Shown: positions 1 through 64,000 of the stretch, in pieces | Position numbering within the stretch: the stretch's first letter is position 1 | Layout: every line of letters starts with the position of its first letter | Source of the DNA: Neophaeotheca triangularis | Taxonomy: Eukaryota | Direction of reading: 5' to 3' | Assembly: GCA_054600435.1 (NCBI GenBank) | Contig: BAAIJX010000031.1 | Span: 1-64,000 of the forward strand | DNA length: 64,000 nucleotides | Notes under the pieces: model-generated | The model's database searches: none | The model's input: the letters and a program-made list of their open reading frames with translations, nothing else | What the model was told of the DNA's origin: nothing | Program-made: the position numbers and the translations under genes

Positions 1-858
1 CCCGCCGCCCCCCGCCCCGCTGGCGCCGCCGGGGCGGCCGGGGGCCCCCCCCCCCACTGGGAAAACACCTGGTCGTTTGTGGTTAAGATCAAGACTAAGA
101 CCAAGACCAGGGCCAATAGTTTCTGGTGGCCTGGTCTTGTGTTGCCTTCCTTTTTTTTTCTTTTTTTTGGTCTGTTTTACCTACAGAACTACATGCCTGC
201 TTGCTTGTATGATTGGGTTGGTAGGTGCTTTGCGAGGGGACGGGACCGGCGGGGGGGTTGCGGTTGTGAGACGGACAGCTTTTTGATATGGGGGGAGAAG
301 GGGGAATTGTTATTATAGAGGTATTTGTTGCTTGATGCTGTAGAATTAGATCCATGGCCTGTGCTAACATAGTCGGGCGGAATTATTATTATTATTGGAA
401 GGAAGGACGGAAACAAAGGCTTGCCCGGCATGGCTGGCGTGACCACTGCAGTCTGCACGCTGTCGCTGGATTTAGACATGAGTACGAATTACCACCTCCT
501 ATTCGTACTCCCTTCCCTTTCCCTCGTCCCCCCTAATAATAAGTAAGCATCACCCGACGCACCGGCTCTGCACACCCTGTCAGCGCCTTGATTTTCCCGG
601 CCCAATTTATCTTGCAGCCTGTGCGTACATGCGCAGTGTCACCTTTACCGGAACGCCTATTTTCCTTTTTTTTTTTCCTTTTCTTCCCATTCTTTAGTAG
701 TTGATTCATTCGCCGCCGTTCTCGGGACCTCAGTCGGTTGAGAGGAGGCACACCATCACTACGTACCCAGGCCTATCCTATTTGATATTGACTACCTGCA
801 GGCTAAGGCGGCGGCGGCGCGCTCGTGTTTCTTCTTGGCGCGGATACGGCAGTAGTAT

Positions 859-1237
859 GGTAGTTGTAGTTGTAGTGGTAGTGGTAGTGGTAGTGTTTTG
901 TTCTTGTTCTTGTTATTATTGTTGTTGTTGTTGTTGTTTACCTACAGTACAGCATATAGTGTTTGTGTCATGCCACCTGCATGTTCTTGGCCGGTCTCCA
1001 TTCATTCTCACGTGTCGATGATCGACCGACTCGCGTTGACCCGAGCCATGGATGGGCCATGTTGCCGCTGCTTCTCCGCCTGCTTAAACTCGACAAACCT
1101 GACCTGACAAGAATAACAATGATCATGATTATGATGATAATAATAATAATAATAATAATGACATTTACTACGTTTTGCTGTATGAGATAGTCATACCTAT
1201 AGTACCTACACATTATTATTATTATTATTATTATTAT
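859..1237. repeat. Cluster of trinucleotide microsatellites: (GTAGTT/GTAGTG), (TGT)n, (ATG/ATA)n, (TAT)n
   Basis: Visible tandem triplets at about 859-895, 919-938, 1118-1160 and 1213-1237, upstream of the Zn2Cys6 gene. Confidence 0.9.
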
Positions 1238-1686
1238 TCCCTACCTACCTTGTATCTTGCACTTCACTCCACTCTGCCAGTGACTACTGTCACTAGGTAC
1301 TCCCACTTTTGGTTCAGAGTGGATCCCTACCATCTGCCATCCCCACGATTGTCTACCTCACCTAACTTAACTTACCTTGGGTACCCTACCTTACCTAACC
1401 TTCCCGTCCTGTTCATGACCTCGGAGGGCCCGAGCTACCTTAGGTGCCTACCCGCCGCCCCCTTGGCGTCCCCGTTCACCACTGGACATCACATCGTCTT
1501 CGCAGTCGTCTCGTCTCGTCTTTCCCCTCTTCACTCGACACTAGTCACTCGTCACTCGTCACTCGACACCCCCCAACAGTCAGGCGTCGGGGTAGCAGCG
1601 AAATGTCGGCGGCTTCTTACACTCGAGATAGCAACTGATTGCAGCAGAAGCAGCTATCACAATCACCAATCACCAATCAATCCCGC

Positions 1687-4600
1687 ATGGCTGCTCCAGG
1701 CTCTCAGAACGAGCCCAAGGCTTCCCCATGCCAACCTCAATCTCAATCTCAGTCTCAATTTCAGTCCCACCAGAGACGACAGTCGACAACTTCCGCAAAT
1801 GCCGAGTGCAAGACCGAAGAAGCCGAAGCTGCCTTGAAGGCACGCCTGTCGAGGAAGCGAACCAAAACCGGTTGTCTGACCTGCAGACGACGTCGCATCA
1901 AGTGCGGCGAAGAGCGACCCGTCTGCCGGAACTGTATCAAAAGCAAGCGCCATTGCGAAGGTTACAACCAGCGCGTCGTCTTCAAGCCCCCGCACTTCGA
2001 CTTTCGCCAGGTCCCCAATGGCGGCGCTCATGTTACTTTCCAGCTTGGTACCCGTCCTGCCTCCCTGGCGCCAATGTACGCGGCTGAGTATGGAGCGCAG
2101 AGTTCCTTTCCGCCACACCTCATGCCTCGTCCGATGGGCTTCATGGATCACCAGCACTCTGGTCTTCAAGGCCTGCCAAATGATCAATTGTCTCAGGTAG
2201 ACTACACGCAGTCGCAGCCCCAATCCCTGCAGGAGGCCCTCTTCCAGGCACATCCATCCTTTCAAGGGAGTCAATCGCAATTCCACTATGGATCTCAGCA
2301 TGCGCCGGCCTCGTCCCTGCCAGCTTTTGATCCCTTGCAATCCCAGATGCAAATCCCACACAGCGCCCAGGATGGTGTTCACGACCAGAGCAATCCGCTG
2401 TGGCAGCACGCGGCGTTTCCCTCGGCGACAGGGCCTACAGCCTACATCTCTCCACCCATGACGGCCTCACAAGCTCCTCAGCTGAAACAGGAATACACAT
2501 GGCACAACGAAACCCCGGCTGCCGTATCTGCTGCAACAACATCTGCACCGCCGTCTGCTGAGCTTCCGACCGCACCCCTCAAGCAAGAAACGCCAGCGAC
2601 ACAGGCGACACCTCAGCAATGGATCTCTCCGTCACATCTGCCAGATCAACTTCCTCAAACTACCAACCTCGAACACTTTCAGCCTTCAACAGAGTGGTCC
2701 TCTATTGACCAACCTCAAGTCACGTTGCCTATACTACCCACCAACCACCAATTCGACTATTTCCCGCCAGAGCTTTACGAGCATGAATTGCAGGCGCCAA
2801 CTTACGCGACACCAACCGAAGTACTCAACGCGGCCGCGGTCGAGTCGCACGACGATAACTACTTTGACGTCGACTCTGACGAAGACATGGAGACAGACAA
2901 AGTAGCATTGTACGCAAAAGCCAACGGACAGCAGGAGACGTTGACGCAAATTCTTGCCATGAATCAGATCAACGTCCACGACTTGCAATCCCGCACCTAC
3001 GACACTTTCCTTTACCACGGCATTTTGGATACTTACCGAGTGGAGCAAGTCGCCAACCCACTCAATAACCCCGCCACGGCTCGCATCTTTGCCCATTTCA
3101 TCTCTGCCACCGGTCCTATGTTGTCAATTTTCCAACGACAACCGCTCAATTCTTCGGTCCTCTTCACACAAGGCCGCATACCTTTCGCTCAGCAGGGTCT
3201 ATGGACTTACACAATGCCCATGGCAGCCCTCCACCACCAGGGCTTACTCCATGCCATGCTGGCGCTAGCGAGCTTACACATTGCAAGGCTACAGGGTGCT
3301 CCCGTCACCTCTTCGATGAAGCACTACGCCTGGGCTCTCAAGCGCATCCACCACTGCGTCGGACATCCGAAGAAGCGTCTGCAGCTCACGACCATTGCCG
3401 CTTCCATGCTATTGGGGTTTTACGAGATCATGACAGCCGACCACATGAAGTGGAATTCACATCTAATGGGCGCCAAGCAGCTGTTCGTGGAGACAGACTT
3501 TGCCGGCATGGCCAAGCAATTCCGATCCTTGAAGCGTGAACGAGCGTTGCGGTTTCATCAGGGAGGATACCTCGACCCGCAACCTCAGGACGAGCTTTTG
3601 GATCAAATGTCCGATGTCGATGATCGGGCGATTAGTGTGATAACAGGCCGAGAGGTCCGCTATGATGATGTCGGTCGGATTTTGACGCCTGGACTTAAGA
3701 TGCCGCAAAGTTTGGATTTGAGCAAATGGGAGGTCCTGAAGGATTTGTATTGGTGGTATTGCAAGCAGGATGTTTATCAGAGTATTGTTAGCGGTAATCC
3801 GCTGCTGTGAGTTTCTCCTTTGCCGTGAGTGTCAAGGAACGGGGCTGACGCGATGTAGTATGGACTACAGCAGATGGGCAGACTGCCCACCAAGAGCGCC
3901 CCTCGGAAGAGCAGACCTTGTGCACGGATCGTTTGATCATTTGATACTTCTCCTCGGTCGCATTGCACATTTCGCGTCCAAGGATCGAGCCAGGAAGTTA
4001 CGTCAGATGGAAGCTAATGGCGGGCAGTGGAGACCGGCGCCGGGCATGAATGTCCCCCGGCCGCCAGGAGCTCCTACTGGGTCCTCTCCAAGCAGTGGCC
4101 AGGGGCCAAACGGGCCTCACGGGCCTCAACGTCCAGGCGCTGGTGTTGGTGCCGGTGGTCCGCCTCCCATGCCACCTTTTTACGGCATGGCTCCTCCACC
4201 GCCTCCGAACGCCACTATGCCTTCAAGCTACGCAAAGGGTACGAACCCCCACCAGAGTCCTCTGCAGAACTCTCAAGAAGGGCAGATGAACCTCGAAGCT
4301 GCCACGGCTGCCGCGCTGGAAGAGTACGACCAAATCCGCTCTGCCCTACATATGTTCGCAACCAGCTTGGGCGAGGCATTTGAGCCTCTCTCGCCCGAAC
4401 ATCATTCCCCCATGCCCACGCCATTCGGTAACGCCATATTTTACCGTTCATACGACATTGGCTGCCTCTGGGCACAATTCAACATGGCCACCATCATCGT
4501 CATTCGCTCCCACCCCCACATGCCGCCCGCAGCACACATGGCCATCGGCATCGCCGCCCAAGAAACAGCCCCCCACGCCAACGAAATCGGCCGCATCGTC

Positions 4601-5056
4601 GCCGCCATCGTCCCTGGCCCACTCGACCAACCCCTCAACCCTGTGCTCGGTTCCGCTCTCACCGAAACCTGCATGCCCTCTTTCTTTGCCGCCGTGCAGT
4701 ACCAACGCCCCGACCAACGCCACCAAACCATCCTCCGCATGTACAACATCAGCCAGCAAACCGGCTGGGGCACGGCTGAAGTCATAGCGAGCGGCTGCGA
4801 GACGTCGTGGGTGCGGGCCGCGGAAGCCGGTCGCGGCCCGCCGTACCAGCGCATGATGCGTTCCCTCGCGAGCTCCCAGTCTAGCGACGATCCAAGGTTG
4901 AACGGCAGGTGGGAAAAGCTCGACCCCAATTCCGCGCCAGACGAGGACGACGATGGCGACAGGCGGTTGGTGAGGATGAAGCCGATTTCACGCGTCACGT
5001 GGGCCATTGGCATCATGGGGACTGAAGACGATGTGCGGGATGATCATAAGCGGTGA
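1687..5056 (+). CDS. Zn(II)2Cys6 transcription factor with C-terminal fungal-specific TF domain; exons 1687-3806, 3859-5056
   Basis: Binuclear cluster RKRTKTGCLTCRRRRIKCGEERPVCRNCIKSKRHCEGY; LLHAMLALASLH-type middle region; intron GTGAGT(3807)..GCTGAC..TAG(3858) joins the two long ORFs in frame (NPLL|MDYSRW). Confidence 0.93.
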
Positions 5057-5108
5057 TTTATGACAAGAGTACATAGAGCCTCGACGACCAATAAACCATA
5101 TAAACACG

Positions 5109-5340
5109 CATCCATCCATCCATCAATTCACCAATCAATCAATGCATACATCTATTTATCAACCAATGCATCAATGCATCTATCCGTCCATCAATCCATC
5201 CATTCATCCATCCATCAATCCATCCATCAATCCATCCATCCATCAATCCATCCATCAATCCATCAATCCATCCATCAATTCATCCATCAATCCATCCATC
5301 AACCCATCCATCAACCCATCCATCCATCCCTACCCATCCA
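5109..5340. repeat. Imperfect tetranucleotide microsatellite (CCAT/CAAT)n
   Basis: About 230 bp of ATCC/ATCA units between two convergent genes. Confidence 0.92.
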
Positions 5341-5356
5341 ACCCCCTCCCATCTAT

Positions 5357-6031
5357 CTAAGCCTTCTCCCCATCCATAACCCCCTCCTCCCCAACTCTAC
5401 CCATAAACCTAGTAACCCGCCTAGCAACCCTCCAAACCCCTCCCCTCTCCCTCCTCTCCTCCCCATCCTCAGCCTCCCAATCACAAACCAAGAAATCCAC
5501 ATACTCGCCATACGCAACCACATTCGAGCCCTCCCACCGGCCCCTGCCGAAATGGATCCCAGTAAAATAAGTCCGGACTTCCGCAGCCTCGGGCAAAACC
5601 CCCTCGTCGGGGCGTGAGTGCGGGTACTTGAGAACAACCGTCTGCGTGCCGAGCGAATGCTGCGAACTCACGGGCGCCAACCTATGCAATCGCACGCATG
5701 CATGCATTGTCAGAAATAGAAAGAAAAAAGAGCTCTTCAACAACGAGCCTCAACCCATCAGACTATTCCCTCGCTCGCTGGCTCACACGCACCTCGACGA
5801 TAGAGGAGGTGTGGGGGTTTGGTGGGGTGCTGTTTTGGACTTTGTTGTCGCTGGGGGTGTGGTAGGAGGGGCGGGGGTGATGGGGTTGGTGGTTTTGTGG
5901 TTTTGGTGGTTGGGGTTTTGGTGATGAGGAGTTTGGGTTTGTTTTGTTTGGGTTGGGTTGGGTTGGGTTGTTTGGGTTGCTGAGTTGTTATCTTTTTTCC
6001 CGTAAAATGTTTGGATTGATATTAATATCAT
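5357..6031 (-). CDS. SnoaL-like/NTF2-fold small protein; C-terminal exon 5681-5357 is supported, putative 5' exon 6031-5793 is low-complexity
   Basis: [16 protein letters not shown]...[13 protein letters not shown]...AYGEYVD...[12 protein letters not shown] resembles the C-terminal half of SnoaL-like proteins; intron GTGCGT(5792)..CTGAC..TAG(5682) is in frame with the upstream ORF. Confidence 0.6.
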
Positions 6032-6447
6032 GTGGAAGTTAGAGGTGTCGTCTGTGTCGGATTGGGGAGCCGATGACGGCCGGGGTTCTTGAGTGAGGGA
6101 ATTAAAGTTTCAACCGTCGACAAGACGCACATGGCTACTTTCCAGCGATGCAAGTACCACGATTTAGTATCAGGCACGCATTGCCAATATACATTGCAAC
6201 ATCAATGGGCGATGACGAGAGGCTTTTAGTGTTTTAATGTGATAAGTTTGATTCAGGAAGCCTGATAGCACTCACAACGCTCAGGAAACAGGAAATGCTC
6301 TACTGTAAATAAGTCCTCACAGTCTACATCCAAGCAATTCGCTCGATCATAGAGATGACCCGACATCAACGACTCAAACACCAAATCGTCTCCCAATCAC
6401 ACTTCCCCCAAACCCTCATTCTCAAATTTTCCATCCCCCACCCCCTC

Positions 6448-8190
6448 CTACCCACCCCCACCCCTCAAAACCTCAACCACCTCTTCATCAACCAAAGGCC
6501 CGGAATACTCCCCCCTGCCCCTCCAAATATACCACCCCGCACTAAAGATCAATACCCCCCCAGTCACGACGACACTATAATTCATAGACTCGGCCGTCAC
6601 GGGCGTAGCCGGTGGCCAGACGCTCCAGAAAATTACAAACCCCATGTAAGCGCACGCGTACACGTTGTTGGCGATGCCCGGCCAGCCTGGAAGGTGCCAG
6701 GGGCCCCAGGTTAGGGGGACGGGGGGTAGGGGTTGCGGGCCTTGGTGGGGGATGGGGCTGGGGCTTTGGGGGCGGGGGGTTTTGGTTGTGATTGGGGGGG
6801 AGGAAGGGTGGGCTGGGGTTTCGTCGTCTTTTGTCGCGCTGGGGAGGGTGATGGAGCCTTTGATGCGGTGGTTGAGGAGGAAGGCTGCGGGGATCAGGTA
6901 GGAGCCGTAGAAGCCGGTGATGGTTAGGGAGACGACGTCGTTGAAAGCCGTCGAGCTGCCGATATAGATGCAAGTCAGGAGGGCCGCCAGACCGGTGACT
7001 GCGAAGACTGCGCGAACGGGGACTTTGGTGCGCGGGTTGACTTGCATGAGGAAATCTGCAAAGGGCACGCCGCGGTCGCGGGCAAAGGACCAGGCCATGC
7101 GGGAGGCGGTTGTCGTGATGCCGGTTGCGCAGGCCCAGGTGAGGGCGAGGACTAGTGCGGCCATGACGGTGGCGCCGGCGGTGTTGCGGACGCTGTCGGA
7201 GAAGATTTGGATAAAGGGGAAGCCGGTGGGCGTGTTGAGGACTTGTTCGATGTCGTTTAGGCAGTAGAGGATTGTTATCATCATTGCGAAGCCAACTGCG
7301 CCGTTGATGAGCATTGCCGATAAGATTGCTCTAGGGATGTTGAGAGCGGCGTTTGAGACTTCTTCGGCCAGGTGCACGCTTGCATCGGCGCCCACGAACG
7401 TTGCCACATTGCCCAAGAAGCCAACGCAGTACGAAAGACCTTGAGTCGGCCAACCACCGGTATTGAGGCTGGTTCGCCAAACCGTCTCATTCGACGCAAA
7501 CGAAGGCGTCATGACCAGCAAAGTGACGAGAATCGCGACAAACCCAGCAAGATGAAAGACCAAGATGAACACCTCAAACCTAGGCAGCCAGTTCGGAATG
7601 ACGACGTTGATAAAGATGCAAACCGCAATGACCGCCCAAGTCAACAAAGTCCCCTGATACTGCTGACTGTCGTAAGATGGGTAATCGAGCACGAGAATGC
7701 CCTGGATGATGGTGCCAGCAAACAGCGTCTCGGTCGCAACGGTAGCCACCCAGGCGAGCGTCGTCAGCCAGCCGATCAAATAGCTCGCGATGCGCTTGTA
7801 CTCGGGGGGAGCTAGCATATACCTGTCGCCGAGGAATCAGCAATGGAGCTCAGCCGGACACGAATAATGTAGCACTTACACCCAATAATACTGGCCCCCT
7901 GAAATCGGAGCCATGGACGCCAGTTCCGAGATAACAGTATACACAGACAGGGTCGAAAACCAAGCGATAATAAAACCATAGACCGCGCCAGCGGGGCCGC
8001 CATTTTCAAAAGCCTCGCTAAACAACGCGAGCGTCGTTTCCCAAGTTATCAGCTCGCAGACTGCGAAAGCGAACAGCGAGAAGAAACCAAAGCGGCGTTT
8101 AAGGACTTGTTTTTTGCCAAGGAGGGCCAGAGTGGCGCTGTCGGTTTCCTGGAGACTCGCTCTGCGGTCGGGGGTTGGTGGGTGGGCCAT
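6448..8190 (-). CDS. APC-superfamily amino acid/choline/GABA permease; exons 8190-7880, 7822-6448
   Basis: LKRRFGFFSL, NGGPAGAVYG, ELASMAPISGGQYYWV|YMLAP, ASVHLAEEV, SRMAWSFARDRGVP; many hydrophobic TM segments; intron GTAAGT(7879)..CAG(7823). Confidence 0.93.
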
Positions 8191-10025
8191 GCTAGGCCCT
8201 GGACAGGTTGGTGTCTTTTAGAAAGTCGACTTGTAACTAGGTTGTGGTCGGTTTCTTTCAACGGATTGCCTTCAAAAGGAGGCAGAAGAATGCCGCAACG
8301 AAGTCCATGGGCTGCTTGCGGTCTGCGAGGGATTGCGCTTTCGACGTTGTACGGACAAACCTGCCCAAGCTGCTCGAAGAGAGATAGAAGTACTGATATA
8401 ACGGAAACGGAAACCTGTAGCGCGCGGCACAAAGTCGTAAAAAGGAGGTCGAACGGAAGCAAAAAGGCAGAAAATGAAACCTATGAGTAGAAGAATGTAC
8501 GTTACTACAGCCGTTTCCCGGCGGGGGGTTTCTGAAAGTTCAATCGATCCAAACCCACTCGGCATCTCGTCAGCTACGTAGACAGTGCAGGCAGAACATA
8601 CCGTCAACTTTTGTGATTATGCTCTCCGGCAGCGATTCAACATTGAGATTTGGTTTGATCTGATATCCGGCGTCAAGGATCAACCGTGACCACTGACAAG
8701 GCCAGCGGTCGGTTTCGTGCCCTTCGTGATCGTTCCAGTCGTTCTCCATCTCGAGATTGAGTGCCTGAGTTTACCTCGGCTAGATGTCGCTGGCTGGCCC
8801 GTTGTCCGGTAAAGATCGTTCGTGGGGGAGCGATGCGTTCAGATTGCGGTCAACATGGTCGATCTCAGTCGTGCTCACACCGCTGGGGATTGGCCAAGTG
8901 GCTGCCCACCACCGAGATGAACGAGGGACGTCGAGCAGTTGCAGTGTGAACCTGGCGGGTGAGGTTCAGATCAGACCTCCCTTGGCAAAGCTTTGCGCCC
9001 TTGGCTCACCCGCTTGGCAGGGCATAATAGGGCAGCTTCACAATGCAATTGACATGTCTTTCGAGCAGACAAGAAGAGGCTGGAGGTAATTGAAACAACG
9101 CGCAGGACATGACTAAAAAGAGGTCAAGAGCTATAGACAGCTAAAGCTAGATAGACACCAGTAGCCGGCTGAAGATGATGAGTAGCTGTTGCACGCAGAG
9201 GCATATCGGTCCTAGCACACCACACCTCAGCATCTACCCAAGCTCTGCCTTCTTCGTTTCATTCGTGAACGACCCACGGCACCCCGCAAGCAATCCGCTC
9301 TCGACCTCAAACTCCACAACTTCCATCCGATGATGAGCTCGCGCCCATATTTCGTGTACAGTCCTCTCGCGTTGTGTGCACTCCATACTCCTTCGCCTGC
9401 TGCGCACTTTTCCCCCTTCTACCCTTCTCGTTGCCGTATCGCGTCGCATCTGAGAAAACAAAGCTTCGAGCGCAAGCAAAAAGCCCCCCACGCCGTGCAA
9501 TCGAGTCAGCGAGGGAAGGGCCAGTACGAGCAAGAATCTGATACCACGATTCAAAGCCACTCGAAGGGCGAGAGCAAGAAACAGTGACACGGACTCTATC
9601 GTCGTCGGCTCCACGTCCCCCACCAGCAAACGCTCCCTCACTCCCATATGTCTATAGTCTATGCTTTCATTTCGTTATGTGTAGTACTCGTGAAACAATG
9701 TCGCCTCTCCACCTCGTCATCTCGAAACTCCGGAAAAGCAGATAACAGAATAGGAAAGAGAGGAGGGGGAAAAAAAACAGACTCTCCTTCCAACTCGCAA
9801 TGTTTTTTGGTGGTCACTTAGACGCCTTCGCCGCCCGCTTGCTCGCTCATGATCGTGAAATCTTTTTCCGTGTATGCCCCGCCCCGTAGTGGAAATTGCT
9901 TTTACGTTAGCTCGTGCCTCGAATCGAAAAGGATCGAAAAGGAGAAGTGAACGTCTTGTGACAAGTCTGTGATCATGATTTCAGTCGTGTTCGGGTCGTG
10001 TGGATGATTGTGGCTTTGAGCGCCG

Positions 10026-12022
10026 TCATGTCCGTACGCCGGCGATCATTCCGTCGACGGTGGAATTGTAGGGCTTGAAGAGGAGCTTCATGTTCAAAGT
10101 GAGGTTGTCGGTACCGTATGTCTCATCGATATCGCCTACACTGCCGAGATCCAAGCCGCGCGAGTTGTCATGCATGACAAACTGCTTGATCTTCTTCAAC
10201 AGCGCCATGGTCTGGGTGAAGCGCTGGTCAGCCGTGGCGGTCCAGTCTTGCGGCCGTGATGATTGTAAGAAAGAGCGTCCGAGGAAGAAGAAGTGCACGC
10301 CATCGCGGCTGAAGCCAAACCGCTTCGCAAGGTGGGACGGAGGGTATTGGATCTCCGTGTCTTGGTCCCAGGTCCGCTTCCACTTGTTGAGAGCCTTGTC
10401 CAGACGCTTTTTCTCTTGCTGCGCTTGCACATTGGCAATGGCAGGGCCGAAACCATCAGCGGTCGGCGTTCCGTGACCACTGTTGCTCCCGCTCGCGCCA
10501 CCGTTGTGCTGCTCCAGCCAATCGTTCTGAGACAATGGAGTCGCAGGTGCGCTCGAGCCAAGCCCAAAGCTAAAGCCCGGAAACGCACCGTCGGGTGAAT
10601 TGAGCTGGCGTTGCACGTTGATGATCTTCGTATTGAGGGCGTGAATCAATACAAACTTGGAGTAGGCATTTGTAGCGCCCGGTTGGAATGTGGCATTCGG
10701 CTCGAGAAGTGTGCGCATAGCTTCACGCATGCCCGGTTGTCGTGACTTGCGGGTCCCGGTCAAGTTTCTTTGCTGCGCTTCATGACCGTTCAGACCCAAG
10801 GCATTCACACATTCCCGATGGTCACGGGCGTCCCATGCAGCGTCGTCGGATGGCAATGGAAGACGTATCTCTAAGGGGTCAAATTGAGGCCTGCAGTTAA
10901 AATAGATCGCCATGGCTGCGTCCAGCAAGAACAGCAGATACATCGCCCTCGATCGCTTTTCCTGCTCCAGCCAGCCGCGCCAACAGAAATTGAATCGGTC
11001 AAACGCCGGGTCTGAGCTGCCGTGCGTGTGGTGAAGTGACGAATAGGCGTAGTGTCCAGGCTCGGCGGTCTGCATTAGTCGCATGGATTTGGCGATATGG
11101 CAGAGGGTCGGAAACTCATTCCTCGCTGCTTCCCTTTGGTGAGTATCGCCGTTCCACATGAACATACACTGGATCATGACCAGAGCTTGGAACTCCTCGA
11201 TATCCCAAGAACTATTGCCGAGGCCCTCCGTCTGGCCGCTAAGCGCTCTCTGATACGTATTGCTCTTGTTCTTGACAGTCTGAGCCACAAACTCCATCAT
11301 TTGACGTACTTGGTCAACATTGAACTTTGGGCTGTAGATTGCGCCGACGCAAATCATTGCCATCACAAGTCCATCGTTCGCATCCGTCAACTTGAAAGTC
11401 GGCATGTGAATAATGGGCCAATGACCCTGGAAACTCGTATAATGCTCGGCGAAGTGCTTGACGTTTTCCACGCTCAAGCACATCTGCACGGCCTCTGCAG
11501 CAGCGTGATCGACCGTGTTGGCGCCGTGTGGGAAACAAAACTCCATTAATCGATCAACTTTGGCTTGCAGTGGGTCGTCCATGCTCCAATTGGGAAACCC
11601 TGGGATGCCATGCTCGTTGTCGTGTTCCTCGCTCCCGAAAGCGCTCGGGTGCGAGTAGAGACTACCTAAAAAAGACTCCTGGTTGATGCTGCTTGGGTTG
11701 ATATCGAAATTGTTCTTCCCTTCCATGTCTTGCTCGGTTTTGATATATGTGTTGATTCCTTGCGAGCTCGCGTTCACAGGTTGGCTTCCACCGATGAAGC
11801 CATCCTGGCCAGTTTGATTGAACATACGGCTCCAGTCGGTCGACTGGGCGCCGTTGTCCCCGTTTGCGCCGTGAGATTGGGCGATGGGACTATTGTTGTG
11901 GCTGTTGCTGAATCGCGAGCTCTGCTGGCCTAAAAAAGACATCTGTTGAGCGTTGTTGTACATGTTGTTGCCCATTTGAGGGGCGTTGAAGGCGTAGTTG
12001 GACGGAGGTTGTCCGCCATTCT

Positions 12023-12053
<31 letters not shown>

Positions 12054-13372
12054 ATGCTGCTGATGCATTGCATACATGGCTGGGTTGTACGGGGCTGACG
12101 AGTTCATTGACTCGCCGTTGGAGCCGCCAGAGCCCATGATGCCCAAGGCGTTCAAGCTGTTTCGATGGCTCATAGCACCGGGATTAACGATACTGTTTGC
12201 TCTTGAAGTCCTGCCTGAAGCGTCGCCGTTAACAGTCGGGCTACTGCTGACGTTGTACGGTTGGCCGTTGACATCTGGAAGAGCTGCAAGGCCGATCGGT
12301 CCGTCTTGCTGGCTGATAGACAGCCTGTTGGAGCCGTTCGTGTTTCGCCGTTGATGCGCGAGGTGGTTTGCTCCCGTTGGATTACCTCTACGAATCGAGC
12401 ACTTTTGAAAGTGGCGCTTGAGGATATCACTGCGCGAGAATGTGTCTTTGCAGAGATGGCACATGTACGGTCGATCGCCGGTATCTGCGATTAATGTCAG
12501 CATGCTGCCTGATCGCGCCTGAAAAGCGAATACTTACGTCTGAGGAGATGGCGCTTGAGATGCTTGGCGTGCAAGTACGTCTTGTTGCAGTGAGGACAAG
12601 GAAATTTCCCGTCAGCATCTTTTTGGGGGATCATGCTCTTGGTGCTCTGCGCGGTGCCTTGGGCCGGAGGATTCGGACGTCCTGGCGCGCTAGGTAGGAT
12701 ACCGCGCCGCCCTTGTGACCCAACGACGTGTGTAGGCGCCTCTTCACTCTGCATAAATGACTGTTGACCCAGCTGTCCGATCTGGCCTGTCAGACTAGGA
12801 AGCCCCCCCAAGCCTGCCCCTACGCCCCCAGGCGGCATTGGTCGGATCGTTGGTAGACCGACCGAAGACGTCGAGGAAGGCATCGAAGTCGCGGTCGAGG
12901 ACGGGTACATTGAGCTCGACATGGTGTAGGGGTTGTAGGAAGACGGGGGCAGCATTGAACCAGACGCGCCGGCAGCCGGGGAATGCATGTGCGTGGGGAA
13001 GCCATTGGAGTTGTGGCCTTGTATGGAATTGGTTGTCGGTGTGTGTGGTGTAGTCGGCGTATGGGATTGGCTGCCCGGGTGCGCGTACGAGAGATTACCA
13101 AACTGCGCGAACCCGCCATTCTGACTCTGTAGCGGTGGGAGAGTGGGATGGTGATGATGTGCCGGTGAGTCTTGCTGCTGAGATTCCTGCTTGAAAGGTT
13201 GCTGCTGCTGCGACTGACCCGACAGGCTTCCGAACGAAGCAATGCTGGGCGCTTGAGGCGGCTGTTGAGGTGGAGCTTGTTGCTGTCGTTGTGGTTGTTG
13301 TTGTTGTTGATGGGCTGCGCCACCCTGAGCATAAGACATGTAACCCCCTTGGGGATTAAAATGATTTTCCAT
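10026..13372 (-). CDS. C2H2 zinc-finger transcription factor with fungal TF domain (RfeC-like from memory); exons 13372-12538, 12484-10026
   Basis: Two fingers, FPCPHCNKTYLHAKHLKRHLLR|HTGDRPYMCHLCKDTFSRSDILKRHFQKC, joined across intron GTAAGT(12537)..CTGAC..CAG(12485); WPIIHMPTF and RLPLPSDDAAWDA motifs; poly-Q tracts. Confidence 0.92.
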
Positions 13373-14274
13373 GCTCAGCGGGATGGGAGGAGGGGTGGGT
13401 GGAGGATAAGGATGGAAAAGATGTGGAGCGCGGGGACCAAGACGCGTGATTCAGATTTTCATCGGAGACTCTGAAACGTGACGAGCATCCGGTAAAAAAA
13501 AAGAATCTATTGTCAAGACAGGAGCCGTCGTCGGCGCGTGCGCCTCTTTTGCTTGATGAGAGGCGCAAAGGGCAAGCCAGCTTGCGTGAAGAAAGAGAAG
13601 GCCGAGTACTGTGGGAGGCGGACTGCTCGTGTCGCAGAGCAGAAAGGCGAGCAGTCAGTAGTGAGTGATTTGATGTTGCTGCGGGCAAGTTTGTGCAACG
13701 CGGGCGCACAGGCGGATGCCGTTGGCGGGCGGGTTAAACTTCGGATGATGTGAAGCTCAAGCAATTTTCATCAATTCGTCGCCGGCTTGGTCCGGTCGGC
13801 AATGCAGCCAGGCGAAAAGTCTTCAGGCTGGCGGAAAAGACTTGTGCAGAGTTCGGCTTGCTGTGTCGCGTTCAGTTTTGGTGGCGGTGGCAGCGAAGGA
13901 TTCTTGAACTGCAGAGTCTATAGTACGTATGACTGCTCAATGGTCATGCCCAGTAGTAGAGGGTAGGTAGGATTATTGGTGTAGGCTTAGCCCGAATTCA
14001 TGTCAATAATAAGAGGGTCTGATGCTTGTTCAAAAGGCCCACCAGCGAGCCGCTCGGGAATGGTGGAGACGGCGGCAGCAAGAGATCTTTGCTGCTGCTG
14101 TTGCTGCAAGTCACGGCTGCGTTCGCGAGGGGTCGAAGGGTGGAGGGGTTGAAGGGTCGAATTTTAGAGGGTAGCGAATCCACAGAAAAGTGGCGGAGAT
14201 TGAGTGTGGGCGTAGGGTGGAGACAATGGAGGGAAAGAAGAGGGAAGAGTAGTATGGTCGGGTAGTAGTAGGAT

Positions 14275-14327
<53 letters not shown>
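14275..14327. repeat. (GTA)n microsatellite, about 17 units
   Basis: Perfect tandem GTA run upstream of the C2H2 TF gene. Confidence 0.95.
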
Positions 14328-14328
<1 letters not shown>

Positions 14329-17009
14329 AAATGACACTCTCGCTCTCTCGGTGGGCGGAAAAGGTCGAGCGTGCGCCGTGAGCTCTCTCAAATCATCATC
14401 ATCGTAAACAACACGCATACGATACCCTACCTTGCTACTGGACCTTGTCATCTCGCCTTGCTACCTATGGTATTTACCCTATGTACCTACGTTGGGGGTC
14501 CCGAAGCCTGCCCTGCTGCTTTTTCGCCGCCTTTCCAAGCCTGGCCAAAGCCCGATCCTTTTACTAGGTACTAGTACTAGTACTACTACTGACTGTCCGA
14601 CTGCCACTTCGCTCTAGTTTCCCCTGGCTGCGTCCCGCCGACGGCGACCAAAGTTTATTGATGAATTCTGGCCTGCCATGCCATGATCGTGGTAACCGTA
14701 TAGGCCGTTGACGACTCGTGAGTCGATGCCGCCCAAAGGCTGTCGGATATTTTGACCTTTTGCAAAAGTCATCACTCGCTGAGTCGCTGGCCCTCTCTCT
14801 ACTCGTTGGTCCTTGGCGCAAAAAGAGACTTTCTCTGCTTTACGGGCGTTGTAGCATTTCCCGCACGCAGAATTCGAATCACGGCCAGGCTGGGGGGCTG
14901 TAGTAGCGCGGCGTTCGACAGCGATGGTTGTGCTAGAGGTAACGATAGATGAAAAGTATCAGTAACCACTCTTTCCCAGCCCTCTGCCCGCCCTCATCGT
15001 CCTCACGCTTCATGAATGCCGACTTGTATGCCGATCGCCGGACCGGAGACGATTACCAAGCCGGGCCACTACTGACGCTACTACTACCTAGGTACTACCT
15101 CCTACCTACATAGTATCTGTACCGCGTAGGCAGGCCAGGGATAGTTCTTTAGCTTCATAGCAATTGCGTAGTCCTTGGAGCTTTACGACCAGCTTAGGTG
15201 CCTTGCTACATGCGCGTCTACTACATCTGACGCAGACGAAAAGAAATGGGTTTTGCATGTGTACAATGGTATTAATTGACCTGCGATAATTGCTGAGGAA
15301 ATTCGAGTGCTGCTGGGCTAGTGCCGACTCTTAAAGCCGATTGGAGTCGCTGTATGGTCTCTACCTTATTACTCTATACAGACCTCGGGAATTAATAATA
15401 CCTGCTTGCTGGCTCGTATTTTGTGCTAGCGTAATGATAACTTAGGCGCCCTACGAGACTTCTGCGAAACTGCGACCGATACCCGACTCCGAGCGGACTG
15501 GGACGGACACCGATGGCCGATGCATTCAAAGACAAGACAAGAAGGTGATAAGACAACAACAACACCAACAACCTTGGAACCGTTTCTTCCAAACCTTGGA
15601 ACACAATCCCATCGTGTGAAGTTTCTTTCCAAGTTGCGGCGCTTTAAGGTATTATCAATCATCAATCTTCATCTCCCTCAACTCGTCCTTTTCTCCCGGA
15701 GACGCAGCATCATACTAGTAATCACTACGTGTCATGTCGCCAGAACCGTTGCCGCGCCTCAGGTTCTGCTCAACTGCAGACACTACTAAGCACGCTCCGC
15801 GGAGAGAGAGCATTGAATGCACGCGGCACGCCATCGTCGACTTGCAGAAAACAGCTACTGCATGCACATGCACGCCTAAAAGGCGCCAACTAATTCAAGC
15901 CATGATCTGATAAGCCCCAAGCGATGTCGCAGGCCAACAATTACTATGACTCTGGATAAATGCTGCGGGCTACATCATAGCGGCCGGCGACAACCAATTG
16001 ACTCACTACGCCGCAGACGCAGGCGGCAGGCGATCGATCAGGCAGGTGAACAAGGACTGCTACATTTTCTCGAGGCAGGTTTATCGAGCCATGTTCATCC
16101 ATGCATGTCAATTATTATTTTCTGCCTCACCACAGCACCTCGTGTTTTCCAGGAGAAGACTATTATTGCAAGCGTGGAAGGAACGGAACGCACCACACTC
16201 GGTCCGTAGCATTGAAGAGCGGGTTCTATTATGCCAGGGACCAGGCCAGCTCCCCACTCTCGAAGACCCTCACGGCTCCACAGGAGCAATGGTATGAACG
16301 CATCGAAATGGACCAGTCAGTTCCGCCAGCCATAGGGCTGGAGGCCAGCGTTCAGAAGGAAGGTCATCATTTTCCACACATGTCATGGCTTTGAATGCGT
16401 CCATCAAGTGAAGCGAACAAATCGGAGTATCGACCGTGAGACCTTTTCACAAATTCGCGCGTCTTGATCGTGTTAACGAGTGTAGGAGTAGCTCCAGCTG
16501 TGGACTTGGTTCAACGGCTGGCGAAGAGGCATTCTTAGGCTAGGATGTATACCTGAAAGACAGCTTCAGCAAGACTGTTGGCATGCATTTCCAGTGAGCA
16601 TCTCAGCACAGCCTCCTGTTGATGCTCGTCCAGAGGTGGAAATCGAAATCGAAATCGAAATTGAGATTGAAGCGATGCTTGAGCAGCTGAACTCGTTCGG
16701 ACAGTTGTCGTCCGAAATCTTGCATGCTGAGGTTCAACGAACGACTGCCTGTCAGGTAGCGGCCTGATATCCCACCGATCGAAATGCATAACATCACATG
16801 ATGGCGAACGGGCCGTTCTCGACTCGACTGGCTGAGGCTTCAAACAAGGAGGGTGTCTTCTAGACGCAGCAACACCAATGCACGGTGGCGGATTCACCTG
16901 AACAGAGAATCACACGAACAACGCAAGCTCTGTCAGCAAAACTCTTCACGATATACAATTCTAACCATAGAAGATACTTCAACCGCTACTTAATAATACC
17001 GCAAGGCAC

Positions 17010-17606
17010 TCAAGCCTTCTGACCCCAAGCAAACCCCTTCTCAACCCCTTCCTCACTCTTCCCAGTCCCCTTCAAGCTAACACTCAACTCGGGCTTCTTC
17101 GCAATCGTCTGCAAAACGACACAGTACCGCTCAGTCAACTTCCCCAACTTCTCCATGCGCTCCTCCTCCACCACCTTACCATCCTCAAGCACCAACTCAA
17201 ACCCCAACCGAATCGCCGTGAAGCCCACGGGCGCGTTTCGATCCACACCCATGGTCCCCTTGAAGTCCAAATCCCCCTCCGCCCGCACCGTCCCCTCCTT
17301 GATAGGGATATCCAGCGCCGTGCTCACGGCTTTCAACGTCACGCCCGCGCACGCCACCAGCGCTTCCAGCAGCATGTCTCCCGAGCACAGCTCTCCCGAG
17401 ATTTCTGGGTCGTCGCCGCCCGCTTTCGAGTGCAGGCCCGCGACTTTTTGCGCTTCCGAGAGCTTCTTACCCGTGTCCAGTTTGCAGGTTATGCTGCTGG
17501 CGTCGAGGCTGCCCGAGGAGGTGAGCGTGACGACTGCGGCCGAAGGATCGGATTTGTAGGTGTCTTTGATGGGTGCCTGCTTGGCGCGGAGGGCGGCGGC
17601 GGCCAT
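17010..17606 (-). CDS. OsmC/Ohr-family protein, intronless
   Basis: ELCSGDMLLEALVACAGVT...AEGDLDFKGTMGV...VGFTAIRL...LTERYCVVLQT, with the two conserved Cys of OsmC-like proteins; likely ATG at 17606. Confidence 0.88.
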   Translation of the reverse strand: MAAAALRAKQAPIKDTYKSDPSAAVVTLTSSGSLDASSITCKLDTGKKLSEAQKVAGLHSKAGGDDPEISGELCSGDMLLEALVACAGVTLKAVSTALDIPIKEGTVRAEGDLDFKGTMGVDRNAPVGFTAIRLGFELVLEDGKVVEEERMEKLGKLTERYCVVLQTIAKKPELSVSLKGTGKSEEGVEKGFAWGQKA

Positions 17607-18418
17607 GATGATGGTGGGGGGGGTTGGTGGTGTTTTGGTATGCTGATGTGCTGGAGTGTCTTTTGTCCTTTTGATTCGTTTGGCGCCTTCGAGTAGTCTG
17701 CTTCGTAAAGGCAATGAATGGGTGCTGGACCTGGTGATGAACGTTCTGGACGAAGTGATTGAGCGAGAAACGAGCTCTGACCTACTGTCTCACAATTCAA
17801 CTTTTTCCAATAAATCTACAACTCCTGGGAGAAGAGTGTTTGGTATTCATGGCAGTATATGATACCTCAGCCTATGTAGTATCTCCCCAGCCATTGCCCC
17901 GCAGTCTACCCCTCCACGCCCCATACTGCCATAACACCGAGCTTGGACGTGGAGCTGCGTTCGAGCAAAATTCCCTTTAGCAACGTTTGCTATACAAGTT
18001 GCTTCTTTCTCTCACGGTCGAGGCCACGGTAAGAATCACGCCGAGGAAAGCACCACGAGGGCCGACAGACCAGATGGTGTATTTCGGGATCACTAAAACC
18101 AAGAGTCTGGACTGCGACGGCATGTGTGCGCGTGTGCGAAAGCGTCCGAACAGCGAAGAGCGAAGGACCGGCATTACCCAAAGAGGAAAGCCTTCAGGTC
18201 CACAAGCAGCTCGACAACTCGCTCCAACTGCCCCTCTCGATGCGAACCAGACCCTGTAGTTACCTGTAGTATTTACGTCGCGCCAACATAGATACATGGG
18301 TGGACTGTTGTAGAAAGGTAAGTCTTCTCTCCTCATCGTCTCTTTCCTTCTCCTCTCTTCCTCTCAAACGTTAAAACACATCCTCCTTCTCCGAATTCGG
18401 CTCTCCAACAGCTTCATC

Positions 18419-20028
18419 ATGGCCGTCGTAGTAGATCAAACCATTCCCTTTCCCGCCTCAAACCTCGACCTTGCGAACCCAACCAGATGGAACACTCTCT
18501 TTCCACTCGTCCGGCCGGCCATGAAGCCGGTCAAGACGACCAAAGGCCAAACCATCCTCGTTGACGCCTCCAATGCGAAGAGCAAGTACATCAACATAGC
18601 CGCCATTGGCAGTTTGGGTCACTTCTCTAGCAAAATTCTAGACGATAGCAGCGTCACCGCAATCATCACAGAGCAGACCGGAGCCGGCATTTTGACGCCA
18701 GAGGACATCTCGCATGCCATGCACGCCGCAGGTGCCGCGCAAGATCAGGGCATCGTGACCGTCAAGGTTAGTGGGAAGAGGAAGGTCGAGACCCACGGCT
18801 CGAGTTTGATCGAGGCCGAGGTTGAAAGCGATCTGGAAGCAGATCACCTGCTGCGCTTGCTCGGACATGCTACGGACACGTGCAGGACGAGCATCCACCA
18901 CACGGCCACCATGCTCAAAACTTGGGCCAGCTGTGCTAGCACGGCCAAGTCGACGTTCCACACTGAGAAGGCTGAGGGTAACCCGGCGGTTGTGAGAGCT
19001 GATGGTACCGAGGCTTTCACCAAAGCGAAAGACGTCGTTGCCAAGGACTTGAAGAATGTGATGAAGGCGCAAACGGCTCAGAGTGGAAGTGTGACCTATT
19101 CGGTGCACTACTCGGATATCAATGGGCTGAGTAGGCTGGAGAACTACATCCTAGCGAAGACAATTGCCGAGTACTTTGGTAAGCTATGCACATTGATGAA
19201 CGCGAGGGAAACGAGACCCATGCTGACCCCGGGGCCTTCCCAGAAACGCAAAACCTCCCATTTGCGCTCTCGCACTCGACGATCCTCGACCACGACGCCC
19301 CAGCCCGCGGCTTTAGCATCTGCATCGCGCCCATCCCGTCCGAATTCCTCTCACCGCAACAGAAACCACAGCCACACCAGCAAGCTCCGACCAGCGACCC
19401 CAACGCCCTCCAGAAAATACTGTCCCCCTCCGCCGCCAAGATGTCCTTTGACGACGCCCGCGTCCGCGCCTCTATAACCTCCGGCTGCAACGCCGTCATC
19501 GCGCAAGAACCGACAATCACTGAATACGACACCATTGTTGGCGACGGCGACTGCGGCTACACACTGCGCGACGGGGCAAAACAAGTCCTCGCCTTCATCA
19601 GCGACAAAGACCTCAGCCGGCTGCCGGAGACCGTCGCGGCCCTCGTCGGCGATCTCGAGGTAAATATGGGGGGTACTTCTGGAGCTCTCTATTGTATTTT
19701 CCTCACAGCACTCGCTGCTTCTCTAGCCACGGAACCTAGTATCCCCGCCGCTCTCAAGGGCGCTTTGGAGCAATTGCTCAAGTACACGCGTGCGAGGCTG
19801 GGCGATCGCACTATGATGGATGCGCTGATTCCTTTTGTGGACGTTCTGGCTGGGAAGGGGGATGTGCAGGCTGCGTTGCAGGAGGCTGACAAGGGCGTTG
19901 ATGGGACTAAGAAGATGGAGGCGAAGTTGGGGAGGAGTACGTATTTGGATGAGAGCGCTACGCAGGGCGTGCCTGACCCTGGGGCTTATGGGTTGTTTGT
20001 GTTGCTGAAAGGGATGGCTGAGGCGTGA
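18419..20028 (+). CDS. Dihydroxyacetone kinase-like protein: intact DhaL/Dak2 domain, divergent DhaK/Dak1 domain; exons 18419-19178, 19244-20028
   Basis: VGDGDCG, MGGTSGALY, ARLGDRTMMDAL, LGRSTY and PDPGA DhaL motifs; intron GTAAGC(19179)..GCTGAC..CAG(19243). Confidence 0.85.
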
Positions 20029-20922
20029 GTTGGACGGATCTAGGGGATATTATATCTAAGTAATAAACGAGGGGATAATGTAGTCATGTTGCTCTTGGTC
20101 GACGCTTTTGATCGTCGTTTCGTTTGAGCTCGAGTAGGGTTGTTTTGTTAGAAGGGCAACATTCGTTGTTGCTGCAATGTGTCTTCTAGGCTCTTGGGTG
20201 TATCATGATTGACTTGTATCTGCCGCGCGGTCGATTCCGTGCAAACGATGCTGTTGTTACTCGGCGGCATCGTCTTCGGTAGTGGGGATTTGCACCGGGA
20301 CCTCAACTGCTGTACTGCGTCACTTGCAAGTTCCTCCACTCCGCCCGGCGACTTTGCCCCTCATCCCCTCCACCTGCCGACAGCGCTGGATATCATGCCT
20401 CCGCCCGCAGCCAATCAGTAAAACTGCTTTCGAGTGCTACCGACAGGACCAAACACATCACCGACGTTTTTACGCTGCTGCTTACGATCTGATCACAGAT
20501 TAGCACCCGTGGACCCCTCTAGCAAACCCCTTCCCCCACCGGGAGCGGACAGCAAGGGAAACGGCAGGCTTTTGCCAGGCTTGATCCTCCAAAAGCCTTC
20601 TACCGCAGATAGCAGTCACGTTAGCCCTTCCCGTCCTCGGCGTGCTGTGAATCCTCTTGCTACCTCCCTATCTACCTACATTACCGTACCGTATCTAGAA
20701 TCCCAGGTAACCAGTCCAGAGCGCACTCCATACAAGCCTTAGCAGTAGTATAAGGACCTTCTCCCCGCCCTTTAAGAGGCGAGTCCCTTTCGAGGTAGGT
20801 CTCCCTAGAACCCGTCAACCATGCACCTCCTCAACCAGCAGAACAACGACTCACCGGACACAGTCGGACCACTCTGGACCAACGGCGCTGCCCACAAACT
20901 TCGCTCTTCCTCTTCTTCCACC

Positions 20923-22341
20923 ATGCCCGACGCAATCCTCGACGACATCTCGCATAGACGCTACAACCCGCTTCGCGGCAGCTGGGTGCTGGTGAGCCCG
21001 CATAGGACAAAGAGGCCATGGCAGGGTCAGCAAGAGGCTGCAAGCGAAGACGAGCTTCCCGAGTACGACCAATCGGTATGTGGGAACACTGGAATGGGAG
21101 AAACGCATGGGAATGGATGGGCCAAGTGACACGCCAGGCTGACGGACGTAGTAGTGCTATCTATGCCCTGGCAATAAGCGCGCTCAAGGGGATACCAATC
21201 CCAAGTACGAAAGCACTTTCGTCTTTGTGAACGATTATTCGGCGGTGAAGGAAGACCAGGCGGATTATGAGCAACCGGCGCAGGATGGATGTGAGTTGAA
21301 TACAACCTTCCCGGTCCGTCAACGACAAACAAGAGCAAGACAATTAACAAGAACCTTCCCCACTCAGCCCTCGCGACCCGTCTCCTTCGCGCCGAGTCGA
21401 CCACAGGCAAATGCTACGTTATTACCTTCTCGCCCTACCACAACCTCACGCTGGCCGACATGCCAGCGCCCACAATCCTTCCAGTGATAGAGCAATGGAC
21501 CAAAATCTACACCTCGCACCTCGACCCCCGCAGCTCCCTCGCCAAAGCCGCACCCCCGACCACCCTGCCACCGCAAACCAACGGTGTCTCCGAGCACAAC
21601 ACTACCAAAAGCAGTCAATACCGCTACATGCAAATCTTCGAGAACAAAGGCAGCGCCATGGGCTGCTCAAACCCGCACCCGCACGGCCAAGTCTGGACCA
21701 CGACCTCTCTCCCCGAAGAGCCCGCAGCCGAGCTTGAGAATTTGAAAACCTACCGGCGCGAACAAGGCGGTTGCCATTTACTTGAAGACTACGCAAAACT
21801 CGAGAGCGAGAAAGGCGAACGCACCGTCTTCGAGAACCACGGTTTCTGGGCCGGCTGTCCCTGGTGGGCGACCTGGCCTTTCGAGATCATGATCGTCGCC
21901 AAAGCCCACAAACGCTCTCTGGTGGATTTTGACGCCCAGGACCGGGAAGATCTCGCCGAAGCCATCTCCGAAATCACCAGAAGATATGACAACCTCTTCG
22001 AAACAAGCTTCCCCTACAGTAAGCCCCCTTTTTCCCTCCCAACCAAAACACGCCATACACCTTCACCCGCCCCGCTAACACTCTTGTCTTTCTTTACAGG
22101 CATGGGCATTCACCAAGCACCCCTCTCCGGAAGCGACGAGGAATTCGAAGCCAGCCATTTCCACTTACACTTTTACCCGCCGCTGCTGCGCTCGGCGTCT
22201 GTGCGCAAGTTCTTGGTCGGTTATGAGATGATGGCTGAGCCGCAGCGGGATATTACGCCCGAGCAAGCGGCTGCTAGGTTGAGGGGCGTGGGAGGTGAGT
22301 TGTATCGGAAGAAGCTTGGGGCGGCGAATGGGTCGGGGTAG
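20923..22341 (+). CDS. GAL7: Galactose-1-phosphate uridylyltransferase; exons 20923-21075, 21155-21290, 21368-22018, 22100-22341
   Basis: [33 protein letters not shown], catalytic [28 protein letters not shown]; three canonical introns. Confidence 0.96.
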
Positions 22342-22861
22342 ATGTCGTTTGGGCCGGGGAAGGTGGATGAGGTGGACTGGAGAGGAGGGGGGGTTGTTAT
22401 GCTGGGCGGGTTCGGGCATTTGCTGCAGTGGGCCCGGACGTGCGCATCGTGGGTATGGGCATTTCTTTCCTTGCTGGAGAGAGGTAGATGTTGGCTTTGC
22501 TGTGATGGCGGGCGGCTGTAGAGCTAGATATGGTCAATGAGACAAGGCACATTGGACTGCTATACTCTCTTCCCGCACCTCGACCTCTACCTATTACTTC
22601 ACATGATGACTTCCATCTTGGCCGATAATCTGGTCTTTTTGCCGTACATGCCACCATGCTCGTTGAGTTATTGCCTTCGCTCGTCTATCCTGCATTCGAA
22701 TACTTAGGCAAACACTACCTAGCATCCCGATGATTTAACAAGCAAAAGGCCAAAACGAGAGTTCAGAACAAACGACAAACCGAACGGTCCAGTCGCTTGC
22801 TAAGCAGAAGCCCACCGCTCCTTCTCAGCCTCCATTACCTACCAAGACCAGCAAAAACAGC

Positions 22862-22867
22862 AAAAAA
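22862..22867 (-). terminator. RNA polymerase III oligo-T terminator of the tRNA-Trp gene
   Basis: T6 on the minus strand, 17 nt after the discriminator base, followed by a further T5. Confidence 0.7.
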
Positions 22868-22884
22868 GAGACAATTCATGGCAT

Positions 22885-23017
22885 TGAACCACACCCCTTT
22901 TCTGGCTGTTAGGAATTATTCGCTAACAAGGTTGCTTTGTATAGATCATGTACTAACGATTTGAACGGATAACCTTTCGATCTGGAGTCGAACGCGCTAC
23001 CGTTGCGCCAGCGGTCC
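22885..23017 (-). tRNA. tRNA-Trp(CCA), 72-nt mature body, split by a 61-nt intron in the T-stem; exon 1 23017-22958, exon 2 22896-22885
   Basis: GGACCGC TG GCGC AACGGTA GCGC G TTCGA CT-CCA-GA TCGAA AGGTT ATCCG TTCAAAT C|GGGT GTGGTTC A: D-arm and anticodon arm pair perfectly, A- and B-box are intact, and the T-stem and acceptor stem are completed only by exon 2. Confidence 0.88.
22897..22957 (-). other. Spliceosomal-type intron inside the tRNA-Trp gene
   Basis: 5' GTTAGT (22957), branch motif CCTAAC (22913-22908), 3' AAG (22899-22897); 61 nt, matching the size of mRNA introns in this window. Confidence 0.75.
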
Positions 23018-23296
23018 CGATGTTTATCCGACCGTTCAATTCAATATAGTGCCAGTTATTGCATTCACCGACGATCGTTATAGCGCGAATTCGAGATCGT
23101 CCAGGGGCAGTTTGTGAGAATCCTGCATACGTGTCCGTCAGTGAAAAGGGTGGTTTGGGCGATGGTATATAGACAGTAGTAATGGGGTGAGGGGGGCGAC
23201 GTGGCGCATGTGCTGATCGCTGTGCCCCTGACGGGAATCCGCAAGAACGCATTTGACAATACCCTCCTCGATCCTTTCCGCACGATTATTCGATCC

Positions 23297-23963
23297 CTAG
23301 TAGCCAAACTCCCAGATGTCCTTCTGATAGCCCTCAGTCAGCGCCTTGTCCTCGCCATACCTGCGGCAGAAGCAAACGTTAGTAATGACTCAAACTCATT
23401 CCTCTGCCCTTTCCTCTCCCAACTCCCGATCCCATCACCCAAAAGAAAAGAAAAGAAAAGGGGGGGAAAAAAGCAAACTCACTTCTCAACCCACTTAACA
23501 AACCCCCCATCGAGCAACCAAACCTTCTGCCCTTCCCCTCCTCCTCCTCCTTCCGACTGACCCTCCACCCTCTCCCGCTCCCTCAAATACCTCAGCGCCG
23601 AACTCGGCCCCCGCTGCTGACTCAACGAGCAATGGAAGACAACGTTCTCCTTGCCCTTGAGCGTCCGCACCAGCTCCGGCATGGCGTAGTCGTGAGTGTT
23701 GACGGGGTGGTTGCGGCAGTTGGTGATGTGGCCGCCTATGAACTGTTGCCGACGGGGGTTAGGAAGAAAGGGAAGCGAAGCCGGGGGGTCGTTTGAGATG
23801 TGCGCTGTGGGTATGGCTTGGAGTGGGCTGGACTGGCCAGGGGGAAACTCACGTCGTTGTCTCGGACGTCGATGACTTGTACGCTCTCCGGTTTGTTGTG
23901 GATTAGGGCTGCGAGGTCTTCGCGCGAGATGCGCGGGAGGTTGGAGATGTTGTAGGAGGACAT
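23297..23963 (-). CDS. Cdc25-like/Acr2-Ych1-Ibp1-type rhodanese-fold phosphatase or arsenate reductase; exons 23963-23853, 23742-23483, 23360-23297
   Basis: VIDVRDND|FIGGHI, active-site HCSLSQQRGP (HCX5R), LDGGFVKW..K|YGEDKALTEGY; two GTGAGT..CAG introns. Confidence 0.9.
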
Positions 23964-24528
23964 TGCTCTTTTGATCGTTTGCGAGAGTTTTGTGATGTTG
24001 TTCGGAATGGGCTTCAGCATAGATGCTTTGAGTTTTGTATATGTTGGAAAGTAGGAAACCATGGAGGGTTTGGCTTTTGGCTGTTGGCTGTTGGAGGTGC
24101 ACGGGCCAGGGGCCGAGGGGGTGAGTGAAGTAGAAAAGTAAGGATCGCTGTGAGAGCCTTGGTTCTTGTTGATGTTGTTTGCACAAACGAACGCTGTTAG
24201 GCGGACTATCGAAAGTAGTATCCTTAAGAGCTTGAATAAAACTAGGTCAAGGGGTGTTTTGGTAGTCGATTCTGACATAGGCTTGGGCAACTTCATACCG
24301 AGCAGCACGAAAGACCAGAGAACATAAACACTGCCTTAAATCACACAGATGCGATCCTGACTCCCCGATAATCACAAGCAATCAACACATGCAAACGACA
24401 CAACCCCAAGATTGCTCTCAAACAACCTATAGCGCTACTAAAACTCTAACCCTGACACCCTTTTCATGCCCACCCCACGTACGCCCTGTTACGCCAGCTT
24501 AAGCTGTTCAACCAATCCTACCATCTCT

Positions 24529-27262
24529 CTAATCATCCTCCTGCGGTGTAGCAACCTCCTCATCCGCCTCAGCATCGACAGGCTTGGCCTTACTCTTAGC
24601 CTCCTCGGGACTCTCGCCCTCGCCATCAACCCCATCATCCCCAGCAGCGGTAGCAGCAGGCTCAACATCAATCAAACTCTCGTTTGCACCACCCTCCTTC
24701 TCCAGCTTCAAGAACTCCTCCCACTCCGGGAACATTTCCTCGTCTTGACCGGGCACACCGAGCGCTCTGGCAACCTTGCCTTTGCCGCTCTTCTCTAACC
24801 CGGCTTTCCACTGCTCGACAACGCCGTCGCAGCGACTGGGCTTGTAAGTCTGCGCGAAGAGCACGGCTTCGGCTGTTCTGTTGGTTTCCAAAAGCGTGTC
24901 GATACAAGCATCGACGTCAGCCAGTTGCCAGAGACAGGTGAAAGCGACGTTGTGCTGGCCGGCTTCTTTAGCTGTGGTAGCGAGGGAGCGCAGGCTTTCC
25001 TGGTCGGCGGAAGAGGAGTACAGGAGTAGCAGCGAGCCCATGTCCTTGGCGTTGCGGAAACATTCCTCGGCCAGAGCCATGTCCCAAGCGGCGAGAGCGG
25101 CATCGCCAACTGTTTTCCACTTGTGCTCCGCATCGGCGTCCCGGGCGAGTTGCAGTGCTATCTGCAATTGACCCAGACCAAGTGCGAGTTCGAAGCGATG
25201 TTCGCTGTCCGTGGCGACGTCGAGAGCTTGTTCTTTGTAGCCCTGGCCTTCCAGAAAGCGGGCGATCTTGTTCTTCTGGTCCTCCGGGATGTCGGTGAGC
25301 ATCTCATTCGCGCTGTCGAGATCGCCGCGGAGCACGAGGGTTTGGTACTCGATGACGCTGAGGGAGAGGGCGAAAGAAGTGACCGCGACGTCCTTGTCGC
25401 AGACGTAAACGCGGCCATCGCGGGGGAGGTAACCGAGGACGTAGTATGGAGCGTCGAAGTGGGAGATGGTGTAGGTTTGGTCGCCGACGAGGTAGTTGAG
25501 GCGGTTGGTCGAGTTGGTGTAAACAAAGCAGTCGCCAAGCCATTGCCCCGTCCGCACAGATTCGTTGATGTCGCAGACCACTTCGAAGGCTTCTTCCACG
25601 CCGTCCTCATCCACAGCACCGGATTGCAGGGCTGCGACGTATTGCTCGCGGCTGAAACGGAGCACGTAGAATGTGTCCTCGCATGCCAGACAGACGAGCT
25701 CGCCAGATTCCGACCAGTAAACACTGCGAGGCTCAACTTCGATGCGGCGAACGAGTTTTCCGGAGTCCCAGTCGAAGAATCCGATACCGCCTTGGCCCTT
25801 CACGCCGAGCAAGACACCACCCGAGAGGCCGTCCGCGGTGAAGCCGACGTTGACAGCACCATCGCCACCCTTTGGCTTGAAATTGCGGAAGATCTTCACG
25901 CTGTAAGGAGACTCCCGGATAGCGTAGTCTTTGTCGTTGTCTTTTGAAGCCCAGGCAAAGTCGAGTGCTTGGCCGAAGGCCTGGTTGCGAAGAGCCAGAG
26001 CAGTGTAGATGATGTATTCGCCGTCACCGCAAACCGCAACGAAGCGGCCGTTCGGAGAGTGGAGGAGTGTCTGAGGGTAGATTTCGGTGCTGCCGAGCTC
26101 TTTTGTCGGCAAGGTGATGGGCTGAGCGTCCTTGAGTGTCTTGTCTCCACCCTTGATCATGGAAGTCAAAATCTCGGAATGCCTCGCCCAGATGATCTTG
26201 CCAGAGCCGTCCATGGACACTGCCGGCTCCTCGCGACCCATCTTGACGACCACTGCACCGTCGTCAAAACCCATGGCCACTCCTTGCCTTCCACGTTGAT
26301 ATGAGACACACCATGCCCGCTCCAGACCGTACGACAAGTTCTGCTCCAGGCGGTAAGTGTTGGCATGCCATATCTTGACGGTGCCGTCTTCTGAACCGGA
26401 AATAATGACGGGTAGCTCGGGATGGTAACAAGCAAAGCTGACATTGCTGGTATGGCCCTCCAGCGTCGCAATCAGCGCCTTGGTCGTGTAATCCCAAATC
26501 TTCACCGTCCGGTCGTCAGATGTCGTGAGCAAGTACGGCTTATCGCTCTGTGGGTAATAATCGACGTGATTCACACCCTTTGTTTCGTGCGCCTCGAGCG
26601 TGAAGTTCGGCGTCCCAGACCCCAGACTCCATATCTTCACAGTCCGGTCCAAACAAGCAGAAGCAAACGTGTTGGTGTCCTTGGGATTAATTGCCAGCCC
26701 CATGACATAATGCGAGTGTCCCTCAAATATCTGCACGCATTTCCATCCCTTCTCCCAATCCCACAATTTTATCGTCATGTCATCGCTGGCCGTCAGTACA
26801 AAAGGTTGCGAAGGGTGCACCACAATAGCGCGGATGTAGTCCGGGTGTGCTTCGAAGGAGGTGATCTTCTCGCTCGTGTTGTAATTGTAGACGCGCATTT
26901 GGAAGTCATCGCTGCCGCATACTATCCAGTTCTTGCGGGCAACGAAGCGGCCAGCGCGGACAGGGACATCGGTGAGCTCAAAGGTTTTGATGATGGACTG
27001 GGTTTCGTAAGACCAGATGTAGACATGGCCGCTGTACAAGGTCGTGAGGATCTAGAAGGGGTCAGTTCTCTCCTTCTTTTCCGGTGTTATTGGTGTCGGC
27101 GCTCACCCATGGCTCTGTAGGGTGAAAGTCAATGCCCTTGACCCTTTCGCTCCTGGCGAAGAGTTGCCTCTGTACTTGAAGGTTAACTTTTGAACCCATG
27201 GTCGTCTGCTTGCTTCAAGAAGCAAGCATCTCTCTCCCTCTTACCTTGACGTCCAACTTCAT
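24529..27262 (-). CDS. SEC27: Coatomer subunit beta' (COPI); exons 27262-27245, 27169-27107, 27051-24529
   Basis: MKLDVK|RQLFARSERVKGIDFHPTEPW|ILTTLYSG; WD40 repeats, FEAHPDYIR, GREEPAVSMD; acidic tail. Confidence 0.96.
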
Positions 27263-27799
27263 CTTGACAGCTCGCCCTTGTCCCACCAAAGCCAGGGACC
27301 GCTTTTGGCCAGTCTATTCGGGAATGCTCGGGGGAGTTGCACGGCAGGGCGAATCTCAGAAGTGAAAGGAGGATGGCCGTCCAGAGGTGAGGATGAAGAG
27401 GAAGAAGAGGTAGGAAGTGGAGTTTGCGGTATTTGTGGTTGTGATATGGCTTTCCTCAATCTGAATCCATCCAGCTGCCTCGTTCGCTCAGTCGTCAGCG
27501 GGCCAATACATACAGCTGTCGTCGGGAGCTGCTGCTGCAATCCTTAGGGTCCAACCCTGAAGGTCGTCGGCGACTGCCAAGCCCTCTCGCATGGCCAGGG
27601 CCAGGGCATCTGACGTTCTATTCAACGCTAGCGCCGTTGCTGCAAGCGCCTCCCCAGACCGCAGCCAACTCCACTCTGGGCCAGATAGAGCTGCTCCATA
27701 CATCTCCCATACCGTCGCCTCTTTGCTTCTTACATCTACACCACCAGCTCGACAAATCCCCATTCCCATTCACTCCACTACAAACTCACACTTCTCACC

Positions 27800-28422
27800 A
27801 TGAAAGTTACCAACTTCCTCGCGACGGCGCTCTTCGCCGCCAGCTCCGCCACAGCCTCCATCTTCGGCAACTCCATCGACGTCGCACCCTACGATGACTC
27901 GCTGAACGTCCCCGGCGAGAACCCACTAGCCCACTGCCAGAACCCCAAAGACGACATCCTGGCACTCAAGAGCGTCGACCTCTCCCCCAACCCACCCAAA
28001 GCGTAAGAAGAAACCCCGCCCAAGCAAAGACCTATCAACCAACCATTAACACCCACCACAGCGGCACCAAACTCACCGTCACAGCAGCGGGCATCCTCTC
28101 CAAAGACGTCGGCCAAGGCGCCACCGTTCACTTGCAAGTCAAGTACGGCCTAATCACCATCATCAAGCAAGAAGCGGACTTGTGCAACACGGTCAAGAAC
28201 GTGGACCTCGAATGTCCGATCAAGAAGGGCGAGACCAAGCTCACCAAGGAGGTTGATCTGCCCAAGGAGATCCCGCCGGGAAAGTACACCGTCATTGCGG
28301 ATGTGTACACCGAGGAGAAGGAGAAGGTGACGTGCTTGACGGCGACGGTGCAGTTTAGTAGGGGTAAGGATGGGGCTACTGTTATTGAGGTTGTCGAACA
28401 GGGTGTGAAGCAGGATTTGTAA
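27800..28422 (+). CDS. NPC2: ML-domain PG/PI transfer protein (NPC2-like) with signal peptide; exons 27800-28002, 28062-28422
   Basis: VPGENPLAHC, VDLSPNPPKA|GTKLTV, VKYGLITI, DLECPIKKG, LPKEIPPGKYTV, TCLTA; intron 28003-28061. Confidence 0.92.
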
Positions 28423-28775
28423 GGGAGAGGCGATGACCTTGTGGGGAGGGGAGTTGCTGTGACAAGGGGAAGGGGAGGGTGATGTGTGATACCAAACGAT
28501 GCTTCTTTTCTACCATTCGAGCGTTCGACAGCCTTAGACGAATGACGCAGTAATGCAACAACGAGCAAGCAAGCTTTTAGTGGCGTGTTTTGGGTATCTT
28601 CATTGTCTATACGCACTGACAAATCTCTGCTTCCGCGTATGCTTTCATCGTTCCATCCTCGCGCCCATCCAGCGTATTTCTCTTCGCCAAACGGCCCGGC
28701 CAAACCATTGCACCCTCACACTTGTCCACGATTGATCTCAATCCTCCCTCCACGTCTCAACATCCACAAGCCCCT

Positions 28776-29534
28776 CTACTCCCCAAACAACTTCCTCACC
28801 CTCTTCATCACACTATCCTTGTCCGGGTCATACGGATGGTCCTTTGAAGGTATCTCCAACACACTGGGGAAAGCCTCACTATACCCATCGACCCTCGGGC
28901 GTATCCGATCGGCAATCTGCAACCACGAGCAAGAATGATCAGCGCCAGACGTCCCTTCAAAAAAAGTCCCATCTCCATGTAGTCTTCCAATCACCGCGCC
29001 CCAGCCCTGCCACAACCACTCCCTCAAATCTCCCCTTTGCCATCAACAACTCCCCTTTGCCCCTCCCGTCCGGTGTTGTGTATGGTTCAGTATAGTGGTG
29101 GAGAACGTACATGCTGATTGATCAAAATAATGGCGATATCTTTGCGCTCCTTGGTGAACCTATCGAAAGCGCCCTCGATCGTCGCGTCTTCCGTCTTGGG
29201 GTCGACGACTAAGTAATTCTTCTGCGAGTCCGGCGGGTCCGTGACGTGCTATCGCGACCACTGTATTAGTATCTTGAGGGCGGGGCGGGGTGGGAGGGGT
29301 GGTTTTTGATGGGAGTGGGTTGGTGGGTGTTGGGGAGGAGAACGTACGCCGACGCCCGCGAGCAGGATGCCTGTTACTGAGTCCTATTTGTTCGGTCAGA
29401 CGTGTTAGCTCGTTCAGTCGATTCGTCGATTGCAGTGGACAGGCTGGCTGTCTGGGTGGGTGAACTGCACGTACTTCATCTCCAATGACGGCAAGGAATT
29501 GACGGTCTTTGTAGGCAGATTGGGGGAGCGCCAT
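28776..29534 (-). CDS. VMA7: V-type ATPase subunit F; exons 29534-29475, 29383-29348, 29248-29111, 28916-28776
   Basis: [22 protein letters not shown]...[18 protein letters not shown]...[25 protein letters not shown]. Confidence 0.95.
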
Positions 29535-30137
29535 TGCCTTTGCTCTTGAGTTTGGAGCCGAGGGGGAGTGTTGTGGGGTGGATGTCGCAGAGCTACCTGT
29601 GATCTAGGTGCTTGAGCTGGATTGGACTACCTAGACTGGACTGGGGATGATGTAGGTCGGAGGAAGCTCGGGTAGTGGAGCTGGGAGGAGCTGGCCCGTT
29701 GCTCTGTTTCCCCGGGTTTGGTGGACGGGGGGTGGTCCTGCCGACGAGACCTCCATCGATACAATGCGAACAACCGACTAGTAAATCGAGCGCCGCGAGT
29801 AAGTCTTATAAGTTTAGGCGTTAGACCACCATCACGCAAGACCATATTCCTAGAACGGGTAAGTGAAGCTTCAAGTAGGTAGGCAAAGGTGCCTCCACTC
29901 CATACCAGGGCGAACCCCATTTCCTTTCTCTAGACATCAATCAACCTCTGCATCAGACCAACCGATAACAGCAGCACCAAGCAAAAGCTAAAGCAAGAAG
30001 ATTCGTGCGGCTACGTGATTTTGAACTTTTAACGGAAAAAAACAGACAACTACATCAAACACACCCACCAGACCAGCAAGCCAAATTCACCTTGAACCCA
30101 AACACCGCACCTCCCCTCACCCATCATCGCATCACAT

Positions 30138-32468
30138 CTACCACTCAAGCGGCTCAACCTTCTCCTCACCGCGATTTGTCTTCGGCACACCCGCAGCCTC
30201 AACCTTCACAGCTCCTTGCCGATGTCTGGACAAATATCCGCTCCCATCCAACCACGGAGTGTCCTGCGTCCTGCGCGTCTCAAAGCGGGTAATCTTTTCC
30301 TCCATCTGCATGGTCAGCCCAATGTCATCCAAGCCATTGATCAAACAATGGCGTCTGAAAGCACCAATCTCAAAACCCGCAAGCACTGTGCCGTCGGCCT
30401 TGTTAACCTGCTGGGCTTCGAGATCGACGACAATTTCGCGGCCGGCTTTGGCTTCGTCCATGATAGCGTTTAGCGCGGCGTTGTCGGTGATTTCGAGCGG
30501 GAGCATGCCGTTTTTGAAAGTGTTGTTGTAGAAGATGTCGCCGAAGCTGGAAGCAATGACGCAGGTGATGCCGAAGTCGAGGAGCGCCCAGGGGGCGTGT
30601 TCGCGCGAACTGCCGCAGCCGAAGTTCGGGCCGCCGCAGACGAGGATTTTGCTATGGGTGTAGGGGTCTTGGTTTAGGACGAAGTTGGGGTCAGGAGAGC
30701 CGTCGGCGTTGTAGCGCCAGCCGTGGAACAGGGCGCTGCCGAGGCCGCTGCGTTTGATGGTTTTGAGGAATTGTTTGGGAATGATGGCGTCGGTGTCGAC
30801 GTTGCTGCGGTCCATTGGGGCAGCGATGCCGCGGAGTTGGGTAAATTTGGGCATGCCGGCAGAGCTCGAGGGGGCGGAGGTTTTGACCGTGTTGCCTTGG
30901 GAGGACTCGTCCATGTCGAGAATGTTGTCGAGGTCGACGTCGGACTCGGGATCGTCAACTTGGGGTGGGGATTCGAGGTTGTTGTTTGGACCGGATTTGG
31001 CAGAGGGTAGGGCGGTTTCGTAGCCAGCGAGGGAACGGACGTCGGCGAGCTTACCTACGAGCGCGCATGCCGCGGCCATGGCTGGCGACATCAAGTGCGT
31101 GCGTCCGCCGGCGCCCTGACGACCTTCGAAATTGCGGTTGGAGGTGCTTGCGCAGCGTTCGCCCGGAGATAGAATGTCCGGGTTCATGCCGAGACACATT
31201 GAGCAGCCGGCCTCGCGCCACTCGAAGCCGGCGTCCTCGAAGATCCTGTCCAGGCCTTCCGCTTCGGCCTGCTTCTTGACGAGGCCGGACCCGGGGACAA
31301 TCATGGCGCGCTTGAGGTTCGGGGCGATCTTCTTGCCTTTGACAATGTACGCGGCAATGCGCAGGTCCTCGATACGTGCATTCGTGCAGGATCCGATAAA
31401 GACCTTGTCGAGCACAATATCAGTAAGCTTAGTGCCAGCCGTGAGACCCATGTACTCGAGCGACCTGACGCAGGCCTTCTTCTTGTTCTCATCTTCAAAG
31501 TCGTCCGGGCCGGGCACGACGCTGGTAATGGGCGCCACGTCCTGCGGAGATGTGCCCCACGATACGGTTGGGATAATGTCCTTTGCGTCGATGAAAACGT
31601 CAATGTCGTACTTGGCGCCCTCGTCTGACTTGAGGCTTTCCCAGTATTTGACCGCCTTCTTCCACTCGGGTGAGTCGACCTTTGGTGCCAGCGGCCGTCC
31701 CTTCAAATAATCAAAGGTCGTCTCATCCGGTGCCACCATACCGGCCCTGGCGCCTCCCTCAATCGACATGTTGCAAATGGACATTCTCGCCTCCATACTC
31801 AGACCCCTGATCGCGGACCCGCAGAACTCAATGACGGCACCCGTTCCGCCGGCTGTGCCAATCTGTCCAATCACGTAGAGAACAATGTCCTTTGAGCTAA
31901 CACCAGGAGCCAGCTGCCCCTCAACCTCAACCCTCATGTTCTTACTCCGCCTGGTAATTAGGGTTTGGGTAGCCAGAACATGCTCGACCTCACTGGTACC
32001 GATACCAAAAGCCAACGCTCCAAAAGCGCCGTGTGTGCTGGTATGAGAGTCACCGCAAACCACTGTCGTCCCGGGAAGGGTGAAGCCCTGCTCGGGGCCG
32101 ATGATGTGCACAATACCCTGCCTCTTATCCCCAAGCCCAAAGTAGGTCAACTTGAAGTTTTTGACATTCTCCTCCAAAGTCTCGCACTGTGTGCGGGAGT
32201 CATCCTCCTTGACGAACTGCGAAACGCTGCTAAAGTTTTTGCGTGGAGTGGTAGGGACGTTGTGGTCGGTGGTCGCGAGGGTGCAGTCCGGACGACGGAC
32301 TCGGCGAGAGGCGTTGCGGAGACCCTCGAAGGCTTGGGGCGAGGTGACTTCGTGGACCAGGTGACGGTCAATGTAGAGGAGGATTGTGCCGTCGTCTTGC
32401 TCGTTGACGATGTGGTCTTGAAAGACCTTGTCGTAGAGGGTTCGCGGACCGCTGACTGCGCCGGGCAT
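30138..32468 (-). CDS. LEU1: 3-isopropylmalate dehydratase (fused large and small subunits), intronless
   Basis: [91 protein letters not shown]. Confidence 0.98.
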
Positions 32469-32722
32469 GGTGAAGGTGAAGATGAATGCGGGGGAGGGGG
32501 GTTAATGGGAGAGAGTAGAGTACAGTATGTGGGTATATGTAGGGGTTTTGGTCACACGTCTGGAGGTGAGCGAGAGATGAGACGGCGGGTGCACCAGGGA
32601 GGAGTTGGAAGGAGGTTTGCAAGGCGTTTAACGGGTTCGAGTGCTTGAATCTCCGTCGTCCGTCGTCCGCGTCTCGTCCTCTTTGTATCTGTTGTTAACG
32701 AGGGGAGACTGTGAAATGTTCG

Positions 32723-32732
32723 CCGACATCGG
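32723..32732. promoter_or_regulatory. Putative Leu3/LeuB binding site (CCGN4CGG)
   Basis: CCGACATCGG in the 464-bp divergent promoter between LEU1 and the aminopeptidase gene. Confidence 0.6.
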
Positions 32733-32932
32733 ACAGACCGCCTGATTATTCCGATTATTTAGTCCGGCTTTGATTGGTCGTCGGCCGGGGAGAAGCTTGG
32801 ACTGTTTGCATTATCTCATACACATCGAAGCTTAACCCGAGCTCTATCATCAATTCATCCTCTGCATATAACCAGAACGAGCACTTTCACTTTGACCTTC
32901 ATCGACATATACGAATAGATACACGACGCAAC

Positions 32933-34108
32933 ATGAAGTCGACTTTCCTCTCCGCCGCTCTAGGCTTGACGGCCGCCACCACCAACGCCCTCTCCGTGCC
33001 CCGCTTCAACGATGCCATCAACCGCTTCATCGACCAATCGCCCCTCACCCCAAACAACGAACAATACCTCATCGAGCTGGCCCCGGGCGAAACCCGCCTC
33101 GTGACTGAAGATGAGAAATGGGCGCTCCGTCGCGAAGGCATCAACTTCTTCGACATCACCGACAGCCAGCGCACTTCCCCCAGCTTCAAGGCCAACGGCA
33201 AGAAAGAGACCGTCACCTACCCTTCGCACCCCCACCACAACTCCACAGTCCAAGACCTGATCCCCCAACTCAGCAAGAAGAACATGCACTCACACCTCGA
33301 AACCTTCACCTCTTTCCATACCCGCTACTACAAATCCGACTACGGCGCTGAGTCCTCCGCCTGGCTGCTATCCCAAGTCAACCAAACCCTCGCCTCCGCC
33401 GGCGCCGGTACCGTCCAAGCCTTCCCCCACCCTTGGGGCCAAAGCAGCATCATCGCCACGCTTCCAGGCAAGAGCGAGAAAACCGTCGTAATCGGCGCCC
33501 ACCAAGACAGCATCAACCTCTTCCTGCCCTCCATTTTCGCGGCCCCCGGCGCGGACGACGACGGCAGCGGCACCGTCACCATCCTCGAAGCCCTGCGTGT
33601 CCTCCTGCAAGATCCGCAAATCCTAGCCGGCGAATCCGAAAACACCGTCGAGTTCCACTGGTACTCGGCCGAGGAAGGCGGGCTGCTGGGCTCCAACGCG
33701 ATCTTCGAAGCCTACGAGCAAGAAGGCCGCGACATCAAAGCCATGCTGCAGCAAGACATGACGGGCTACACGCACGGAACCCTCGCGGCTGGTGAGCAAG
33801 AGTCCGTCGGCGTCATCCAAGATTACGTAGATGCGGGTTTGACCGCTTTCATCGAAAAGGTCGTCGACACTTACTGCACGATTCCTTTCGTCCGGACAAA
33901 GTGCGGTTACGCTTGCTCTGACCACGCGAGCGCTAGCAAGGCGGGCTACCCTAGCGCTTTTGTCATCGAGAGTGATTTCAAGTATTCCGACAAGAAGATT
34001 CACACTACCGACGACAAGCTGGAGTACTTGGACTTCAACCACATGTTGCAGCACGCGCGTCTGACGCTGGGTTTGGCCTACGAGCTGGCTTTTGCAAATT
34101 TCGACTAA
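32933..34108 (+). CDS. LAP1: Secreted leucine aminopeptidase, peptidase family M28, intronless
   Basis: Signal peptide [65 protein letters not shown]. Confidence 0.93.
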
Positions 34109-34790
34109 GCGTGGGAGAAGAGTCTCAAATGAGCTGATGTGAGGGTGCGTCTCGATCCGTACCACAACAGTATCTAGGTGTAATGTATTACAGAAATTTG
34201 CACACGAACTTCTTTGTTCCACTTTTCCGACGAACAGCTTACTTTTGCCGCTGGCCTACGGAAAACAAAGCTCCCTCGAATTTTACAAGACAGCCCATGT
34301 CCCTCGAGTTTTGACCCGTGCTTGCTTGAAAGGGCGAATACTATTCCCAACCCTGGCAAACAACCCCAGCAGCGAACCCCTCAGCCACCCCCCAAGCGTT
34401 GATGGGCGACGCGTGGGGATGGAGACGTGCTCGGATGCTGAGAAGGAAACTTGGGCAGGGTTTCGAGTGTGAGCGAAAGAAGAAGGGCGTGGGCACTTGA
34501 GGTTGGTTTCCGAGAGCGTGCTGGCTGGGGAGGGTGTTAACTGTTGGGTTGGCAGCCGTGGCTGGATTTCCCCGAACGGCCGGGGTTTAGGGTGTCTGTT
34601 GGGGGAAGACGTGGGAACCGGCCCAGGGTGAAGTAGGTTCGTCGTGACACCACGTATATGTGTAGATGATGGAGAAGCTTGTATATCAATCTGCGCTTTC
34701 CAAGCTCCCTCGCTACGAACGCTGGCAATGACCACATGCGAGGGGAAAAAAGGGGGAGAAAAAGTGAAGAATTCAAAGCCTTTTCCCCCT

Positions 34791-36285
34791 TCAATGCCCA
34801 CCTCCGCCCGTACTCCCCGCCTCACCCCCACTCGCCGTAGCCGCGCCCCCTTCCCCAACCGGATTGGGATAATACCAAGCACTAACCGCAATCAAGACAT
34901 AAACGAAAACACAAAGCGCACCTTCCAAATAATCACTCTTCTCATCCCTCAAAAAGTTGCCGACGACCAAAATCGCCAAGACCAGCACCACGGCGTCGAA
35001 GAGCTCGAAATTCAACGTCATCTCCGATCCCAGACCCCAGCCGACGATGACCACGAGCGGAGTGTTGAGCAGGGCCGTTTGGATGGAAGCGCCGAGGACG
35101 TGGCTGAGGGCGAAGTTCATCTGGTCGTCGTAAGCCTCGTCGACGGCGGTGAGGTGCTCGGCTGCTTTTTCCACGAGCGGGATCAAGATGAGGCCGACGA
35201 AAGCGTCCGAGACGCCCCGGCTGTCCACCATGTAGTGGATTTGCTGGACGAGGAAGACGGCCATCATGGCTACGAAGGTTAGGGCTACGACTAGCGCGAT
35301 GGCGCATTCGGTGAGCGTGAGCTTGTCCTTGGCCAGGTCGCGGTGGCGGTCGTGGTCGCGGAGTTCGTCGCGCTCGAGGATGTCGTCGTATAGGCCGTGG
35401 TGGCTGCGGAGTTGGAAGAAGATGTAGACGATGAAGGCGAGGAGGAGCACAATGGCGGCAGCGCGGGAGATTCGGAGGGTTTCACTTGTCACGGTCGCGA
35501 TGGGGTAGGGGCCGCCGACTAGGGATTGATAGTAGATTGTTGGGATTATTAGGCCCACTGGGAGGGGGAAGGGGGTTAGTGGATGCGTCTGCTGGTGGGT
35601 AAAGGGGATACGTACTGCCTGCCACGAGCATCAGGTTGCTGCCGACTTCCGATATGGCTTCGTGGAAGGTTTGCTCCGGGTGAAAGATGCCCCCGACGAA
35701 AAAGCACAACCCCAGACACAACAACATGTTTGCGAGCAGACTGCCCAAGATGGCCGCTCTAATGACGTGGATGTTGCTAGGGGGACCTGATATCAGCACC
35801 ATGAACAAGATAATCTCCACTACGCTGCCCAATGTCGTCTCCAGCAGCACGCCTATGACTTTTGGCAGTTTCCGAGCCAGCTCTTGTCCTGCGAAGCCCA
35901 CGAGGTTGGCGGCCGGCACCATGCCAATGTATGCGGTTATGAAGACCCACAGCTCCTGCTCGGGGAAGCCAAAGTGCATGACCAGCGCCGCTATGGTGAA
36001 GGGCCAGAGTACATTGGTCCATTTGGAGAGGGTGCTGGAGGAGCGCCAGCAGATGCGGAAGAAGCGGAGGATGGAGAGGCCTCGTCGTCCGGACTCGCCA
36101 TCGGGTTGGATGCCTGGAGTTACTTTGTGTCCGTTGTGGTTGTAGATGGGGAGGTGATGTCGATGGGGTGCTTTATTGGTGGGGGAAGAGTCGCTTTTCT
36201 CGTTGGGGCCGTTTTCAGTGGAAGCGAAGCCATTTAATGCGTGACCGCCCCCGGATGAGGCGCGGTCGTCACGCCGTCTTGACAT
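34791..36285 (-). CDS. Ca2+/H+ antiporter (CAX/VCX1-like); exons 36285-35616, 35557-34791
   Basis: AILGSLLANMLL, FFQLRSHH, FVGLILIPLVEKAAEH, GASIQTAL, KSDYLEG; intron GTACGT(35615)..CTAAC..CAG(35558). Confidence 0.92.
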
Positions 36286-37300
36286 GATGGTGGTGGTGGT
36301 TTGCCAGAACAATCAGAAGTGCTAGAGGCAAAACGCGGCTTCGAATGTATGTGCTCTCCAGCGGATTGGCGTTTACTGCCGGGCTATCCGTCTTGATGAA
36401 AGGAGATCTCGTCAACTACCCTAGGTTGTCGAGGTCGAGTAGGTAGAGCTGAGATGTTTTCTCCACTACGTCACTCGTGTTGAAGGCGTAAAGCCAAATG
36501 CCACCAAACCATGCCCACCCGGAAGAAAGGTAGAGTTCGTAGTTTAATGCTTAAGCTAGGAAGACGAAGCTTAGTAGGAAACCAGGGAGATATGAGGGAG
36601 TTGTTAAGCAGGTAGAATAAGTTAGTAGGAGTGATATGTTGCAGAGCACAGAGTTGGGTAGATTGATGAATTTGTTTTGAGATGATATTCAATAGACTTC
36701 ACAGCCACAACAGGACAATTCTTACCTAGGATACTGTACCTTACCGCGCCTTACCTTAGGGGTTCGCTTTGGCACTTACTTCCCTTCGCCGTCGTACCTA
36801 CCGTTCCCGCTCCGCCCTTGTATGCCGGAAGGTTGTTGTTGTTGATATTGTTGTTGTTGTTGATGTTGTTGTTAATGTTGTTCTTCGAGAATATGACCAG
36901 TAGGTAGATATCCATAAACACACAAAAATTAATCGTTGACTTGACTTGAGATGATGCGATGGTTCGTTGGTTCTAGTAAAGTTTGATATGTCACTGATGA
37001 AGTGGAGGGGGCAGTGGGTCCTCATAGCCTCGTTCGGTGCGTGACCAACTAACTTAGCTTTTACCAGTAGTAACTACTAACCCCAGACCAGAGACTCATC
37101 ACCAGACCGTCCATCAACATTGGAATCTGATCAACAATAATAGAAGCGTCGTCACGCGGACTTATAAACGTCTTTAATCAATCATCTCAAATCCCGTAAT
37201 ACAAACTTTCATCTGGATATCAACAAAGAAAAGCACACACCCTCCCAAACGCTACGCCAACAGTGCAGCTGCGGCGCATCCCCCCCAAACCCCGACGATT

Positions 37301-38330
37301 CTAATCATCCCTATCAAACACACTCCCCAAAAACGAAGCATCCCTCTCCGCATCGTCAGGCAAACAGCTCAAAAACCCTCCCAGCCTCTCCAAAACAACC
37401 GCCTGCTCGCTCGCACCCGCCGTACTCTTATCACCCGCATCACCCACACTAACACTCACAAAACACCCAGGCGTATCCACGACACTCGACTCGGTAGGCA
37501 GCGTCTCCTGGCCACAAGTCTCGACGTCATCGTCGCTCAGAAACGGCGTGCGGTTGTTGATGCGCGAGAGCACGAAAGAAAAGTCTTCCACGTCTCGGCA
37601 ATTGTTATCGCTCACGGCCGGGAAGTTGACGTTCAGAAAGGTGTCCGGGGGCAAAAACGGCGTCGCGCTGCCGTCGCCTACGAGAGCTTCGGTCACTTTG
37701 ACGGCCAGGGCGGCGTAGACGCTTGCGTAGTTGGGGACGTTGGCCGTGTTCCAGGCTGTCGGTGAGCCGGAGGAGCCTGAGAAGGCGATCGCTGGAAAGC
37801 CTTGTTTGGCGGCTTCGACGGCCGCGCCTACCGTTCCCGAGAATTGGTTGATCAGGCCGAGGTTGCTTCCTACGTTTGGCCCGGCGACGGCGAGGTCGAT
37901 GTTGCCGCTGTCGAAGAAGTCGGCGGCGAGATCCGAGAGCCCGTATTTCATCGCCGTGACTGGGTAAGAGTTGACATACTGCGACACGAAGTTAGCTCAG
38001 AACATTTCACAGGCTTGAAAGACGCAGGAAACAACGCACGTTCAAAGCAGGCTGCGAAGCATTGTTCCCTGTCGGTGGGCTGTCCGGCGGGCACGAGTCG
38101 AATTGGCAGCCGTCGGATCCGACGTCGTCCGGTGGGGAGTCGAGAGAGCCGCGGCCGGATTGGTTTTCTGCTGGCGCGGAGAGCACGACGTCGTGGCCAG
38201 CGGTTTCGAGGGCGGCAAAGTGTTCGCGGATGTTGATTTCGGCCCAGCCGTCGTCGTTGGAGAGGACGATGTTTAGGGCGGAGGCGTAGGCGGGGAGGAG
38301 GAGCGGGAGGAGAGGGGTGGGGAAGTGCAT
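37301..38330 (-). CDS. SurE-like secreted acid phosphatase/5'-3' nucleotidase; exons 38330-38040, 37978-37301
   Basis: Signal peptide, IVLSNDDG, SAPAENQSGRG, AGPNVGSN, SGTVGAA, PAIAFS, LNVNFP; intron 38039-37979. Confidence 0.92.
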
Positions 38331-38835
38331 GTTGGGTGGATGGTGAGGGAGAGGGTGATGGGAGAATGCTGTACTTGAACTGGATGCAGAGACTGCGAGG
38401 AGACGATGGTTTTCTTCTTCTCGCTTCACTTTACGTCAATCTAATGGACATATATTCATATCATCGGCAGCGTCATCAGGTACAGACTTAACGCCACTTT
38501 ATTTCTGAACATCGACACCAATGCCAACTCCATGTTCCATCCTGTGGCGCAGTGTTTCGTCAGAAACTCTCATCGTCCAAGAGTCCTGGCACGTGTGCGC
38601 AGTTAGGGTCCAATTGTTTCTCCACGGGACGTTTGAGTGGTCGCTACTTGCTAGGGTGTGGCGTCAGTTATTATGCTCGGCGGCCGACTCTCGGGGTCCC
38701 GAGTCCCGTCGCCCAGATGGAGCAACAGCCGAGTTGTGACAACAATCCAAGGGGGCCGTTTCTTGGCCGAACATTCAATGTCAAAGTATCGTTCCGGTAT
38801 TACTCTAGCTGCAAAGATGCATATGTATCGCACAA

Positions 38836-40302
38836 CTATATCCTCTCGCCGGTCAGAATGCCCTTGGCTTCCTCACTCTGCCACCAGCTCACGCCGGGCT
38901 TGCCGGGGTACTCGAACTTATCCATGCTCTCCGGCTTCATCTCCACCGAGTACCCAGCCTCGGTGGGAGTAGTGTAGTACCCATCCTGGATGACAGATGG
39001 GTGGAAGAAGTGCTCGTGCAAGTGGTCGACGTACTCGAGCACGCTCAGCTTGCCGCTGACGCTGACATAGTCAATGGTGCTCAAGTGCTGCGTGTACTCG
39101 GGAAGCCCGACACCACCGCTGTGCGGCACAATGGGGACACCGTACTTCTTCGCAATCAGCAGGACGGCAAGGACCTCGTTGACACCGCCCATGCGGCACG
39201 CGTCGATTTGGCATACGTCGATGGCGCCCTGCATAATGAGCTGCTTGAAGATGACACGGTTCTGGCACATTTCGCCGGTTGCGACGCCAATGTTTAGGGG
39301 CTTGAGGGCTTCGCGGATGGCTTTGTGGCCGAAGACGTCGTCGGGCGAGGTGGGCTCTTCGATGAACCATGGCTTGAATTCGGCTAGTTGCTTCATGTAT
39401 GCAATGGCTTCCGGGACGGACCAGACTTGGTTCGCGTCGACCATGAGAATGTTGCCCTTATCGTAGCCAATGACTTCGCGAGCAATGGTCAGGCGCTGTT
39501 TGTCAGCCTCGATCGAGGTGCCGACTTTGAGCTTGAAGTGTTTGTATCCCTTTGCGAGGGTTTCTTGAAGCAGACCCTTCATCTTGTCCTGGCCATAACC
39601 CAACCATCCCGCTGAGGTGGTGTATGCGGGTACTGCGCGGTTGTTCTCGGCTTCTTGCATGCGTTGTGCTTTGCCTGCCTCCTCCTTTCGCAGCATCTCC
39701 ACGGCTTCGTCAGGCGTGATTGCGTCGGTGATGTAGCGAAAGTCGATGCACTTGACAAACTCCTCCGGGCTCATCTCAGCGACAATCCTCCAGACCGGCT
39801 TCCCGAGCACCTTCGCCCACAAATCCCAGATTGCGTTTACGACTGAACCGAGAGCGAGGTGGATGACACCCTTTTCGGGACCAATCCATCGCAGTTGGCT
39901 GTCGGAAACAAGATATCTCCACGTCTTTCCCCAGTCAGAGACGAGCTCGTCAAGGTCCTTGCCGACTATGCGATCTGCAAGGAGGGTAATGGCTTGGCAG
40001 ACAATCTCGTTGCCACGGCCAATCGTGAAAGTCATACCATGGCCCTTGTGTGAGGAATCAGTGTGGAGGACGCAGTAGGCGGCGCTGTAGTCGCCGGCAG
40101 CGTTCATGGCATCTAGAGGAAGAGGAGTCAGCTTCTATTGAGTCCGCCAACTTGCCCATTCCTTCTAATCTTACCCGAACCCGTCTTATCCAAGCTGGTC
40201 TGCTAGTCGTTAGCATGTTATTCCATACAGCTCTCACGACAAACGTCTTGAACATACCGGAAACCGCACATCCCTCGTCTCTGAACGTGTGATCTTAACC
40301 AT
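38836..40302 (-). CDS. lgd1: L-galactonate dehydratase (GaaB/LGD1; enolase superfamily, L-fuconate dehydratase-like); exons 40302-40258, 40199-40175, 40112-38836
   Basis: DVRFP|TSLDKTGS|DAMNAAGDYS, FTIGRGN, RWIGPEKGVIH, YTTSAGWLGY, KLKVG, DANQ, EEPTSPDD, TGE, VPHSGGVGLPE. Confidence 0.9.
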
Positions 40303-42848
40303 GATGTCGGCTTTTGAAGTGTAAGCAGTACGTGTATCTATCAAGGGAGTAGTAACAGCAAGCTTGAATCTGTCAACTTGAGTAGTGATGCTGAGGAAGA
40401 GGAAAGTAGTCGAAGATTGGAAAGAAGAGCAAAGTCATCAACGGAAGAACTGTAGTAACTAACAATCCTAATTACTCGCCGGCACGATACCATCGGCTTT
40501 TGACCACGATGCCAAACACCAGAGCGCGTACTTTTTCTGGGCCCGGCCAGGAACAACTGCCCCACGGAGGGGCAGCATTTGGGGTTGAGAGACCCCCACG
40601 TTGGCCAGAGCGAGCTCATTTGGACATTTCATTCGTGGAATATTTCTTCCGCTTGACGGCGAAGAGTCAGGTGAAGTTCCGGAGTGCGGTCGATGAGGTT
40701 CTGAGGAAGGCTTGCCGAAGACACCGGCATCCGGCTTCGGGACCACATTCACTCCTTTGCACTACAACATCCGTAACGATATCGTTCATCGACGCATAAA
40801 GCACGAGATCAAGGTCTGGGGTGTAATAGATAGCAAGAAGGCCACTCGAGGAGGATTTCTGCACGTCGTCGAAAAGCAGCAACGTATTCGAAGTATCTAC
40901 CTCTACCTACAATTTCTTGCGAGTCTTCCAAGTAGCGGACCTTCATCATTGTCACACGCAATCGGCGTCCGACGTCGACAAGCAAGCATACTGAATTAGA
41001 AGACGATGGAGCCATGTCGACTCGTGCATACAGTCAGCTCGTCGCGGCTTGCTAAGGCGTTGAGTCTTTGCGTGCCTTTAAAGATCACAGTGCTGAGAAG
41101 GCGCAGGAGATGGCTTCAGTGACTGTCGCGTGAGCGTTCCCGGCGATATCAGTGCCGACCCATCACGCTGCGAGTATTGGGTAAGAGTCAACGAGTGACA
41201 GCATGATCGCGAGATCAAGGGAACTAGGGAGCTGCTAGATGTTGCTCGACAGCGCTGGGAGTCTGTTGACCTTGTTGGAGTACGTGATAATCGTATGCTC
41301 GCAATAGCTACCGGGCATGAAGAGTTTGGTCGGTATGCATCGCCGAGACGGTAGCTTGAATCGATACGGTCTTCCGTGGTAATGGCGAAGCCTTAAAAGA
41401 GCATGAGATTTCAAGTTAAGTTGCCGGAAGTCTTTAGATGTCGTTTCGAACGTGCTGTTGCCGTAGCTTGCCAGCGTGATGTTTCTTGCACATGGAGTCT
41501 ATACAAGGAGCCTCGATATAAGGTCTTGTAAGAAAACGCCCGTAGAGTGGCGATCCGTCGCTCGATCCCTCCGGAGGCAGATGGTATGATCTTGAACATG
41601 GTAATGATACTGTATCTTTTCAAGCCAACGACGGGACTTCCGTAGCAGCGCTGGGCTCAGCATTACTATCTGTATCTCACTCACGTCTCAAAACCATCTC
41701 ATATCTGATTCACGCAAGGAAAGCCAGCGGACTTCTCGATACGGGTAGGGGAACAAACAGGTGGTAAGCTGCGGTACAAAAAACCTCCATACTCACGTGC
41801 AGCATGAGTGGAAGAGATATAGTACTATTCTCCCGGAACCGCTCACAGCTATGCGCGCTGCAAGCGAAACAGGGCAATCGCCTACAAAACAACCCCAACC
41901 CCTCCGCAGCAGCTGTTGGATCTCCCAAGACGAATCCTTCGGCGTCATGCTGTAGCACAAACCCTCGCTTGGGCCGCTACGAAAGTCGCTGCCTAAGGCC
42001 ATCGGCGGCCTTCTAATTTGAGCCGGGAAGCAGTACTTGATTCGAGACCTGCGAAGGATCAAAGTCGCCAGGCAGCCATTAAAAGTCTCGTAGATATTTG
42101 TACAGAACGGCCGCGAGTACAGCTCCATGTTAGTTTTGATCGTGTCGCGTGACCGTGTCTCTCTTTGTGTTGCCCTACAGATCCGCCATCGAAGTTCTGA
42201 ACACTACCTCGAGCCTTTCCACACGACGAGGCCGTGGCCACCAAAACACCTACCACACTTCGCCGTCGTACGGTTAAAATTCAAAAGACATCATTACCTT
42301 ATTGTCTGCCACCTCCTTCGCACACCCGAAAAGTGGAAGTGTTTCACAGCCACAACCGGCGCATGGTTCCGACGCACCGTCCCTGCAGATCTCCGCATCC
42401 GCCAACCCACTAGCTGCCAACGGCGAAGGGCATCCATCCCATACATACATAGCCACGACATACGTCTCGAGCTGACAACCTAACAACGCATCCGGCTGTA
42501 CTTTTTTTCTCATTTCTTCTTGTTCGATACCCTTCTCTTCTTCGTGTCGGCTTTGACTGGCTTGTTTTGCACGCGATATTCTGTCCAGCGACTGAGCGAC
42601 TTCACATTCGATTCGGGATTGAGGATTCAGGAGAGCACGCGACACTACTTTTGGAGGTATTTGAAGTATCGTGATTGAGCAAGACGCAGGAAGATAGCTT
42701 TGGGGCCCGGAGACAAACCGTTCGAGCTGGTTGCGTGAGAATTGGCGAAAGGCATACACTAGAAGGTCTACTCGACAGCCTTCCATCCACCACACACCCA
42801 GTGCCAAGCCCTCACCACGAGTAGCACGCGAGCGCCGCAGTCTCAGCT

Positions 42849-44166
42849 ATGGATCCTTTCCAGCACACGAACTTGACCCAACCCGTGGAGGATCCACATT
42901 GGAACAGCAAGCCCGCATGGAAACTTCCCGGCTGGGCGGAGCCTGTCATGGTGGTTACAATCTTGTTCGGCGCAATGATTCTCACAAGACGGCGAGGCTA
43001 CCGGATAAGAGGCGGAAAACCAGGGCCATACGTTTCACCACTAGACGCCAACCTCGCGTCCGTCGAGTCTACAGACGAACTCCTCGCGTACGACAGCGAC
43101 AACGACGACGACAGGCAATCCATATTCGCGCAGGAGAAGCAGTCACCCAAAACCCGCACTTGCTGCGGTCTCAAAACGATCCAGACACCCAACACCTCTC
43201 GATTCAAGAACAACCTCCACTCCCGCGTGCTCCAACGTTTCCCGTTCTTGATCGAGATGTTCTACTGGGTCATCAATTATGCTTTTTACCGTTTCACCGC
43301 CATCGCCTCCAATGCTCTCTTCGCGGGCAGGGGCATCTGGAATGTCGCGCAAGCCCATGGGATAGCCGTGTTGGAGTTTGAGCACTACAGCTGGGCGAGT
43401 CTATTCTTCCCGATCAACGAAAAAGGCGTGCAGCAATGGTTCATGCATGGGCACCAAGACGGACTCACCGTGCTGAACAAAGCATACGCTCTAATCCACA
43501 TCCCAGGCACAGTTGGGTAAATCCATCCCTCCACCACCTTGTTCACCCACTTCCAGAACTTACCAACTGACTCTTTCCCTCAGCTTCATTGCCTGGTACT
43601 ACTACGCTGCGCCCTCGCACCCGACCTTCGCAACAGTCCGCCGCACCATGACGCTCACAAATTTCCTCGCCTTCATGACCTTCATCTTCTACCCCTGCAT
43701 GCCGCCCCGCCTCTTACCAGCCGAATACGGCTTCCTTGATACCGTTCGCCACGACGACGCCCAAAGCGTTTGGATGAGCGGCAAATACGTCAACTCCCTA
43801 GCAGCCATGCCGAGCATGCATTTTGGCTACGCCTTCTGCATCGGCAGCACGCTCATGTACCATTCAGGGTTATTCCGCAGCCGGCTGGAAAAGGGCGAAG
43901 TGCGTAAGAGCGTGGGCTGGAAAGTCTTCTACGTGCTGCTGGGTCTGGCCTACCCGGTTGGGATTTTGACGACGATCGTGGCGACTGCTAATCATTACGT
44001 CCTGGACGCTGTTGTTGCGACGTGTTTTGTGCTGTGTGCATTTGTATGTAATAAGGTGTTTTATGTCTTCTTGCCTTTGGAGGATTGGTTCTTGTGGATT
44101 TTGAGGGCTGAGAAGCCGATCCCGAGTACGGGGGAGAGGTTTCATCAGAGGGGTGGGAGGTTGTGA
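42849..44166 (+). CDS. PAP2-superfamily integral membrane protein (Aur1/Ipt1-like); exons 42849-43516, 43584-44166
   Basis: YPCMPPR, AAMPSMHFG and TANHYVLDA PAP2 motifs; intron GTAAAT(43517)..CTGAC..CAG(43583). Confidence 0.88.
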
Positions 44167-44712
44167 GGGTTTTGCAGGTTCGTTTGAATCTTACTGGGCG
44201 GATCTTCGTGCTGCATAGCGTTTGAGCGGTATTGGTGTTGGAGGCGTATATCTGTTTAACGAGACGGCGTGTTCGAGCGGTTTTACAGTATACAAAAGGG
44301 AGGTATAGCAAGGCGTTAGGACGGTCTTTAGCGGCTACTTGCAGATAAGTACAAAATACGTTAAGTAAACAATTATCCATGAACAATTGTGTTAATTTTT
44401 GTCCCTTCACTCGAGAATTATGGTCCCAGCATGCCAGCCACTAAACATTCGCACGAGTTACAGTTATTGTTGGTGTCCGCACTAAATGCGTCACCTCACC
44501 CCTCAGCCCAGCCCAGCCAGACCCGCTGACGAAGTCCACCAAAGCCCCACGTGTGACCCGGGCGACTTCCAAGGTTCGAGGTCGAGTTCAGGTGCCAATC
44601 CCCCCCCCCAAAACGACCTCGGACTGCAGAACCAAAACAACACCTCCAACCACACCTCTATCACATCAAACCCACAACAACCCCAAAATCACAACCAAAC
44701 AACACCCTCACC

Positions 44713-45145
44713 ATGCCAGCTCAACAATCCACCGAGTTCAAGAAAGCCGTCGAGGACAGCCGCAAGTTGAAAGCAAAGCCCAACAATGACGAGCTGTTGC
44801 AGGTAAGACAAGCAGCACCAGCACCATCACCAGCACCATAGCCACGGCCGGCAGCAGCAGCAGCAGCAGCACCACAACCACCACCACCCACCAGCACCCA
44901 CCATACTCTCCCCCAAAACTAACCTCCTTCCTCGCGCTATCCAGCTCTACGGCCTCTTCAAACAAGGCACCCAAGACCCACCCCTCGAGCAAACGCAAGC
45001 ACCAGGCATGTTCGAGATGAAAGAGAAGGCGAAACGCGCCGCTTGGCAGAAATTGGTCGACGACAAGGTGTCGCCGCAAAACGCGCAGAAGAAGTACGTG
45101 ACGCTTGTCAACGAGCTGAAGTCGAAGTATGGGTATGAAGGTTAA
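44713..45145 (+). CDS. ACB1: Acyl-CoA-binding protein, 96 aa, absent from the ORF track; exons 44713-44802, 44945-45145
   Basis: EFKKAVEDSRKLKAKPNNDELLQ|LYGLFKQGT...PGMFEMKEKAKRAAW...AQKKYVTLVNELKSKYG; intron GTAAGA..CTAAC..CAG contains CAG/CAC triplet repeats. Confidence 0.93.
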
Positions 45146-45662
45146 GTTTGGGCGGACGGAATGAGACTGGAGAAGGCATGGGGGATGATGGATGGGAAGG
45201 GGGCCTGTTGTTAGGGGGTTGATATGATACCTATGAAGTTTTGTCTGTCCTTGTTTGTGCTTTCTTTTGAGGCTGCGAGAGGTCTGCGGTTTGATGTTTA
45301 GTGCTTCCACTGGACGTGTAGATTTTATCTCTCTGAGGACTTTGAGCTGCTTTGTCAGAGATTTCACGTTCGGGTTGACTAGCCCCATATATATCCTGGA
45401 TTCATGCAAATTGAATCAAGCAGTTTCAAGATTCATAGCGGTTGTGTTTCTCCGCTGAAGAAACACCCAAATCTTGACACGTGAAAGCGCGTTTCGACGT
45501 GGCTTCCGCTTTGGGCAGCGCGCTTCTCGAGTCGCACTTCCGACCTCCATCAGCATCAACACGGCTCCAAACATAATTCCTAGAGCGCAAACATGAACAA
45601 CATACATACAAAAAAACCTTGAGTTTCGAATTGAGAGCTCCAAAGTTTGCGCATCGAGCACA

Positions 45663-48029
45663 ATGGATTCCACCCGTGCATCGAAACGCAGAAGACTAGA
45701 CTCTCCCTCGCACGAAACCCGCGACCGCTCCCCGAGCTCAACAATCCACGTCACCGCCACGACCAATCTCAATAACGAACCACAATCTTCCGCTCCCTCC
45801 CCAGCGCCAGCAAAATCCACCCAAGAACTCTGGAAAGAGGCCAAAGCCAGAAAGCGGCCCGCAAGCCAGCGCAGCAAGAGCACAGCGCCAGCAAAGGCAT
45901 CCAAGGACGTGTACGATGATTTTGACGGCGCGAATGGCGAGACGAGGTCGCCTGTGAAGAAAACGACTACTGCTGCTGCCGCTGCTGCTGGAAGCGGTGC
46001 AAAGGGTGCAAGGAAGGGGTTGGATCCGTTGAGGAACCAGACGGATGTGACGCCGAAGAAGGCTGCTGGGGGTGGGAGTTTGGGGTTCTTTAAGCAGTTT
46101 GTGGATAAGACTGCGAGTCCGGTGAAGGTTGGGAATGGGGCGAAGGGTGTTGCGATTGATGGGGAAAGTGGGCTGGGAGGGTTGCGGACTCAGAGGGCGC
46201 TGGATAGTCAGCTGGGTGTTGGGGCTGCGACGCCGAGAGCTGGAGGGGAAGGCCAAGGGGCACTCACTGACTCAGGGACGAGAAAGGCCAGGACGTTCGA
46301 GGACGAGATCAGGGAGGTTGAGAGGCAGGCTCGGCGTGAGGCTGCTGAGGACGGGGGAGAGGGGGACCGCAATGGCGTAGGGCACAGCGGCAGAAGTAGC
46401 GGGCGGAAGGTTATGGGTAACGGAGCTCGGTATTCTTCGCAACGCAATGGTGCAGTGCCGGAGGAGTCTCCGTTCTACCGATCTGCAAGGAAACGGCAAC
46501 AGGAGGCATTTCCGGCGAAGGAAGTGCATGTCAACGATGCTACCGCTGGGGATCAAATGGAGATTGACGAGTCTGACCATGAGATTCGCGTACAGCAGCG
46601 TGAATTGCCGACATCAAAGGCGAAGAAAGCTGCTCAGCAGGACCATACACTCGTCGAGGCGAAACCCAGGGCTTCCACAGCCTTGTTACAAAACGGCGAG
46701 CCAGGCTCTGACATTCACCCAGATGCGATCGCACTTTTCCAACGTGTACTACTCGATAAACTCACCCACAGACGGCCGATCCCTCTAACGAACCTTGAGG
46801 ACGAGTATGCAAAGGTAATGACCGTTATTAACCAAACCATCACCGCGGGCGAAAGCAACAGCATGCTTCTGATCGGCGCACGAGGCAGCGGCAAGACAAC
46901 GCTAGTCAACCAAATTATTCGCAAACATAGCGTGGAGCATCCAGACGACTTTTTGGTGGTGAAACTCGATGGCTTCGTACACACCGACGACAAGATTGCG
47001 CTGCGAGAGATTTGGCGTCAGCTTGGAAAGGGCATGGAGCTGGACGAAGAAGAGATGGCTACGAAAAGCTATGCCGACACTCTAGCAACGTTGCTTGCGC
47101 TATTATCCCATCCAGCAGAGCAAGGCCGGGAAGAGCGGCCTGGCCAAGTCACCAAGAGCGTGATCTTCGTCATGGATGAGTTCGATCTCTTTGCTACACA
47201 TCCTCGGCAAACGCTCCTATACAACCTTTTCGACATCGCGCAGTCACGAAAAGCTCCCATAGCGGTTCTAGGCTTGACCACCAGAGTCGACGTCGCCGAG
47301 AGCCTCGAGAAGCGCGTGAAAAGCCGCTTCAGCCATCGCTACGTCCACCTGAGCCTGCCGCGCAGCTTCGCAATGTTTCACGGCATCTGCAGAGCCGCAA
47401 TCAATATCGAGCAAGACGACCTAACGCAGGACGAGCAATCCTCCCTAGTGGACTGCACCCAAGCTCTAGCCGACTGGAGCAACATCACCGACAACCTCCT
47501 CAACACCGAAGCAACAGCCACAGCGCTCCGCCGAATCTACTACACGACCAAATCCATCCCAGACTTCCTTTCTAGCCTGCATCTCCCCCTTTCCACCCTC
47601 TCACCCTTGACCACCACCACTTCCGCCTCGATCATCGCCCACCTCAGCTCTCCCGCCCTTACTCGCGCCCCGGACTCCAAACTCTCCCTTCTCTCCTCGC
47701 TAAGCACCCTCCACCTGGCTCTCCTAGTCAGCGCCGCCCGCCTGACAACCCTCTACGACACGGCCTCCGTATCTTTTGCTCTCGCGTACGAGGAGTACAA
47801 GGTGCTAGCCTCGAAGATGAAGGTCGCGGCTTCGGCTTCGGGGGCGCTGGCGCAAGGGGCCGGGGGTAGGGTGTGGGGGAAGGCTGTGGCGAGAGGGGCG
47901 TGGGAGGGTCTGGGTGAAATGGGGTTGGTGGTTATGCCCGGGGACAGAGTGGATGTGGGGTTGGAGGAGATTGGTGCTTGTCCGGGGCTGGAGCTGGGGA
48001 GCTGGGGAAGGTGGTGTAGGGAGATCTAG
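45663..48029 (+). CDS. ORC4: Origin recognition complex subunit 4 (AAA+) with long disordered N-terminus
   Basis: GESNSMLLIGARGSGKT (Walker A), HTDDKIALREIWRQL, IFVMDEFDLF (Walker B), RQTLLYNLFD, LEKRVKSRFSHR. Confidence 0.94.
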   Translation: MDSTRASKRRRLDSPSHETRDRSPSSTIHVTATTNLNNEPQSSAPSPAPAKSTQELWKEAKARKRPASQRSKSTAPAKASKDVYDDFDGANGETRSPVKKTTTAAAAAAGSGAKGARKGLDPLRNQTDVTPKKAAGGGSLGFFKQFVDKTASPVKVGNGAKGVAIDGESGLGGLRTQRALDSQLGVGAATPRAGGEGQGALTDSGTRKARTFEDEIREVERQARREAAEDGGEGDRNGVGHSGRSSGRKVMGNGARYSSQRNGAVPEESPFYRSARKRQQEAFPAKEVHVNDATAGDQMEIDESDHEIRVQQRELPTSKAKKAAQQDHTLVEAKPRASTALLQNGEPGSDIHPDAIALFQRVLLDKLTHRRPIPLTNLEDEYAKVMTVINQTITAGESNSMLLIGARGSGKTTLVNQIIRKHSVEHPDDFLVVKLDGFVHTDDKIALREIWRQLGKGMELDEEEMATKSYADTLATLLALLSHPAEQGREERPGQVTKSVIFVMDEFDLFATHPRQTLLYNLFDIAQSRKAPIAVLGLTTRVDVAESLEKRVKSRFSHRYVHLSLPRSFAMFHGICRAAINIEQDDLTQDEQSSLVDCTQALADWSNITDNLLNTEATATALRRIYYTTKSIPDFLSSLHLPLSTLSPLTTTTSASIIAHLSSPALTRAPDSKLSLLSSLSTLHLALLVSAARLTTLYDTASVSFALAYEEYKVLASKMKVAASASGALAQGAGGRVWGKAVARGAWEGLGEMGLVVMPGDRVDVGLEEIGACPGLELGSWGRWCREI

Positions 48030-48532
48030 TTGGATTGGTTGTAGAGTTATTTAGGTAGCTAGATGGAGTGGGGTGGCTAATTCCCTGTTGGCTCGTCAAT
48101 TCATTTGACTCTTCGTCTTCCGTTACTGATAAGTGCTCTCTTCGATCCTTCATTTTACTTCCTCGCTGCAATGACTCGAGAGCCACTGTCGCCTCGGTAC
48201 TGCGGCGACACCGCAACGTATGGAGCCCCCCACCGGGCCTCGTCTCGTCTCGAGTCTGGACGCGTCGTTCTGGTTGACTTTTCCAGCAAGTTCGAGCCAC
48301 GCTCGTGCAGTCCCTCTTCTGCAGCACAGGTGCATGTCGCTTTGAAAGCCATGCACTTACATGGGACCCAAATAGTGTTCTAAGTCCTGCCTAACAGCAT
48401 GTTTCGTAACTTGGTGGGCAACAAGGGCTTTCGTTTGGGCTCGTGCGCTCCAAGGTCCTCGGCCTCTTCGACTTCCATCTCCCTATCACAAAATATTAGA
48501 CAGCCCATCAAAAACCACATCTCTCTGTGTTC

Positions 48533-49696
48533 TCAAGCATGCGTCACAGCGTCAATATCAGCGGCTTCCAACCACTTCCCCTCCAAACTCTTCTTCCAGA
48601 CTTTCACGATCCCATCGTCGCCCGTCGAGATGAGCATGTCGCCCATTTGCGACCAGCTGACCCTCCAAGGTGCGCCCTCGTGAGCTGCTAGCTCCGCGAC
48701 GAGTTTGGGCTCTTGCTTCACGGCGCCTGGCACCCCCGCTGCTTCGTCTCTGTGGCCTTTGGGACCACCTGCAAGACCGGCGCCGATTCCCGAGCGTGCT
48801 GGACGGGCTTGTTGGGCTTGTTGCTGGGTAAATGCTGATTGTGCATCGACGCTGACTGCAGGGGAGAAAGATTGCGCTGACGTCGAGAGTGCTGCCGCGC
48901 CAGGGGTATGAAGCTCATAGACACGGATGAAGCCGTCCTTGGAGGCCGTGGCGATGGTGTCGAAACCGCGCATACTGCCGTTGGCCCAGCTGGCATCACG
49001 CACCAACCCCCGGGCTCCTTCAAGAACGGCAGCGTTGTAGAACTTGCGGTCGCCATCCGTACGAAAAACCCTCACGACATCGCCGACAGAGACAGCCAAC
49101 GACAAAGTCTTGCGATCCAGTCCGGCCAAAATGGCAGGCCAGGCAGGCAACTTCTCCTTGTGCCAACTCACACGAAACCCAGTCTCTTCCGTCCTTGAAG
49201 GCGTCTTGCACAAGTAATCCGACCACAAGACCCGCCAAGCAGACAAATCAGTCTCATCTTCGGGTTCAGAAATACTTAAATAACCATCCCTAGTAATAGC
49301 GGCAAGATACGTCTCGGTGCCCAGGTTCTTGAAGTCCAGCGACATCCAAGGCGGGCCCGTGACACTCCTCTGCTCGAAAATCTTCCTGAACCTTCGCCCG
49401 GAATTCGCCGCTTCGGAAGCGTCTTCGCGCCAGATGCGTAACAGCCCGTCTTCACCAATCGATGCCAGGTGTTCGCCTACGTAGGGCCCGTTCCATTTGA
49501 CGTCGGTGACTTCGGCATCGTGAGCGCGCCAGACGTCCGTGACTGTCCATTCGCCCGTGCGGTCTTGGAGGTCCCAGACTTTGACGCGGTGGTCAGAGCT
49601 GGCGGTGGCAAGGCGTGTGCCGTAGAAGTTGTAAGCGATGGCCAGGACGAGGTCTTGGTGGCCGTGGGAGAAGCGGTGGAAGCCTGTTGAAGCCAT
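48533..49696 (-). CDS. SEH1: WD40 nucleoporin/SEA complex subunit Seh1
   Basis: GHQDLVLAIAYNFYGTRLATASSDH, WRAHDAEV, IATASKDG, WRVSWSQMGDMLISTGDDG. Confidence 0.88.
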   Translation of the reverse strand: MASTGFHRFSHGHQDLVLAIAYNFYGTRLATASSDHRVKVWDLQDRTGEWTVTDVWRAHDAEVTDVKWNGPYVGEHLASIGEDGLLRIWREDASEAANSGRRFRKIFEQRSVTGPPWMSLDFKNLGTETYLAAITRDGYLSISEPEDETDLSAWRVLWSDYLCKTPSRTEETGFRVSWHKEKLPAWPAILAGLDRKTLSLAVSVGDVVRVFRTDGDRKFYNAAVLEGARGLVRDASWANGSMRGFDTIATASKDGFIRVYELHTPGAAALSTSAQSFSPAVSVDAQSAFTQQQAQQARPARSGIGAGLAGGPKGHRDEAAGVPGAVKQEPKLVAELAAHEGAPWRVSWSQMGDMLISTGDDGIVKVWKKSLEGKWLEAADIDAVTHA

Positions 49697-50113
49697 CGTT
49701 GGTAAGATCCCGTAAATTGCGGGTTGTTTGGTGTTGGAGGTGACTGGGCAGGCAATTATGTTCCGGTCATGGTTCAACGGGGGTTGTAGTAATTCTAGTC
49801 TCAGAGGCTCATCGAACCTCGAAAGCCACGGTAGCAAAACTAGCTATCTCTGAATCACATCGAGGTGCAGTTGTGATATGGTATTGTGTTGCGAGTACTA
49901 GTATTTACAGTAGCTGGAAAGGGAAGGTATGCCCTCCGTCAGCGGCTCTGCGGGAGATGTGCAGGGTTTGCCAAGGCGCGATCTTCAGCCTCACATCCCT
50001 GTTACCCTGACCGGGATTCTTCTGAAGAGAAGCCAGTTGTCGTTGGCTTGAACATGATAAGAACTAGGAGGTATGCCCTACATTCTACATCCTACATCTT
50101 CAAGTCCGATGAG

Positions 50114-51619
50114 ATGCCAGAACTGACGAGTACCGAGGCGTACTCGCTAAGCGGATTATCGATCGTCGGCCTGGCAATCCTCATCAACGCCTGGAAAAGC
50201 GATGGCGAGCCACTCTTTGCGTCGCTGGCTATCAGTGGGCTGGCTTTTGCTTTTGCCTATGCTTTGGTAAAATGGACTGGCGATGTCTTCATCAGACGAG
50301 GCTACAAAGGCAAGGACTTGTCCAAGAAGAATGCCACCGAGATGTACGAATATCGCCCTTGCTACCTTTCTTACCGCCTTTCTAACAATCCTTCTATAGA
50401 CCGGAAGCGATGGGCTTGGTATGCGCCCTGGTTTACCTGCTTGCTGTCATCAACTTCCTCCCTTTTGCCTTCAAACGAGACATGATTGAGGCGACGACCG
50501 AAGCGGGCATTGCCAACGACCACCTCGAAGCCCAGCATATCGAAGTCGGACGCTTCCTGCACCGCTTTCCACTGGAAAAGGTACGCCACGTCGCACGGCA
50601 TTTCGCCCCTTATCAGACCATTTGGAATGACTGACAACCATCAGCTTGCGTCGTACGGGTTTGCATACGGTACGCTGGCAACCGTGATTATCCTCGGCAT
50701 CCTGGACGACTCCTTTGACATGCGCTGGCGGCACAAATTCTTCATCCCCGCCTTTGCCTCCCTACCCATGCTAGGTCTGTACTTTGTCGACTTTGGTGTC
50801 ACGCACGTGGTTGTGCCCGTGCCTCTGCGGCCCTACCTAGGACAGCTCGTCGACCTCGGCTGGCTGTACTACATATACATGTCGGCCATTTCCATCTTCT
50901 GCCCCAATAGCATCAACATCCTCGCCGGCGTCAACGGTATCGAAGTCGGCCAGTCGCTAGTCATAGCCTGCCTGATTGCGCTGAACGATGCGTTGTACTT
51001 ACTCCCCTACGTGCACCAACCGCACCCGGCAGCAGATTCACACCTCTTCAGCCTCTATCTACTCCTCCCGTTCATCGGGGTATCGCTGGCATTACTAAAA
51101 CACAACTGGTTCCCGGCCCGAGTTTTCGTCGGCGACACCTACTGCTACTTCGCCGGCATGGTGTTTGCCGTGGTGGGAATCCTAGGGCATTTTAGCAAAA
51201 CGCTGCTATTGCTCTTCATACCGCAAATTTTCAATTTCATTTACTCAGCCCCGCAGCTGATCCACATTGTTCCTTGCCCTCGCCATCGATTGCCGCGCTT
51301 CAACGCTCGTACAGGGCTATTGGAGCCATCGGTCGCGACTTTTGCTGCCGAGAAACCGTTGAAGCCGGTCGTTGGCGAGGTGTTGAAGCTTCTGGATCGG
51401 GCTGGGTTATTGCGAGTGGAGCGAAACGAAAGGAACGGGCGGGTAATTCAAACGACAAACTTCACGCTGTTGAATTTGTGGCTCGTGTGGCGAGGACCGC
51501 TAAGGGAGGATAGGCTGGCGGCAGAAATTCTGTTCATGCAAGGGTTGGTCGGGCTGGGTGGGTTGGTTGTACGGCATCGCCTTGCTTTGCTGTTGTTCAC
51601 GGCGGACAATAGATTCTGA
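50114..51619 (+). CDS. ALG7: UDP-GlcNAc:dolichyl-phosphate GlcNAc-1-phosphate transferase; exons 50114-50343, 50400-50580, 50645-51619
   Basis: GKDLSK..EI|PEAMG, LGILDD, NSINILAGVNGIE, NWFPARVFVGDTYCYFAG, GHFSKT, PCPRHRLPR. Confidence 0.95.
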
Positions 51620-53152
51620 TTCATATAACAAAATACATGGAATTCATTGGCTACGACCATCGCATTCCAGTGCCGCAGAGTTATTGCCAAGTGTTGCTTG
51701 TTGTTGTGGGCTGGTGGGTGGACAATCGTATTGTGGAAGTGCCATCCCTGCACAGATCACGCACGACTCGCACGAGATGGATTTGAGTTTGCCCCTGGCA
51801 TGAGAGGCCGAATTCCACAAATTGCCGAGCCGACTTCATCGCATGATTCGCATCACTGTGGATGAAGAGCATTATTATTATTACTGTTTTTTGTTTGGCC
51901 GGGAGCAGCGCAGCGAGGAGAAAGGTGTTGCACCACAGCCGCCCGCAGTTCGTTTCGGCTTGACTCGGACAAGTGCCTCGTGACCGCTGTCAGGGAATAT
52001 AATGATGCATCGCTGGCACACTGCCCGTTACAGATCATTCCTTGGAGATCACAAAGGAACAAACCCAAGCCCAGCAAACAGGGCGTGTCGCCGCAAATGA
52101 AATTATACAAGGGATGACGGAAGATCATCACCTGAAGTGATTTGAATCGCGACGGGAGGCTGCACCGCCCTCGTCCCCTTGCCCTGGTTCCCGGCGGAAC
52201 ATTGGTACCCGCAGACCTGAAACTCGCAGCCCTAGTGCAGCTGGTCTTGCTGGCGATTGCTGTCCTGGGATGCGCGAGCTGGAGTCGTCCCGATTGGGTG
52301 CATCGTGTCACTTCACGGCTCTGAGATATCCGTATGGAGCCTGCGATGGTAATCTCTCGGCCTCTCTCCCCCTCTCTCTCCCTCCCAACCCTGGCTCACG
52401 GGTAGTAGTAGTGTTGTTTAGATTCATCTTCTTCGTTTTACCCGGACACTCGATGTGTTCGCCGTTTCGCTAATCGGTGGGGGCGGCTGAGACATGGGCA
52501 ACGGATGGCGACGGCGGCAAAAGGGTCGTGTGAGGTTCACTGTTGTCGTCGACGGCGGGGACGAAGAGCGCAAACGTAGGGGGGTCGAGACAAACCAGGG
52601 ACCTGATTGGCGTGTTTCTGGCTGAGTCTCCGGGGCTCAATTGCTCTTGAGGAGTTCGGGACACGAGAGCCATTGGTCCTTTGAGGTAAGTGGAGTGGGT
52701 GGGAACGGTGAATAGGTGGTCAGGAGGAAGGAGTTTGTGGGTGGGGGGTCCAATACCATACAGGACCCTCTCTCACTTCATGTTTCAAGCAGTATTTGTA
52801 CCTTGCCTCTTCGCTCGTTCTACTCTACCTCCTTCCTCCTTTCCTTCCACCACCCATCCAAGGCCTCCTACTTCACATTCATTCTGCTTGCGCTTGCGCA
52901 TTGCCTCTGCGAGGTATCACAGCCTGGTGCTCGTTTCACATTCTTTTGAACCCACACTCCTTTGCATTTGCTTTCTGGGCTTTTCCATTCCTTTGCAGCA
53001 TACCAACCTCACTCCCTTGTTGTCACTTGTTGTTTCATCTTCGAGTCAATAGATTCGACAACAATACACCACCACATTCATTTAGCAGGCCAGTCACTAC
53101 AGGATCTTTGGACGTATCTCAGCATCAACAACATATCTTACCCATCATCGAC

Positions 53153-54626
53153 ATGTTCTCCCGCGCAACGACCCTCCTCCTGCTTTCGGCATGCTCGCTC
53201 CGGATAGCGTCTGCTGCCACCGTCATGGCGCATTTCATGGTCCAAAACGCCTTCGCCTACGACCACGAGCAATGGAAGACCGACATCAAAGCCGCGCAAC
53301 AAGTCGGCATCGATGGGTTCGCCATGAACTGGATGCCACCGGATTGCCAAGGTGGTCTTGGGTGGCAAGTAGACCGTATCGACGACGCCTACACTGCCGC
53401 AGAGGAGATGGGATTCAAGATGATGCATTCCTTCGACATGAGCTGGAGCCAATGCGACGTCTACTGGAACACTACCTACATGGCTGACGCCGTTCAGAGG
53501 ACCGCCGGAAGCTCCGCCACCTACCGATGGAACAGCAACATCTTGGTCTCGACCTACGGCGGCGAATCGGTCGACCATTACGGCAATGATTTCTTTGAGA
53601 ATTTCAAGCGCCAGATGAGGGACTCTGGCAATGCTATTAGCTTCGCGCCGGCCTTGACTACGTACGCTCACCATGCTCAAGACAACCCGGAAAGCGCCTC
53701 GCGCGAATTGCTACAAAACTTCTCCTCCATCGACGGCTTCTTTAACTGGCAAGCTTGGCCCCTCGACAGCGAGAGCAACAGCACCTGCACTGCAGACGAA
53801 GCATTCCAGCAGGCCCTGAAGAGCGCCGGCAAGACCGGGCCTTATATTATGGGTGAGTATCTCTCATTCTTACCTACCCTCAAACAACTTCCAGCTAACG
53901 ATTCCCCCCTTCACAGCCGTCTCGCCCTGGCAATACAAAGACCTCAACAACGGCAACCCCATGGACGCCTGGGTAGCCTACAGCGACTACCTGCTGCCCC
54001 AACGTATGGCCCAACTCGCTCAGAACGAAGTCCAGCCCGACATCATCGAACTCCTAACCTGGAACGACTTCTGTGAATCTCACTACCTGCGGAACCTGCC
54101 CTCCCTCGACGATGTCAACGCCAAAGACTACGTCGTCCTCGGCGACATGCAAGCCTACGTGCGAGACATGAACCACGCGCCCTGGCGCATCATCGCAAAG
54201 TACTACATCGAATGGTGGAAGACGGGTCGCGCGCCGCACGTCCACATGGATCAAGTCGTCTACTGGTACCGCGTGCACCCGCGCGACGCCGATTGCTCGC
54301 GAGGCATGTCGACGGGCATCCGCAACTCGGATATGCCGGCCGATGCTGTCATCGCGTGGGCGCTTGTCAAGGACCAGGCCACCATCAACGTTAGCATCGG
54401 CGAGAACAGTGTCTCCTTCGAAGCGAATGGCAGCGGGCCGCAAATGGCTACGGTCGAGTTCCCAAACAACATCCCATACGAGGGCGTCACGCCCGAAGCC
54501 TCCATCGTGCGCAACGGCGAGACGGTACAGTCCGGACAAGGCTCCAGGGCGGTGAGCAGCTCGTGCGACATGGCGAACTTCAACCCGGTGGTCAACCTCG
54601 TCGGCGAGGGCATCAACAGGCGATGA
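53153..54626 (+). CDS. Glycoside hydrolase family 71 (alpha-1,3-glucanase/mutanase), secreted; exons 53153-53852, 53917-54626
   Basis: Signal peptide; VMAHFMV, DIKAAQQVGIDGFAMN, SFDM, DGFFNWQAWP, YIM|AVSPW, IELLTWNDFCESHY, YWYRVHP. Confidence 0.92.
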
Positions 54627-55283
54627 TGAGTAGGAAGAATTGGAGCGTTTGAGACGCTGGCATTGGTTTGGTGCACTTGGATTTTATTCCGTTCTTGGAA
54701 ATTTCCCCCCTTTTTGGAGGTTCACTTCTTTATACCCATTTGGATTTTTACACTTCTCTTCTTTTTGGTTTCTTACCTGGCCTGGATGGCGGGCTCTTGA
54801 TTTTGCAGAAGTCGGAGAGGGCTTTTGATGATTGAATGCCTGAAAGAAAAGACAATCAGACTCAGATAGATGCATAGACAGACATGGAAATTGAGCGACG
54901 TCTAGTTTGCGGCTTACTTGTGTTGGGAACGCTTGACAGTCCTAGTCCACCTCATCGTCAGGATGGCAAGATGGTCAGACCGTTCAGCTGAAGACTTCAA
55001 GTGCTGAATGCAACGCAGCGTATCCGCAGCTTTCAAGACAGCCAATGTAGCAGCCTTCTCGTAGTCAAAAAATACACTATCGGGACAGTGAGAAGGCATA
55101 TGTATGAATGTACAATCAATGACCATTTGCCATCGATAACCTAACCCCAGTCGTAAAACGCCAGCAGCTCGACACGCCGCTCATTGACAGAAGTTGGGTA
55201 TCACGATCTCTCAAACGCAAGAACAACCTGTGCACTCGTCTCGCTTCCGTCTAAACCTCCCTTCCCCTAAAACCTGACCCTTT

Positions 55284-56591
55284 TCACCACCCTCTATCAT
55301 TCCCCCCATCGTCATCGTCGTACTCCACATCGACCTTGGTCCCCAAAGCCTGCTGGCCCTGCTTGATCAGATCCTCCAATTGCTTGCTCATGTTGCTCAT
55401 GGCAGTGTCCGCCACCCTTTCTTGCTTCGCGCGTCTTTTGGCGTAGCGCGCAGCCTCCGGGCTTGGGTACTCGATCGGACTGCCGGCGCTTTTCGTCGCA
55501 CCGTTCGAACCGTTGCTACCAGTCCGTACGTGGCCTTTCGAGCTGCTTGGCCGCGAGCGTGTGGGGGCAAGAGAGGCGCGGCGAGAGTTGCTGTGGCCTA
55601 GGTGGGCTGGTAGGCTTGGAGGATTTTGGCGGGAAGGGCTAGGAAGAGGTGACTGTGTCTGTTTCTGCTGTTGAGGGGCGTACTGTGATTGTCGTCTGGA
55701 AACGGGAAGCAAGCTTTTGCGACTGTTCGCTCGGGATGCCGACGGCCTTTGTACAGCGAGACTATCGCGATTGGGTACGCCAGGGTTGGAGACCTTTCGC
55801 TTCGGGCTGCCTTCGCCTTCCTCGTAATCAGGTCTGGCCACCATGACCCATGTCTCCCTGTCCGTTTGCCGGCGTTTGTTCGTTGGTCTGGCCGGTGGAA
55901 AGCTTGGATTGTCCTGCTCGAAATCTCCTAGGAAGTCCTCGCCATACCAACTGCCTGGCAGTGGCGTAGAAACCCCCTCGTGCTGCCAGCTATCCGAGAT
56001 TCCTCCATCACCGCTGTTCGGTGGAAATGGGTACGCTTTACCGCCTCCAGCGTTGAAACCACGAAAGACGTTGGTGCCAAAGCTGAACAGCTTGCCCGCG
56101 AAATCGAACGCCATTCCCATCCAGCTCTTTGTTTCGTCCGCTGCCCTTCCGACGCCATTCCTCTCCCTCGACAGCAGTCCACTTGGCACACTCCTACTCG
56201 GCGCACTGCCCTCTCCTCCACTAAAGCCCCTCAACCTCCTCCTCTCCCACTCAATGTCCGAAGGCTGCTCAAAGGCCGCGGTAGCCACAAGTGAAGGTGT
56301 ATCAAACCCGCCAGCGAGCCTGTATCTCTCGTTCACCAAAGCCGAACTTGGTACACGTTCGCTGCTGTAGCTGTCGTTCGGTGTCGGTGGCCCCCAGTTG
56401 TGCGATGGGAAGTAGCCTCGTGACTCTGGGCGTGCGCGCTTCCGGGACCCACTGTCGCAGGTGAAATAATCTCCACCGGTCGCATAGGAGGGTGTTACGC
56501 TTGTAGAGGCAGGCGTTTTCGGGGGAGGCGGTTGGAAGAAGTGAGTATTGCGGCCGCCTCCTGAGCGGGATATTGGAGAGTGAAAGGCCAT
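55284..56591 (-). CDS. Hypothetical Ser/Arg/Pro-rich protein, 435 aa
   Basis: Long ATG-started ORF with non-random segments (LVNERYRLAGGFDTP; MSKQLEDLIKQGQQALGTKV); no family recognised. Confidence 0.75.
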   Translation of the reverse strand: MAFHSPISRSGGGRNTHFFQPPPPKTPASTSVTPSYATGGDYFTCDSGSRKRARPESRGYFPSHNWGPPTPNDSYSSERVPSSALVNERYRLAGGFDTPSLVATAAFEQPSDIEWERRRLRGFSGGEGSAPSRSVPSGLLSRERNGVGRAADETKSWMGMAFDFAGKLFSFGTNVFRGFNAGGGKAYPFPPNSGDGGISDSWQHEGVSTPLPGSWYGEDFLGDFEQDNPSFPPARPTNKRRQTDRETWVMVARPDYEEGEGSPKRKVSNPGVPNRDSLAVQRPSASRANSRKSLLPVSRRQSQYAPQQQKQTQSPLPSPSRQNPPSLPAHLGHSNSRRASLAPTRSRPSSSKGHVRTGSNGSNGATKSAGSPIEYPSPEAARYAKRRAKQERVADTAMSNMSKQLEDLIKQGQQALGTKVDVEYDDDDGGNDRGW

Positions 56592-57155
56592 TCTAGAAAC
56601 GAGGGTGCGTATGTACAGCAGCTGTTGTATGATCTCACATGATATGTAATAGTGATGGCGTATCGTAGTATTCCGTTTCGATAGCCTGCAATTGGTGTTG
56701 TCGTCGTCGTCGAGGTGTTTAGAGTGCTTGCATACCTAGAGCTTCAGCTATGACCACCATGTATAGGCTTGGCGCCTCCTGAGTTGAATATGGATGGATG
56801 TTTCGAAGATTTCCATTTCTTCGATTTTAGCAAGACACCCAACTCCTGCTTGCTTCCCGAGGCAACTTAATTTTACGAATGTTGTGGTCGAGACAATGGG
56901 CACTTCGTCCTTTGCGTCCTGCCTGGGTTAGCATTCCATGTCACAGTTGCACTGCCGAGACCATGTCATTCATGCAGCTCGCATGCAGAGCAGGTAGGCA
57001 GAGGCTCAGCCTCACTGATCGTGTAGGTCTTTAAGGGCTTCGATGCACCCCTCCCAGGTTCTGTTGGACGTCTCTCTATTCCACTCTTTTTCCATCCCAG
57101 GCCTCATGTTACGGCCACTTTAACATTCCTGAGTTGATGACGAGACAGAGCAGAT

Positions 57156-60085
57156 ATGCCGGTAGAGCTCGCAGCAAATGCCATAGGTCTAGCCGCCTTT
57201 GGCCTCCACGTTGTCGATATCCTGAACAAGTACCTTTCCTCGTTCAAAAACGCGGAGAAGCGCATGAACGCCATCCTCTACGACACCAAACTCATCACTG
57301 CGGTCCTGCAGCAGTTCAAAGAACATGTCGACGAAGAGAGTGAGGTCCACATGTCTCGAGAAGCACGGGACATTGCCGAGGATGCTTTTGACCGGTGCAG
57401 CAATGTCTTCAAGGACATATACACGGCACTAGTGGACGGCGAGCCTCCGTCGCCTTCAGTAGACGGAAGCTTTCGCTCGCATGATGTCTCCAAAATTTCT
57501 TTCCGGAAGCGTATCGGCTGGCACTTCTTGGAGCCGAAGTTGGAATTGCACAGGACCAACCTTGATCGTATCAAGACTACTTTGCAGCTACTCACTAGTG
57601 TGACTACATGGGGTGTCCTGCGAAAGCTGTACGTGTGAACTTCTCGAGACCTAGCAACGACAAGCTAATGGCCTTCTTTAGGTGCCCAGACGTCAGCAAG
57701 GTGGTCAATCAGAAAGAGAAAGAGATTGCTGCCTTGACGGAGGCAGCACGTACAGCTGTGAAGCGAGCTGACGATTTGGAGAAAGAGCACGAGGCACAGC
57801 AGCGAAAGGTCCTCCAGAACACGAAAGCTGACAGTGAGGCACAAGGTGGCATAAAGCCCGACACTCCGCCATATGAACGGGCAGGCAGTAGTATGGCGGT
57901 GCTTTCTAGAACCTATTCCGCACAAGGAAACGACGTAACGCCATCCAAGATTCCTCATCTGCTGCATGGAGAAGCCAAAGCAGCGACGAGAGACAACAAA
58001 GCAAGCGCAAGTATATGTTCGTCGACCGGCAAAGGCTTGCAAAAACGTCCTTCTCCAGGCGACACACGATCACCATTTCATGTCATGATGGTCAAACCTC
58101 CTTTCTCTCGAGGCTCGGGATTAACAGTATCCGCCCACCCCCAAAACCAGGACCAAAAATCCGGTGCGCTTGTGTCTACGGCAGAAAACCCGACATTGGA
58201 TGCTCCAAACCTAAGAGACGGAGGCTCACCGTCGAGCAGCCGAAGCTTGATGAATCTGACTCCTTCGACCCCCGGATCTACGACTGAGGACTCTTCTATC
58301 CGTGAGACCGAGCCAAGAAACATTCACAAGCCAACGCAATGTGAAAACAATGCCCTCGAGGACGACCCTGTCCTTAAAACCATCTTGAACAGCTTGCGAG
58401 ATCAGTACGCATCCAAGTTGGACATCTCCGAGTCTTTGAAGAGCGTTTTCGAAACTGCATTATTTAAGATATACACTTGCAGATCCTCTGGCGACGAACC
58501 CAAGCGGACGTGGACTACACGATTGCCAGGCCTGTCACTGTCCGATATTGCGCGCGCAATTGATCTTGCCGACACTCAAGCAGAAAAACTCGTGGAGTAT
58601 ATCACTGCTGCATCGACATCGAAAGGACTTTACCGCGAAGCACTCAACCAATACATAGGGAATGATGGAATATCACACGCCGCAGTAGCCTCGAACGTGA
58701 CACCTCCACCCGCTCAACAAGCACCACTGGTGGCACCGGTAGCACCGGAAGAGTATTATTACTACGCACGCAATGCTCGCGACGTCGATCGCCGCGACGA
58801 TCCGCGTGATAGTGTCTCGTCAAAGGGCTATGAGAGCGACGACAGCTATGAATACATTCGCCGCGAACGCTATGTCGACGGTGCCTCGCGGTCACGATCG
58901 CGTTCCATCCACGGACATAGCAAGCGCAACTTTGCCGCTGGCGCTCTCACTGGCGCTGCAGTCTTCAACGATCCTCGCAATAGGCAGGGCCAACCAACTA
59001 GAGGCAGAGGAGGTGAAGCACTTAAAGGAGCAGCTGTCGGTGCCCTCGGAGCGGAGGTGATACTCCGATCAAAGAGTTGGCGCCGAGGAGGCTCTAGAAG
59101 CAGGTCTAGGAGCTCTGACTTCGACACAAGGCGATCGAGACGCCCTTGTAGATCGCGCTCACGCTCGCGGACCAGGTCTGAGTCCAACACTCGTCTCAAG
59201 CAGCTTGGTGGCGCGAGTGCTGTTGCCGCTGTAGGTGCGCTTGCAGGCTTTGCTTTGAAGAATCGCAGTAACGATCAGCAACAGCTAGGGCAAGCAGTAG
59301 TGCGTGACCGTCGGAGTATGTCACGCAGGCGTAGAACGAGTGTTCGCCGTGGATCGAGTCTTTCCGCGACGAATATATCCGAAGACTGCAACCACACCGC
59401 CCAAGAGCCGAAACACAGGGAAGGCAAAGAGGTGGCGAGAGGACAGAGTCGCACCGGAGACAGGTTACGAATGAGAAGCAGATCAACTCCTGGCGACACC
59501 GCTTTAAAAGTTAGACATCCTCATAGGCGTATGCCACGAGTTGGCCAAGCTTCTGCAGCCGACGTTGAATGGTCCACATTGCGGCCAGCAAGAGAAGAGG
59601 TATGGTCACCCATGCGAGGTGATAGCGACGACACGAAGGTTACGGAGCCCATTATTGCTGCACAGAGGGCGCCTTCGGCGCTTACCAGAGAGCCAGATGT
59701 TATATGTCAGGGGAACAACGATGAAGAAAGCGAAGAAGTTGAGAAAGGGGAAGAGAAGGACGACGAGACGCGCCGCAAGGAAGAACTCAGAGAGCGCATG
59801 GCGAAGATTTCAGGCGGGATGGGCACGGGTGTCTTGTTTGACGTTCCCTACAGGTCTACTACGCAAGGAAGCACGGCCCGAAAGGAGGCCCCTGGGATTT
59901 TTATGAGTGGAAGCTCCGGCCAGGCTCCGCCTCCATCTTCAGCACGTGAGCTTCCAGCCGAAAGCAGACCTATTCCTCCCCCTTCGTTTGAAGCGGTGCG
60001 CAACAACGTTTTAGAAACACCGCACAACCCTCTTGAAGGGTCGGCAGAGCAGTTACTGGCGAGACTGACTGACTTCTATAGATGA
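57156..60085 (+). CDS. Hypothetical protein with fungal N-terminal helical (HeLo-like/STAND N-terminal) domain and mosaic C-terminus; exons 57156-57628, 57682-60085
   Basis: ELAANAIGLAAFGLHVVDILNKY...RKRIGWHFLEPKLELHRTNLDRIKTTLQLL; intron GTACGT(57629)..CTAAT..TAG(57681) joins in frame to the 825-aa ORF. Confidence 0.72.
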
Positions 60086-60383
60086 GTGACGGTTTGTTGA
60101 AGGGGCGCTGGAAATCCTGACTTTTCTTGTGGGGGGGAGTTGGGTAGAAGCGCAAGGTAAAGAATGTCTTCACATGTCTTGTGCCTGAGGCATCAGCTTC
60201 CCCACGGCCGACGACCCCTCTCTGGTACCTTGATCCATACTGTACTTTCCGAGGCCCGTACTACATCTTGTAGCAATCCGCCGTCCATTGCCGCAGCAAT
60301 TCTCATTATTGCAAATGTAAGTCGAAGTAGTAAGAGTATTGTAATCCTCTGCAGTTAGAGCAAACGCAACCCATCTCTTCAAC

Positions 60384-61080
60384 ATGCCTCAGATAACTCT
60401 CTATTTCCTCCAAGCCTCTCGTTGCATCCGCACAGCATGGCTATTAGAAGAGCTCGGTCTAGATTACGAGGTCAGGTTCGCGCCGCGTGAGAATGGCGCA
60501 GCTCCGGCATGGATCAAGGAAGCAACGGGCGGGCTGGGCAAATTCCCAGCCCTCAAGGACGGCGACCTGATGCTGTACGAGAGCGGGAACATTACGGGTG
60601 TGTCGAGCAGAGAGCTTGAATGCCGGCATCAACGGCACTGACTTGAGCTTAGAATACCTCTGCGACACCTACGACAAAGACCACCGCTTCCTCCCAGCCG
60701 TAGGAAACCCCGAACGCTACCGCATCCTCAACTGGGTCCACAGCGCCGAAGCAACCTACGCACTCCACGGTCTCGCCGTCCTCTACGCCCGTTGGCACCA
60801 AAAGGACGGTTCCGTAGAGACCACCGAGCAAGGCTTGTCGAAGAATGTGCAGAACGATCTCAACCACCTCGAGTCGGAGCTGTCGAAGAGCGGAAAGTTC
60901 CTCTGCGGCGATAAGGTCACGGCTGCTGATGTGATGATGGCTTTCAGCGCGGGTTTCATTCTCGCGAGGCAGCTGGGTACGCAGGGCAAGAGGTGGGACA
61001 AGGTTGAGGCTTGGGTTCAGGCGTGCGAGAACACGGATGCTTATAAGAGGGCTGTGGAGAAGACTGGGCATAAGCTTTAG
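60384..61080 (+). CDS. Glutathione S-transferase (Gtt1-like); exons 60384-60597, 60653-61080
   Basis: LYFLQASRCIRTAWLLEELG, LGKFPAL, ESGNIT|EYL, WVHSAEAT, FLCGDKVTAADVMM. Confidence 0.93.
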
Positions 61081-62572
61081 AGGAGGGAGGTGGTGGTGTA
61101 GGAAAGTTGGGAGTACACGCTGCTATATCTGGCTCTTGTACCGAAGCTGTCAAGAGTCGATGACATCCGTGCAACGAGGCGCCATTTTACCGTCCAGGAA
61201 AAGAGCGTCAGCTGGCATACTTATGACATTCAAGCTTTGATCCGCAGTTCTCGCCCGGTACCAAATCTTTCCGAGCAATCCCCCGTCTCCATGTCATTAG
61301 GCCTTCGCGACGGGGTTAACGGAGGTACAAGACACGCCTTGCATGCTTCATATTATCAGTTCCGCCCATGTTTAAGATTACATACTTGGGCTCGCCGCCT
61401 CGACGTGAGGAACGATGACAGACGGCGTCGATCTTGCAAGCAACGCAATGCTCTCCTCGTCGTGTCGATGTCAGCGGTGAAAGTTCGCCTCTTTTCGACG
61501 AACGCATCGTACAGTGTGATCTCACTGGTGATTTCTATGGACTCAAAGCCCTCCTTGGCCAACATTACCAGCTTTTATTCGCGGCGATCAACCAAGCTTT
61601 GGGCTGTGCTGTTCGTGAGACTTGAAACATTGAGCTCCACGCATCCATGCAGCACATCAAATCCTCCCGAGCTTTTTTGAGCTCGTCCCTGAGTTGCACC
61701 TCGCTCTTCGGTAGCCGAACTGAAGAGAACACAGAATCACTTACAATACTCGTTCTTAGCTCTTCTCGTGGGTCTTGGAATAGCATCTCATGTCCCCGAA
61801 TTGAGCAAGCGTAGCAATGTCGAACGCTGCACCCTCCACGATCCCAGGTTACTTGACAGCAGCAATCCTGTTATTAATGTCGAGAACACATGAAATCACC
61901 CGCAAACACCAATAACGAAAGGCTCGAGAGCTATACTTGGACCTCCTGATTTTGTTATAGCGAGGTATCCTCATGCGGGGTGCATCAGCCTCATGTGAGA
62001 AGATGCTTGTGGTATACTATACAACAGCACTGTCAGACTGCCACGAGGAGCTGACAAGACGAATTAAAGGGCACCTTTGAGAAACAAGCTCAAGTGTTGG
62101 AAGATCGTTGGACGCCTTGTGCGGTCAGCTTGAAGCGTACAGGGCTGAGCTACTTTGTTGCACTACTTCAGCCTCAGCGAGGTGAGCTAGTGCTGCTAAC
62201 ATCGGTCGGCAGTCATGAATGACAGCTAAGGTGGGTTATTTGCGTTGCATGAGCGGTGAACTTCTTCAGCAGAGGGAGACTGAGGTGTAACGAGCAAACA
62301 GAAGTCATAACATGAGAGGCCTTGATTACAAGGTCTAGGAGGGTATATAACTCACCTTCTCTCCCTCCCCTATTTCATTCTCCAACATCCTACAACAAAC
62401 ACATCCAGGACACCTTCACTCAAACCTTTCCTTACTTCCTCTTCGTATCTTTCTCTTTTGGTCCCAGTTTCCTTGGTCCATCGCCCCCAGATTCAATACA
62501 GCCTACTCCATCACAAACCGCCCTCATTCCAACAAACCCAATCAATCCACCCATCTCAAAACCGAGATCAAG

Positions 62573-63416
62573 ATGCATTCCACCACTCTCTTCACCGCAG
62601 CCCTCTTCAGCGGCCTCGCCCTCGCAGCCCCAGCACCAGCCCCTAGACCCCAACTCAGCCAACGCGACAACCACACACCCGCCCCCAACGCCGACCTCCT
62701 CAACCAACTCCAACTGGCCCCAGTCGCCACCGACCGCATCGCCCTCCTAGCCGACTCGGACTTCAAATTCGACTTCCAATCGCCCCCCACGGGCGCCACC
62801 ACCTCGGGCAAAGGCGGCTCCACCGTCCGCGCCGACCGCGCAACTTTCCCCGCCTTGATCGGCACAGGTGTGGGCATGACGGTCGGCTTCATCGGGCCCT
62901 GCGGTTTCAACACGCCGCACACGCACCCCCGGTCCAGCGAAATCAACCTCATCGTGCAAGGCAAGCTGGCCACGGAGTTCCAGGCCGAGAACGGCGCGAG
63001 AGTGGTGACGGATGAGTTGAGCAAGTGCGTTCCTTCCCCTACTAGCATTCTTGCCAAGCCAGAAACAAAAAAAAAAAAGACAAAAAAAAAAAAAAGGGGG
63101 GGCTACTAACACGGTGAAAAAATCAAGGTTCCAAATGACAGTCTTCCCGCAAGGCGCGCTGCACACCGAGTTCAACCCGGACTGCGAGGACGCGGTTTTC
63201 GTGGCGGGTTTCGCTTCCGAGGATCCCGGTGTCTTGCAAGCTGCGCAGTCGCTTTTTGGCCTCGGGGAGGATGTCGTCAAGGCTGCGCTGGCGGTTGATG
63301 CTTTCAATGGCGCCGATCTTGACGAGTTTAGGCAGTTGATTCCCGCTAATGTTGCGTTGGGGGTTGAGCAGTGTTTGGCGAAGTGTGGTATTGCTAAGAG
63401 TTATCGGGGGGAGTAG
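62573..63416 (+). CDS. Secreted spherulin/germin-like cupin; exons 62573-63024, 63128-63416
   Basis: Signal peptide; germin boxes GFNTPHTHPRSSE and FPQGALHTEFN; intron GTGCGT(63025)..TACTAAC..AAG(63127) with poly-A tracts. Confidence 0.92.
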
Positions 63417-64000
63417 GACTAGGGGGGTTTTGAGGGCTTGGGTTTGGGTATTTTGGGGCGTTGTTTGGGTTGTTGCAGTTGGGGGTGATGGTTGCATAGA
63501 CTCTTGTTTTTGTTTTGTTTGGGCGAAGTGCATCTTCGTTGTGGCATTTGGCGTTTGGAGAGTGCCAGAAATACAGTCGTTACGTACGAATTGACAAAAG
63601 TCCGATGATGCTTGAGATTAAGAAACGCCTCGCCCCTCAGAAGACTCGTCTACGATGTTCTCTGGTCGCTGTCACGAGTTGCGGTCGCAGAAGACGTCGA
63701 AGATGTGGGATGTAACAGGTCCCATCTCTATGTTACGGAGCTTTTTAATAGCTTTGGCGGCTGCTTGATCCGGCCCCTTTTTCGCTCTCCACTCACACAA
63801 TCGTACCAAATCCTCCCCAAATCAAGAGAACACATACTCTGCCCATTATCCTCCCCATCTTGACCACTAGAAAATAGAAAAGAAAACACACACATCACCC
63901 ACAAGGGCCACAACACCCACAAAAACGAACCCTCCCTCCCAGCCACCTATATTCCCACTGCAAAAAGAAACCCCTCTCACAGCGCCTTTGCCCAAACGTC

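Follow-up and report, generated by a model that had tools for sequence, protein, structure and literature searches.

A probable spliceosomal intron in the T stem of a Dothideomycete tRNA-Trp(CCA) gene and GT..AG inserts at nine other sites in related genes

The introns of eukaryotic nuclear tRNA genes canonically lie between positions 37 and 38 and are removed by the TSEN endonuclease and a ligase; we know of no measuring mode of the eukaryotic tRNA endonuclease for sites other than 37/38. Introns of mRNA type are known from the U6 genes of fission yeast and other fungi, from the U1, U2 and U5 genes of Rhodotorula hasegawae and from ascomycete rDNA (PMC5855946), and in the available text of that report tRNA is not on the roster of non-coding genes with spliceosomal introns. 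Excerpts of two further reports describe non-canonical and multiple tRNA introns of the bulge-helix-bulge type in archaea, Cyanidioschyzon and nucleomorphs (PMC3978253, PMC4033280), and excerpts of two others describe introner-like elements and the gain of new spliceosomal introns in Dothideomycetes (PMC4457414, PMC5647799). A 2025 paper, in the part available, places spliceosomal introns in Pol II transcripts and treats tRNA introns as an unrelated type (PMC12530127). A full-text literature search, with most subscription journals and supplements outside its reach, returned no report of spliceosomal introns in tRNA genes. Here we describe a tRNA-Trp(CCA) gene interrupted by an insert that is very probably of spliceosomal type.

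The gene lies in a 64-kb window (the whole stretch of DNA analysed). An adjoining coatomer beta' gene is 86-89% identical to proteins of Baudoinia, Teratosphaeria, Acidomyces, Zymoseptoria and Dissoconium, genera which we take to belong to the Capnodiales and Mycosphaerellales group, and on the strength of these matches the window comes from a Dothideomycete. The first exon (22958..23017, minus strand, 60 nt, G1 to C61) takes in the acceptor strand GGACCGC and the D arm, an anticodon arm that bears CCA and lacks a 37/38 intron, the variable loop, ATCCG, TTCAAAT and C61. It is followed, between standard positions 61 and 62 and thus in the 3' strand of the T stem, by a 61-nt insert with the make-up of a U2 GT-AG spliceosomal intron (22897..22957, minus strand) and then by a 12-nt second exon (22885..22896, minus strand; GGGTGTGGTTCA) that supplies the T-stem bases G62-T65, GTGGTTC as the 3' strand of the acceptor stem, and the discriminator A. 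The initial annotation had proposed a tRNA-Trp(CCA) gene broken after C61 by a 61-nt GT..CTAAC..AG insert, with a second exon restoring both stems, and this anatomy was borne out throughout. Gene identity and break can be read in the sequence, the insert was found at 22957-22897 exactly as claimed, and once the 61 nt had been excised by script ARAGORN called a 72-nt tRNA-Trp(cca) with a full cloverleaf, including a T stem ATCCG/CGGGT and an acceptor stem of 7 bp, two of them G-U.

The joined exons match uninterrupted genes in a set of metagenome loci described below. Exon 1 is identical to the first 60 nt of the intronless genes at two of these loci (L005 and L009), each of which carries an uninterrupted gene with 0 mismatches to the joined exons of the window gene, and at 37 of 106 metagenome occurrences an intronless gene has a 3' end identical to exon 2. 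The boundary of the insert can be drawn in two equivalent ways (shift 0 or +1), with GT..AG at shift 0 only. By our own arithmetic, a given 12-mer is expected within 150 nt about 9e-6 times by chance, and boundaries that the cloverleaf sets independently would show both GT and AG with a chance of 1 in 256 per placement. Like a canonical tRNA intron, then, the insert resides in a nuclear tRNA gene and must be removed before the tRNA can work, and its 61 nt compare with 7-66 nt for the canonical introns of the metagenome loci. It is unlike a canonical intron in its location at 61/62, in its GT..AG ends and branch motif and in having no bulge-helix-bulge.

The 5' splice site of the insert reads GTTAGT (22952..22957, minus strand) and is of the GTNNGT type with G at +5. 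The branch-site motif CTAAC (22908..22912, minus strand) has its putative branch A at 22909, which leaves 12 nt to the 3' splice site, an AG in the context AAG (22897..22898, minus strand). The initial annotation had likened the insert in size and signals to mRNA introns of the same window. Eighteen candidate mRNA introns of 41-110 nt (median 65.5 nt) with CTRAC-type motifs were recovered there by an ORF-continuity heuristic, and the insert's 61 nt and its signals fall inside their range, in agreement with that claim; the candidates were chosen partly by their signals, and the comparison is for that reason weak and not independent. The AAG acceptor is a rare form, seen in one of 14 tRNA inserts and one of the 18 candidate mRNA introns. 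An AAG acceptor had also been reported at 63127 in another gene of the window, and the corresponding candidate 103-nt mRNA intron was recovered at 63025-63127 on the plus strand, again by the ORF-continuity heuristic. As a separate observation, a hairpin is predicted (22908-22927, minus strand) in which the branch motif CTAAC is paired to an internal GTTAG of the insert; GTTAG is also part of the 5' splice site, and the branch site could therefore pair with either copy in such folding models.

That standard tRNA finders would miss this gene had been anticipated, and this proved correct for the window gene and for insert-bearing relatives. With the window left intact, ARAGORN detected no tRNA under default settings or with its intron option on, and in the proposed check with and without 22897-22957 it called Trp-CCA only after removal of these bases. 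Relaxed thresholds with introns allowed gave 24 dubious calls, including a misfolded 'tRNA-Asn' over the locus, and these were disregarded. The Rfam model RF00005 matched only its positions 8-63 of 71 in the intact window (22954-23010, minus strand) at 30.6 bits, barely above the threshold of 29 bits, compared with 56.9 bits over positions 1-71 for the uninterrupted genes of L005 and L009. When ten insert-bearing loci were searched with Rfam, eight had no match and two a partial match only.

A search of public sequencing runs for the locus listed five, all of DNA and none of RNA, and four of them were compared with the window over 22500-23432. Contigs across the gene came from an air metagenome (run X2) and from another sample with the same organism label (run X3); a contig from run X5 covered 23023-23172 only, upstream of the gene, and run X4 yielded no aligned contig. 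A 7,530-nt X2 contig crosses the whole of 22500-23432 with a single gap, an inserted base at 23078, and the insert is therefore there at full length. This contig carries 14 substitutions, nine of them assigned to positions, so that it speaks for the presence of the insert and not for its identity. In X3 a single 240-nt contig over 22796-23036 spans gene and insert with one base fewer than the window. An assembly or sequencing artefact in which a tRNA fragment was joined to unrelated DNA is excluded by these independent X2 and X3 contigs, both of which cross the whole gene with its insert, and since the 12 nt next to the insert supply precisely the 3' end that the tRNA would otherwise lack, we give this explanation a negligible probability. 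The initial annotation had named lack of support for the insert in raw reads as grounds for abandoning its reading, and the two contigs provide independent support.

The differences between X3 and the window were confined to the insert. Over the 241 bases there were four substitutions and one missing base (22905, 22906 [deleted], 22910, 22918 and 22934), all inside the 61-nt insert, with GT, AG and the whole of GTTAGT unaltered, 0 changes in the 72 bases of both exons and none from 22796 to 22884, a stretch that covers the T6 run downstream of the gene. The branch motif is CTGAC in X3 (22910 T>C on the plus strand), which still fits YTRAY. The probability that five of five changes fall in 61 of 241 bases is about 0.001 by our own arithmetic, or 0.004 if the adjacent pair is counted as one event. 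The flanks of the compared samples differ from the window by about 1.5-6%. The insert is thus common to at least three sampled genomes, and no part of the locus changes faster than its interior. Over 22500-23432 X3 itself has two haplotypes of roughly the same depth, which are identical over 22796-23036 and disagree at about 5% of the positions in the flanks; this sample is diploid, hybrid or mixed.

To characterize related genes, metagenome data were scanned with a 22-base stretch from the anticodon-stem-to-T-loop region of the window tRNA, yielding 102 loci with 106 occurrences that were sorted by long-gap alignment without credit for splice signals, by ARAGORN and by a rule-based sort. The commonest class was that of intronless tRNA-Trp genes with the same mature sequence (54 of 106). 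Twenty occurrences had an anticodon-loop intron only, 16 by rule and four (L001, L008, L044 and L097) added from long-gap alignment and ARAGORN; three had an anticodon-loop intron with a poorly paired acceptor stem, seven were cut by contig ends and four were partial. The remaining 18 carried 47-55-nt GT..AG inserts at nine other non-canonical sites. Many of these 18 loci are duplicates from related samples, and they represent 13 distinct inserts, giving 14 distinct inserts at ten sites when the window is included: 10/11, 12/13, 13/14, 14/15, 18/19, 19/20, 25/26, 26/27, 61/62 and 64/65 in our own conversion to standard tRNA numbering. The flanks of the window were common to none of the 102 loci, which match it in the tRNA alone.

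These inserts share the signals of the window insert. A GT plus AG placement was available in all 14, G occupied +5 in 13 of 14, and 14 of 14 contained YTRAY, the branch A lying 10-12 nt before the 3' end; the endings were CAG in seven, TAG in six and AAG in the window insert only. Exons had 0 mismatches to the window tRNA in 15 of the 18 loci, and the mismatches in L071 and L087 (two each) and L049 (three) alter both sides of a stem pair, save for one D-loop change in L049. Eleven of the 18 loci also keep an anticodon-loop intron of 13-25 nt, and L049 and the L057 group have two GT..AG inserts each. About ten genes for other tRNAs in the flanks of the loci were all intronless or had anticodon-loop introns, and a B-box scan revealed no further split genes; as the metagenome scan was anchored on the Trp T arm, it is uninformative on other tRNAs genome-wide. 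One flanking gene, at L019 1189-1307 and identical in L037, was labelled tRNA-Thr(tgt) with an odd intron by ARAGORN; judged by eye, the anticodon of this tRNA is AGC and its 46-nt intron an ordinary one of the anticodon loop.

Several incomplete tRNA-Trp copies were also observed. In L003 (1501-1878; same in L014 and L089) an inverted second tRNA-Trp copy lies about 330 nt from a complete gene that has a 14/15 insert and an anticodon-loop intron. The inverted copy keeps the GT..AG insert end and the anticodon-loop intron and is without the 3' acceptor strand, so that it looks like a partial duplicate postdating intron gain. The copies in L028, L047 and L084 have a 19-nt anticodon-loop intron, with the first three acceptor bases unpaired and four to five of seven acceptor pairs formed; damage at the 5' end, in a genome with numerous Trp genes, is the probable explanation for these copies.

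The GT..AG inserts could in principle be non-canonical tRNA introns cut by the tRNA-splicing endonuclease and joined by ligase, with GT..AG and CTAAC coincidental; non-canonical tRNA introns cut at bulge-helix-bulge structures are known in some eukaryotes (PMC3978253, excerpt). In a strict test for this structure the window insert formed zero to one of four central pairs, a central helix together with an outer helix occurred in 0 of 14 inserts, and the bulge-helix-bulge reading was rejected for all 14. Coincidence cannot account for the presence of GT, AG and, 10-12 nt before the end, a branch motif in every one of the 14, and the window insert sits at 61/62, not at 37/38. An endonuclease-cut intron is accordingly highly improbable. 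The inserts do resemble the introns of archaea, Cyanidioschyzon and nucleomorphs in occupying the D arm, the T arm and other sites outside the anticodon loop, in numbering up to several per gene and in being missed by gene finders, whereas those introns, as described in the excerpts of PMC3978253 and PMC4033280, are marked out by an RNA structure at which the endonuclease cuts, and the tRNA-Trp inserts by linear spliceosomal signals without such structure. The 13 further GT..AG inserts at nine other tRNA-Trp sites and the failure of the bulge-helix-bulge test strengthen the spliceosomal-type reading of the initial annotation.

That reading gains further from the way in which inserts change, with splice signals kept and the intron interior diverging both in X3 and in two pairs of metagenome loci. 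Between L015 and L065, both with an insert at 13/14, the exons were identical at 72 of 72 positions, compared with 45/53 for the GT..AG insert, 10/15 for the anticodon-loop intron and 179/200 for the 5' flank, and GTACGT, ACTAAC and AG were preserved. Between L036 and L041, with inserts at 25/26, the exons were again identical (72/72), the insert matched at 50/53 and the signals were preserved. The flanks of L015 and L036 are homologous (z of 11 and 23 against shuffles), and their inserts lie at 13/14 and 25/26, respectively; homologous flanks with different insert sites indicate that the position of the insert has shifted within one gene lineage. Both inserts are exactly 53 nt long and their last 23 bases are alike by eye, and the same intron may have been relocated within the gene. 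When the 14 inserts were compared, those at different sites had no mutual similarity. A search for a second copy of the 61-nt insert found none in the 64-kb window and none among the 102 loci. Introner-like elements, which occur within one genome as many near-identical copies forming introns of unrelated genes, are known from the same fungal class, the Dothideomycetes; at the scale of window and loci the tRNA-Trp inserts give no sign of such repetition, second copies being absent there and inserts at different sites dissimilar.

The A-box region of the window gene (TGGCGCAACGGTAG; 22997..23010, minus strand) is uninterrupted by reading. The B-box region (CGTTCAAATCG; 22957..22967, minus strand) was located by reading and by the equivalence of the two boundary placements, and its DNA is intact because the first base of the insert, a G, stands in for G62; both boxes are assigned by reading against the general consensus. 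A T6 run (22862..22867, minus strand), the likely Pol III terminator, lies 17 nt after the discriminator, with a T5 run (22853..22857, minus strand) beyond it, and TATATT at 23043..23048 (minus strand), 26-31 nt upstream of G1, may be a TATA-like upstream promoter element. One X3 haplotype has TATATAA at this site (changes at 23042 and 23043), and TATATA-like motifs are also found upstream of L015, L036 and L063. The intact B box and the T6 run had both been pointed out previously and are readily seen in the sequence, as are the flanking GAL7 and rhodanese genes. The former encodes galactose-1-phosphate uridylyltransferase on the plus strand; the latter, a rhodanese-domain gene, shares the minus strand with the tRNA-Trp gene and ends approximately 460 nt upstream of it. 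The start of the trailer directly after the discriminator is alike (ATGCC, ATACC, AAACC or ATCCC) before the T run in many tRNA-Trp genes from different contigs, including the window gene (22880-22884) and those of L003, L015, L036, L057, L087, L005 and L009, and constitutes a conserved trailer motif.

Spliceosomal splicing might act on a Pol II transcript, either a read-through from the rhodanese gene, downstream of which the tRNA-Trp gene lies on the same strand, or an independent non-coding RNA, with the tRNA then excised by RNase P and RNase Z. The spliceosome normally works on Pol II transcripts, as stated in the available part of PMC12530127, and at 11 of the 18 insert-bearing loci (L003, L014, L089, L015, L027, L065, L049, L057, L086, L094 and L063) the insert falls within the A box, an arrangement that should weaken Pol III initiation. 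The inserts also show no significant depletion of T runs, which would be expected if Pol III has to read through them (T4 or longer in 1 of 14 against 3.2 expected, T5 or longer in none against 0.9 expected). In the window, however, the gene keeps its A box, B box, TATA-like element (-31 to -26) and T6 run 17 nt downstream, T runs similarly follow the related tRNA-Trp genes, and fission-yeast U6 is a Pol III transcript that can be spliced, according to the available text of PMC5855946. A Pol II origin of the spliced precursor is therefore decidedly unlikely for the window gene, and its A-box-split relatives may be transcribed via the upstream element and the B box, or by Pol II.

The same promoter and terminator elements bear on a further alternative, that the window gene is an inactivated copy in which an intron or intron-like insertion entered one of several tRNA-Trp genes, the others supplying the cell, and that it is unused or weakly spliced and looks perfect because the event is young. 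Other Trp genes in the genome are possible, no class is commoner among the metagenome occurrences than intronless genes of identical mature sequence (54 of 106), the AAG acceptor is weak, and partial or poorly paired Trp copies do exist (minus-strand copies in L003 and L014, a plus-strand copy in L089, the second copy of L022, and L028, L047 and L084). The compared samples are moreover close relatives, for which finding none of the 72 exon bases changed has a probability of about 0.03-0.3 by our own arithmetic, a mild improbability only. Against inactivation, none of the five X3 differences touches the exons, GT or AG or breaks the branch consensus, the TATA-like element, both boxes and the terminator are all intact, and the architecture recurs at nine other sites with intact exons, the 72/72 identity within diverged pairs being hard to square with decay. 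On balance an inactivated copy, the chief alternative, is unlikely, although the window copy could be dispensable should the genome hold other uninterrupted Trp genes.

Taken together, the sequence comparisons suggest, as the reading we consider probable, that this is a working Dothideomycete nuclear tRNA-Trp(CCA) gene whose precursor would have to be spliced by the spliceosome. All steps beyond the DNA, that is transcription, the polymerase used, spliceosomal splicing and function of the product, we infer as follows. Transcription would be by Pol III most likely, from the A and B boxes together with the upstream TATA-like element, and would end at the T6 run. The spliceosome would recognise GTTAGT, CTAAC and AG, the 61 nt would leave as a lariat and C61 would be joined to G62. 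Formation of the T and acceptor stems, trimming of the ends and addition of CCA would all have to wait until splicing was complete. Points that weigh against this reading are the weak AAG acceptor, the pairing of the branch motif in the predicted fold of the precursor, the lack of significant T-run depletion, the split A boxes of many relatives and the placing of spliceosomal introns in Pol II transcripts by PMC12530127.

The closest likeness is with the introns of fungal snRNA genes and rDNA as described in the available text of PMC5855946, which are likewise short GT..AG introns with a branch site in a gene for a structured, conserved non-coding RNA. With the U6 introns the likeness extends to a host transcribed by Pol III, as expected for the window gene, and with snRNA-gene introns generally to insertion sites that vary by lineage, which suggests repeated gains. 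The host here is a tRNA and not an snRNA, so that the resemblance to the U6 class is one of working and not of membership. U6, U2 and U5 lie close to the spliceosome's active site, the usual explanation for their introns being reverse splicing, and a tRNA does not; also unlike snRNA-gene introns, some of the related tRNA-Trp precursors carry an endonuclease-type intron as well.

These data indicate that a type of tRNA intron absent from textbooks probably exists. A more far-reaching reading, which taken jointly in all its parts we hold only tentatively and at slightly less than even weight, is that Dothideomycetes and allied ascomycetes routinely use the spliceosome as an enzyme of tRNA maturation. 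On this joint reading tRNA-Trp would have been colonised repeatedly, at ten or more sites and with up to two inserts per gene, often beside an endonuclease-type intron so that one precursor would need two unrelated splicing machineries; in some genomes every Trp tRNA gene, and with it all reading of UGG, would depend on the spliceosome, and standard annotation would miss these genes. If the genes work, tRNA would be added to the non-coding RNA genes with spliceosomal introns, Pol III transcripts of a second class would be substrates of the spliceosome, certain precursors would require the tRNA endonuclease in addition to it, and tRNA gene counts would be too low in many fungal genomes. With many insertion sites in one 72-nt gene, tRNA-Trp provides a compact natural system for questions of intron origin, and the same system could address reverse splicing into abundant RNAs as a route of intron gain.
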